Below are positions 1 through 64,000 of a stretch of DNA of 64,000 nucleotides, one piece after another. The position numbers and the translations under genes are program-made. Position 1 is the stretch's first letter; every line of letters starts with the position of its first letter. The notes beneath the pieces are model-generated. The model saw only the letters and a list, made by a program, of their open reading frames with translations. It made no database searches and was not told where the DNA came from. The DNA is from Ophelia neglecta (Eukaryota): positions 65,534,001 to 65,598,000 of the forward strand of contig OZ260666.1 of the NCBI GenBank assembly GCA_965285935.1. Reading direction: 5' to 3'.

Positions 1-156
1 CTATCAAGAAAGGAACAATAAATGCAGACAAGGGGCAATTATGGCAAAAAACAATAAATATTTAAAAGTTATTACTCTATTTTTCTGTCATAAAGACATA
101 AAGTATGTCTTTATCATCACAAGGAAGAGCTGCATATCCTGCATGGGCAAAGTATG

Positions 157-527
157 CCAGGATTCTTCAAGTATACCAGGTTTCTTCAAGTAAACCAGGG
201 TTCTTCAAGTGTGCCAGGGTTCTTCAAGTGAGCCAGGGTTCTTCAAATAAACCAAGGTTCTTCAAATAAACCAGGGTTCTTCAAATAAACCGGGGTTTTT
301 CAAATAAACCAGAGTTCTTTAAATGAGCCAGGGTTCTTCAAGTGAGCAAAGGTTCTTCAAGTTAACCGGGGTTCTTCAAGTAAACCAAGGTTCTTCAAGT
401 AAACCAGGGTTCTTGAAGTAAACCAGAGTTCTTCTAGTGAGCCAGGGTTCTTCAAGTAAACCAAGGTTCTTCGAGTGAGCCAGGGTTCATCAAGTAAACC
501 AGGGTTCTTCAAGTGATCCAGGGTTCT
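157..527. repeat. Minisatellite, 19-bp unit (CCAGGGTTCTTCAAGTAAA / ...GTGAG), about 19-20 copies
   Basis: CCAGGG recurs at 195, 214, 233 and onward with 19-bp period; copies are head-to-tail with no spacers. Confidence 0.95.
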
Positions 528-3500
528 CCTCTGACTTTCAGATCCTACATAGCAGAGTGTGTACTGCTAATTCTGTTTCTATTTTATAGCAATATTCAGT
601 TTCTCAGACCGGCCATAAATCTTCGCTGTGTTCGATAAAATATTTCGGCAATCCATGCTGTCCTAAAAATTGTAGGCTTACTCCTGTAACCAGGGATAAT
701 AATTTTACTCAATCATCAACAAAAATCATTCTTTTTTGATGCAGTCATGAGGTCAATTAGACTGTTTGCTGTGGATGTAGAAATACCTGCAGGTATTACT
801 TCCACTGAATCTAAACTATAAACACTACTTGACTTCAATATTAATGCCCCTATTTTAAAAGAATATATTTTCACGGTTGGGTGTTCCTTTCAAAATTGGA
901 GAATTCCAATTTTGTCTCTTTCTACTAAGATTATTGGGAAATTTTAATTATCCACTGGGTCATTGATAAAATAAATGAATTATCAGAATAGAGTTATTTT
1001 GCTTCAAGTTAAGAACAATTCAGAACATATATTCTGTATTGAGTAGCCATATTGACCAGTATATTGATTGGCTGACCTGCTGTTTTGCATAGCCACAGAC
1101 CCTTGAGCACTGGCGAACGTGCCAATATACCAGATATGGTCTATACATGGACAGGCGCAGATTCATTGCTACAGAGAGCTCAAACAGGGATACATTTGAT
1201 GGCCATTGCAAACACAGAGGAGCCTTCTGGGTCTAAAGAGACTACAAGCTGAGTAACAGTGTCCCTAGCGGAGATGATCCCTCTAAGTCCAGGGTTATGC
1301 CCGGCAGGAGCATGAAGAATTGGGTCAAATGCCCTGGACACATAATCAGGAGAGACCTGACCACAGCCTCAGAGAAATTGGACAATTGTGTGTGCTCAAC
1401 AGTCCGATTTGCTAATGACAATACCAAATGATTAATACTGTTATTTGCTATATCTACTCAGCATACTGTTATTGTATTGTACCAAAGGAGATCACATTCT
1501 GATAGTGTTTGGAATGTAATGGCAGGGTTGAAGAAATAACAAAATCCACTCAGTTATAGGTCATGACGGATAGCGTGGTTTTTCCAATTTGAGTAAAGGC
1601 ACTTTAGATGATTATTTGAGCACCTTGACATAATAAGCAAGCTTTATAAGGGTGTTTGGCACTGTCAATATTATAGATGCGCTGGGGTCAAGCTAAATAG
1701 AACTCTATAGAAAATCCCTATAAAATAGTCCCATAGAAGCCTTAGAAAGGCCTTCTAATAAACAGACAATCTCAGCCTGGAGTAAACTTTTACCTAAACC
1801 GATTAGCCTGTGACACTGTGGACCCCAATCTCAGAATGAGGCTCATTGCAGCGATAGCTCAGTGTCAAGACAACCAATTTTAAAAGGAGTAGAGCCAAAT
1901 TGGATAACAATCGTGAAGTTTTCACTTCATCATTCTAATGTCAAGAGGCACCAGTCTGACTGACTGGTTCTCTGCAGTTTGCTGCTTTGCACGAGAAGAA
2001 CACAGCTCTCTTTTTTATGTTAAAAAATCTACCATACAGCAAAGGAATGCTTACATCAGGAAAACCAGTATTGGACTTACAAAAAAAATTGAAAAAAAAA
2101 TTATGTATCACCCTTAATATTGAAATGGGCTGGAAAAAATGATCTTTTCTTTTTCCTACTCTATTTAGTGAAATATATCATCACAATGATTAGGTCTGGC
2201 ATGATCTTTAAGAGCTTTTCCAGCACACAATGTCTCTTGCATTACAAAAAGGGTTGTCCTTTTCTTCATCTTACTAATAGGTTCTCAACTGCATTCATAG
2301 ATTTTAATCTCATCCTTCACCTCTGTAGAAGAAGCCAACCCATTACCTTTATCTTTTGTCACTGTACCACTAAACATGCCACAAACTGATGGAGTTACAA
2401 GCCTATGCTCAGTAATGTAAAATTACCATTACAAAAAATAATCCACTATTTTTTTAGAATTTAGGCAATAAAATGAAAGGTAATAAAATGAAAAGTTGAT
2501 CTGCAATGAAATTCACCCTGGGACTCTTTCATATTGATTGTTCATGACCCCAGTATTTCTCATGAGTTCATATCTATTTCTAGACTTTTTTTGATTACTC
2601 TCACTTTTTCTCTTTTATTTGCAAACAAATGCAGTCTTTATCAGTTTTTGATGGCCATCTCTTTCAGATTTTCCACCATCAGGCAGTTGATGCTTTTTAC
2701 TAATTCTGCAGTCTTGCCGACATGGGAAGCACCCATTTCTCGGCTGCTCATAAGACATTTTTAGCATCATCAGGAGACAAGATGAGGGAGAGATTCCTTA
2801 AGGGGCTCGTTACAATACAAAAGCTGCTTCAACTCCTTTTAGCGGCAAATTCAATTACCTACCTGGAGACGGCCAACCGCAATTGTCTCCTTTTTCTTTC
2901 AAGGGCATTATGGCAACGCTATAACTCTCTGTACCTACTCCGTACCTGCCGATGATGGCAGGCTGCACTTTGGCATTTTCTGCCGATGCCCAAGGAGGTT
3001 GAATACGTGTGAAAGGCAACAGGAAAATGTACACCAAACTGCGTCAAAAATGATGTCACTATTCAGGAAGTAATTCAATGTGGCACCTAAGGGCACAGTG
3101 GGTGAACAGGAAATTAGCAATCCATAAAACATGTAGGAATTGAGACCAGCGATGTGGGGTTTGGGATATGTTGTGGTGAGTCTGGATTTTTGAAGCATTG
3201 ATTTTCGCTGAAACTTACAAATCTGCCAAGTCCCTAGCATTTTTTTAACAACACACCCTTAAGGATAGAAAACAACATGATGTGTCTCTGATTGTCAGAG
3301 TCCAAATGTATTTAAAATAATTTCATATTAGGATATGGCAAAAATATAACATTCATTGCTCTGATCACTAATGAAACTATTTGGGTCTCAAATGCTCTTC
3401 AAAGCTATCATTTTAATATATAATAGTGTCAGTGTTTGCTGACTATCTCCCTTGAGCTCAGCAAGTACCCAAGTACTAATATAGACTGATTCACTGCCAC

Positions 3501-6198
3501 AGTAATGAAACTCATTTATTTATTTTTTCCCTTGGACGAGCAGGCTTAATTCTCATTTCTATTCAACATCCATAGAAATTGAAACTTCTGCTGGGGCTAA
3601 CCAAGTTATCAGCATCAACCTTGCAGGGTCAGCATTAGTGTTGCCTGAGATTTGTTATGCTCTGCAATTTTCTATAATTTTGTAGTACTCAATGCATTCA
3701 CAATGTCAACAGGTACAATCTTTGTTATCACAGGGATCCACACTTTTTGTCATTTAATAATTATGTTTCCATTTTCATCATGATGCATCAAGTTTTTTTC
3801 AATGACCTCCTCAAAAAAAAGCAAAAATAGTACAGTCTTGAATAATTATAGAGTAATAATAAAATTATTCAGCTTACCTCAGGCTCAAATATTTCAAAAT
3901 TATTACCTGGACTTTAATAATTATCCTAGTCTTACCAATTATCATATAACTCAAGCTTATGGTCCCAGTATGATAATCCCAATGTCTCTTTGTATTAATT
4001 CCCCCTGAGGATCTCTCAAGTGAGCATGTTAAACTAGATGGACCAATGATTCCAAGCAGGTGGGTATATACATATGAATTACTTGAATTATCAAATTGCA
4101 TGAGTAGTATTTTCTTTTATTTCAGATATTAATATTCATACTGGAATATTCCAAGCACCCTGTTTATTCAATAAATGAAGACAGTCAGGCCATTGCAGCC
4201 CTGAGTGAAGTCAAAGAAATATCTGCAATGGAAGTGCAGTGACCTGCAGATGGAATTTGATCAATCTTTCAGACCAATTGAGTAATAAAGGCAATCAACT
4301 CCTAACCACCAGCAGACGTGACCATATTAGACCCAGCGGCCAAACCCAGGACTGCTTGTAAGACATGTATAGTAGGGACATCTACTATCTACCAGGACAC
4401 TGATGTGGTTGAGCAATCAGAGCCAAGGCTTGCCATTCACTGTCCATGCTGTCCGAGGACCACTATGATACTATTATGTATTCTGAGCCACCAGCATACA
4501 ATTTTCAACTCAATATAGTAGTTTTATAAACTTGATGACTAGTTTTACATTCTAGCAAATGCCAGCCTCTTGCCTCTTAAATTGTATTCTAGTAATAGTT
4601 GATGACACTGAGCAAGTTGCTTGATTATATACAGATCCCTGATATTATCAAACAGATTGATCAGTGTAATCATACAGATTTTGCATGTCTGTCAAATTTG
4701 TATTCCTACTGATGTTATCAGCTTGACAGAGTACTGACCCAGATTATCTTCATAAATCCTCCCAGAGTTTGCATAAGATTAGCTAAATTAACAAACCAAT
4801 CCTGCATCCATTAATTAATCAAACAGAACAGGGAGATATGTGAACATGGAAAATGTGCGATGTGTACTCAAATGTGCTAACACAGACTATCCCTTCACTT
4901 CCATTCTTTGCAAAATATTGCTCAGTCAGGTAAAACCTTTTCCGAAGTTTAAAATAGCAGTGTCAGCTTCAATTTTCACCTTTTTCTGCCTAGACTGCAT
5001 CAAGTTACAGAGCCCCTAAGTGATTTTCTGCTACCAGAGCTATTTGCCAAGTGTCAAGTGGTCAAGGCTATACTGAGAGCCACCATTTCCACCATGTTCA
5101 CACCTGACCTTTCCTGGCTGGCTCGCTCCGGCCTCCCACTGAAGAGACCAAATGCTCTGTGCACCCTTTGGCCCATATCTGCCCTGACAATGCCCTGACA
5201 CTTACACCAGCTATTTTTCAGCTTTCAACACCAGCTTGCATGATGATATTCATGGAGAATTGACCCAGGACTACACAGAACCAATACACTCCAGCGGCGA
5301 GTGGCAGCCGCCTATTGATTTTACCAGCTCCCTGCATACCTCCATATCAGTGCTGCAAGTAGCTAGCAGCTTGCAGCTTGGCCTTGGCCTAAAAGGGAAT
5401 GAGGTATATGTCTGACCAGCAATGATAGCTTCTGTTTGAACAACGAGATGCTCAGACACTTGTATACTCATCACTATGCTCGCCTGGCCACGCTGACAAC
5501 TGTAGGAAAACTTGAATGCAATGACCAAATATCAGAGGTGGACAGGTTTGCTGCTTCATGGATTTGTGTGCACATATTACATACCAACTGAATTGCCTGT
5601 CTGTGCCTGCCACTTCTGGCCTCTAATTCCTAGCACAGCTAAGGCCAGGCGCCCACCTCACACAGATTACAATGTATGCCGCTGACACTCTAAGACATGC
5701 CATACTAAGATAGAAGCTCAATAAGGCATCCTGCACCAACAGCCAATCATTTGACCTTGAGACGAAAGGAGGTTGCCTGGGGATGCAAAACGATCAGTTG
5801 TGGATAAGAATAAAATCAGCAGTCATCAACTGTGGTCGACAGATCTGCTGGCAACGGTTTGTCACAGGTCCCGCTAACGCAATCGATGGGAGGAAGAACG
5901 TCTAAAACGTCTTCAATTTTCCCCCAATCACTGCTGAATGTGAACTATCACTACCACTTTATCAACTACAGAATCTGCATAGGCTTCAGTGCCTAGCAAT
6001 TGGCTACAATGTATCTAAAGCACTGGCTTTGCTTAAAGTCCTTACTGGTGCCATAAAGGGGCCAGTAGCCATCATTTTGTATGAAACTATAAAATAACAG
6101 ACCTGGGGCCACTGGAGCAACTTACTATAATTCTGCCTTATGAAATGGAATGAGAGAGATAACCTCTGGTCTATACCATAGATTGCAAATGATTATTT

Positions 6199-6470
6199 TC
6201 ATGTTGCCTGCATGTCCAATCTTGTTTGGATGTGAAACGTGAATGGGTCCTCAAAATTTCTTGTGAAATCAAGTTTTACCAAGATTTTTTGTAATATGCT
6301 TGAATGATAAGACTTTATAAAGGTAGGTAATGTTGCTTGAAAAGCCATCAGGTCCCCATTCTCACTCCCTACATTATTCCAGCATAACACAACATGCCGT
6401 GAGCATTGCTTGAAATGTACATATTATTGTGGTAAGGCCATTGATTCCTTTATTAACTCGTAGTTTGGGC
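6199..6470 (-). mobile_element. Decayed non-LTR retrotransposon reverse-transcriptase fragment (possibly CRE/RLE-type)
   Basis: Minus-strand translation NVGSENGDLMAFQATLPTFI...KILVKLDFTRNF resembles the RT segment QLGVG..GG.EAAVHA.R.FI...KLDFxNAFN. It is preceded by an NKGINGLTTIICTF piece resembling NKKDGGIRPIAVGCTF. Stops and frameshifts are present. Confidence 0.45.
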
Positions 6471-9400
6471 TGGTAGTGCATGACATGTTTAGGCTACAAC
6501 AATCCTAACACACATTTCTCCCACAAAAGCTAAACACTAATGACGACGTTTGATGCCAAATAAAAACCAGAGTCTGTGTACTATTTCAGGTGCTGTCAAT
6601 ACCCTGCCAATAAGAGTAAGAGGCGGGCGGGTGTATTTACCTGGGACCCTATTGAGGATTATAGATCCAGGAGGTGCATTGGTGTGGGAGTGAAGTCAGA
6701 GAGGGGGAGTAGAGAGGGGGATCAATACTCTCCTAATACCAACATGGCAGGGACCCAGGGAGAGTGTAGGCCACTGCTGAAAGCAGTAAGACATACACTA
6801 CACAGGGCTCCCACATATCAATAGCCAGTTTCAGTAAAACTGGCAATGCAAATAGCAGCAGAAAGTAAGGAGCCATGTTTTAGGTCATGGCTCTGGAGAT
6901 AGACCAACAAACTGGCAAGAGAATACAGCCAAGAGGAAGCAATGCCTTAAGAGAAGTGGCCTCATATCACACCAGGGAATGCCTAGGGAAGGAGAGAGCT
7001 GTCCATTGAGCAGGAGATGGTGAAGAGGTCAGCCACCAGGAGCAGGGTAGATCAATGGAGGAGGCCAGGAAGCTGGACCCTGATGGAGGTGGCCATAGAA
7101 GAGAGGAGAGCAGGGGAGTATGGTAGATACAGAGGTAGTTATAAGTCTCCCAGAAAGAAAAGGCCATTGGAGGTAAGAATGGAGACAATGGAGACCAGAG
7201 GAGAGAAGGAGGATAACTTAAAGCTAAATAACATAGATATTGAAGGAGGAGATCAGCTAGAAGACAGCCAGGGAGCAATGCTGAGAGAAGGAGCAGAGGA
7301 GATAATTACAGACTCAGACACAGAATGATTAGTACTGCAAGGAGGCATTGACTGCAGGAGAGTACCACTCAAGGGATCTTGCATTGTCTCCTGGGTAACC
7401 GCTCCCTTTTTTTCACACCATGTTCACAAGTTTGTCCTAATGGAAGTTTCTGTGGCCATAGAACATGAGAGATTATCTAAATCATTCTTTCAGAGCAGAG
7501 GGTTTCCTCCTTTGTCTCATTATGAATACCCATGCTATCTGTATTGATCTTAATCTAGCCTTGCCACTGAATATTTTAACAGACATCCTATTTCAGAAAA
7601 TAATTGTAGGGAAGTAGCTGAATGTCACCAAGAACAATAACACAGGAGGACACGCTTCACGCTTAGCCTCCTCGTTAATCCTAACTGATGACAATTTATA
7701 ATTTTGCAAAGCCACAGAAGTGTACATGACCATGCATTGCTGCAGTGACATCTCTGGGGAGCTTTGTAGCCATGCCACCATAAGACCAATGCTTAAATGG
7801 CATGACATTCAGTGACATGTCAAGATATAATGGGATCATCTCCATACTACAGGAACTTCCAATTCTGTTTTAACTCAAATACAACAGAATTTTGATTCAT
7901 ATGTTGCCTAAAATATGGACTTGTTATGTTAAACTATCTTATTCAGGTTGTAGTTCTTACACACAAAAAGTACAACATGTATATGCACTAAACGGAGATC
8001 GAGTCGGTGGTTTCCACTACAGGCAATCATAGCTTAAGGCTGGTTAAGTCCGGGGAAGTTCTGATCCTGTCCCTGGAAATCCAGAGATGGGGGTCACTCC
8101 TGTGGTGGCCAAATCCAGACTGCCCCGTAGTTATAAAATAAATCCTAGCTTTTTGCCTTTTTGCAATCACATGACTGGCCCTGGCAGCCAATCCCAGGCT
8201 TGCACACAAAACATGTGAGAGTGGCCACCTCCTGGCCAACTGCATCCACAGCCTGATCTGACTGGCTAGGCTGTGTCTTCAAATCATAACTGATAATTTA
8301 ACCAGAGTGGCTTGTTTATTTTACAGAAACAGGAAAACTAGGGACAATAGAGAAGGGCTATATAAGACATTAGCAAAGGGCCAGATTAGTGGGATTGTAT
8401 AATAAGGAAATAGGAACAAAGATTATCACAGGATTTGTTGGTGCCCTTTGTGTCAGATGGCTTCTGCAGCCAAAGCAATCAGACCTCAATTAAACACTTA
8501 GTCTCCAAATATTTAAGTTTCACACAAAAAAGTGTGTACAAGAAAAATGAAATAAAAATTGGCAATATCACTTGTAATAGGATTCTGCCCTAAAGTTAGG
8601 TTGACATTGAGGCACAGCACATACCAATCAATACACTGAAAAATACAGTGGTTGTATGTCAGAACAACCCATCAACTGTTAGTAGTAAAACTAGAAACAT
8701 CTCGGATATTCAATCACTGACAATCTACAATGAAAAATCTGTCATACAGCAACAGAAAAGTCCAATCATCCATGCACAAAGCCATTACCAGTGAATTAAC
8801 AGATTTGTTTGCCATGACCAGGGCTTAATTGCAATACTCTACTTGCGGCTGCAAAACATAAATGATAATGTTTAAATCTTGAATCATGGCAGCTGTTTGT
8901 TTAGGAGGAAACAGCTGAGGAAAACTATAGAAAGAGAGAAAACACCATCAAGAGCTAGCTGTTGAAGGAGTAATTTTCTGGCTTAAACAGTCTCAACAAA
9001 TCCTAGGAAAAACAAATGATCGACGAAAAACTATAGCCCAATTTCAGAAGGAAGGGCGCAAAAAGTTCTTTCACATGAACAGCCTCATAAAACTTTCAAA
9101 GATCATGCAGTGAATTTTCCCACTTCTTAGACTTCATCTCAATTCCAGACAGAAACAGACAGAGGGTTATTCAATCAGTTTTTGTTGATCCGCCTGAACT
9201 TTTCCCACTGCTGACTGATCTCTCAATAAAAGAGTGGATCTTTTTATCTGAGGTTTTGCTGATTTGATACCATTTAATGATATTAAGATGTTAGTACTTC
9301 ATGTCTGCCTAACACTGATAAAGCTTTCTTTTATGTCATTTCTTTGTATAATACAATAACAACCTCTATTAAAGTAACAATATTAACAACATCCATCATA

Positions 9401-12400
9401 GCTATACCCAATTTAGAAATTTTATGATAAGGTCTTGACAAAGGTCTTGTTGTTGCAGCTTTTGAAGCAAAAGCTATTGATTGTGTTGACATTCAGAATA
9501 GAATTCTGCTGCCCAAATGAAACCCTGGTTAATGGGTATTTTCTTTACCCTTGACGGTACCACCGCAACCTAAGTGGCTTCACGGCATCTGAGCAAGGAC
9601 GAAGCCCATGGGTGACAAACTTTGCAATGAAACAAGAGTGTTTTTCACTAATTTGAACACTTTCATTTATCTACAAACAGATGCCTACACCACCTTGAAT
9701 AATTTGTCTTGTCTAAAAAGTAAGATGGGTCACACTTACATTCACCTATACAAGCACAAGTAATTCACCACTTTAAAGGAATCAAACAGTTTTTAATCAC
9801 CTGAGGCAGTGGGGTCATACAATTTTCCTCTTTCCTGGCATAAAGGTCCCTAAGCTAGCATCAAAAACCCCAACACAACTCATAAAGAGGGCATAATCTT
9901 GGTCATGTCAGGTAAGATTCATTCATAGTTTGCGGGCAAAAAGATGATTACTTCGGACCAATGTTCGGTGATAAAAGTTCAGACAGAGGTACGAACACAG
10001 CGGTCTTGACATTCCATCAGACAAGTATCGATCACATATCAAATATACACAAATTACCATAGTGATAAGACTCTCTGAACCAATCACAATTAGATCCTAT
10101 CATTACCTCTGATTAGAAATGACAGCCGAACATGCAAATATTGGCCAATTGGCACTATACAGGCAAGGTGGCATTCCCTTCTGAAGTTGATGTAGAAGCA
10201 TAGTACCCATGTTCATAGCTATACTGCTATAAAACATGCAACCGGAATATTAACGCCTTGCCTTGGAGAATAGGAGTATTGCACATAATAACGGAAATAT
10301 CATAGCTTAATCACTGGCTTATCCTGAGTGTAACGTGGGCAATAATATTGTCAAACGTTGCAATGAGTCAGTTTTGTTCTACTGGTCCATTTATTAGCCA
10401 TTAAAATGCTTAAGGTGAGGATGCTTTGGTCATGGTCATGATCGATAAACATTATGTACATATTCAGTGTCTGTATTCACTCTTGCCTGCTCATTGGCCA
10501 TTATACATTTTCTCAGCATTTTAATAAATTTTCTCAGGCAAGAAATGTTCACAATCATTCCCGAAAATTACCGGCCTATGCAATTTTTCTATGTGGCCAT
10601 ACTTTCCAGAGCAAATCTCCCTCTACCAATACTCAGGGACTACATTTCATGTTGAGAATATATGATGAAATATTTAAAGTATATGAAATTTTCCTAAAAA
10701 AAATTCTTTTTAGTTACAGTACATATAAACACAATATTTCTTTGTCATCTGTAAGGCATTAAATATGTTATAATCAAGGAGAAACACACAGTTATTGTTG
10801 TAAAAAAAATACTTACTTTGTATTTGGAAATAAATTTCAAGTGATAATTTTAATGCCATGGGGTAAGTATGCCACACAGATAGAAACCTTACACTGATAC
10901 TGAGTACCTCAAACATACAAGGCTTTACAGTGATTAAAAGCTCAGTCACAGAAAGAGACAGAAAAAATCTATAACAAGTTGAGTTATTATCCTTTTAAGT
11001 CAGTTAATTTCAGGGAATACTGGCAAGCATTCTCCAAAGAGAATGGACCTGATGCAAGAATTATGTTACTAAAGAAACAGAGGTAATGCTAACACCACAG
11101 TAGGCATAAACACTGTTATTTTGTTAATTTATCATGATTTGATTTATATTAAAAGCCAGGATCACTTTTTATTTTATTCATCGACTATGGTAATAAATAA
11201 ATATTTATGTGACACTTTCTATGAAGAAGGCAACATATTATTGAGGAATACATATTGTTTGGCAATGCTTTTACAAAGAATTAATTTATGCCCATGAAAT
11301 GTTGTACACTTCAAACTTCTCTAAAAAAAATCATATCCTCTCCCACTGAAGAGTAGAATAATGTAATAAAATTAAGTAAATATAATGGTGCATTACCGTG
11401 CACTACTGAAGGCATTATTTGGTTTCATTCCATGTTTCATCTCTTATTTTTTCCTTGTACACTACACAAGGCTGCCACATATCTATGAGAACTGCTGATC
11501 AGTGGCGGCAAAAAGACCATCCTATCATAATGCTGACGCCCAGAGAGCTCATCTGCTGTCCGTATCATCATGCAGTCTGCCATAAAAACCCAATACAGGA
11601 CTAAGAAAATACACCCATAAACCTTAACACAACATTTATGCAGTAAATGCTAGCCATGCAGACACATTTTGGTGGTAATATGTATAGAGTGGCATTTTAC
11701 CGAGACAGTCTGACTTGTTTACATAATTTGTCCGGCCTTTATGTCACCCCAGGCCAAGCAAAAGAAGTATATAACCCCAAGATATGCCATCCTGGGCCAG
11801 TCGTGGACTGTACAGGACTGGAGTGCCATGGGTACAGGACTGCACTCAAGGCCACAGGAGCCAGTCTCTGGTGCCAGCTTGGCAGAAGGCAAATCAGGCC
11901 ACAAGACGGCAAGAGGAGGGGCCACAGTGCAGTTAAACATGGCAAGGCTTCGGACAAAGTAGTCCACAATATATTGAAAATTGAGAGTGATGTATTTTCT
12001 TATGGGTGAAGTCAAGGTCGAATAGGTCATAAAAAGGGTGCTTAGCTTAATAGATAAATAAAGCATCCAATTGAAGACATTGGCAATGACTTTCTTTCAT
12101 GGATACTTGTATCATGATGGTGGCAACTAAAGACAACATGCCACAAGCTTTGTAGAGGACATTTCAACAGAGAAAGTCTGGCAAAAGAAAAACCAACAAG
12201 CTCCCAATCAATGCCAATTCTCTTACGGGAGAGACATTCAGACAACAAATACATAAATATGTTGTATTTCCACATTCAGACCTAGTTCTGTGCTAATACC
12301 AAAGCCAAATGGAACAGCATATCTGGGCAGGAGCCACATAAACAGTGAAGCATATAAAACCGAATCAGCGACATGTAGATTCAATGGCTAATTCAGCGTA

Positions 12401-12819
12401 ATATATATGAATTTTATAATAAAGATGCATTGATGTCTGACTGTTTGTGTAAAAGGCTGATAAAGCTTGGAAAAGCTACTCAATTCACAGACAGGAGTCT
12501 ACGGTGCCTGGATTGGGGCAATCAGACTTACAGGATAATGAGAATAAGAGGACACTCTGAAAGAAATACGAGAGAAACACAGAGCGTCGCAGGGTCTTAG
12601 AAAAATGTCTTTCAGGCTTCAAGGGTCCAAACATTTGATCAAGTAGGACTGGTGGAGTCCGAGAGGGTAGTTCTCAGAATCAGTAGTGCGGGGCTCCATG
12701 CAGGCAACCAGGGTGGCAAGAAACCAACTAATAAGGCCTCTTGAAAACGTCTAGACCAGCTCTCTGTCCTCCTAGACCAGCTCTCTGTCCCCGATATCCA
12801 CTGCCTTGTCTCTGCGCAT

Positions 12820-13085
12820 AAGAGACATGGTACTGTGTCTAGAAGGGCCTAGAGAGACATTTGACTGTGTGGAGAAGGGTCCAGAGAGACATGGGTCCAT
12901 GTCTACATGGGTCCATGTCTACAAGGGTCGAGAGAGATATGGGAGTACAGGTCTGCAAAGGTCCAAAAATACATGGGACTGTGTCTAGAAGGGTCCAAAG
13001 AGACATGGCATTGTGTTAAAAAGGGTGCAGAGAGACATGGGGAGTACTTGTCGAGAAGGGTTCAGAGACATGGCACTGTACCTAG
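12820..13085. repeat. Degenerate tandem repeat, ~30-bp unit (AGAGACATGGGACTGTGTCTAGAAGGGTCC)
   Basis: AGAGACAT and GAAGGGTCC motifs recur at about 30-bp spacing. Confidence 0.8.
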
Positions 13086-16000
13086 AATCATATCTTTGTA
13101 TCTATTAATACATTACTAGGGGACCAGCTGAACAAATTTCATAGTAAACTATTTTAGGAAAAATGCACCATACTATTATTGCAAACATTTGAAAAATTGC
13201 CTATAGACTTCTGTGTAATGACGGCCCAGAAACTAACTTATTCCCAGGATATACACATCTACCTAAATGGGGACTTTAATAAGGAAATCATTTAGTCATT
13301 GATTCACATAAAAACTCGAGCTGTTTTCCTCAATATATGCAATGATAAACGGGCCAGGACAAAAGGAGATTATTTTCTCTGTGTATTGGCTGGCCTGACT
13401 TTGACTTTCGGTCCAATGCCAATGAGACTTCAGATATTTCTACGCTTCTGCTTGCACAGTTTATCCATCTACTGCAGTATTTAATGGCCATACAATTGAA
13501 CACTGTTTCTTGGCAGTTTGATAGCCAAACCATGATGAATGTGCTATAATCTGGGAAACGGAAGACCAAGGCCTTTTTTAGCTTTGTTAGTGTATTGAGC
13601 TGCTTGATAAATTTAAGAGTATTGACCTGGTACAAACTGACTTTCCATTTCAATGCTGCCGTTTAGAAGTTAATTAAATCTCCACGGAGCTCACCCACCA
13701 ATAGATGTATAGATATCACGCTTACTGGGACCACCAGATGGCTGAAGAGGAGTTGGCAGAATGACTGTTTCAAATGTATGGGTATATGCATCAAATGGCA
13801 GTAATACAGGCTAATCCATCAAATAATCAATAGAATGCACCACAGTCATTTCTCTGTCGTTTCTATACGCCTCAGGTCAGCATGATAGTAGTGCATTCCA
13901 TCAAACTGGTCACCAATCAGAGCCGAGCAGCTGACACGGTAGCAATCCCCTCAATTACTGTGACGATAATGATGTATATGTAGTGTCTCGATACTACCGC
14001 TTCATTGAGGTGGACATCCATCATTGGGATCTTCTATTTGAACAAACAGGGGAGTTGGAATAGTCTATTTTATATAAAAGGTGTTTCACTGGAGGCGTAC
14101 ATACACATATTGATTTTACTATGAACATCAGCCAGGCACAAACCATCGACAAATTATCGTTTCCAGCACCTACAAAATTCCATTTCCTTCCTTAGCAAAT
14201 TGGTGTGGCCTGATTGGCTGAGAGTCCTCCCATTAGTTATTGAGAGCTACAAGTCTCTCACGGGAGAGAACGAGAGGCTCAAGATCCGCTCCAAGGTTAT
14301 CTGTAAGCTGTGTATACACACAATAGGCAGTTTATTGTGACATGACTGGTGGCTAGAGCGGACCACCTACTGGCCAATTACTACATGTACCTGGCTCAAT
14401 GTATTGACCAAGCTAAAACGTTAAACTACAACGTTGCCAATAATGGTCATAATCGAATATCACCTATTAGGTTCTTACCTTATAAACATAAAAGCACTCC
14501 CCTAGTGGCAGCTTTTTGAACTTAATAAAGATTGGGTACCCCTCTCCCCCACCCACCTGCACCCCTCCCCCTCCCCCAAGAGATCCTGCGCTGACCAAGC
14601 TCCATTTACCACGACCTGGTAGATGATGGGTAAGGACCTCGATTGTTAAACCAATGAAGTGGAAAGCATGATGTTATTACATTGACCAGTGCTTCCTGAT
14701 ACACCAGTGCTTCCTGATAGGAGACAATATTACCTAGCAACCTGATTTGTATCTGGGGTACATGGGATGACCTGATCAGTACAGCAGGTACATTCTGGTT
14801 GGAAATGACATTCCAAATGTTTGTTCTAATGAAACATAGGTTCTTCACCTTTGAGATGAAGAATAATTAATTGCAGCAATTACTTTGGATGAAGTAGCCA
14901 AATGAAAGTGTGCCTTATATAGTAACTCTATATTATCCCAAGAATATGGGACACATTCAATATATACAGCTCAATCATTTAGAATTAATTGCATTAATGA
15001 ACAATTGTATAAATTCAAGTGAAATAGAATTAGGACCAATCATATTAACATGTTCCTTTTCATTTCCTGTGAATGCCCTAATGCTCACAGAGTTTAATTG
15101 CACAAGTTACATTTTCTCTATGATGATTGAAATTGTAACCTACACGTACATAATTCCAGTCCCTGTTTTTTCAGACAGTGATTTCCTTGGCTGATAACAC
15201 AAAGTCTGCATCTAGAACAGAGCAGACGCACATGGAAGATGGGAGGGTTCAGACAGAATTTTCAGCTGATACAGGATTGGTTAAATAAATGAATTTCCAA
15301 TATTTCAGTGTATCAATACAAGACCATAAAATATAAATCTGAGCAGTATTTCAGTGGTTATGGTGTTATTTATTGAGGTTAGTCTCCAGACCTTCCCCAA
15401 TGCTTATGATGGTTACATTCCATGTTAGCTTCCCACCCATGTTAGCTTTCCTCCTGCTATAATAAACGGTAGCTTCATACAATAAATGTATTTAATTCTG
15501 CTGTTTACCTGCCCTGGGGGAGTTAGCATTACAAATTGACACACCTAGGCTGCCATTCACAGACATGTGTTCTCTACAAACACTCTGTTCATCTCATCAA
15601 TATCTCTCTCACCTGGGACTTTCACCGCTGAAATCATGACCAATAATGAGGACAAAAAACAGCAAAGGTGAAACACAAAGTTGTTTTTCTCGTTTAGGTA
15701 TGACAGAATGAAAAATTAATTGAAAAATTAACCCAGATGTTTTAATTTTAAAAAACCAGTTACTGCTTGCAAGGCTCTAGGTTCCACTATTTAAAAAACC
15801 AACTACTATTTTAACGACCGAAGACTGATGACCCATGACTGAGGGACGAGATGACCAGCCACCGGTTGCTGAGGCCAGTCTGATATCCTGGAAGGTTGTT
15901 CTTTTCTGCCAATAAAGCATAATATTATGCACCATAAAATATTTTCTGTTAAAGGTTTGCAATAATCATACTGCAGTGAATACAGTAATTCATGACCACT

Positions 16001-19000
16001 AAAAGTATTTTTTGGCACAATATAAAATATGCTAAGCATTCATAAATGGTATTAAAGGAGGAAAAAGGGACAAATTCCATATTAAATTTACTTTTTTAAA
16101 TACCACATCTTTGTGTCATGCCAAATAAACTCAGATTGTTTGCCTTAATGTAATAAAACACCAATATAAATAGAAGTGGCAGCAATTACATACTTCTCAA
16201 AGCAAATAATCCTCAACCGCATTATCTATTTATACCGGAATATATTTCATCTAGCATGCAATAAAGCAGACATTAACCTATGGCTACATTATCAGAAAAC
16301 TACCGCTTTAAGTACCAGCCATACTATACACACTGTAGTATCAAACAATGCCTCTGGCAGCTGGGCTGGGGCTACAGCTGCTATACAGTATATAGTACAT
16401 ACCAGGCTTACACTAAGCACTGATTAGGGGGGGTGGGGGGACTGTTTAAGAATACTAATGGCAAGTTTTAGCTAGTGTTTCAACATTCTTGGGGTTAGAA
16501 TACTGTCAGTCATTGCCTCAATAAATATTGCAGGTAGCTTACCACATGGTCGAGTGTGCAGGGGTCAAAACTGAGAAAAGTGACACAAATGAGGACAGTA
16601 GGAGGCCACTTTTTGTTGCAACAATGTTCAATATTGGGCATCACTGCTTTAAAATTTTTAATTAGATCTTAGCTCTCCACATTCGGCTGATGACCAGGCT
16701 AGTTAAATCCTATTTAGTACTGCAATGAGAGTCTCTTATTTCAGGGAATCATGTATACCCACAGATGGGTGGCTTTCATGAGGTGTTTAGAACTTTTCCT
16801 TGTGAACCCAAGATAGAACTGACGGCCAGCTAGCAAGTGGCCACTCTGATGCACACACATGAACATCAAACACTCCTGCCCACCACTCCCAACCCCACCC
16901 CCAACATCTATCAGCAATTATATGCCCGGATATGCCTTCAGGCAAATTTCATTGCCTTCATATCAAAATGAATAAAGTATTCTTTGAGAATGGATGGTTT
17001 ACTGTGATGAGACCTCCTGTCAAGAGGGGGGGTCGAGAACATCATAGGGGAGTAGACTCTCTCAGGTTTTGAAGGCAGGACTGTGACAATCACAGCTGAA
17101 AAGAGGATTAGGATTGACATAATAGTGATATCTAAAGAGCGAGGCAGACAGAAAAGCAAGGAAGACAGCCTTGCTATAGAGATTTATAAAGTAGAGCATG
17201 AATATAAAAAAAAGGACACCCCCCACCACCACCACTGCTCCCCCCCCCCTCGCCCCAGGCTCCCATCATAGGTTAACCTAAAACTGCCTTCAAAGGAGCC
17301 CAAGTGCCGGCTCAAAGCAGTGTTCATGATCAGATGAAGAGTAATGGTTCAATTCTGACCACTGACCAAATGAATGAACTGGGCAGTTTAAGATGCTTTA
17401 AAGGATTACTTGGCACCAACATTGATAACTATCACCCATGACTCACAACCATAATCAAATAAAAGCCAGGATGAGATGCATTTCCAATTTAATTTATAAG
17501 CAAAGACAACTGGACAAAGTCTAATGACCAGTATACGGACATTGTTACATTGTTTAGTCATCAATACCATGAACAAGGCTAGCCAGTGACAGAGGCTGGA
17601 TTAACTAGCACATGTCTGAGAACATTAACCGCTGAGTTAGCAGATGGTGCAGCAGGTTCTAGGAATCCCAGGAAACTTTGATCCTTGTTAAACATGTGCT
17701 CCCACTGACCCTTGGTGATGCAGCACTCTGCAGGAATGAACTGCAGAGGCAGGGTGGGCAGTGGGATGGCTGAGAGGAAGTCCAGTCTCAATCAGGACCA
17801 GACAACTGGCATATGGATTTAATACACCTGTTAGGCATCTGTCACAGTACAGACACTACTTCATGTGTGTGCTTTATCAATACATGGGTGGAGTAGGTAG
17901 AAAAGGAAGCACATTATATACATGGGGAGGGAAAACTTATAAAATAGATCTTTAAACTAGCTACTGGTACAAGTGCATTGCCAACTATCTTCAGTAATAG
18001 TGCACATTGACGTACAGGAAAACTAATTAAAAAGATACAGGCGATAGGAATATATTCAAAAGTCATCAAGAGAACACCAACTCCAGACAAATATTTCTCG
18101 TCGCAGCAATTTTTACAAGCCATTTGGAAATTGAGAGGATTCTTCATTCACCAGGGCAAAGATCTCTCTTTTACAAGCCACTGGAACCTTGGAAGACGGT
18201 TATTTCAATCACCAAGGTAAATTGAGTACCAAATTTTCAAACGGGCTAGATAATAAGTTGAAAGTGTACAGTAGGATTTCATATCAAAAGCAGATGAAAG
18301 GGTGTGGTCAGCGTGGTCTCCACCTGTCTATATCAATCCTCACTATCCAGTGTGACCAGAGAGCAGACTCAGGCTGATGAGGGATCTCCAAAAAGTCTTC
18401 ACTGGCCATGGCTTGCACATATCAACATCCCAGCTGTGCTGTAAAGTATCGACAAGTGTTCAAAGTCCAGAGAAACATATCAAATTGTTGGCACATTTTG
18501 ATTAAGGAATGTATCCTTTCAGAGTTTACTTACACTGGCTTACCTTGGAGTAAGAAGACCTTACGTTTATTCCAACACTTTCGGTATTTATTTGAACAAA
18601 GTACATCAGCCAGCAAGCTTTTTTGGTGGAATATGCTTTGGTTTGCTGACTAGTAATAGGGCAAAATACTTGTGTGGTCTTCCCGTGAACTATCAAACTT
18701 GGCCGTCAAAGGTTACCATAGTAGCTACCAAGTTAACAGAATCCATCATTTACCAAACACTTGCTTTCAACAGCCCAATATTACAAATAATTTCAGCAAT
18801 GCAGCATCATCCAAACCCCATCAAAATACCCATATATCATGTAGTTAGCTGCTGTGCACTGTGTGGCTTGATTGGTAATGGGACTGCGTTGACAATGGCT
18901 ATCTAATAACTGTCTACACATCACTGCCTAGCAATTTTTCAGCTGGTGGCCTATGGAAAATTTCCCCGTGTATAATTTTATGGCAAAAAAATGGTGTGAA

Positions 19001-21255
19001 AATTACTCCTGCTTGGCTCGACTGGGTAGATTAATGACTGTAATTCATAGACTTTATCTTCTCCCGAGCTATTTAGTCCATTGATGTTTAGGCAACGGAA
19101 ATAAAACACTTTCTTGTTGGTTTGTATGGAGAAAAAAGGCCTGGCTGTATAGACTGTTACTAGTGTGATGTGACAATTTTGTGCTTTAACGTAGCACAAC
19201 ATGGTCACACACAATACTAGATACTGATTAAACTGGCCAGATTCCATTGATTTCTCTAGGACGCAAAACTGGTTATCAGCTACTACAGCATCCAGGATCA
19301 AATTATTTTCCCCAGTGCCTTATATCTTTCTTTTTTTTCATTATAAGGTCTGTTCTGTTGGGGAATAAATAAAAGGTCCTTTGCCTAATTTTACATCATT
19401 AACATTTTACCCTCTTTTTTTTCAAATGGTGTATGTAAATACACAGCATATAATGAAATTCCTGTAGTAGACAATTTTCAATTATTTCTGCAAATTGAAT
19501 TTTACATATGATCATCCCATTAAAAAGAAACAATATCCTTTCATATATATATATGGTATGTATGCCTTCAACCTGACTCAATTGTTGGTATAGCCCCCAT
19601 GCAAACAAGATACAGCCAAATATACAATCAGTAATTGCTAAACATATAGCAATGACAGCAATCAATAAATCAATGTCACTAATAGATGCTCGGGTACATC
19701 AGACCAAATATTTGAGCACAACTTGATCCTCAAATATATGCACTCAAGCATATATTATAGATATTAGAAAATGGATACACAATCCTTTTTTAAATGGCTA
19801 GCAATTACAGAAAATAATGCAAGGTTGCAAAAAAGCATATACAAAGTTTAGTCATGTTTAAAGCATTGTGTTCATTAATTGTCATACATGTAGTTTCTTT
19901 CAGTTCCTTTTCAAAAAAATTGTTTGACTGGTAAAATTTAGCAAGTTTTAATATCTTTCATCTTGGAAGCAAATTAATACTGACATAAATAACTTCTAAC
20001 ACATAATAAATAGCATGTAAAGTGCATAAAATTATCATTATTCATTTCTTAAAAGTATGCACATTTGTCCAACAATATACACAGGTCTTCATCCTCTATC
20101 AATATATACCCTATAACACTGTAATCAGGAATAAAGTGAGTTGTATGAAGTCAAGAGGCATGGCTGTATATATCATCTAAGGTGGAGCATGTTAAGTGGG
20201 CAGGAGAACTATATCATCAACTCTGGCCCCTATCAATACCTAGATACTAAATTAATGAACATAACTCAATCTATACATATAAATATAGATGAGTTTTACG
20301 TGGTAGAATCAATTAGAGTAGTACCAATGCAACTTCATGACATATATTTCTGTAAAGGTAATCAATCCCTCAAGTGATTTTCTTGCCAGTAATGCTACTT
20401 CCAAATATTGCCGTACCCATCTGGTTACTATGATTACTAATGCCAGAGTAGTGGTAAAATAGTGGCAGATCATTCATCTTAATCTACACACACTTTTACT
20501 TGTTCATACTTGTACTTGTCAGTTTTATCATGAAAACACAATAAATTACCCTGATTTACAGGCATGTTTTTATTATCATCGACTGCATATATCTCTATAA
20601 ATCTGTAAAAGGCAAGTATAATAACAAGAAAATATACAGCTATTTAAATCTCAATAATTTAATGCCATAGTTATCTCAACACTTTTTATTTTGACATAAC
20701 CCATGAATCTTTCCACTAATGAAACAAATAGAACATTTTTAATCAATTATTTGGAATATACGTTTACTGATGGCGTTTTACAAGCTGCTATGCAAAAAAA
20801 ATTGACATCAAATATGAGCAGTTACAATATTGAAAGTAAACATTAATCAAACCACTATATCAGAGTGCAATTGAGCCATATCAGATTCTGACCACTGCAT
20901 ATCCACATTAATATTTCACATATCAGCCAAAGAGTACTAGGATATCAAGTGTCAACAGTCAGTGGCTGTTCCACAAAAAAAGAACAAATTGTTTACTTGT
21001 ATGAATAGAAAACCTGGCTGAGTATGACTTATAATATTGCAGTCACCTACAATCTTACTGGATTTGTATTTTTTGGGATTTAATGGTTCATTAACTATCT
21101 TAATGGAAATAAGGAATGTAAAGGATAATATCTTTACAAGCGTGCCATTGATATGCCTGAAAGTTAAACATGATCAACAGGAAATGATGGACATGAGGGG
21201 GGGGTGTTCATTCAAGGCCCTATGCATAGACCCTGTACCTGTACATTCCCCAATT

Positions 21256-21690
21256 CTTCAACATTGCAGGATGGACTCTCCATGAGCTCTATAACACATT
21301 GCAGGATGGACTCTCCATGAGCTCTATAACACATTGCAGGATGAGCTCTATAACACATTGCAGGATGGACTCTCCATGAGCTCTATAACACATTGCAGGA
21401 TGGACTCTCCATGAGCTCTATAACACATTGCAGGATGGACTCTCCATGAGCTCTATAACACATTGCAGGATGGACTCTCCATGAGCTCTATAACACATTG
21501 CAGGATGGACTCTCCATGAGCTCTATAACACATTGCAGGATGAGCTCTATAACACATTGCAGGATGGACTCTCCATGAGCTCTATAACACATTGCAGGAT
21601 GGACTCTCCATGAGCTCTATAGCACATTGTAGGATGGACTCTCCATCAGCTCTATAACACATTGTAGGATGGACTCTCCAATAGCTTTAT
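21256..21690. repeat. Minisatellite, 35-bp unit (ACATTGCAGGATGGACTCTCCATGAGCTCTATAAC), about 12 near-identical copies including two 24-bp deletion variants
   Basis: Period of 35 bp (21261, 21296...); units are near-identical and directly abutting. Confidence 0.95.
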
Positions 21691-24600
21691 TCATTCAGCC
21701 AGGATGATGCAGATCCCAGGGGCACCTCTTTATGATAGGTGCTATCAACAAAATGTGATCTTAATTTAAGGTGTGTGGATCTGGGAGCAACTACAATTGA
21801 TAATGAACTAAATCACACATAACGTTAGCATTAGGATCAAAGTAATAGGGCTATTGTCTACCTCCCCCCCCCCCTACCCCCTTCCCATCATTGCTGGCAA
21901 TTCACTGAACGAGAAGAGTACATGTATGTAAACTATTCTACTTTCTTTCAGTATGACCAATCTCCCCCCTTCCCCCATCCCTTACTGACCCTTGACTACC
22001 ATAAGGTTTGGTATAGAGCAGTAGGAGATTTGCCTTCAGCTGCCACAGATGATCTATCAGTGTGGATAGATTTAACCCCAGTGTAATGGACATTATTGTG
22101 TTCAAGCAAGACATAGAGTCACCACTGTAAAACAGTATATAATGCCATGACAACATCACCAGCTTTTATTGCATCTCATACCGAGATATTACAAAAAAAA
22201 TCCAAATCCTACATCATATCCTGGAGGATAATATTCATAAAACACATATATATATGTCAGATGATAAAACCCATGTTATAGATATTAATACCTTCTAAGG
22301 TACAATGCATAGAGATAGTTCGGCCTACAGTAGACATGCCCATGAAGCATGTCCTGACCAAGAAGCCAAACACTGAATGGAGCACACCAGCCCATTGGGA
22401 TCTGACTACCATGAATTATTGAGGGCAATCAATTAATAATCTCAGTAGGAGTGAGAATCTGGACCTGTAAAGCCGGGTTGAATTGCATGGGCAGTTTGAC
22501 CCACAATAAGCTTGGTGTTGAATTCGCATGTTATCACATACATGTATCAACATCAATGATCAAACAATTAAGTAAACACCATCTTATATAAATCCCTTAT
22601 TTCAACAGTACAACTACATGTGTTTATTATTGCAGATTTGTAAAAAGTGAAAATAACACACAAAAGGTTGCATTTGCTTTTTCCTAAGTTAGTTTCTATT
22701 TTCTACTTTGGAATTCTAGTTGTGTTTTTTTTGTCCTAATTAAACAAACAACATAAATTTGACAATCTTTGATATATTAATTTGAATACAACATAAATCA
22801 CCACATTCCATGATACTTTTATTTTTACACACCTTAAAACTTAACAGGCAGCCATCAGTAGTTGGCACCCTGAATCATTTCAATGAATAAAATGTGCCAC
22901 AGTGTTTAATACATCATGCAAAAGTAAGGTACAATGGGTAGCATGCATTGTTGTAATGTATGAAATGAATACAGCATATGATAGTGGCATCATAAATAAA
23001 CATAAAGGCACAAGTATGACCATCTGCTGCCTAAAGCCTCTCATTTCAATAGGTAGAATAATAGCTGAGTAATATATACATGAAACAGGTGCCAATTCCA
23101 TGGTTAATTAGTTAGAAAATAAGACAGGGTGAATTGGAATTGCTCTCATCATTACCTCTGGGTTGTAAAACAGCAGTGATATGGTACAATTTATGATGAC
23201 ATCAATAAAAATCGTCAATAATAATGAGCAAATTGAATAGCAGATTTTAACAACCAATGTTAGATCCATTATAATCAATAATAATAATGACCAATTATTA
23301 CACTTAATTCATCATATAAAAAAAACTTTGTGAAGTATGTGAAGAATCCAATGTGGACTTGTAAAGACATTTCAGCAAGTAGCAGTCAACTGATGGTATA
23401 CACCTTGAGGAATGTTAAGACTATGAAGCTTTGACTACAAATAAGGCTCCTGAGCTAAGTATACAGGAACCTTATGATAACATTAAAATGGGTGGGCTAA
23501 GCCGGTGGGTCCTAGTGCTGGAGCTGGCTCACAAGTACTTGTTGAGTCTAGACTTTAAATCAGATCGATTCGGGATATATACATATTTACAGACCTGCTT
23601 GTACTACATACTTTTGTAAAAACAATCCAGAGAGAGCCTTAGGTGTGGGGACAATAAATAAAACAGAAGTTGATCAAAGTGCAGCTACCTATAAGGCATA
23701 ATCAGATGTTCTCAGTTTCAAATGGCTTTGTTACCAGTGAAGGGGAAGCTCATGCAGTTCAGCCCAAGTTAACAACACATATTCTTTTACAGAGGCATGT
23801 GACGTGTTGACTAACAAGGATTCGATTGGCATCAGTTTCATTCAATAATAAAAATACACAACTATTGAATATATTTAATTTTTGATGAATAAAATTCCTA
23901 TTAATGTCTCCCTGACTGCAAGGTAGTACCCGCACTTCCCTTTACAACAATTCTTGATTTTTATTTTGCCCCAACCCATTCCTTACCCACCACACAGAGC
24001 TCCCCCCCCCCCATCCCCGCCCCTCCCCTCCTCCTCTTCTATTGATCAGACAGGAGATATACATGTACCTTCACGGCCATGCTGCCCCACTCTTCCCTTC
24101 CACTGAGCTGACAGTGCACATCCCTCAAATCCCTACTTCATGATCAGACTCTCTCCTCAAATATATACTGAATAGAAACATAAGCTCCCCTCTTCCCCCT
24201 AAAGAAATACACAGAGTACCCCTCTGCCCCAAAAAACACACACACATACACACACACGTACAGGACCATTAAGATATATGTGTACAGCAGTGGATCTCAA
24301 TCCTCCCCCTCTTCCTCCTCCTCCCAATAATTTATCACAGACATATATCCCCACCCCCTTCATAACAAGACAACCATTGGATCCATCCCTCCCCCTCCCC
24401 TCAGATGCACATAGATCTATCCCTTCCACCACTGACACCCCCCTCCCCATGGCCAGCCAGCCAGTACATGCCATACCTATATGACCAGGCAGTAGATTGC
24501 TAGGTAATCTACTTTGCCTCGTTCTCCTTTAAACTGCCCAGTATATTTCAAGGTACCACCACTGAGAGGCAATCAAGCTGATGAAGGCCACTTGTACACT

Positions 24601-27600
24601 TCTCCTGGCCTCATGACCTTGCCACTTTGCTATAGATAACGGCAATGTCTTTACAATAGTCCCCACACAGGATTCTTGACAGCAGAGGACTGCTCCAGCT
24701 GTTGTATATTATCATGATTATAGACCACCTCTATGTGGTTGGTGGTGCAGAATGCATTTATAAATATAAAAGCTTGTTTAGTGTGTAAAAAATTTTAAAC
24801 TGCTACTTGCCAGAACCATGATCATGAGGATGAGAGCATGACACATGGCATGCAAGTCATAAAGACAGATATGATTCAATTTTATCTCATGATGGTTGTC
24901 AGTCAACTGTGTCTGACTGAGTCAGTGAGGGGGTATATACATACACAATACACACTGCACATCAAGGGGCTAAATAAATCAGGCGCTTTAAATATACAAC
25001 AAATATACCCAATTTGGTAAAAACTGGTCAATTTTTCTCTCATTTGTGCAAATCAATTGCAAATAGTATGTTTAAAATAAAACCTGTAAATTTAAAGGCC
25101 AGAATTGGTAGCTGTCAAGATTACAGTTTTATTTGTGCAAAATGTCATATGTCAACATAATTTATACATGAAAAAAGCCTTGTGCAATTTTAGGGGAAAC
25201 ATGGCTGTTCTAAATAAAAAAAAAGCAAAAAAAGTCCAGGCTGTTTACATAACACTTGATGGGTTTGTTTTAACATTTTTCATGAATTCATCACAAGCAG
25301 GATAAAATATCCTTTAAAATTTGATCAAGTCGCAACACTAAAATGATGACAGTTCCTTCCAAAGCAGACTCAGTATACAATTATTTTTAGCAGTCACACA
25401 GAAAATTCCTGATGTGTTGTATTAAGATAGGGAAAGAGATATCTGTTGTCATTTTTCATTATATAAAGTATAAATTGACAATACTTGACAAGAAACTGCA
25501 ATTTTGGGTGCTGGGCATAGAGGGGTTGGGTGATTGGGGAAGTAGGATCTCCCTTTATTAAAGAATCCCAGACTACACTTGTGATGAAGTGTAAAAGAGA
25601 CAATGCCTCCTTCCCAAGCTCTCCATGAGAGTTGACTATCAAACAAATATATGTATATATATGCAGAACTATTTATGCATGGCATAATCGATTTATTGTT
25701 TGTCTAAAAAGATTTATTCATGCTCCGAATTAAAACCACACAGTGCCACTTACAGACGATGTATTTGTCTGCTGCCGGTAACATACACACAAAAGCACAC
25801 ATCAAGATGGCACACATTTCAGAAATGGTTTCGAATGATAAGAAATCATCCTAAAAACTACATTAATTCTAGAGTTTGCACTGAACATTACCAGCAAAAA
25901 TGTAAGGTTTTTGTTGTGTAAAGAAGGCACACCTAAAGTGGAGGTTTTAAGGCACAGTCAATGAATACAGTATCTAGAATAGACACTTATCAAGGAATGC
26001 ATATTTTGACATTTGGTATATATAAAATATTGTGTTTATACCCTAGTAACCTGGAAACAATGTAAATTTATAGTCACAGTTATTGTCATGTAAACCGTGT
26101 GCTAATGAAAAACATGAAAGAAATGTAGTCAACACCCCAACTAATCTTTTTTTTAAAGCTGCATGAAAAAAACAAAATTATTTCAAATTCCATGTAACCT
26201 GAAACACAACTATTATTTTCAGCCTAAGTGATATACATACAATCATACACAATACTTAATTTCTACTTGAGATGCTGTCATCATGAGCTCAATGTTTCAT
26301 TCCATTTTCAATTGATAAAAATGGAGAAGGGAAGATTTATCAACATCAACACTAATTCCTCATCTTACTTTGGTACAAATGATGTTTTGTGAAATGAGCT
26401 TGGTTAAGAGCACAGCCATAAAAATGTAATGTTATTTGTGACCTTGAAGCCCTAATCACAGGGCAAGTACATTCTTCCCGGTGCAGGTGTTTTCCCAGTG
26501 CAAATCGGTCCATTAGTTGCCAATGGCACTATCACTCCTTGCGGGGAAAGTGGCAATTTATCATGAAAGTGGCATTTATTAATTTACTGAGACAATTTTT
26601 TTTGACAATGAAACATTGAAAAATTTAATGCTTTTCACAAAAGACACATGTATTAAGTCTTACTTTCTATATGAATTACTTTCTATATGACCTGTCCATA
26701 CCTATAAGTCATAATACAGGGTAGGAATAGGTTTTAACTTCCAATCTCTGCTCCCCTCCCCCTTCCCCCTCCCCCCTCCCCTTTAAATCTTCCTCTCTCT
26801 ATCTCCCCTTTCCCCTCTACCTCATTGTTACTCCTTGGTTATGTCGACTTGGATGGAGACCTTGTTGACAACAGACTCCCCAAGGGGAGCCAAACATTGA
26901 TGAAGTACCAACAAAAAAAATCATTAAATTGTATTGCATTAGCACCGAAAATCCCTCAGCACTCCTAACATTGAGTGGCTTGCACCGTCAGAGCAACAGC
27001 TGAGAAACAAGTGAACATCATTCTGACACATTTCTAATGGAATGCTGGATCACAGAACCAACTAGAGTTTAGTCTGGATTGAATTTGCTAGGTGATTGTT
27101 TACTTGCTGAATGATGTGACTATGCTAAGCCGGCCCAGCTGTTTGGTACAAAATGGGAAGTTTTAATATAAAATCATTGCTAAAAGTACATATATTTCCT
27201 AGCTGCCGATTGCACTGGTGATCAGCTGAACATGCGGGTTCTTATTAAAAATTACTGTCTAAATGACAATAAGGGAGGATGGTTTAATTGTGACTGGAGT
27301 ACAATCATATAGATGTTTTATGGCAGTCCTTGCAATTTAAACATTGGAAATATTGTATTATAACATAAAATTTTGCAGCACCTGATTTTTCCCCGGAACT
27401 ACCGAGACAAATGTTATTTTTCAAGTTGCTGAATGTTGTTACCAGATGATAATGCCACTTTTAATTTTCTCAGCACTTTTATTCTGCATACCTTAGTAAA
27501 TGTGAAACTTGCTAAAAAAAGTGCACTTAAGTATTTCATGCTTTACAGTATATTATTAAACAAAAAACTTCAGGAATTTACCACCAGGCAGCCCTTAAAT

Positions 27601-28816
27601 TCAATTCATTGTTCAATTTGTTTCAATTCCAATTCCTTTGAATGCATCAATGACTGTTTCCATGTATAATAACAATTATATAGGTGATGGGTATGTACAT
27701 CGTGTACATAAAAGAGGCTGCAAAACTGGAGTCTGTAGCTAACCTTGAACATCACCATCAGCGGCAGAAAGCTCTAATCAGGCATGAACATTCTACACTA
27801 CACAAACCAAGTGTATACAGAAAATATGCAGGTCTGATTTATAAATTGCAAAATAAAACTAAAATATGGCCAAATCTTGCTCTTATTGACACATGAAAGA
27901 TGATGAATAACACTGTTCCTTTCAAGTTAAACATGAACAGCCTTGAACACATCAAGAAATTCATTTCTGCAGTGATAACAGCTCACATATTTCCTTGCAA
28001 TGTATAAAGGTGATAGGAGCTCTGCGGTGCAGACATAGTTTTCATTCATCAAACCAGGACACTTGTCATATGTTCCATACGATTGGATGTCAGTTTCTAG
28101 TATAAAGTACCTGCAGCGTTAGATGTGGTACAACCACTGCCGAGCGAAAAATGTTAACTATGAGGAGCATATATGATGAGCTAGAAGACGTATGACCACA
28201 TAGGTGACATTTGAATGACAATGTACACAACATGTTTAACACAGCTGCTATGTCAGATACCTTTGTACAAAAGTTCAACAACTTGCGTCACAGTCTTGAA
28301 AAATCAAACAAGGTATGTTCGGCTAGCAATGGTAATCACAGTTGATTGCAATAAAATGTAAACAGTTGAAAATAGTTGAGCACTTTTGATGATTCTGTTA
28401 GTAGCATAAGAATTTGGAATATACTACTTTAATACTAGCGCCTAACACCATAAATAGATGTAAATACTTAAAAACTGCTATTAACCTATAATGCTTTGTG
28501 TTTGTTTTCCACATACTTGAGTATCAGGGAAAGGAAAACAAAATACATGATGGGCTAATGAGTATTTGATTAACTGAGTGACACATTGATACACAATTGC
28601 AGTGACTATCATCAACATTGCAACATGTGTTACAACATTTGAAATCATGTGAAACTACTCTGAGATGTGATACAAGATGTGACCATGTATCATACTCAAG
28701 TGTCATTTAGAGTACAGGTGTCCCTGAACACACGCAGGTGCACAGATAACATGAGAGTCGGTCCACTTGTTTATAATTGTTAAGCATTATAGTCAAAGAA
28801 CCAAAAAAAGTCTTAC

Positions 28817-29056
28817 CTGTGGTTGTGTAGCATTGACTTGTTTTGTCAGGGAATCCCTCTCTCGTTCCAATTCGTTTAATTTAACATTAGATAGGGCTAG
28901 ATTTTCCTGCGTTTCCCTCAAAGTATCCATTAGTTTATCTCGCTCGTCGAGCATGTTAACCATGAGCTGCTCAAAATTGGCATCATCTCCTGAGTAAGAC
29001 GAGTCCCGATCATTGGAGCCATCTTCGGAGATGGTGGGCATTACGTCACACATCAT
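28817..29056 (-). CDS. PPFIA: Liprin-alpha, first coding exon (80 aa, phase-0 donor); rest of the gene apparently lies left of the window
   Basis: MMCDVMPTISED...DANFEQLMVNMLDERDKLMDTLRETQENL...LERERDSLTKQVNATQPQ is the conserved liprin-alpha N-terminus. It ends in a CAG|GTAAGA donor at 28817/28816. A TTTTCAG acceptor at 29267 suggests the exon includes 5' UTR 29057-29266. Confidence 0.97.
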
Positions 29057-29352
29057 ATTGAATCCGTTTACAAATTTCCCCGATCACAGAAATTATAATC
29101 CACACTCAACGGATCTGGCCGCTACCTAGAACCGATGCCAGACAACTTGTCAAAATTGTAAATGCATATGAATACACATTCGTGACATCTGAACAAGTCG
29201 ACACCGATTTTCGGTGATTTCTACTTCATAGCGGCACGCTTTATCCTCAAACCGGCCACAAAATACCTGAAAAGTGCTTTTACCATTCACACTCTCGCCA
29301 GCAATCCTATATTGTCTAATATCCTGTCTCTATCCGCTACATCCTCTCTCAC

Positions 29353-29400
29353 CCCGACATTTTGGGAGCCATTTTCTTCAGTGAAGAAGTGTGCCGTTCC
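29353..29400 (-). promoter_or_regulatory. Probable liprin-alpha TSS region / short first exon with YY1-like motif (AAAATGGC on minus strand)
   Basis: GCCATTTT on the plus strand near 29368-29375; GG|GTGAGA donor at 29353/29352 pairs with the acceptor at 29267 (86-nt intron); local CpG enrichment. Confidence 0.45.
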
Positions 29401-30695
29401 CAGAATGCCATTTGATTTACCTTAATTATGCTGAGGGGGGCATGGCGTGCACTGCTCAAACTGTTAGGCAGACCTTTGCAGATGAAACAGAACGAATTTA
29501 TGAAAAGTTGGTCAAGCTTTGAAGACTTTTGTCGGTTGTACTGATAATTCATGTACTAAAAATGAGGTTCACTCAATATATCAAAATACAAGCACATTAT
29601 ACACACGTACAGGTATTTGTAGCACTATCCTGAAATGTAGTGGTATAGATAAATATATATTTTTTTTTTAAAGAATGTGGACCAAAGCAATGGGGCGGTT
29701 AGCAAGGGTGGTTAGGGGATATTTTCAACTGAAGTTAATAAACTCAAGTTTGTGGAGTTCGTTTTTGCAAATGCTGAAAAATCTATGTATTTTGATTGTG
29801 TTTACCAGGAATGTTATTGACATGGAGTTATTTTTAATTGACCAAGTTCCGAAACCATTTTGATCTGTGTTTTGGGGGGAAAAAACTTTATCTGTGAAAC
29901 AATCTTTTAGCATAATGGTGAAGAAAGAACTTGCTTTATTGTAAAAAATATCATTTCTTTTTCATGATTTTAAGGTACACATTCCAATCTGACAGGAAAT
30001 TCGCCCTCTATATTTATTTTTTATGGTCCTTTATGCAGACACAACAAATTTTAGCAGTTAATATTTAAATATTAAACATTCTGTTTTAAAAAGGCAGAAA
30101 AAGAGGGAAAATCGGGATCGGCAAGTCCAAGAATCCTTTTTATGAAAGAAATATAAAATATAAGGTGTACATATTTAGGAGGAGAAGCACTTCTTATTCT
30201 TCTTTTACACAAAAAAGTGAAAAAAACAATTTTTTTACCGTAAGTACACTATACAAACGCTAATTGTAATTTTAATAAGCTTGGGCCACGAATGAATTAA
30301 TTAATCGTTTTATTCAGTAATTATACATTTTAAAGTACAGACACGATATCATATTACAGGTGTCAGGGCACTGGCTCCACTTTTGGGCCTTATATGTGGA
30401 AAACAGTCTGCGCTAGGAACCACGCCAGGCATCTCCACCTAACTCACGCAAAGGGCCAGCTATGGGGAATGCATTCGGCGAGCTCTTCGAATCTAAAGCA
30501 GTTGAATTTTATGGTTCATCATTAATACTTTGATGTCGTTTTAATTTGAACAAAAATTGTTCGATTTCTATCCAAGTTTTCCTGACATTTACCAGCTTCC
30601 AGAAGTTGTGTTAAAATGTGTTTCAGTGTATGTCACTTTTAGTGACATTTGACAGCCACCCCCTGGGGAAAATTTGATGCACTCCCTGATATTGA

Positions 30696-30790
30696 TGCGC
30701 ATGCGCAAATTTAGTTATCCAAGATGGCTTCGGATCCGGGCGGATTGAAAACATTTATTAATTTCTTCAGATTATCCACAAAATGGCTAA
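30696..30790 (+). promoter_or_regulatory. TMEM183 core promoter: NRF1 palindrome TGCGCATGCGCA (30696-30707) and YY1-like CAAGATGGC (30720-30728) and AAAATGGC (~30780)
   Basis: Exact consensus motifs lie 50-130 bp upstream of the ATG in a CpG-enriched patch, typical of housekeeping promoters. Confidence 0.7.
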
Positions 30791-30829
30791 GACTGCGCCC
30801 ACGACAGTGAGTCAAAGGTGTAGGGGAGA

Positions 30830-30899
30830 ATGCCTAAGGGTGCCAAGAAGGCAGGGGGAAGTACTAGCCGTCAGTTGGTGCTACATGGACCGAAAACAG
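30830..30899 (+). CDS. TMEM183: TMEM183 exon 1 (MPKGAKKAGGSTSRQLVLHGPKT)
   Basis: The MPK start matches the TMEM183 MPKRGK motif; a CAG|GTAGTT phase-1 donor joins exon 2 in frame. Confidence 0.8.
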
Positions 30900-31706
30900 G
30901 TAGTTTTTAAGCCGAAATCGGCCATAAAGCTGTGGACAAGCTTGACCCCGAACTGGGTCGAATTGTGTCATCCGGCTTTTTGACACACATACATTTAATA
31001 TCCAAACACATGATGTCATTCCTCCATTTTGACCCAGTTGCATGACCTGTGAACTATGCATTACGAAATGCTAAGAATACTAGTCTTTCTTATAATGTCC
31101 CACTGGGATCATATATAGCTTTCAAATATATATTAATTGTGACGACAATCGTACGAGCTACATTTGACAACTTAGTAGGAAGTGTTTTTATCAAAGATGC
31201 TGGAAAATATAGTCAAAGATCAAGATGATTGTGAAAGAAAGTCGCTCTCTGTGGACAAGGGTAGGCTTGTAAATGTTATGTGCTAGTGGTATGCTTATAG
31301 TTTAACCAAGCAAGTGTTATATTGGTGTTTGATAACGAAAATTACTTTGTGTAGATTAAAGTTCAATTTTATTTCTCCATTTTTCTCCATGACCTATCCT
31401 ATTGCTGCTATATATGTATTCTTGAAGAAAGGTTAGTTGTCAAGTTTTATGTGCATTATCAGAGACCTTCTTCAATATAGATGATTCAGGGTTCTCAACT
31501 ATTAATACCTTAAGGGTACTAGGTTTTTATCGTGTAAGAGATACTTTTTTTTATATTATTATCTAGCTGGGAACCCATGGCAACATGGGTTATCTTTAAA
31601 GTGGAAGACAAATAGTGAATGCTACCAGTATCATTCCCCTTGCCCCCTCTCTCTCGACCCACTATTCCTCCCCCCCCCCCCCCCCCTTCCTCTTCTGCCA
31701 CCCAGC

Positions 31707-31955
31707 CAGGGGTATACACTAACTATTGCCCGATTCTGGGGCACCTCAAAAACTGCTTGCGGGCACAAAGGTTTTAGTTACTAACTTCCCGCCGCAAAAA
31801 CCTGCTAAAATTCCCCAAATCGCCTATTGTTGGATATCTTGTATATTTTATATGTACATATATTTTGGGACAGTAAGCCTATGGTGCAGGCAAGTAGTTT
31901 CCTGGTGCTACTTGCCCCCAGGGCAAGTGCTGAGAAAAGTTAGTGTAGACCCCTG
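31707..31955 (+). mobile_element. Non-autonomous TIR element (MITE), ~250 bp, copy 1, in TMEM183 intron 1
   Basis: Termini CAGGGGT(A/C)TACACTAACT ... AGTTAGTGTAGACCCCTG are inverted repeats; CCAGC occurs on both flanks; a similar inverted copy lies at 44615-44860. Confidence 0.9.
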
Positions 31956-32678
31956 CCAGCCCCCTGCAGTCTTTATGCTTTGTTGTAAAAACTGTGAGCA
32001 AGCAAATTATACCACTGACTCTGCATGCACGTGATTGTCAGTAGCGGTAGAATTTATCTGCAGGTCATATCAGAAGTAGTTAAATAGGCCAACTGAAAAT
32101 TATGTAAACCCAATGAAACTCCTCCTTCACTGGCCCTCGATGAAAAGCAGACATGTTTTCCTGTGTAGAAAGATTGTAAGCACCCAAGGCATGCAACAAG
32201 GCGATATGTCAAGTAACCTCTGCTGGCTGGTGGTATTTGCTTTTGGATCCTTTGTGTGTGGCCAGGTTGATGGCATGACCGAAGCTTCGTTGGGCAGTTG
32301 ACATAACTACCCCAACACACAACAATGCATTTTTTAGACCTGCAAATCCACAGACAGTTTGGGCATACACTAATGCTATATTAATAGCAAAATTTGGGGG
32401 GGGGGGGGGGGGGTGAACCGTTTGTAATTAATTCAGACCTCCCGGGCACATATGGAGATGCCAGGCAAGTGTATCAAGTGTATAGAATTTTTCTGAAATA
32501 ACTGTTTGTGCCCAATATAAAAAACATACCCAGTTGTTTACCATTTCCAAGAATTGTTTCATTACAGCAAATGAGTTTGCAACAGAAGAACTTGGCCAAT
32601 ATTCAAGTATATGTCTCCACTACCCATTATAAACATATTTAATGTAATAATAAATTCATTAAATCATTTCTTTTTCAG

Positions 32679-32774
32679 ATTTTACTTTGTACGACTTTGC
32701 CCATGCCGCACCAACTGAGGCTAAATCTAGTGGGAGAGTGAAGAAAGCAGTTGCTAATGCTTTGGTCACAGAAG
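32679..32774 (+). CDS. TMEM183: TMEM183 exon 2 (DFTLYDFAHAAPTEAKSSGRVKKAVANALVTE)
   Basis: SGRVKKAVANA is identical to vertebrate TMEM183; TTTTTCAG acceptor and AAG|GTATGT donor. Confidence 0.95.
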
Positions 32775-33719
32775 GTATGTCCACAGCTGGGTTTATTCTA
32801 TTAACCCAGAGATTTTGGATATGAGAAAATAGATTTGCCTTATCACTGCATTCAAAATAAAAGACCATAATAATTTAAATAAGAGATTATTAAAGTGAGT
32901 TCAAAGTTTTTGGTTGCATCATAGTCTGCTTGGTGTCTTGGTAAGCCTGACAATTAGCAAGTTGAGGGAGAAATGTACTTCTATACATGCACTTAGGGGT
33001 ACCCTCTGCCTTTATGTTTGTCAAAATAAGACCAGATTGGGGCTAAGCTTCTAAAGATTAGAGTAGAAAAGCAAAGAATGTGTTAGGTCTGAAAGGATAA
33101 CAAAAGTTTTGTGTTACTTTGCCATCACTGGGCATATATGAGTGTAATATCTCATCACACTGTCATCTGTGGGCATTTGACCAGTTGGCAATTTGTCATT
33201 CAAATTTCTCTCAGTTGACACTTCCTCCAGTTGACCATTTAACTACATCTATGTTGTTTTGGTAGTAGAGGTGCCCCCTGGGAAACACAGGACTTGAAAA
33301 AAATCTAACAGTTTCCTTTTGAATTGAAAATGTCCACTGGTATCTTAGTTTAAAATTATTGCAATTAAGGAAGGTAGTTCTAACTGAAGAACTGATGAAA
33401 ACCACATCTGTGAAAGAATTCTGTTAACCTGCAAATTGAAGTGTAACCTGCTTAACACTTGATAAACAAATGAAACTGCTGCAAACAATGTGACAATTTC
33501 CTAAATTAGTGCAACTGGGTTCTTGTCAGTTTTGTAAGTGGCTTAGAAGAAGAATATCTTCAACAAGTAACCAGTGGGTTTCAATATATAACAGTCATGA
33601 ATGCAAATGGTAAGATCTCTTTTATAACTGAGAATGGTGTATAAGTACTCTCATTATATAATGAACATTTAACATTTAAATGACACTCTAAATATTATGC
33701 CAATTGTCTTTGTTACCAG

Positions 33720-33854
33720 TAAAAGAAGTCACCAGGAATTGTACAAAATCCTCTGAAGCTTTAGCTTGGTATGAAAAAGATTTATCAGATTTTGATCTGA
33801 GTGAAACAGATGATACCTGTGATAATGAAGGAGAGGAAATAGGAGATGATGGAG
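33720..33854 (+). CDS. TMEM183: TMEM183 exon 3 (acidic segment VKEVTRN...WYEKDLSDFDL...GDDG)
   Basis: Phase-1/phase-1 exon of 135 nt with TTACCAG acceptor and GAG|GTATGA donor, in frame with flanking exons. Confidence 0.85.
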
Positions 33855-34285
33855 GTATGAAAAGAATTATAAACTACAAAGGTTATACAAGTGTACATAA
33901 TCAATTAACCTTTTCCTATATAAGAACACACAAACTATAAGATTAGGAGAATCTGAAGTATTGTATTCAAATTATTCTTTTGTAGTTCATATTCATATTT
34001 GCTTTGTAAATGTGCTAAAGAATAGAGACTCACACTTCAAAGTTTGCATTGGAAGAAGAATATGTTTTGAAAGGATAATTTATAATTTGAAAATACAATT
34101 CCTTATATATTACTATTTGCCTGAAAATTAGATTAATTTGTATTAAAAGCATACAATTTACACTTCAACTCATCAGCTTGGTACGGACTTGTATAATCTG
34201 TTCAAGTCATTAAATCAGTCATATGTGAACATAAGTGAATGGAACTTTTCTGATAGATATCATAGCGCACATTCTGAATTTGCAG

Positions 34286-34487
34286 CCACTGTAGCCAAGC
34301 AGCGTCGTTGTAAGAGAGGTAGCGAGATCCAAAAAGAACCTGATCATGGTCAGGTGTGGCCTCTCGATCTCTGGTTTCTGGTTGGCAGATTTGTTGCCCC
34401 CGAAGATGTCTCTATTTTTGCCAGAATATGCCATGGATCTCACATAGTCACACACTCAGCAAACTTCTGGTGTTCCCTGTATAAAAG
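34286..34487 (+). CDS. TMEM183: TMEM183 exon 4 with F-box-like motif (WPLDLWFLVGRFVAPEDVSIFARIC...FWCSLYKR)
   Basis: Matches TMEM183 [25 protein letters not shown]...FWTRLYRR; TTTGCAG acceptor and AAG|GTATGG donor. Confidence 0.95.
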
Positions 34488-35028
34488 GTATGGTATTTTC
34501 ATCTAGAACTAGAAATTATTTTATTTTTCTTGATTCTGCTATAAATATTGTTTTAAGCACAGTGGAGAAATACTTCCATTTGAGTACATTTTCACCATTT
34601 TTGCACTTAAACTACTATCTGTCTGTTATATAGTTATTTTAGGACAAATAAGTCAAGGGCCTGCAATTAAAGTTGCAGCAAATGGAAGTATTATTGAAGT
34701 TGGCTTAGTAATATTATGTCCTTTGAATATATAGGCGAAACCAGCCCAAACCTCTGGGTAAAACACTACATCCCCATCCTTGCAGACAAGCATATATTTA
34801 GGCCTTTGAATGACCCTAGGGACAATAAAAAAGCTAACTTACCCTGTCGGAGCAATGGTTTTAGACATGCCCTTCAGGAATTTGACAAGGCAGGTTGCCA
34901 AACTGTTTTGAACAGACTTTTAGTAAATTTCAGTCCAAATGGATATTCCAATAATTTCATTAGGAAAGTAGGATAAATAATCACCTTCTTAATAATGTAC
35001 TCTTTCATGATAGAATTTTTGTTTTCAG

Positions 35029-35623
35029 ATATTATAACCCAGACATAGTTGTGCCAAAAGCTTTGAGACTTCAATCCATGGATCGTGTGCATGGACTAGT
35101 GGAGCGAGTTGTCCGCTCCCTTTACTACTGTTATCCTTTATTTCAAGATAGGGTACGTGGCTTGTCTCCATTTAGAAATGATCCTGACTTGTTAATCGGA
35201 GCCAAGTGTGCAGTGATGTGGTACAAAAGGATCAACAATGTGTGGCATTTCTTCTTCAAATTCCTCAAGCCTAATCACAATGCTTGCCTATTGGTCAGAC
35301 GACAGGGAAAGCATTGTTATCGTCGGGACTATCTGATGGAAGAAAACAATATTCACTACAACCGCGGTGAAAACTGTTGCATTCTGCAAGTGGTCACCAA
35401 TGATTTTATTTCACTTCCGGTTATTATGGGACAGTATTTAATACAAGTGGCTATTAGTGTGGGCCATGACATGCGGTATCACAAACTGAAGCTTGTGTTT
35501 AATTCTGAGTTCATCTCTTCCAAAAACCGCAAGGACTCATTCCTGAATAGCTCTATGCTGGTGATGGACCCTGTAGCTAATATGAAGGTTCTGCAATGGT
35601 GGGATCCCAGATATCCTCGTTAA
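35029..35623 (+). CDS. TMEM183: TMEM183 last coding exon (...CCILQVVTNDFISLPVIMG...DMRYHKLKLVF...DPVANMKVLQWWDPRYPR*); total CDS 1098 nt, 365 aa
   Basis: Matches the TMEM183 C-terminus (CCLLQVTT..., DMRHHRVRLVF, DPV...WWHPQYP); TTTTCAG acceptor at 35028; all splice phases are consistent. Confidence 0.96.
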
Positions 35624-37147
35624 CCACTGCTAGGTTAATACTGTATGCCAAGGTAATATTAACATTGTGCATATAATATACCACTACGTTTCTGACCACC
35701 TTATTCCATTTGTAACTTAGTCAGTTTGAACATTTTCTCATATTTGTGTGCAGCATACATCATTTGCATTGAATAGAAAATTGTATTATTAAGTTACATG
35801 GTGGGCAGAAATGTTTAAATAATGAATATATAGGTGTAATAATTTGTACTGGCAAAGTTTGGCATATGGCTGAAGTCAGTGTACTAGACAACTGCACTCC
35901 CTTTGAGGCAGTGATTAGGGGTTTCAGGAAACGATACCATTTATATGTTAAAAAGTGTTGCATATCACACTGATGGCTTAAGTGATTGTTATAATGTATT
36001 GTTATTGTTATAACAATTTATGTTTGTGTTATATGCCTGTGTGCATTTAGTGCTTCCTCTCCCCCCCCCCCCCCCCGCCCCACACACACACCAAAAAAGT
36101 CATAATTTAATTTGCATATTAAATGCAACTGAGGTGTATAATATTGCCAACATCTACAAACATTCAGGGTATGAAAATTGGCATTATTGCAAATAGAGTA
36201 AATTTTATGATTGCTTGAGCTGTAAAATTAAAAAAAAAACCTAATTAATAGTACATATGTTAATTACCTTTTTTTCAGCATTTTTATTATCCTTTTCAGT
36301 TGTTGCAAAGACAAAATCAAATACAATATTTTGTGTATGGGTTAGACCTGGGCTTATTGATCTAGCTTATTGATGAAGATGTGACCATAATATCCATAGC
36401 GGAGAAGATCGGAGTACCTCCAATATCAGTAGCATAACAGAGTAAAAGTCCAGTCCAATTAACGACAATGTGTTAAGAGTTGTTAAAATTTACTTGCATT
36501 CTTTTATGTATATTATCTTTAACATATCATTGTATTGTGTCTATGTTGAACATATATATATTGAGCTGGAAGGCACCAGACTACTGAGTAGGAGAGAACC
36601 AGATGAAAGTGTATGTACATACTGGACACACTTTTGTGTTACAAGTTTGGGATTTGTAATTAGATTGAGCACACTTCTTTGGGATAAAATGTCCACCATA
36701 CGAAAAGTGACTGTATTCGGTTCCGGTTGTATAGTGTGGATGCAGAATGAAATCTAATTTAGACTTACATAAGAAGAAAATTTTTAACTACAATTGTTTT
36801 TAAACCCTCCATGATTTACCTTGGAGATAGCAAAAATATCAGTTCATGGAATGTTAAGTGCTATGCTATCTTTTATATTTCCCTCTTGGCACAAACTTTC
36901 AGCTCGGATGCAATTTTAAAAGTCACAATTTGGGAAAACAGTCATGTTTCCCTAAACAGTTAGTCCTGAGTAACTAAGGTGTTAATACCAAAGCTTGTCC
37001 ACTAATCAGCAATTGTGTAGCCCAGTGTACTGGTATATTTGTTAGTCATTGGTCCAACTTCAGTGGCATTTCAAAACTTGTAATCTGTTGTTATCTATAT
37101 TCTGACTGCTTACTGGGTATCACTTATATATCTGTACCTGTTGATAC

Positions 37148-37153
37148 AATAAA
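37148..37153 (+). terminator. Candidate polyadenylation signal AATAAA for TMEM183
   Basis: AATAAA about 1.5 kb downstream of the stop, after a U-rich stretch resembling a 3' UTR. Confidence 0.4.
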
Positions 37154-38273
37154 CGTTTACAATTGTGGCCATCTTGTACGTTGAATTCAGCAGAAATACA
37201 AAACCATCTGAGCTGTTCACATCCATTAGAGGCTCATCAAATTTGATAAACATACTTTAAAAAAAAATTTTGTAATATGCTATTAAGGTCTGACATAAGG
37301 GCCATTTAGTTTGAACACCATATTTTAATTTAAATTCACCAGACAAGATGCAGTGTGGTAGGAGGGCAAAGGATGGCAACCTGGAAAACTCCTATTCCCT
37401 GAAGTAGTTTTGTATGCACAAATATACTTTGATCACTAGTTATAGAGTAGCTCTTTTTAAAAGATTTGCGGGAGCATATCTCTTCGGAGCTATCGCACCT
37501 TGGTAAATGCATCTTTGGAATGACTAAAAAAAAATTAATTCCGCCAAAGTTTATTCGCTGCTAGACTACCAAAGAGTATGTTCATGTAGATCTATTATTA
37601 CCAAAGATTCCTACCAGTATTGAATAGAATGAGCGGGAAGCAAAAGGCAGTAGTGGCAGAATGAATATAATGCTTTGTAAATAGGCAAGAATTCATTATG
37701 AAAGTACATGTAGTGCTCAAAATTTTATAAAATAAGTTTGATAATAAACCTTATGTGCAAAAATGTCCTAACAGGACATGTTGTTTTATTATCAATGCTG
37801 CCAATTCGTATACTCAATAATTAGGCAAATATATTGATCTGAAATACAGTTCTGCAATTGTCACCACAATCCAACATGAACTGGCAAGTTCATAACAAAT
37901 ATTAGCCTTTCATGATACCAGGTCCGTTAATGAATGAGCAAGAGTGGCAAATCATTATGGAAGTAAAATTTGCGCATTCAATTCATGTTCTTACTGGTAC
38001 GAATCGTGTGCAGGTATTAGTTTTGTGACCTTGTTCTTAGTTTTTTGGCACATGTTCTAGAAGAAGGATGCAACCATTTAAAGATCTTTGTTTTCTTAAG
38101 AGATTGTTTTGAAAATTACAACACTGAAACCAATTGGTGAAAAACGATCTTTTATTGTCTTTAGATATAAAGATTATTTTTAAATGCAAGTCTCTCGAGT
38201 ATTCATGAAATTTTTAATTAATTGCATAATTGTACAGAAATGCAAAACAAGTTTAAAATTGTTAGATTAAGTA

Positions 38274-38452
38274 CAGTGGTCCCTGCAATGTGAGGCCACA
38301 CCTTATTCCAAGTAATAGTGGCCCTTCATATCCAGGTGGCCCCCCATCGGAAGTAATTTAACATGATAAGTCAGGACATGGGAATTTCAAAACTGTCCTG
38401 CCATTGAAGGGGGGATCTTCATTGGAGGGGCCCTACATCCCAGAGACCAATG
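38274..38452. mobile_element. Tc1/mariner-pogo-type MITE (~180 bp) with TA target duplication
   Basis: TA|CAGTGGTCCCTGCAATGTGAGGCC ... GGCCCTACATCCCAGAGACCAATG|TA; imperfect 24-bp TIRs flanked by TA. Confidence 0.7.
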
Positions 38453-38483
38453 TAAACTATTAAAGAATATTATGTTCTAATTT

Positions 38484-38653
38484 TCATAATTTTTTATTGA
38501 GATCAATTAAATCTCCTGTGGTTGGAATTCCTTCTGTGTCTAGCAGTTCCCAGTCTGGTGTTGGTGCTGTGGCATAGGGAGCTGTTGTGGGCACATTGTA
38601 CATTGGTTGATAGTACGGTGGCACTCCTGTCTGGCTGGAGTATGCTGGGTACC
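38484..38653 (-). CDS. Uncharacterised 203-aa Pro/Tyr-rich protein, exon 4 (GYPAYSSQTGVPPYYQPMYNVPTTAPYATAPTPDWELLDTEGIPTTGDLIDLNKKL*)
   Basis: TTCTCTCATATCAACAG acceptor at 38654; phase 1 continues exon 3; composition continuous with exon 3; TGA at 38486-38484. This frame is absent from the ORF track. Confidence 0.8.
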
Positions 38654-38841
38654 CTGTTGATATGAGAGAACATTAACATCAAGGAACCACTGACTGTAAG
38701 TGTAAAGGTGAAAATCTTCACGCATGATGAAATTTTAGGCTTTTGCAAATTCCTGGTCACAGAAAAATTCCAGGTCATGGAAAATTTCTGGTTTACTGTA
38801 GATGGGAGATCTTACTTTACAACATTGTATAAACCACCCAC

Positions 38842-39097
38842 CTTGCTGTACATTAGGCTGGTACACTGGGGGCTGCATCCCCGTTGGATATGTTGGTCGC
38901 ATTCCTGGTGGATACGCTGGCTGCATCCCAGGAGGATAGACTGGTACCATGCCCTGAGGTGTCTGGTAGGGCATCGGCTGTACCACAGGCTGGGCAGCGG
39001 CATACACTGGTTGACCAATTTGTGGTATTTGTGATGTTTCACTACCAGTAGAAACATTTACATTTATTACCTGGGGATCCTTTTCATATTCTTTTTC
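38842..39097 (-). CDS. Uncharacterised 203-aa Pro/Tyr-rich protein, exon 3 (EKEYEKDPQVINVNV...QPVYAAAQPVVQPMPYQTPQGMVPVYPPGMQPAYPPGMRPTYPTGMQPPVYQPNVQQ)
   Basis: TTTTGCCAG acceptor at 39098; AAG|GTGGGT donor at 38842/38841; strongly biased P/Q/Y/M coding with YPPGM repeats. Confidence 0.85.
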
Positions 39098-39493
39098 CTG
39101 GCAAAAATTATAAGAAATATATCTATAAAAAGAAGTCCACAATTTTGAATTGCATACTGTCACTGGATTACAAAAAAGTAGTGTGCCAAGGGCCTTCCTG
39201 TTAAAAGCATGAAAATGTCAAGTACAGAAAAGATGATTTCTGACACAAGCAGTTGAGCACTGAATGAGCGACTGACAATTGGAACTGCCTTTGGCTTCAA
39301 TCTTGCATTTATATTTATATGTTTTATATCAAGTGGGGCTTACTTCTCCAATCACTATCACTCCAATCACTATCACTCCATTCATAAAACTTGCCTAAGT
39401 TTTGAAGACTGATGTAGCTAGAATACATCAGTACATTACCATACAGTTATCGCAGTTTATTATAGAGATTTTGAATACCTGAATTTCTCTTAC

Positions 39494-39670
39494 CTGTACT
39501 ATGATAGTTGGTTCAGAGGGTTGAGATGCAATTGATCCAACTGCAGCACCCACTACGGCTGCTGTAGCTATGGTAGCGAATGGCGCTGGACGAAATATAG
39601 GTCTGCGAGTTACTACTACACGCCTGCCACCACCCATCCCAAAGCCACCACCAAAACCTCCTCTCCTTCC
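39494..39670 (-). CDS. Uncharacterised 203-aa Pro/Tyr-rich protein, exon 2 (GRRGGFGGGFGMGGGRRVVVTRRPIFRPAPFATIATAAVVGAAVGSIASQPSEPTIIVQ)
   Basis: CTTGCTCTAG acceptor at 39671; CAG|GTAAGA donor at 39494/39493; 177 nt, phase 0/0. Confidence 0.85.
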
Positions 39671-39905
39671 CTAGAGCAAGATAAAGGTAGCTAATTGATA
39701 TTTCAAATTAAATCATATGTCTCAATAATGTCAAATGTGTTATTCTCATGGAGAAAAACCTGCATACAAGCAGGACATATGACTACTGTGGAAATAAATG
39801 TTGTTCAGTAATTATGCATACAGTTATTATTTGAGAAATGAGGTGTATTTCATAAGTTTGAACACAAGTAGTTATAAGAAAATATTTAATAAAAATCAAA
39901 CTTAC

Positions 39906-39914
39906 CATAGGCAT
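39906..39914 (-). CDS. Uncharacterised 203-aa Pro/Tyr-rich protein, exon 1 coding part (MPM)
   Basis: ATG CCT ATG|GTAAGT perfect phase-0 donor; TATA box about 90 bp upstream. Confidence 0.7.
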
Positions 39915-40001
39915 ATTGTGATTCAATAAAATCCAAATTAAACACACAAATCTGTGGATGACGTCTCTCTTAGTATATTGCCTGGTTATGATAATCTATT
40001 T

Positions 40002-40008
40002 ATTTATA
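40002..40008 (-). promoter_or_regulatory. TATA box (TATAAAT) of the 203-aa gene, flanked by CRE-like TGACGT sites (~39959 and ~40027)
   Basis: GATTATAAATAAA on the minus strand ~90 bp upstream of the ATG at 39914; TGACGTCT and TGACGTGT nearby. Confidence 0.55.
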
Positions 40009-40810
40009 ATCAGGAGTAACTGAGCATGACGTGTTATGATACTTAGGTGCATGCTGGTAGCATGTGATGTGGCATCACTTCTGGCTTTGAATTGTTGTAA
40101 AACTATTTTATCTGAATTAGCATTGCATGGTGATGAAAGGTAATAGGGGTATATTGACAACACAGGTAGCAACCATTAAGGACATGTTTTTAACTGCAAT
40201 AATCCAAATCTTCAGTTATATAAATCTATATATATATACTTAGTTTGTGATATATAAACTGATAGAAATGAATTGGTAGTATAAGTAAAAGAATATCCTT
40301 AAGCTGCTGAAACAATTTATTACAAATGATAATAAACATTACAATATAGACTTAAATACAACAATCCTGACATACTTTACTATATAATATAAAGGATTAA
40401 ATTAAATTCATATAGAAATACTTATATACTTTAAATATGGATTATATCAGCAATCATTTTCCTAAATAAATATCTTATTTTAGATGTGTGTTATGGAGAC
40501 TTTTAAAATAAGTAAATCCGTCAAATTGACTTCACATAAATCATCAGATTGGGGGGGAGAGGGGTGCTTTTACTAGCAGTTAAAGGATAAAATGAAGTAT
40601 GCAAGTAGACAGTCGTTGTACATTAGCTTACAAAACAAAAGGCGATTAGCGTGCTAGACAGTTAGAAAAATAGGTGTACGAAAGTCCCAATTTCAAATGT
40701 TCATAAAACATTATTTGCTGACAAATATTACAGAGATTATGGAAAATTACATCCAAATGTGTCCATATTGTTCAATGATGATACATAAGAATGTAGCTAT
40801 CAATTTTACG

Positions 40811-43183
40811 TTAATAATGTATAACATGGGATGAAAATTCGTGCACATTTCGGCAGACTTTCCCACACAGGTTACACTGCCAGGGATTGTTGAGATTATG
40901 AAGTCCCATGTGTAAGTAGTACACAGTTTGATCCGTGTAGATAATCTTACAAAATTTACACATTGACAGACACTCAATGTTGGACAAAACATAATCGACA
41001 ATGTCAGCGTCTTTCACGTCTTCGTGCGTCTGCAGGTTAGATGGCCTTGGAGAACTCTGAGTGGGAGTAGTATGCTCAGGAGAATTTTGTTCCTGTCTAG
41101 ATGTAACCTGAGGTGACCCCTGTTGGCCATGTGGGGAGATCAGGGGCCTGGTGACACCTGGTGACACAGACAGCCTTTGCCGGACTGTTGATCCTACAGT
41201 GTTACTCTGTCCAGCCTCGTCTAGCCACGTGTTGTCTGATGGCTCCGGAGACTGAGTGTTAGGTAGTACTCTAGCGGCTGCTAGTGGCTTCCTGCGAGAT
41301 CGTCTGCCCTGTAAACCAACTTGCAAAGATCCACATCCCAGTGAATCAGAGTGAGACTCTAAGTCCCCAGTGGAATGGGGTCTCTCTAGGGGGTCTGTAG
41401 CACTAAATGTTTTGACTTCTAAAACTGATGAAGGCCTAACTGCACTTCTACTGCTAGTTGTAATCTGAGGGTTGTGCATGAACATATGACTTAGATATTG
41501 TGTTTCTTGTACAGTTGTGAAACCACAAATCTGGCAACAGTGCTTTTTATTGTCTTTTGCAGACTGCTTGGTTAAGTGATACTGACTTCTGAGGTGACAT
41601 CTCAAGGCATAATTATCTAAAAATACCATATCGCACAGGCTACAGTTAGTCACTGGCTTACATTCTAATTCATGTTCCGCAAATTTCACTCTGTCAAAAT
41701 ATTTTTTGCAAATGTTGCATACACTCTTTTCATTTTGTTCATCATGGTTTAATTTTCTCATTTTTTCCAGTGCCTGCACACTAGCATCACCGACAGAATG
41801 GCTCCGTTTAATCCCTGCTTCTCTTTGGGTACAGTCTAAGCTTTTCCTTGTAGGTTCTGAATGGGCAGTGGATTTTCTCTGAATATGTTTATCAATGAAA
41901 TGCATGGCATATTCATCCCGTGTATCGAAAGAGATATCACACTTAATGCAGCAGGTTTCTGGTTGTTTCTGACCCAGCTGTTGAACTGGAAGTGGAGCTG
42001 AACTTGGACGAACTCTGGTCGAAACATTCTTAAGCACCCTAAGTGTGCTTACCTGTCCAATGTTTTTTCCCTCAGTATCATTTTTGGCATGAACCAAAGC
42101 ATGCATGGCCAAAGAATCAGAATTAGGAAAATGATCTAGACAGCGAGGACACTGATATTGAATTGGAGTCAAAGGAGGCATGGCAGAAATTCTCCTTTCT
42201 TTCTCGACATCATTTAGGGCATGTGCCATGGCATGCATTGCCAACGCATCTTGAGTTGGAAAAAAAGAACTGCACATGGTGCATTTGTAACCACTGGTAG
42301 GGATATCAAACATTGGTAAGTTAGTGTCAACAGTAGTGCCATCTAGCCTTGAGGTACTAAGGTTTAATGGAGAGACAGACTCCTTGTTTTGACCTGACAT
42401 GCTTTTCATACCATTGGTTAGTGATTGATGAATGTCCACTTTTGTCTCCAATTTGGTGCCAGTAGAATGGGGCTGAGGTAGGTGGTTAGTGATAGAATCA
42501 CAGGATTCATTCTGAGCTCTTACCATCATATGCATGGCATACGAATCCCGACTTGCAAATATGGAACGGCAATCGACACAGACAAAAATACTTTGTATTT
42601 TAACTTTCATTTCCTTATGTCTTGGGCTGTTGAGATGGGCCAGCAGTGCTCGGTAGCCTATAAAATCCAGACCGCAAACGCGACAGCCAAAGTACTGGTC
42701 ATCATTTTTGGCATGCTGCGTTTGATGTTTGACCAGAGTCTTTCCGGAAGAAAATCTTTGCAGGCATATATTACATACAAATGTTTCTCCTTTATGGTTA
42801 TGGTTTGAGATATTTAATTCACGATGTATGGTTGCCATGTGCAAACTTAAAGTTTCAGTGTTCCAAAAGTAACAGTCGCACACATAGCACACATGACTGG
42901 TGTTAAAGTGTGCCATTTTGTGCATTTGCAGTGCATCGTAGCCAGGGAATTCACACTGGCAGACTTCACAGACGGCGGTGTCAGGTGACGAATTTTGGAT
43001 TCTAGAGTATGATCTCATCCTGTAATGACCAAGGAATGGCTGACTTTGACTAACGGAAATAGAGCTGTTCTCATATTGTTCAGTGCCAGGCTCTTGTTTG
43101 ATTTTCATATTCATTATATTTGGAGTAGTATTCCCCGAGCTTGGATGACTCTCTAGGCTTTTCTGTGTGATTTGATTTTCCAT
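40811..43183 (-). CDS. C2H2 zinc-finger protein (790 aa, ~13 dispersed fingers) with C-terminal Ikaros/Hunchback-type dimerisation finger pair; single coding exon
   Basis: Long ORF with repeated CxxC...H...H motifs. The C-terminus CKFCKIIYTDQTVYYLHMGLHNLNNPWQCNLCGKVCRNVHEFSSHVIHY resembles Ikaros [31 protein letters not shown]....DRYEFSSH. First ATG is at 43183 (the track start at 43237 is GTG); CTTTTTTACAG acceptor at 43334. Confidence 0.93.
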   Translation of the reverse strand: MENQITQKSLESHPSSGNTTPNIMNMKIKQEPGTEQYENSSISVSQSQPFLGHYRMRSYSRIQNSSPDTAVCEVCQCEFPGYDALQMHKMAHFNTSHVCYVCDCYFWNTETLSLHMATIHRELNISNHNHKGETFVCNICLQRFSSGKTLVKHQTQHAKNDDQYFGCRVCGLDFIGYRALLAHLNSPRHKEMKVKIQSIFVCVDCRSIFASRDSYAMHMMVRAQNESCDSITNHLPQPHSTGTKLETKVDIHQSLTNGMKSMSGQNKESVSPLNLSTSRLDGTTVDTNLPMFDIPTSGYKCTMCSSFFPTQDALAMHAMAHALNDVEKERRISAMPPLTPIQYQCPRCLDHFPNSDSLAMHALVHAKNDTEGKNIGQVSTLRVLKNVSTRVRPSSAPLPVQQLGQKQPETCCIKCDISFDTRDEYAMHFIDKHIQRKSTAHSEPTRKSLDCTQREAGIKRSHSVGDASVQALEKMRKLNHDEQNEKSVCNICKKYFDRVKFAEHELECKPVTNCSLCDMVFLDNYALRCHLRSQYHLTKQSAKDNKKHCCQICGFTTVQETQYLSHMFMHNPQITTSSRSAVRPSSVLEVKTFSATDPLERPHSTGDLESHSDSLGCGSLQVGLQGRRSRRKPLAAARVLPNTQSPEPSDNTWLDEAGQSNTVGSTVRQRLSVSPGVTRPLISPHGQQGSPQVTSRQEQNSPEHTTPTQSSPRPSNLQTHEDVKDADIVDYVLSNIECLSMCKFCKIIYTDQTVYYLHMGLHNLNNPWQCNLCGKVCRNVHEFSSHVIHY

Positions 43184-44614
43184 TTTTGAAGACTTCAAAA
43201 AGACTGATTTTTCTTGGGTCTTATTTGCTGTGTACACTGGAGATCAAAGGGTCGCAGTATTCTAGACTCTTCAGCAGTTTAGCTGTTTAGTTCATTACGG
43301 CATCCATAGATGAACATTTCTTATGATGCCCGTCTGTAAAAAAGAGAAGTCTTTTTAAAGTATTGGTAAACATGACCTAAGCTGGAACTACTAAACTGGA
43401 GTTTGGTTGTTCCAGACCTAAGGCAATATTATGCAAAGTGATAAGAGTACAATATTCTCTGTAAAAAAAAAGCCTTGTGTTCTCAATAAAGGCTCTTGTT
43501 CGGTGTCTGGAGGCATGACAGGCTGCCGAATGTCTGACCTACTTGTGGCCTGGAACCAAGAACCTCTCCCCCCTATTTGTTTAGTACATTCACACAAAAG
43601 AAGTGTAAGAACAGATGTCATATTGCCTCTCAAGGATGTGCCATTAAAGCCGCTGAGGTTCAGAAAAGCAATGAAAGGTATTAGGTAAACTGAGAAAAAA
43701 GTGCCCTAGCATTCTGTTATAGAGTTGATAATTTGAGGCAATGAGGCAAAGTTTATAGATGGTATGGATCCATAACATAAATTTGTCTCGCATTTGGAAT
43801 GTGTTCCAGGAATTGTTTTCGGCAATAATCAACTAGAAATAATGCGATCTGTGTACATCAGAAGTGGTCATTAAACAACCAAACAGAAAAGCCTATCTAT
43901 TAATATCGCTGTCAGATAGGTTTCCATGGGGTAAATTAGGTTGCTGTTTTAGGTTTGCAGATGCTTTCGCAGAAAGTGAGACCTGGGCCTATTTCTGGAC
44001 CCACGAAAGGTGGTTTCAGAGGGCTGGTCTACAATCGCGTGGCTGGGCATAGGTCAGCCTTGGAAAATTAGCCCTCCCCCCCCCCCTTCCTGATATCCTG
44101 GATCTGCCACACTAGAACATACAGAATAAAATTATGAAAACTTTATGAAAGCTATCACACCCACTATCTATTTTCACAGCAGCATGTCCCTGCCAATATA
44201 AGAGGCTTAACAAAAGGCTTTGGACAACCTTGGTGCAAAGCAGTAGGGTTAGGTAGTGTGATGTAGTGTTTTGCAGTGCAAGTAGGGTTGAAGTCCTGCT
44301 GAAGTGCTGCACCACACTACTATATACTGGTTATCACTGATGTTGCCTGATGCCATAATTCTTAAATAGAAGTCCTCCAAACAGCCCCAGCTGGGGCTAG
44401 CATAGGAATGGGTGCATGTGTAAGTGAATATGGTGACCAAGGTGGACACCTTTGTAGAAACAGGGTTTCTTAGAGGTGCAGGTCACACCCAGTATGAACA
44501 AGACCCTAGACATATGGGCCACCAACCCCACCACCCCCCAACGGAAGCATACTGACCTCCTCTCCATACACCACAGCCATGCATGCACATGCCCCCCCAC
44601 ATACAGCAAATGCA

Positions 44615-44860
44615 CAGGGGTCTACACTAACTTTTCTCTGCACTTGCCCTGAGGGCAAGTAGCACCAGGAAACTACTAGCCCGCACCATAGGCTTACTGT
44701 CCCAAAAATATTTGTACACATAAAATATACAAGATATCCAACGATGGGCAATTTGGGGAATTTTAGCAGGTTGCCCGGCGGGAAGTAATTAAAACCTTTG
44801 TGCCCGCAAGCAGATTTGAGATGCCCCGGGACGTCGGGCAACAGTTAGTGTAGACCCCTA
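44615..44860 (-). mobile_element. Non-autonomous TIR element (MITE), copy 2 of the 31707-31955 family, inverted
   Basis: CAGGGGTCTACACTAAC ... GTTAGTGTAGACCCCTA; the internal sequence is the near reverse complement of copy 1; AATGCA occurs on both flanks. Confidence 0.9.
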
Positions 44861-45126
44861 AATGCAGGTTTACGCCAGACCTGCAGGTGCAAAACACAAA
44901 AATTAGTTTTTAAAAAAGCCCCTGAGTCTAGCCCTCTGAGCTCTCCGACGACCCCAACCCCGCCCCTTCCACCAGTGGTACACCACTCACCATCCCTTCC
45001 CCCATTTGTTCTTTGTTGTTCATAAGGTCACTCTTTTTCGAATATTCGAAGCAGGCGGAAAAACAATTTTGAATGAGATTTCTTCAAAGGATACTCAGGG
45101 TATTCCTCCATCAATCATGTACTGTG

Positions 45127-45713
45127 GGTGTCTGGTCAACTCGCGTGGGTACTACCTCGCGCGGGTGCCAGCTCGCGCGGGTGGCAACTCGCTCGGGGGA
45201 TTATTTTCACAGTTATGGTGTGTGCATGGGTTGCATGAATGTATACAACACCAAACATGGCGGGTCACGTTGTTTTGGTCGTGGAGGGCGTAAAAACTAA
45301 CTTGCGATCATTTACCGCCAGATAGATCGCGAGAATTTTCAAAAATATATAGTATATTATTGCTCATTCCCATGTCACAGTTCTTTTTAAACTCAGATAT
45401 TAGAAATTAAATATGTATATGGTTACCAATATGAAATGCGACTACGTATGGCACTCGAAAGCGAGTTCGCTAGTCACCATAAGGCTTCGTCGGCAAACAG
45501 GCCGACTTTGATAAAGTTTGACTACGTTTAGGGGCGAGTAATGGTTTCTATATATTTCTTTCATATTTACGAATCATATTAGGAGTTACGGATGTCTTGT
45601 CATCATGTCAAACATACTAAATTATATTAAAAGAAGCACGCGCGAGTTGGCTGCCGCGCGAGTTGGCATAGACCCTCGTGCGAGTTGGCACCCGCGCGAG
45701 TTGACCCGGGACC
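45127..45713. mobile_element. 587-bp TIR element with GG termini, 8-bp TSD and CpG-rich ~16-bp subterminal repeats (Merlin- or Mutator/foldback-like non-autonomous element)
   Basis: Exact TSD GTACTGTG at 45119-45126 and 45714-45721; left end GGTGTCTGGTCAACTCGCG versus right end (reverse complement) GGTCCCGGGTCAACTCGCG; about 4 copies of CCAACTCGCGCGGGTG at each end in mirror orientation. Confidence 0.85.
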
Positions 45714-46231
45714 GTACTGTGTCTCACTCAAACTGAGTATAAGCTTTGGGATGACCTAATAGGTAAATGTCAGCTTGCAATAACTATATAAATACTTTAA
45801 GCTGTCTATGAAAAAGCCTCTTCAATGCTATCCTAAACGTTTTCTTTACCATTCATGTGCTTAATTTCACTATCGATTTCCACACCAACAAAGGAGCTAA
45901 AAGCGACTCTTTCCTGCCGGAAGCAGTAGTTTGATGAGCGGCACCAAATATTGAACCGCAGAAAGAATGGTTACACCATGAATATAATTAGCCAATAAAT
46001 GTATCTACCGTTATAATTTTCAGCTTGATTTAAATTTAAACAGTGTTTGTAAAATAAAAATTTAGACCTTAAAAGTCGAAGAATAATATTTGGCGAAAAT
46101 TCCTCTTCAAATTTTACAGCCAGGCCTGCAGATTGTGAATAGCAGGTTTAGGCTCGTCATGAAACTGGTGCACGAGCGATAATACACACTTGAAATATCG
46201 GGAAACTAGCAGGCGACAGATGTTGGTGACA

Positions 46232-46267
46232 ATGGAAAAGAAAATAGCCAGAAACTTTAATGAAAAA
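46232..46267 (+). CDS. USH1C: Harmonin, first coding exon (MEKKIARNFNEK; an in-frame ATG at 46220 would add MLVT)
   Basis: Aligns to human MDRKVAREFRHK; AAA|GTGAGT phase-0 donor. Confidence 0.88.
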
Positions 46268-48413
46268 GTGAGTTCATGAATATAATTTGACTTATGTTGT
46301 TGTGTAGATAGCATTTCACATCACCAGAAAGAAAAATTGCCATTATATCAGCTTTTCGCATAAGATTTACAAATATATTGACGATCAGGTGACAATGTAC
46401 ACACTGATACAGTGCATATGTGCTACGAGGTGGTTTCAGGGCGTGTAAAATCGATTTATGCTATCGACTGTATGAAATGTTAACGATATTCATCCCTTGC
46501 TTTTGATGCCAGTGATGGCCAAATACGATACAACTTGATTTTTATGATTGAATGTATCAAATTGTCCAAGTGGAAGCCATTTAATATTGACTACAGTATC
46601 TGAAAAAAAATGTGCTTGGTTTCAGGAAGTAATTTTTTCACTGCCTGCATTTAACGTTGTATGAAGTGCACTTTCTTTTTGCCTTGTAACTGTATTTCAT
46701 ATGCAGTCCTATCCTCAGATTAAGTAGAAAGTAGAAGTTTTAATATTAAAATTATGTACATTAATTGCCAAAATAAATGACCTCAGTTATTTAAAAGAGG
46801 TTTCCATGCAAATCATTTGCATTTTGATAGCATCGACAATTTAAGATAATGCTTTTAGCAATTGATTGAGTTAATTTTAACTTCACATTCTCATCTATTG
46901 TTGTATTAAATACATGTTTTTTCCTTCCTCTCACTTCTAAACATTCTAAATAATACAGCACACTATTCAACACAAATAAATTTAACACTTGCAGGATAAA
47001 GCACACACATAATCAATCTTCGGCACTACAGATAAATTAGGGGTTGTTAAAATGCACTAGGAACTAATCAACAAAACACTTTGGTTACAAAGGGTTCCTT
47101 TCCTGTGGGATTGCTGTATACATTGAAATAGGTGTCAAGTTGCGAGGGTTGAGCCATGCTGTATCACATTTAGAGATTGTCCAGGCAGTGGATACTGAAG
47201 CCCTGCACATGGCCTATCAGATATCACTGGGTGACATTGATCTGATCATGATAAGGCACAGCCATCACACAGCTGGCCAGTTGTGTCAGAATATCCAAAC
47301 TAGTGAATAGCATCATTAGAGTGCTATACTATTTTTACTATGTGCTAGTTTATGCAAGGTATATGATACAGGGTAAGGCTTAGGACAGATTAGGATTCAA
47401 AAATATACCTTTGTTGTTTTATAGATGCATTTTTTTTATCTACTGAAAAGTTTTTTTTATGGTAGACACTTTTTTCTATGAAGCAGACCTTATAAAGCTC
47501 AGACCATAGAATGGTCACAGATAGAACATATGATTCTTATTATTCATTACATTATTACCGTTGTGCACTGTTTGTGCATTCCACTGGGGAAAATAGATTC
47601 GAACCAGATTTACCTTTTTAGGGCGAGGTTTTACGTTATAAATTTAAATAACGTTTTTATATCGATGTTAACCCTTTAATGCCTGACATTGCAAGGAGAA
47701 TAAAACATTATCGGCCAGGCACAGTGTCTCCTCTATTTCAGGGGACCCATGTTCACCCCTCTGGATGGCCATTAGTAATGTATTTTAACTAAGGGGAAAC
47801 CTTTCGCAACACAGGGTTATTTTATTCAAAATGGACAACAAACATAGGCTTTCCCCACTAAGAAAATAAGGCACAGACAAAAGAGAAGTATTGTGTTTTT
47901 TATTATAGCATTAAATATAAGGTTTAAGTGAGTAGAGTTGGTCATATTTACATTTACATATATGTGGGCAAAATGTTATTTACATCATTTAAAAGGCATT
48001 AGTAGATCTCCAAAAGTGTTTGCTTCTGAAAAAAATCTGGTAAAATTGTCCTCTGTCAATAGAATGTTCAATATTGTTGGCAGTTACGTTAGTGAAATTT
48101 CCCTGAAATGAATAATATTATTGAACTCACACTAGACTATCTGCACTCAGCGGAATAGTTTCAGTACCTAAATGATAGCAATTCTCAACTTAGAAAATTC
48201 TTGGATCATGCTTGGGCTCTAAGTCCAGTTCAATGTATCTTAGAAAAATGGCACATGAAGCTTTAAAAAAGCTGCATAAAATAATCGTATGAAATAAGAA
48301 AGTAAATACAATTTGATTGACGAAAAGTGCAGTGGTGGTCAAATGTTATTTTGTCAAGTAAAAGTTATGACTTACAGGACAAAATGTTTTCACATGGTTC
48401 TTTTTATTTCAAG

Positions 48414-48481
48414 GTTCAGGCTTTAATTCAGGATGGAAAAAAACGGGATAAATTGTACTCGGCACTGCAAGGCTATCAAGA
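48414..48481 (+). CDS. USH1C: Harmonin coding exon 2 (VQALIQDGKKRDKLYSALQGYQ)
   Basis: Aligns to [23 protein letters not shown] (harmonin N-domain); TTTCAAG acceptor and GA|GTAAGT donor; 68 nt. Confidence 0.88.
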
Positions 48482-48745
48482 GTAAGTGATTAAAACCTAT
48501 ACTTAAATTAAATTATTCATCAATTGACGGTCAATTGTTATTTAAGTTGCATGAATAATTAATTTGAATTTATAGTACAATCAATATGCCATACAAATGC
48601 TGCCCTCAATCTAAGTAAATTTGTCCAGGTTCTAACATGAATTAATTATAAAACATGTCATTTTCTTCTCTTTCCTATTGTTAATATTTCTGCCATGATT
48701 TTACCCTGTCAAATCCAGTAATGAAAAATGAAACTGTTATTGTAG

Positions 48746-48829
48746 GGACCACAACTTAAAAGATGTTGTTTATGCATTGAAGAAAATCATCAATGAACCA
48801 AAATTGGTGGAGCTCTATGAAATTGTGAG
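48746..48829 (+). CDS. USH1C: Harmonin coding exon 3 (EDHNLKDVVYALKKIINEPKLVELYEIVR)
   Basis: Aligns to [34 protein letters not shown] acceptor and GAG|GTAAGT donor; phase 2/2. Confidence 0.9.
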
Positions 48830-48955
48830 GTAAGTTGGCAGAAACCAACCATGGTCTAGGAATTGACAAAAAAAGAGTCACATATAGGTGGAAGGAGACT
48901 GACCTTCCACCCAAATAGGCCCTTCTTACAAGGATTCTCTATCTACAAATGATTC

Positions 48956-49102
48956 CATTGAAACCTGTAAATTAAGACCACCTGAGTGACTGGAACATAC
49001 TAGTCTGATTATGGAGGTGGTCAGTTTATTTTTTAACTTGTCAGACGTCCACATTGACAGGTGGCCTGAATGTAGAGGTGGTCTTTACAACCGGTTACAC
49101 TC
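48956..49102. mobile_element. Degenerate pogo/Tc1-like MITE remnant
   Basis: TGAAACCTGTAAATTAAGACCACCT ... AGGTGGTCTTTACAACCGGTTACAC imperfect inverted termini with internal GAGGTGGTC repeats. Confidence 0.5.
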
Positions 49103-52100
49103 AACTACAATTTGGTAGTAAATACACCTCAGTGTGACTCGAATCAATGACTGTCTGAGGTAAAATACATCCTAAAACCATTTGGGGTCATCATTTGACC
49201 AAGTCACAGGCTGAATGTTCATTGTTAAACATGTTATAGACACACATGTTGATAAAGGCAAGCTCTCTAGTATAAAAGTTCATACATTTGTGGGAGAGGT
49301 ATAAATATGCAAATGTAACCAATTTTTCTCCGTCCTGTTATTTTGATTTTTAAATGGAGCTTTTCAAGTGGTATAAAATATCAATAATTAACCATTTTAA
49401 AAGCAACTTTAATTCTTTAAAAAATGTCCACTCCAGCATTATTTATTAAAACCAGCTTCCATCTCATATGAAATCTTTGTGCCCTTTGAACAGAAAGGTT
49501 TCTCATGATATCAATTTGGATGAAGTAGCTCAGTAGTAAACAACACTGACATGTGACCTTTTTTGGTTGACAGAGCCGCTCATTATAGTTTCATACCAAG
49601 ATGTACTGGTAATCATTTACAACAGGACAAGTTGTACCAGAGGCTGGGGTTTTTCTCTTTTGTCTTTCATTATTTTAACAATGGTGTGAATGTTTTAGCA
49701 CACCATATTTTATATATGGAATTTGTAGAAGGCTACACTAATTATAGTGTGGCACATGCACATGCACATGTATGTACATGTATATTTATATATATATATG
49801 TATATTTATATATATATACATATATATGTATGTGTGTATTCAATTTAATCTGTAACAGTTTGGTGCTGAGAGACAGTAACAAAATATATTGAGAAGGTTC
49901 CATAGGCTGGAAAGAATCAATGCTTCCTTTTCTGTAGCACTTCCAGAAAGATTTTGAAGATGGTATATTTTAAGAAGTTATCCCTTCCTTCTGATAACAT
50001 ACATGTACTACATATGGAGGCCCCATTTCTCTGGTCATACTTCAACTCAACATCAGTGCCATACTTAAAGTGCAATGATTTACCTGTTTAACAAATTATT
50101 CAAAGTGAACCAGAAATTGCATTGAAATTAAAAATGATATTTAATGATGACATTGAGTAAAAACAATCACTCACCAATGCCGTCTTTGAGAGCCCCTTGT
50201 GGAACTATCATCTACCTGTAACTACCAGTGTCTTGTTCCTACGATACATTAAACGACTAAGCATCTCCGCAACTCACCACTCTCTGCTTCTCCTGACTCT
50301 AGTGCCAACCAACTTTGCGCCAGCACCTACTAAATATATTTATTGATGCATGTGCCAGGGAATTCAGTTAATATTTGATGGCGGTTTCCTAGACTCTGAG
50401 CTTGCCCGGCATAAAGGTGGCTTGCATTTCCCGCTACTCCCAAATTGCTGACAATGAGCTCATCAAAAATTTATAGGTAACAGAAATATGCTGGACTGGT
50501 TATCAATTATTGAGTCCATCTCAAGTACCCCTCTGTTTGCATGCAAGTTCTTTAGCCACTAAAAAACCACTTCCTATATGTAAAATAGCAATTTCCTGAA
50601 GTTTTTCTCTTGAATATTTTAAAATGATTGTATTCAGTCTTACAGGTTGAAACAGGGAAAACAATATTTGATGAAGAACGCTCCATTCACTGTGGGTGTG
50701 GACTAGTCCACTTGTGACATTCAGTTTGTTTGTCATTTTGGAATAGGCTTCAAAACATCCAATTCAGTCCATGCCATAATGTGTTCAAACTTTTTCAAAT
50801 GACGCATACATGTATATGTTAAATGTTTGATATGCTTTCCCAAATGAGCTACAGCAGTAAATATATATATTGGTTAATGTGTATTTATTGTAAAATGGAT
50901 GGAGAACCATATCATTTATTCTATAGTTGCATTTAATTATTCAAACCTTTTATCAAAAGTTCAATTACACGCGACACATTAAGGCATTTTGTCGCCAATT
51001 TGACATTTTCTATGACACTCTCTAATGTTGTATTTTGTGAGTGTAAAGTGACTTGAAGGCAAACACAATTAATTCATCATTCCCAACTTATTTGTGATTT
51101 GCTGATCTCTTACTATTAGCATTAGGCATGTATTTCTAATGCTATACTAATTAACATTACTCCAGTCTTTCCATACCTCCAACACTGCATACAATGAAGC
51201 TTACATAGTGCTGCCATTGTCCTTTAAATCATGAGGCCAATAAATACATTCATTATTCATTTTCCAGCGGAAACTCTGGTATAGAGCTGCATAGCAGGGC
51301 ACATAAATGCTGGAGTGTTTGATTGCCTTGCATACAAATTCTGTCAGGGACTCATATATTTTTCAGGTGACATAGCAAAGCTTTTGACGTTTGTGTAATC
51401 TCCCATAAGTAAATTGTTTGGGCGTTCAGCACCATTCAATTATTCACCAGCCTCTAAATTGATGCTTGTAAGGACTAAGTGCTTATTTGATTTGGGTTGT
51501 CCTAGAGTGAACTTCAAACTTCTCAGGAAGAGCTTCCATCTCTCACACCTTTTGCAAAGAAGAAAACTGAACTTGTAGGATTTTTCCTAAAATAGTTTCA
51601 CAATGGGCCTATTTATAAGGCTCCCCACAACATATAAATTTTTTAAATTTCTGTCAAGAGTTGTCCTGAAAGACTTCTATTCATTATTATCAGTAATTAT
51701 TAATGTTCTATTTACACCTCCAACCCCTTTTTACTATTATCATGATTATATTCTTTTCACCGACCAGCCCATTAAAGCAGAATATATCCAGACGGGCAAC
51801 ATGACCCAAAAAAAGCCTATGATCAATTCATAGCTCCCTACATGTATGTCAAACAGGGCTATTACAACCGAATGATACATTTATGGCTACATGAATTTCA
51901 TTTTAGTCACATATGGCACTTGTGAGCTTACCATTCAGTCTGGTGTACAATGACAGGCAGTGCTGTGCATCAGCTAAATGTTTTTAAAGTTCAAAATACT
52001 CATGACTTTATAATGATCCTGACAGTGATAGATCAATGTTCATGCATAGGTTACCTTGCGAGTGTTATTTTTCTATTTATCTGTTAGTCTGAACAGAATT

Positions 52101-52199
52101 CTTCATATTGCTTGCCTGCCCCATTCTCAAAAATTGACACATTATGTGAAATTGGTAGGCAAAACACTGCATTCTCTTTACCCAGTACCAATGACCATA

Positions 52200-52860
52200 T
52201 TGTATGTCAAATTCCTGAGGCTGATCCTGGAAGTCAGTATCCAGGGCAGTATGGTATGTCAACCTCCAGGAGATGATCGTGGAAGTCAGTATCCAGGCAG
52301 TATGGTATGTCAACCTCCAGGGGCTAATCCTTGAAGTCAGTATCCAGGGAAGTATGGTATGTCAACCTCCAGGGGCTAATCCTTGAAGTCAGTATCCAGG
52401 GAAGTATGGTATGTCAAACTCCAGGGGCTGATCCTGGAAGTCAGTATCCAGGGTAGTATGGTATGTCAATCTCCAGGGGCAGATCCTAAAAGTCAGTATC
52501 CAGGGCAGTATGGTATGTCAACCTCCAGGGGCTGATCCTGGAAGTCAGTATCCAGGCAGTATGGTATGTCAATCTCCAGGGGCTGATCCTGGAAGTCAGT
52601 ATCCAGGCAGCATGGTATGTCAACCTCCAGGGGCTGATCCTGGAAGTCATTTCCAAGGCAGTATGGTATGTCAAACTCCAGGGGTTGATCCTGGAAGTCA
52701 GTATCCAGGGCAGTATGGTATGTCAATCTCCAGGGGCTGATCCTAAAAGTCAGTATCCAGGGCAGTATGGTATGTCAACCTCCAGGGGCTGATCCTGGAA
52801 GTCAGTATCCAGGGCAGTATGGTATGTCAACCTCCAGGGGCTGATCCTGGAAGTCAGCAG
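52200..52860. repeat. Minisatellite (VNTR), 51-52-bp unit (CAGTATGGTATGTCAACCTCCAGGGGCTGATCCTGGAAGTCAGTATCCAGG(G)), about 13 copies, in a harmonin intron
   Basis: Period of 51/52 bp (52247, 52298, 52350...); it explains the repetitive ORFs on both strands. Confidence 0.95.
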
Positions 52861-55800
52861 GCTGACTGTGGAAGTCAATGAGGGAATGAGGTGTGTCAAC
52901 CTCTAACACCAAGAGGACTTCCTGCGGAAAATATGCTAGTTATATGCTAGTTTTTGATTCCTTTACTTGTGGACCTTGAAGATAGAAGAAGGGTTCCAGC
53001 TCCCTGTCCCCTTCTTTCATATAATGTAACTACCGTTAATCAAAACGATTAATGATTTGCCTTCTAGTTATCTATAGCCACTAGAGATTGACTACTAATG
53101 GTGAATCTAGGAGAAAAGGGTTAATGAGTGTCATTGGCCAAACCTTCACAGTAAGCCCAAGGTGGACAGCATGGTTCACATGAACATTGTAGGAGAAGCA
53201 GATGAACTGTTCATGCAAGAATGTAACAATGTTAGTTTTTTGGAATATGAAATTATTTTATTTAGTGTTGAAATAGATCACTATTTTTCCAACTGAACAG
53301 TGCTGATGGAAAAATTTAAGAAAGTTACTTTGTTTCCGAATCCTTAACATTGGAGTGTCGAGGGCCCCTACTATGGGCCCTCATTTTGATATTGGTAAAG
53401 TGCTAAGGGCCCCTTAAATTGGATTCCTATTTTATCTAGTATTTTGTATTAAAAAAAGTGTCCTAACTTCATATCTGCCTCTACTTTACTGTAATTTGTT
53501 TAATATCATTGCAGTGAACTTGCCCTTTCAGAAAATCTATAGTTTTGGGGAAAATTCAGTTGTTGAAAATCTCTTCATTGTCAGGTGAGGTCATGAACCT
53601 TAAGAAAATATGATAAGTTTTACAGCACTTTCCATACATTAAATTTGTACATTTGTTTTGGCACACAAAGTGTTAATACACCCTACTTTATTCTAGCAGT
53701 ATTGTCGTGACTAGCAGGAAATAGAATCTGTACTACAAACATGGGCCTAGCAGGTGAAAAAAGGCTGGAACACCTACACACTAGATCTGGTGAAGCTACA
53801 CAAAATAGATTTCATCACCAGCAGCACATATTGAATATTAATATTGTAATTGACATTATTGTGACATCATAGGCTAGTTGAGATTTTGAACAGCTATGAA
53901 CAACCTACGTCATATTCTGTAAAGTGGCTAGAAAAAAATACGACAACATAACTCAGTTAGGTTGTTTATGATGTCATTTCCATCCCCAGGATTTAAAACC
54001 GTCCCTGCATGATGGTTTGGCCTGTTTTTGACAAATTATTGATCATAGGGGAAAGAAACCAGATCAGAGTTGCTTAGATTAGTGGAACTTATCATAGCTT
54101 ACATAAAAATTAATTTCATCTTATTTTATAACATATAAATATAATGGCACATTGGCAATTTGCCTTACATGTCATATTCCTACATATCCTTATTGTATAA
54201 TGTCAGGGTTGACAAATTACCAAGTGTGTTAATGGGGCCTGAGTGCATTTCATTTATAAAAATTGTTTAAAATTATGAAGTCACAACAAAGTTTTGATTG
54301 GTCTTTGATAGTAGTTACCACTTACCAGATTAATAAGCACGGACTATAAAATAAAATGGCAAATTAACACCTCAATATTTATATATTTCAATTGCTACCT
54401 CCAGCCATATACATGTTTATGCTACTAAGAATGGATCATGACTAAAAGGATAGATTAATCTCCTGAGTGTAAATTATTCAAACATATATATATAAATATA
54501 TATGATATGTGTTCAATGATTGTTTGTTTTTTGCTTCTCATTAACTGCACAGGCGATTTATATAATGGCAGAGCACTGTGCAGGAACCCTGTCGGCATTG
54601 GCAGAAAATTACCAATGGTTTGTGCAAGTGCCAAAATGTATGCCAAGAGACTGAGTCCAAAATAAATGAAGATCATCAAACTTTAGCTATTGATGTACTG
54701 TTCCCCAAAAATTATGAAAATGAACAAAAAAACATTGATTATTTCTAATTTATCCAATGGAACATGAACATTAGGTATAATGGAACATGACTGAAGGGAA
54801 CTGTTTATACTGATAGATAGTTATATGATGTTAAAAAGTGAATGACAGGACTGATTTCAATGTTAAACTGGCAGATACTTCAGGTTTCCCTAGGAAACCT
54901 AAAAACTTCACAATTTTCCTGAAATTTCGGTGTCTACCGGTACATTGGTTGCTAGTACCAAATTCAGAGGGCACATTCTTTTCCTGTTCTCCTTGTTGAG
55001 CATCGTCATTGGACTGGTCTAGTCAGCACAATTGGAAAGCAGTGGCTGCAATGTATTTATTATTCATGCATATATGGCCTGCAGAATTAGACATGGCAGG
55101 AGTTTATGGAAAATTAATAAGACTGTCACTTAGTGGGCATGTTGGCTGGTAAATTATTCAGGGAGGAAGTTGGTGGGAGCTGTCTCCCTACCACAAGCCG
55201 GGGGGATCCTGGATCTTTTAAGCAAAGCTTTTTGGGGCTGAGCCTGCCCAAGGAACTCCCCCCAAACATCCCATATCATTAAGCCACTCTCTGGACTCTG
55301 GTACAACTTGTAAAAAGCAATAGTGCAAGAAGGACCAATCTAGATCTGACACAGGCCAGGACCTCTCAGACTCTACATGTAGCAGGGTGGAAAAACATGA
55401 ATATTGGCCATTATTCCATACAATTTTCACCAAAATTTCTGTCATTTTGATAAATTTTTCAAGTTTATGTTTTAAAATGTTGAATAAATCAAATCTGGAT
55501 TGGGTGGATTTGGTAGAAACAAGTTTTCTGCAAAACTTTATTATTGCCCTGACCAACCCTAGGTATGGGCATATTTTCTTTATAGCCTGCCGACCAACCA
55601 ACCCACATTTTATGGTTTTGAAATTTTCGTAGCAAGAAATCAAAGAATGATGTCCTGATAAGATAAATCTCTAGCTAAACCAAATTGAAAGATCCCGCCA
55701 CACTTCCAGTGACATATTTATAAGTGAACATCTTAACTTTTACAAGGAAACCTTGTGTTCCTACCAAGCTCCTGAATAGTAAAAAAAAAGGATTTTCCTG

Positions 55801-58047
55801 AAACCATCCTTGCCCTCACATCCAGGCATTCCTAGAATTTCTCATGAATCTGTTAAAGGGAAGTTAAAGGAGCTGCCAATCGCATATGGCACACGCAATA
55901 AGTTACTAGGGCTAACTCCGCAGCTGGATTTGATAATGGTAAGTTTTTAATCATATATTTAAGATATATATTTTTTGTCAGCCTTAAAACTGAATAATAA
56001 TGCATTCCTGATGAGTTACACCAATTGGTTAGCAGAGTTTGCAGTTTAATTATACTAAATTGGTTGAAAAGGTCCATTTTTGAATGTCCCAAAAATTGCA
56101 GGTAAACTTCAAACAGTTTACCCAATGCTAGTTATTCATCTATTATTCATGCATTATTAATTCATTATTAGTGTATTGTAAATCCATTATTAATGCAAAA
56201 ATTCTCACCAGAGATAAATAGTATTATTAATAATTGTTATCATGATTAAAAATGTCATTAATAATTAATAGACATCCATTTTCTTTGATATTTGAGTATC
56301 ATTAATGCATTATTCATGTTTGTCATCAACTTACAACGATTTTACATCTTTTTTGCAGGATCAAAGATGGAGAAGGAAAAAGATTGAAGACCCTATGAAA
56401 TCTCCACCTTGGTCCTACTATTATTTGCATTTTCTGTCATTTTGATATCAGTTGTACAACTTTCTTATCAATAAATAAGGAATGTAGTTTTTAATTATTA
56501 TTTATGACTTCAGTTCTTGCGAAAGATAATTAATGCTATTTTTAATATTATTGATAGTGAAGGTTTGAGATAGTTTGAATGTGTTCATGGTAAAATTGCA
56601 AATTTTTGCTTCTGATTATAATAATTGTTTTGCCCCTTTTACAATATTTTATGAGTGGTCTGAGCTATACTTCAGTGTATGATGATAAAAAATTGATAAT
56701 TTATTTATTAATTATTTTGTTTTTTTGTTAATTTTAATGTGTTTCTGGTTTGATTTTGAAAGTCAGCTGTAGGGCTAAAATAACACAAGCAAGGTGTTTA
56801 TAGACTATCTTGAATAAATAACAAAGGCTAAATTCATCAAATTTGACAATCCAGAGCTACATGCAGGTGATAGATTCTTATTGGCACTGAAAGAACTTGC
56901 TAAAAACTCTCACATATTCATACAAAATTTATCGCTCCTACCTATGGGGCAAACATTATTGCTCTTATTTTCTTTTTCATAATATCAGTTAGTATTCATT
57001 GTATTTTACCAGATTGATGAGACGCCACTCTTGTTTCCTCTCAGTAATTCATGACAAGACCATGTGAGTCAAGTTCTGCTCCAATTCCTTGAGCATTTGG
57101 CAGACTGTTCACCTCTGTGTAGGATTTTCATTTTGTGAGTCAAACCATGACTGTTTCAGTCACAGTGGGTGGATGTGAGTCTAAAACCTACAGTCTGATA
57201 GGAAGTAAATCTACATTACACATCAGCTGGTAGACCTAATAGCCCTTTGTTGAAGGCAGACACTGATTTACCAGTGCTTTCTGGCCTAGCCTCTCAAATA
57301 TACATCATTTTAGGTTTTATTTTGCCAAAGGATGTACCATGATAGTTCTACTCTTTTGAGGATAGTTTATATTATGCTGACACCAGTCAAGGTAGAATAT
57401 AAATGAAGTTTAATTCCAATAGAGCATGTCAAGCAAATTTTTCCACGTGTGAACCTCCTAACATTTGATAGGCTTTGAGGATTGGTACCGGTATGTTTGT
57501 GAGATTTATAAAGGATTTCATGTAAAATGATACAGACTCTGCTGAGTGACATGCATGTGGACTGTATGTGTGGTCATGGGAATGAGTTCCATGATTCACT
57601 GGAGAGGGCGCTGAACGGAGACTGGTCCGCAGCTTGGGTAAAACGACAGAATGCCCATGGCAAGAAATACTCGGCAAACAGAGTCATAAAAAAGTAGGTT
57701 AGGTACAGTAGGCTGGTGATATTTAGGAAGCTGCTTAAAATATTTTATCTTTAAAAAATGAATTTTGTGCATAACATTCGATAATGGAGGCTATATTATT
57801 CAGTCATGTAGACAACTGACAATTGCTGTCCCCAGAGAAGATCAGTCTTTGATTTGACTGCAAATTATTATTTCCTCTTCATGGTAGCCCATCTTCCAAT
57901 ACATTTGTATAATCACGTGTTTGTTTGAAGAAGAATTGTTTGGAAACAAGAAGCCCAGCTCCCCGTGACATCAGTCTGTACAATTATACCATTGCTGTTA
58001 AAATTTGGGAATTTTCTGTGTTTTTGAATCTGAATCTTTTCTTTCAG

Positions 58048-58175
58048 GCCTCTGATTCCTGTGAAACATCAGATTGAGTATGACAAAATGGTGCCGTGCT
58101 ACCCAAGTGAGAAGCTGAGGACTGTACGCCTGACCCGAACAAACAAGGAGGGCCTTGGCTTTGCAGTCAGAGGAG
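58048..58175 (+). CDS. USH1C: Harmonin coding exon 4, end of N-domain and start of PDZ1 ([42 protein letters not shown]); gene continues beyond the window
   Basis: Aligns to human [42 protein letters not shown]; GLGF PDZ loop; CTTTCAG acceptor and GAG|GTAAGT donor. Confidence 0.95.
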
Positions 58176-61100
58176 GTAAGTAGTATGTAACCTTTAGTCA
58201 GTGGAAGTCAGTAGTAGAGTGCTGATGGATAAGTGGGGCTTAGCAGTATATACTTTGTCTGGAATGCCAGTAGTATAGACTGTTATGAGAGGTGAGTAGT
58301 ATACATTCGGAGGCGCTGAGAAGTATAGACTCTGACACAGAAGGAATGATGTATGAAGGATTAGGAAAAATATCTTTAACAAAGGGGGTACAAATCACTA
58401 CTATGAGGATAGAATAAGTGAGATTGCATGTTTACACACAAAAAAAGAAAGGTTTATCTCCCACAGTGCCCACAAATTTAAGGAGAGAAAGAATTTCATC
58501 AGTTGAATGATTAGTCTTCCTGTCCATTCATTGAAAATGATAATGAATGATGCAAAATGTCAATACTGTCCCAAAACTGAATTCCCAATTTAATTATTTG
58601 ACATCTGAATTATGATATTTGTATGGTGTCAGCAACTCTGATTCTCAATGGCAAAATCAATGATAAATGTCCACAAATAAAAGGAGATTGAAAGCCATGA
58701 ATGATTTATATAGAGATGGACTCAGTTGGGTGGTGAAAGTTTCATAGCTGACATCCCTATTTGGTGTCATTCTTAAGGTATAACTAATTAACACTTGGTG
58801 ACACATTGTGAAAACCCTTCATGTCATAAATAACACTTAGAATGGTACTTAACTCGCGAAGTTACAAAGAGAGTTCACTTCCATTGTAATAGTATGGGCT
58901 GATTTACAATAGTCAGTCAAGTCTGCCATTGACACTTTATGTGGCTTGGTGTCACTCAGGCAAGATTGGCATTGGTATAATAAGAAAAATTGATGTAACA
59001 AAAGATAGTATGATGGTTATGTCCAGAGAATATTGACAACAATATACCAAATAAGATAAGAGAATAAGGACCATCACCAAACAGGTTGCTGCTCTAACTT
59101 GTACATGTATCTATAATGAACAGTTTTGATTTAAATTTTAATTGTATATCTTCAGAGAAATCCTTTAACAATTTGTATCTATATGTGCATGATACTGGGG
59201 AGGGGGGTGGGGGGGTGGGGGTGGCAATTGTACTGAATTCCTATAAAGAAAATGCTGTTTTCAACCATATTAAAAACGTAACTAACCCAAAAGTGTTACA
59301 GTCTGATAAGTCTTGACGACGTTGTTATTTAAAGATAAAAAACAGTGCAGTGAAGGAAGTTTTATGTGTAAATGAAAAAGACACGATATACACCTTGCCT
59401 GAACTGGAGAAGCCTCTCCAAGAGGAGACTCAACAACAGTCTTTTATAGCCAAGCCCTATCTTTATGGTGCCAAGTCTTATTAGTTTCTGTTTCAAATGA
59501 TACCCCTTTGGTGTGGTTCAATCTGGCTGAAGGGTGGGCCCTAAAGAGGAAACCTCTATTGATGGCTTTGTCTAGTAGCATCGCATGCAAAACCTGCCTG
59601 GTCGTCTCCTTCCCTGACACACGGCAAAGAAACTACCGGTACATAAAGTTACTCTACTATATATGTCACCATCTGGCCCATGCTTTATACATGTATATTT
59701 ATATATATAGAAGTCTGGCAGTATTTCATGTTGGGTTAGTGACTGCCTTTCCTGGTTAAATTTTGACCCTTATGCTGTGTTTGTATCCTGTGCATGCCCT
59801 GCTGCGACCACCACCCTGATTATACCATCATTACTGCAAAATACTTAGCCAGTAAGAGGATAAATCAGAACTTCTCTCTGTGTTTTAACAAGTTAATTGG
59901 ACTCACCTGGCTGTTGTGTGCCCTCTGAGGCCCTAATCTGTCTTCTGACCAACAGTTACAAGATTTACTGCAAGTTTCTCGGGAGATGCTGCCAACGGGA
60001 AAGTTACCGGAGAGTGTCGGCATCGCCGAAGGTCCCTGGGCATAAATACCCAGCTGGTTGGCCCCCTCATATGAATATTTGATAGCAACATTGATACATT
60101 CCTTGTAGCTGGGTTTCACACAAACATGGAGGCTCAATTCTCCATTAAAAATTCATCATTGTGCAGAAACATGAATTCCGCTGGGTTGTTTTTGTGATAT
60201 TTCGGACTGGCTCACACAGTTGAAATGATTTGATATGCGAGCTGCAAAAATCCTCCGCATTTTCCCTTTTGCAATATGTCAATATTTTATTGCAAGCTGA
60301 TAAAAGCTGAGTTATACTGATGTATTTCTTTCATCAAATTAGTTATCCAATATGTTATTTAGATGTATTAGCCAAAGACCCTTACAATGTCTATGTCATA
60401 AAGTCCCTAGGGATGTGAAAGGAAGTAAGACCATTTTACCCCATATACCTTCATGACAGTCTTTGCACTTGACTGCTATCCTTCCATTAGATCTATAGAA
60501 CACCCTGAACTGAAGCAGTGGCTCCCTGTAATTAGCCTCTAATTAAGCTGGTATTAATTAGGCATGTCCTGGGGATAATAGGGATCAATGAGGAACAGTA
60601 ATCCATTCAATTAGTCACATTATTAGTACCCCAGTCATTCTAGGAACAGGCACTTATTACAAGTAAAGACTTAACTGTGTTGCTTTCTCTAAGCCAGAAC
60701 TTTATTAACAAGAATGCTTTTGCAAAAGTTAATCCTTTACTTGTACACAAGTAAATAGGAAAAGCATTTAGATTCATGTCCACGGTGGGTGTTCATTTAG
60801 AAATCTTTGCAAAACTACCACCACTCGACCCTGTGCCCTTTACTTCTTCTCTGAAAGTAATAGCTTAAATAATTGATATGGCCTTTCATTTCCAATTGAA
60901 TCCATTTGAGGCCAATCTTTCCAGCAGTGAGGGAATGGTAATCTAGAAGGAAATATGAAATATTGCAAATCATATTTAATATCAGTGTATCTCTTTGTTC
61001 CCCTGCTAAGGAAACAAAGAGCATTTATTGCTTATCGCGCTACAAACCTTGGTCTTCACCGGTGGATTTTGAATGGAGACATGGCAGATTTAGAATGGGG

Positions 61101-61409
61101 GCATGGGGGTCAGGACACCAATATGGGGACCAGCTCCCACTTTTCTTTCCATCCATTCAGTGTTCCATTGCTCCAGAGGGCATCTTAAATGTGGGAGATG
61201 AGTTTTCCTTTCAATACCACAATGCCTGTAATGAATGGCACCCTTTATAGATAAAAACACTTCGGTTTATTATTATTTCAGCTTATTTATTATCTGCAGT
61301 CTTTAGTCCACCTACATAATGGTGACATTATGGTGGACATTATGAAAATCAATTAATGATAATTTATATTTTGCCATTAATATTCATACAGCTATGAATT
61401 TAATTGGCG

Positions 61410-61860
61410 CCTTCTTTTGGAGGGGACAACCAATTCCCTCCCAGAGTAGGGCCTTGAGGATTCTCGAAAACCCTCCTTTGGGCCATTCCCTCGATAAGTA
61501 TGGTCTGGAGAGGTTCTGAAGTAGACCCTTCTTTAAAAGTGGACATTCAATCCCTCCCAGATTCCACCTGCAGACACATTGATCTATGGAAGGAGATACC
61601 ATGCCCTTCGAAAGTGGAGTCTGGGAGGGTCCTGCAGGTTGGGAAACCATGCCGCCCCTGCTCCACCCCTCCCCCCCCCTCCCCACAGAGTGGGGTGTCT
61701 AGGAGGGTCCTACTGAAGGTGACATCCATTCCCTCCAAGGTTTGTGCTTGGGAGGGCCTGCGCTACAGGAGGGGACACCCATCCCCTCCCAAAGTTTGGG
61801 AGTGTCCTGCAAGAGGGCACACCAATCCCTCCAATAGGAATGTCTGGGAGTGACCTGCCA
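61410..61860. repeat. GC-rich degenerate tandem/low-complexity repeat (GGAGGG...CCCTCC motifs)
   Basis: Recurring TCTGGGAGGGTCCTGCA and CCATTCCCTCC blocks in an otherwise AT-rich intron. Confidence 0.55.
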
Positions 61861-64000
61861 TTCCTTACCCAACATGACTGAGCCTCTTTCTGAACATCCT
61901 AGATCAGCCCCAGGTCACTTATATGCAGTGTTTAATTATTAATGCATTGTCAGTAGGAAATCTGCTAAAAATAATCCTCTTATTTCTCCATCTCTGTCAT
62001 TTTCCATCAGATAGTCGATATTTCAACTTTCTGGAGCTTTTGGCTCTTCCCATAGGCTATTCTCTGACATTGCCATGGCAACTACACATGTATTATGTTT
62101 AAAAAGTTCTTTTATTGGGAATAACTGTGAATCCCTTCAGTAAAAGTTCAGTACCACTGTGTATGATTGCAAAATGACAATGGTTATATGTCTTGTTTAT
62201 GCTGCATGCAGAGATATCCTGATGTCATTGGCATGTTTAGGAAATCCCTAGATGCTGAATATCCATATGAAACTTTGCTTGTAATGTGAATTTTAAGTTT
62301 TCTTTTCAATGTTAACCATAACCAAGATTTAGGTTTAAGAAATATAAATGGATCAGTGACAGTGAACTCTTCTAGCACCTTCTGCGATATTATAACAATG
62401 GCTGAAGGACCATATATGAGCAAAGGTCGACATTATTGATGCTGTTACTGTGTGTAGGTCAATTAGTTAAGCAATAATATAACATGAAATCTGATTAGAA
62501 TTTTCCCGATTTTCATCGTCTTAGATGAAACATGGTGTTTTTTGTCATGTGGATGTGTCTGTCTGTCAATCAGATAACTTTAAAAGCATTTATCTAATTC
62601 TGATTAATTTTGGTCACATTTTCATTATGCCGCCAGTTGATTCAATTTTAGTTGAACTTTAGTTAGAAAAATTAAGGTCACAGTGCAACTGTGTATGCCC
62701 TTACACTGTGGATGGGCTGAGGTCAATGTATCTCACTGGATACCCATCTACAGGTAATTCAAATGTTGTATATTAACAGGCTTTTGTATGGGGTGTCAAG
62801 AGATTTAAAGGCCAGCAATGTTTATACCATATGTGGCCTGCCTAACCTAATTGATGGGTCTTTTTTGTTCTAAAAAAGGGTGCATTGTGCATATTGTGTC
62901 GCTTTGCATTACTTCTCAGGTACTCTTGTGGTTGACAACTAATTTAAATGCCATTTCTATCAAAACTAGCTTCAAAGATTAATGACAGCTTTACTTCACA
63001 TCCTTTTCTGATTTAAAAAATAAACCTTTTTGATTGCCTTCCATGATATTTAGACTCCAACAATCAAACTTCAGAGTGTGCCACAAAAACATTTTTTCAG
63101 TCAAAATTACTGATGGATTGATTTGTCTTCATGTTGCGAAGCATTATTATTTAGGACATGTTATTTAAAGAGTGCCTTGAATAATACATTGTGGCCTCGG
63201 GCATGGTGAATCCTTCTACGGATGTTCCCTGAAGAAATTGGATATCCCCACCAATGCAGCTTATTAATTATTCATGGCAAAGTCCTGAAAAAATAATGAG
63301 TAGAAATAGCGCAAATACTGGAATGTGCCTCGAGTGGGCTGTCAAGGCTTCAGTAGCAGGCACCATTGATTTTGGAGGGGGAAAGAGTGTTCAAATGTTT
63401 GCCAACCAAGGATTAGAAGCCCCATCCCCATAGAATCATGCTTCAGCATTGGGCTTCAATGATGTAAAGTGACTTTTAGTTGGTTTTCCTGACCTGAGTG
63501 ATGATAAATAGGTCAAATGTAAGGTCTGGTGCTGTGCATATATGACATTTATGGTGTTCTTGGGTTCTAAGCAAACTCATGTTGTAGGCTATCATATGTT
63601 TAGTTTAGTGTTGAATCAAAGAAAGTCATATCAAAGGAATTGACTCTTTTTTAATGGGTCATGTACTCAAATACAGAAAAAAGGCCCGTCATTTCTAAAC
63701 TGGATGAATATTTCTCAATGCTTTTTAAATCTACTGCTTTTTGCTTGACAGATTTTAAACTCAGGAAGCTTGTTCACAGGTAGGCTAATATCCTTGGACT
63801 GATGAGGATTATCACTGTCAGGGGAACCGGGCACTCAAGTGAACTATTCTGTATATTTACTGGATATATCTTTGAAATGGTCTTTCCAAGATCAAATGAA
63901 TTGACAATGGTAAACCCAAATTCTGTAGTAATTCACCAAGACTTTTCCAAAATAATGGATTTATACTTTTAACCCCCTCCCCCCCCCCCTGCCCTCCTCC

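What the first reader, a model, noticed from the sequence alone, without database searches (positions are those of the whole stretch)
38484..39914. Hidden 4-exon gene for a motif-dense 203-aa protein: Gly/Arg head, hydrophobic segment, PPxY motifs and a C-terminal LIR-like site
Seen in sequence: four exons (9, 177, 256 and 170 nt) with canonical GT-AG sites and consistent phases, under a TATA box. They join into MPM-GRRGGFGGGFGMGGGRR...-FATIATAAVVGAAVGSIA-...(YPPGM-like)x3-PPVY...PPYY...PDWELLDTE...DLIDLNKKL. Established knowledge: PPxY binds WW domains of NEDD4-family ligases, and acidic-flanked W-x-x-L is the canonical ATG8/LC3-interacting region. LIDL resembles a clathrin-box core. Inference: a disordered, possibly membrane-associated adaptor linking NEDD4-type ubiquitin ligases to autophagy or endocytic machinery. 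I recognise no named family for it, so it is the best candidate here for an undescribed system.
Basis: partly seen in the sequence, partly recalled or inferred. Interest (0 to 1): 0.8.

Follow-up and report, generated by a model that had tools for sequence, protein, structure and literature searches.

The report
Orphan disordered proline-tyrosine-rich anchored protein gene
The four-exon gene is very probably real and encodes a small, mostly unstructured protein with one membrane-type helix and no detectable relatives, but the proposed link between ubiquitin ligases and autophagy rests on short motifs that are barely above chance and that may face the wrong side of the membrane.

Summary
Observation confirmed. 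On the minus strand, exons of 9, 177, 256 and 170 nt (39914-39906, 39670-39494, 39097-38842, 38653-38484) join through three GT-AG introns into a 612-nt frame for 203 residues.

The gene looks real:
- Exons are 47-52% G+C and introns 28-37%.
- G+C by codon position is 0.62/0.52/0.34.
- The three YPxGM octapeptide repeats differ mostly at silent sites.
- Allelic contigs carry 3 silent SNPs, 3 conservative SNPs and one in-frame 3-nt deletion.
- A TATA box, a first-ATG start and poly(A) signals frame the unit.

There is no RNA evidence.

No relatives were found: not in Pfam, not in a phmmer scan of 1.84 billion proteins with exon 2, not in a word search with exon 3, not elsewhere in the 762-Mb genome, and not beside the neighbouring zinc-finger gene's relatives in six other assemblies.

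The functional reading is weak. Two PPxY motifs have p about 0.04-0.07 given the composition, and the W-x-x-L site p about 0.1-0.4. DWELL equally fits a DxxLL sorting signal. The flanking charges (+7 before the helix, net -3 after) predict that the tail lies outside the cytosol. A GABARAP docking test gave no answer.

Verdict: a probably real orphan gene of modest interest, with function and topology untested.

The parts
40001..40008 (-). TATAAATA box, 87-94 nt upstream of the start codon
   Evidence: Read. No ATG lies between it and 39914.
39906..39914 (-). Coding part of exon 1 (Met-Pro-Met), with donor ATG|GTAAGT
   Evidence: It is the first ATG after the TATA box, with A at -3. This is the least certain exon. 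Met15 in exon 2 is an alternative start.
39671..39905 (-). Intron 1 (235 nt, GT..AG, 27.7% G+C)
39494..39670 (-). Exon 2 (177 nt, residues 4-62): Gly/Arg head, hydrophobic helix and the start of the acidic linker
   Evidence: 52% G+C. Single copy in the genome.
39524..39583 (-). Residues 33-52: predicted helix with small-xxx-small (glycine-zipper) spacing T36-A40-G44-G48-S52
   Evidence: Kyte-Doolittle 19-residue maximum of 1.75 at residues 34-52. AlphaFold2 single-sequence helix at exon residues 30-48 (protein residues 33-51), pLDDT about 78-82. Weak Pfam DUF883_C glycine-zipper match, E 0.12.
39098..39493 (-). Intron 2 (396 nt, GT..AG, 34% G+C)
   Evidence: It holds 9 of the 11 intronic SNPs.
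38842..39097 (-). Exon 3 (256 nt, residues 63-148 first base): acidic linker, NVS sequon, Pro/Tyr/Gln/Met-rich region
   Evidence: Lies in a 160-codon open frame. Single copy.
38867..38938 (-). Three tandem octapeptide repeats YPPGMQPA / YPPGMRPT / YPTGMQPP (24-nt units)
   Evidence: Units 1 and 2 differ by 3 silent and 0 replacement changes within YPPGM.
38861..38872 (-). PPVY (residues 138-141), strict PPxY
38654..38841 (-). Intron 3 (188 nt, GT..AG, phase 1)
38484..38653 (-). Exon 4 (170 nt, residues 148-203 plus TGA)
   Evidence: Single copy.
38610..38621 (-). PPYY (residues 159-162), strict PPxY
38541..38555 (-). DWELL (residues 181-185): fits the W-x-x-L LIR core and equally the DxxLL pattern
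   Evidence: A silent SNP in D181 and a polymorphic in-frame loss of one codon at about residue 179 lie next to it.
38499..38510 (-). LIDL (residues 196-199), clathrin-box-like core in the acidic, Leu-rich tail
   Evidence: p about 0.001 for this single pattern, not corrected for the many motif classes one could look for.
38151..38156 (-). AATAAA, a likely poly(A) signal about 330 nt after the stop. A second one at 38493-38498 overlaps the last codons.

Best explanation
This is a real, single-copy, lineage-restricted gene. It forms a compact unit of about 1.85 kb between a ZNF423-like zinc-finger gene and the next locus. Its product is a 203-residue protein without cysteine or histidine that is disordered except for one helix (residues 33-52). 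My committed reading is a membrane-associated docking platform. A polybasic Gly/Arg head (+7 charge, no acidic residue before position 56) and the Ala/Val/Gly glycine-zipper helix hold the protein on, or in, an endomembrane and probably let it self-associate. The 150-residue Pro/Tyr/Gln/Met-rich tail would stay in the cytosol as a multivalent array of short motifs: three YPxGM octapeptide repeats, two PPxY, and an acidic Leu-rich end with DWELL and LIDL. These would recruit WW-domain (NEDD4-type) ligases and sorting or coat proteins, as the unrelated small PY-motif membrane adaptors do. Shown here: the gene structure, the coding signatures, the disorder plus helix, the single copy, and the absence of detectable relatives. 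Inferred only: membrane association, cytosolic exposure of the tail, and every binding partner. The repeats are the only motif with direct evidence of selection at the peptide level. The LIR reading is one of at least three equally good readings of DWELL.
For: Gene reality:
- Canonical strong splice sites and matching phases.
- Exons 47-52% G+C against introns 28-37%.
- Codon-position G+C of 0.62/0.52/0.34, with the third position at the non-coding background.
- YPPGM units 1 and 2 differ by 3 silent and 0 replacement changes, and the DNA repeat copies are only 71-74% identical.
- Alleles show 3 silent SNPs, 3 conservative replacements and a 3-nt in-frame deletion.
- TATA box, first ATG, and a poly(A) signal for the upstream gene at 40316 and for this gene at 38151.

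Architecture:
- Kyte-Doolittle maximum 1.75 at residues 34-52, and the flanking charges.
- Helix at protein residues 33-51 at pLDDT about 80, with coil flanks.
- The tail folds with pLDDT below 50.

Cytosol-type features (established knowledge):
- RGG/GAR-like heads and Pro/Tyr/Gly/Met-rich repeats of the Alix, TSG101 and annexin A7/A11 type are cytosolic.
- The helix is rich in Ala, Gly, Thr and Ser, which makes it a poor Sec61 signal-anchor.
- PY-motif membrane adaptors work as proposed here (CYYR1, NDFIP: PMC11399591; Comm/PRRG4: PMC5578492).
Against: There is no transcript evidence and no orthologue, so there is no conservation test of any motif. The positive-inside rule (+7 before the helix, net -3 in the 20 residues after it) predicts that a membrane-spanning helix would put the tail in the lumen or outside the cell, where none of the motifs could act. 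An NVS sequon at residue 76 and Thr/Pro-rich stretches would suit that orientation. PPxY enrichment is marginal (p 0.04-0.07) and the LIR-type site is at chance level. No homology to any PY-adaptor family was found, and the protein lacks the Cys-rich ectodomain typical of those families.
Confidence: 0.35

Rival explanations
1. It is a type II single-pass membrane protein. The Gly/Arg head stays in the cytosol, the helix spans the ER-derived membrane, and the Pro/Thr/Tyr-rich tail is lumenal or extracellular (glycosylated, mucin-like or matrix-associated). The PPxY, LIR and clathrin-box matches would then be compositional accidents.
For: The charge difference across the helix is strongly N-positive (7 Arg and no acidic residue before it, net -3 after it). 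The Kyte-Doolittle value of 1.75 passes the usual 1.6 threshold, and a confident helix is predicted. An NVS sequon lies 24 residues past the helix, and there are Thr/Pro-rich stretches (PTTAPYATAPTP). The motif counts are near chance.
Against: The anchor is rich in Ala, Gly, Thr and Ser and only marginally hydrophobic for SRP/Sec61 (own estimate from the Hessa scale, from memory, about +2.5 kcal/mol). There are no cysteines. The Tyr/Pro/Gln/Met octapeptide repeats and the acidic Leu-rich end are typical of cytosolic linear-motif regions. The Leu, Trp and acidic residues cluster in the last 23 residues.
Confidence: 0.25
2. It is a soluble low-complexity protein. The RGG-type head and the prion-like Pro/Tyr/Gln/Met repeats drive condensate or RNP association, and the Ala/Val/Gly segment is a self-association (amyloid-core-like) element rather than a membrane anchor.
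For: The GRRGGFGGGFGMGGGRR head resembles GAR/RGG boxes (own knowledge). The hydrophobic tract has the composition of the prion-protein and alpha-synuclein NAC cores. The only PDB echo of exon 2 beyond RNase T is the prion fibril core at a non-significant E of 1.5. The hydrophobicity is marginal, and the rest is disordered.
Against: Nineteen consecutive uncharged residues bracketed by prolines and predicted as one helix are more typical of an anchor. Proline-rich sequence disfavours prion-like assembly. There are only four RG/RGG dipeptide contexts.
Confidence: 0.12
3. The protein is a membrane-tethered selective-autophagy (organellophagy-type) receptor, or a NEDD4-to-ATG8 bridge, that uses W182-x-x-L185 as a functional LIR.
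For: The formal features listed for organellophagy receptors in PMC12431859 are present: a tethering helix, an IDR of 151 residues with net charge -7, and a W-x-x-L site 130 residues from the anchor with acidic neighbours. PDWELLD resembles the DDFELL LIR of FAM134B (own knowledge).
Against: The canonical core often occurs without function (PMC12582063). Chance expectation here is p 0.09-0.4. The predicted topology is wrong. No conservation data exist. The docking job gave no answer and is not counted as evidence either way.
Confidence: 0.08
4. It is not a protein-coding gene. On this reading, a chance alignment of open frames and splice-like sites lies in a locally G+C-rich stretch, or the locus is a non-coding or decayed one.
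For: There is no RNA evidence. No homologue was found anywhere. No counterpart was found at the syntenic position in relatives. The 9-nt first exon is speculative. The exon SNP density (6 in 612 nt) is not clearly below the intron density (11 in 819 nt).
Against: Codon-position periodicity with the third position at background. The repeats are conserved as peptide but diverged at silent sites. G+C steps occur exactly at three strong splice-site pairs. The polymorphic indel is in frame. The promoter and poly(A) signals are correctly placed.
Confidence: 0.15

Closest known systems
Small PY-motif membrane adaptors of NEDD4-family ligases (NDFIP1/2, CYYR1 and other Shisa-like STMC6 proteins, Commissureless/PRRG4, PMEPA1)
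   Same: They are short proteins with a hydrophobic anchor followed by a disordered Pro/Tyr-rich tail that carries several PPxY motifs. In CYYR1, pairs of PPxY motifs are needed to bind the WW domains of WWP1/2 (PMC11399591). Comm and PRRG4 use PY motifs in the same way (PMC5578492).
   Different: There is no sequence similarity (no Pfam hit). There is no signal peptide and no Cys-rich ectodomain (0 Cys). Only two strict PPxY motifs are present, at marginal enrichment. The flanking charges predict the opposite orientation.
Organellophagy receptors built as a membrane tether plus an acidic IDR plus a LIR (TEX264, SEC62, FAM134B, FUNDC1)
   Same: A membrane-tethering module, a long disordered region with net negative charge (-7 here), and an aromatic-x-x-aliphatic site far from the anchor. 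These are the features defined in PMC12431859.
   Different: The net charge is much smaller than in the tested IDRs (about -14 to -20 in the SEC62 constructs, PMC12431859). The IDR here is Pro/Tyr-rich, not acidic throughout. Cytosolic exposure is not predicted. No binding evidence exists.
Connexin-43 C-terminal tail
   Same: It is a membrane-protein tail that combines a PPxY site for NEDD4 with a LIR that binds LC3/GABARAP directly (PMC7226732).
   Different: The protein is unrelated, with four transmembrane helices and a defined channel function. In connexins the motifs are conserved across paralogues, which cannot be shown here.
DxxLL acidic-cluster dileucine signals and clathrin boxes of sorting receptors and coat adaptors (mannose-6-phosphate receptors, sortilin; amphiphysin, beta-arrestin). 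This comparison rests on own knowledge.
   Same: D181-W-E-L-L185 fits DxxLL exactly, and L196-I-D-L199 fits L[LI][DEN][LF]. Both sit in an acidic C-terminal stretch, as such signals usually do.
   Different: This is a pattern match only. The DxxLL signals of the receptors lie within a few residues of the C-terminus, and they act only on the cytosolic side.
Pro/Tyr/Gly/Met-rich regions of ESCRT- and ALG-2-linked proteins (Alix, TSG101, annexin A7/A11, PLSCR3). This comparison rests on own knowledge.
   Same: Similar composition and short tandem YP-containing repeats. The PxYPx(n)YP spacing recalls the ALG-2-binding motif type 1.
   Different: The spacing here is 6 residues, against about 3-5 in the described motif. 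There is no homology and nothing was tested.

Membership tests
Shisa-like / STMC6 PY adaptors (Shisa, WBP1, VOPP1, CYYR1) | Signal peptide and a conserved six-cysteine ectodomain before the transmembrane helix | tested here: not met
   The protein has 0 Cys in 203 residues. No Pfam match for any exon at E up to 10. The N-terminus is Gly/Arg-rich, not a signal peptide.
Shisa-like / STMC6 PY adaptors (Shisa, WBP1, VOPP1, CYYR1) | Several PPxY motifs in a cytosolic C-terminal tail | tested here: inconclusive
   Two strict PPxY motifs (138, 159), with p 0.04-0.07 against shuffles. The cytosolic location is contradicted by the flanking charges.
NDFIP (Nedd4 family interacting proteins) | Three transmembrane helices after an N-terminal PY-motif region; Pfam DUF2370 | tested here: not met
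   There is one hydrophobic segment only, the PY motifs lie C-terminal to it, and there is no Pfam hit.
Organellophagy receptor (functional class, PMC12431859) | Membrane-tethering module | tested here: inconclusive
   One helix, Kyte-Doolittle 1.75, pLDDT about 80. Its hydrophobicity is marginal, and membrane insertion cannot be tested with these tools.
Organellophagy receptor (functional class, PMC12431859) | [quoted passage not shown] | tested here: inconclusive
   The net charge of residues 53-203 is -7 and the region is disordered. Cytoplasmic exposure is not predicted by the positive-inside rule.
Organellophagy receptor (functional class, PMC12431859) | Functional LIR that engages ATG8-family proteins | tested here: inconclusive
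   The W182-x-x-L185 core with acidic flanks is present. Chance p is 0.09-0.4. The docking job with a 117-residue GABARAP (P0118) scored 0.04, which is no answer.
Glycine-zipper membrane segments (Pfam DUF883_C and similar) | Significant profile match | tested here: not met
   E 0.12 and 12.5 bits against a cut-off of 27. Only the small-xxx-small spacing is shared.

The most novel reading that the evidence does not exclude
This is a lineage-specific receptor anchored by an N-terminal basic head and a glycine-zipper helix. Its cytosolic disordered tail would couple recruitment of NEDD4-type ligases (PPxY) to ATG8 binding (DWELL) and clathrin or GGA sorting (DxxLL, LIDL). That would make it an independently evolved organelle-turnover or cargo-degradation adaptor in a lophotrochozoan, unrelated in sequence to any known one. 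A more speculative form: it is inserted like an import-arrested mitochondrial precursor, so that the tail is exposed only under stress.
Probability: 0.07. Interest if true: 0.6.

Novelty: new member of a known kind. Interest (0 to 1): 0.25.

Why it matters
If the protein is expressed and its tail faces the cytosol, it would be another independently evolved small PY-motif membrane adaptor. This class is defined by architecture rather than ancestry. It would also be a convenient case of a taxonomically restricted, fully disordered protein in which selection is visible on a repeat motif (YPxGM) with no assigned partner. Beyond that it is one of many orphan low-complexity genes in invertebrate genomes. 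It opens no long-standing question, and nothing here points to a new system.

Tried and rejected
- **Joined protein.** All searches used single exons by reference. The exons were joined only inside local scripts, read from window.fa, to check the frame and count motifs.
- **RNA evidence.** The run search listed no run on record as RNA. The three runs listed are DNA contigs of one sample and show no joints.
- **Pfam, exon by exon.** Nothing.
- **Word search.** Exon 3 was placed in its 160-codon open frame so that proteins of 88-280 residues were eligible. No candidates were found.
- **ESM Atlas.** Exons 2 and 4 gave nothing usable: bacterial glycine-rich hypotheticals at 0.89 or below.
- **phmmer of exon 2 against 1.84 billion representatives.** There was one hit at E 1.2e-4. 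It is a 1074-residue repetitive protein that matches through repeated weak segments, so I rejected it as spurious. Exons 3 and 4 could not be given the same search, because the cap is one job.
- **PDB phmmer of exons 2 and 4.** Nothing significant.
- **Own-genome search.** No paralogue for any exon.
- **Synteny.** Relatives of the upstream zinc-finger gene were found, and six loci with DNA were fetched (L013-L018). tblastn, tblastx, blastn and a Pro/Tyr composition scan found no counterpart within 2.3 to 10 kb downstream. Four further loci came without DNA. Two of these have uncharacterised 131-145-residue plus-strand ORFs about 2 kb downstream that could not be read.
- **Docking of exon 4 with GABARAP (P0118).** No verdict, so it is not evidence either way.
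- **Intronless ATG8-like ORF (L005).** Considered as a docking partner and rejected as too divergent.
- **Rfam, 37000-41000.** Nothing.
- **Alternative first exon.** An intron-1 read-through that would add a signal-peptide-like stretch was considered. I rejected it because that stretch has intron-like 28% G+C and the only in-frame donor I read there by eye (ACT|GTATGC) is weaker. No systematic scan for other donors was run.
Full report
**1. What is in the sequence**

The feature lies on the minus strand.
- Exon 1 is ATGCCTATG at 39914-39906, followed by GTAAGT.
- Exon 2 is 39670-39494 (177 nt).
- Exon 3 is 39097-38842 (256 nt).
- Exon 4 is 38653-38484 (170 nt, ending in TGA).

A local script that read the exons from window.fa confirmed 612 nt, 203 codons, one terminal stop and phases 0/0/1. 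The donors are GTAAGT, GTAAGA and GTGGGT. All three acceptors are pyrimidine-rich with AG|G.

The joined protein was assembled only inside local scripts, to check the frame and count motifs. Every such call used single exons by reference.

**2. Is it a gene?**

Several independent signatures say yes.
- Exons are 47-52% G+C, against 28-37% in the introns and flanks. The steps fall at the predicted splice sites.
- G+C by codon position is 0.62/0.52/0.34, so the third position sits at the non-coding background.
- The three 24-nt repeat units encoding YPPGMQPA, YPPGMRPT and YPTGMQPP are only 71-74% identical as DNA. Units 1 and 2 differ by three silent changes and no replacement change within YPPGM. 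The peptide, not the DNA, has been kept.
- Contigs from three DNA runs of one sample carry allelic differences:
  - three silent SNPs (S84, G135, D181);
  - three conservative replacements (V21I, R129L, T156S);
  - one 3-nt, frame-preserving deletion at about codon 179.
- TATAAATA at 40001-40008 is followed by no ATG before 39914.
- The upstream zinc-finger ORF stops at 40811 and has its own AATAAA at 40316. AATAAA signals follow this gene's stop at 38493 and 38151.

Against a real gene:
- No run on record as RNA holds the stretch, and the contigs laid show no joints.
- The SNP density in exons (6 in 612 nt) is not clearly lower than in introns (11 in 819 nt).
- The 9-nt first exon is the weakest part. 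Met15 within exon 2 is an alternative start.

I put the gene at about 85% real.

**3. The protein**

Its composition is 16% Pro, 11% Gly, 6% Tyr, with no Cys, no His and four Lys. It has five parts.
- Residues 1-33 are a Gly/Arg head with 7 Arg. The first acidic residue is at position 56.
- Residues 34-52 are the only hydrophobic stretch, with a Kyte-Doolittle 19-residue mean of 1.75. AlphaFold2 on exon 2 alone gives one helix at protein residues 33-51, pLDDT about 80, with coil flanks. The spacing T36-A40-G44-G48-S52 is a glycine-zipper pattern. Pfam gives only a sub-threshold echo (DUF883_C, E 0.12).
- Residues 53-75 are acidic (net -3).
- Residues 76-178 are neutral and rich in Pro, Tyr, Gln and Met. 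They hold the octapeptide repeats and both PPxY motifs.
- Residues 179-203 are acidic and hold 4 of the 5 leucines and the only Trp.

The tail folded with pLDDT under 50 in the docking job.

**4. Relatives**

None were found.
- Pfam, exon by exon: nothing.
- Word search with exon 3, embedded in its 160-codon open frame so that proteins of 88-280 residues were eligible: no candidates.
- ESM Atlas: nothing usable.
- phmmer of exon 2 against 1.84 billion representatives: one hit, a repetitive 1074-residue protein that I reject as spurious.
- PDB: nothing.
- Own 762-Mb genome: each exon is single copy.

I also used the neighbouring zinc-finger gene as a synteny anchor. It has a 59%-identical orthologue and many weaker relatives, including one named zinc finger protein 423 in Lingula. 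The window's own species is not in the protein collection.

Six loci around those relatives were read (L013-L018). None shows a counterpart within 2.3, 5.1, 7.8 or 10 kb downstream by tblastn, tblastx, blastn or a Pro/Tyr composition scan.

These blanks have limits:
- A 59-residue query needs about 45 bits in so large a library.
- Exon 4 could not be searched against full-length proteins.
- Downstream synteny was not established in any relative.

So "lineage-restricted" is the likely reading, not a proven one.

**5. The motifs**

I ran twenty thousand shuffles each of the whole protein and of residues 63-203.

| Pattern | Result against shuffles |
|---|---|
| Two PPxY | p = 0.04 (whole protein), 0.07 (tail) |
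| Acidic- or hydroxyl-flanked aromatic-x-x-aliphatic site | p about 0.09-0.10 |
| Looser acidic-flank LIR pattern | p about 0.39 |
| L[LI][DEN][LF] | p about 0.001, for one pattern chosen after seeing the sequence |
| Three YPxGM | 0 of 20,000 shuffles |

The repeats are therefore the only motif that is both non-random and shows peptide-level conservation. DWELL fits the W-x-x-L LIR core, but it fits the DxxLL sorting signal equally well (own knowledge). The literature stresses that canonical LIR cores often occur without function (PMC12582063).

It was found with the species' own GABARAP exon at L006. I docked exon 4 against it, and the job returned no answer, which is not evidence either way.

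**6. Topology, the crux**

The 15 residues before the helix carry +5, and the head as a whole carries +7. The 20 residues after the helix are net -3. By the positive-inside rule (established knowledge), a spanning helix would leave the head in the cytosol and put the tail in the lumen or outside the cell. PPxY, LIR, DxxLL and clathrin-box motifs cannot act there. An NVS sequon at residue 76 and Thr/Pro-rich stretches would suit that orientation.

Three points argue the other way:
- The anchor is rich in Ala, Gly, Thr and Ser, and is marginal for Sec61 insertion (my own rough estimate from the Hessa scale, from memory).
- RGG-type heads and Pro/Tyr/Gly/Met repeats are cytosolic features.
- The acidic Leu-rich end looks like a sorting signal.

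I therefore commit, at 0.35, to a membrane-associated, cytosol-facing motif platform in the manner of PY adaptors (CYYR1 and NDFIP in PMC11399591; Comm/PRRG4 in PMC5578492). The rivals are:
- a type II protein with an exoplasmic tail (0.25);
- no gene (0.15);
- a soluble low-complexity protein (0.12);
- the literal autophagy-receptor reading (0.08).

The formal features of organellophagy receptors in PMC12431859 are present on paper: a tether, a negatively charged IDR, and a LIR at least about 28 residues from the membrane. Cytosolic exposure and binding are untested.

**7. Comparison and verdict**

The protein works, at best, like the small PY-motif adaptors. It is not a member of any of their families:
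- no Cys-rich ectodomain;
- no signal peptide;
- no three-helix NDFIP core;
- no profile match.

I file it as a new member of a known, architecture-defined kind. It is a probably real orphan gene whose motif-based function is a hypothesis. Interest is modest at 0.25. The decisive experiments are transcript confirmation, a topology assay, and an orthologue search with the full spliced protein.

**8. Organism**

Other notes of this scan call the genome probably annelid (s1-740724, s1-734090). Here I can only say that the named relatives of the neighbouring gene are lophotrochozoan: Lingula, Mizuhopecten and Saccostrea.

Noticed in passing
window 38373-38449: A short element starting about 35 nt after the stop codon is covered 30-100 times more deeply than the single-copy flanks in all three DNA runs. 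This suggests a dispersed repeat inside the putative 3' UTR.
   Followed up: no
L005:1414-1839 (G000:C1:52183272-52183697): An intronless, divergent ATG8-like ORF of 141 residues. It has an insertion in the first strand region, lacks canonical N-terminal helices and ends in ...TFG. It may be a retrogene or a specialised paralogue. The canonical GABARAP and LC3 genes are split into exons elsewhere.
   Followed up: partly
window 40811-43237 (minus strand): A single 808-codon open frame of a multi-C2H2 zinc-finger gene. It has a 59%-identical orthologue in an ENA assembly, an upstream exon conserved at 46199-46270, and named relatives 'zinc finger protein 423' in Lingula. The window's own species is absent from the protein collection.
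   Followed up: partly
window 39346-39375: A perfect 15-nt tandem duplication (CTCCAATCACTATCA twice) in intron 2.
   Followed up: no
window about 39951-39958 and 40026-40033: CRE-like TGACGT cores lie on either side of the TATA box of the gene (read). No test was made.
   Followed up: no
Loci without DNA around P0133 and P0127: In two distant relatives, uncharacterised same-strand ORFs of 145 and 131 residues lie about 2 kb downstream of the zinc-finger gene. That is the relative position of exon 3's open frame here. Their sequences could not be read.
   Followed up: no
L014:19116-20057: A called 313-residue 'gene' in a relative's contig is the translation of a QSIN / SVGR microsatellite. It is not a protein.
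   Followed up: yes
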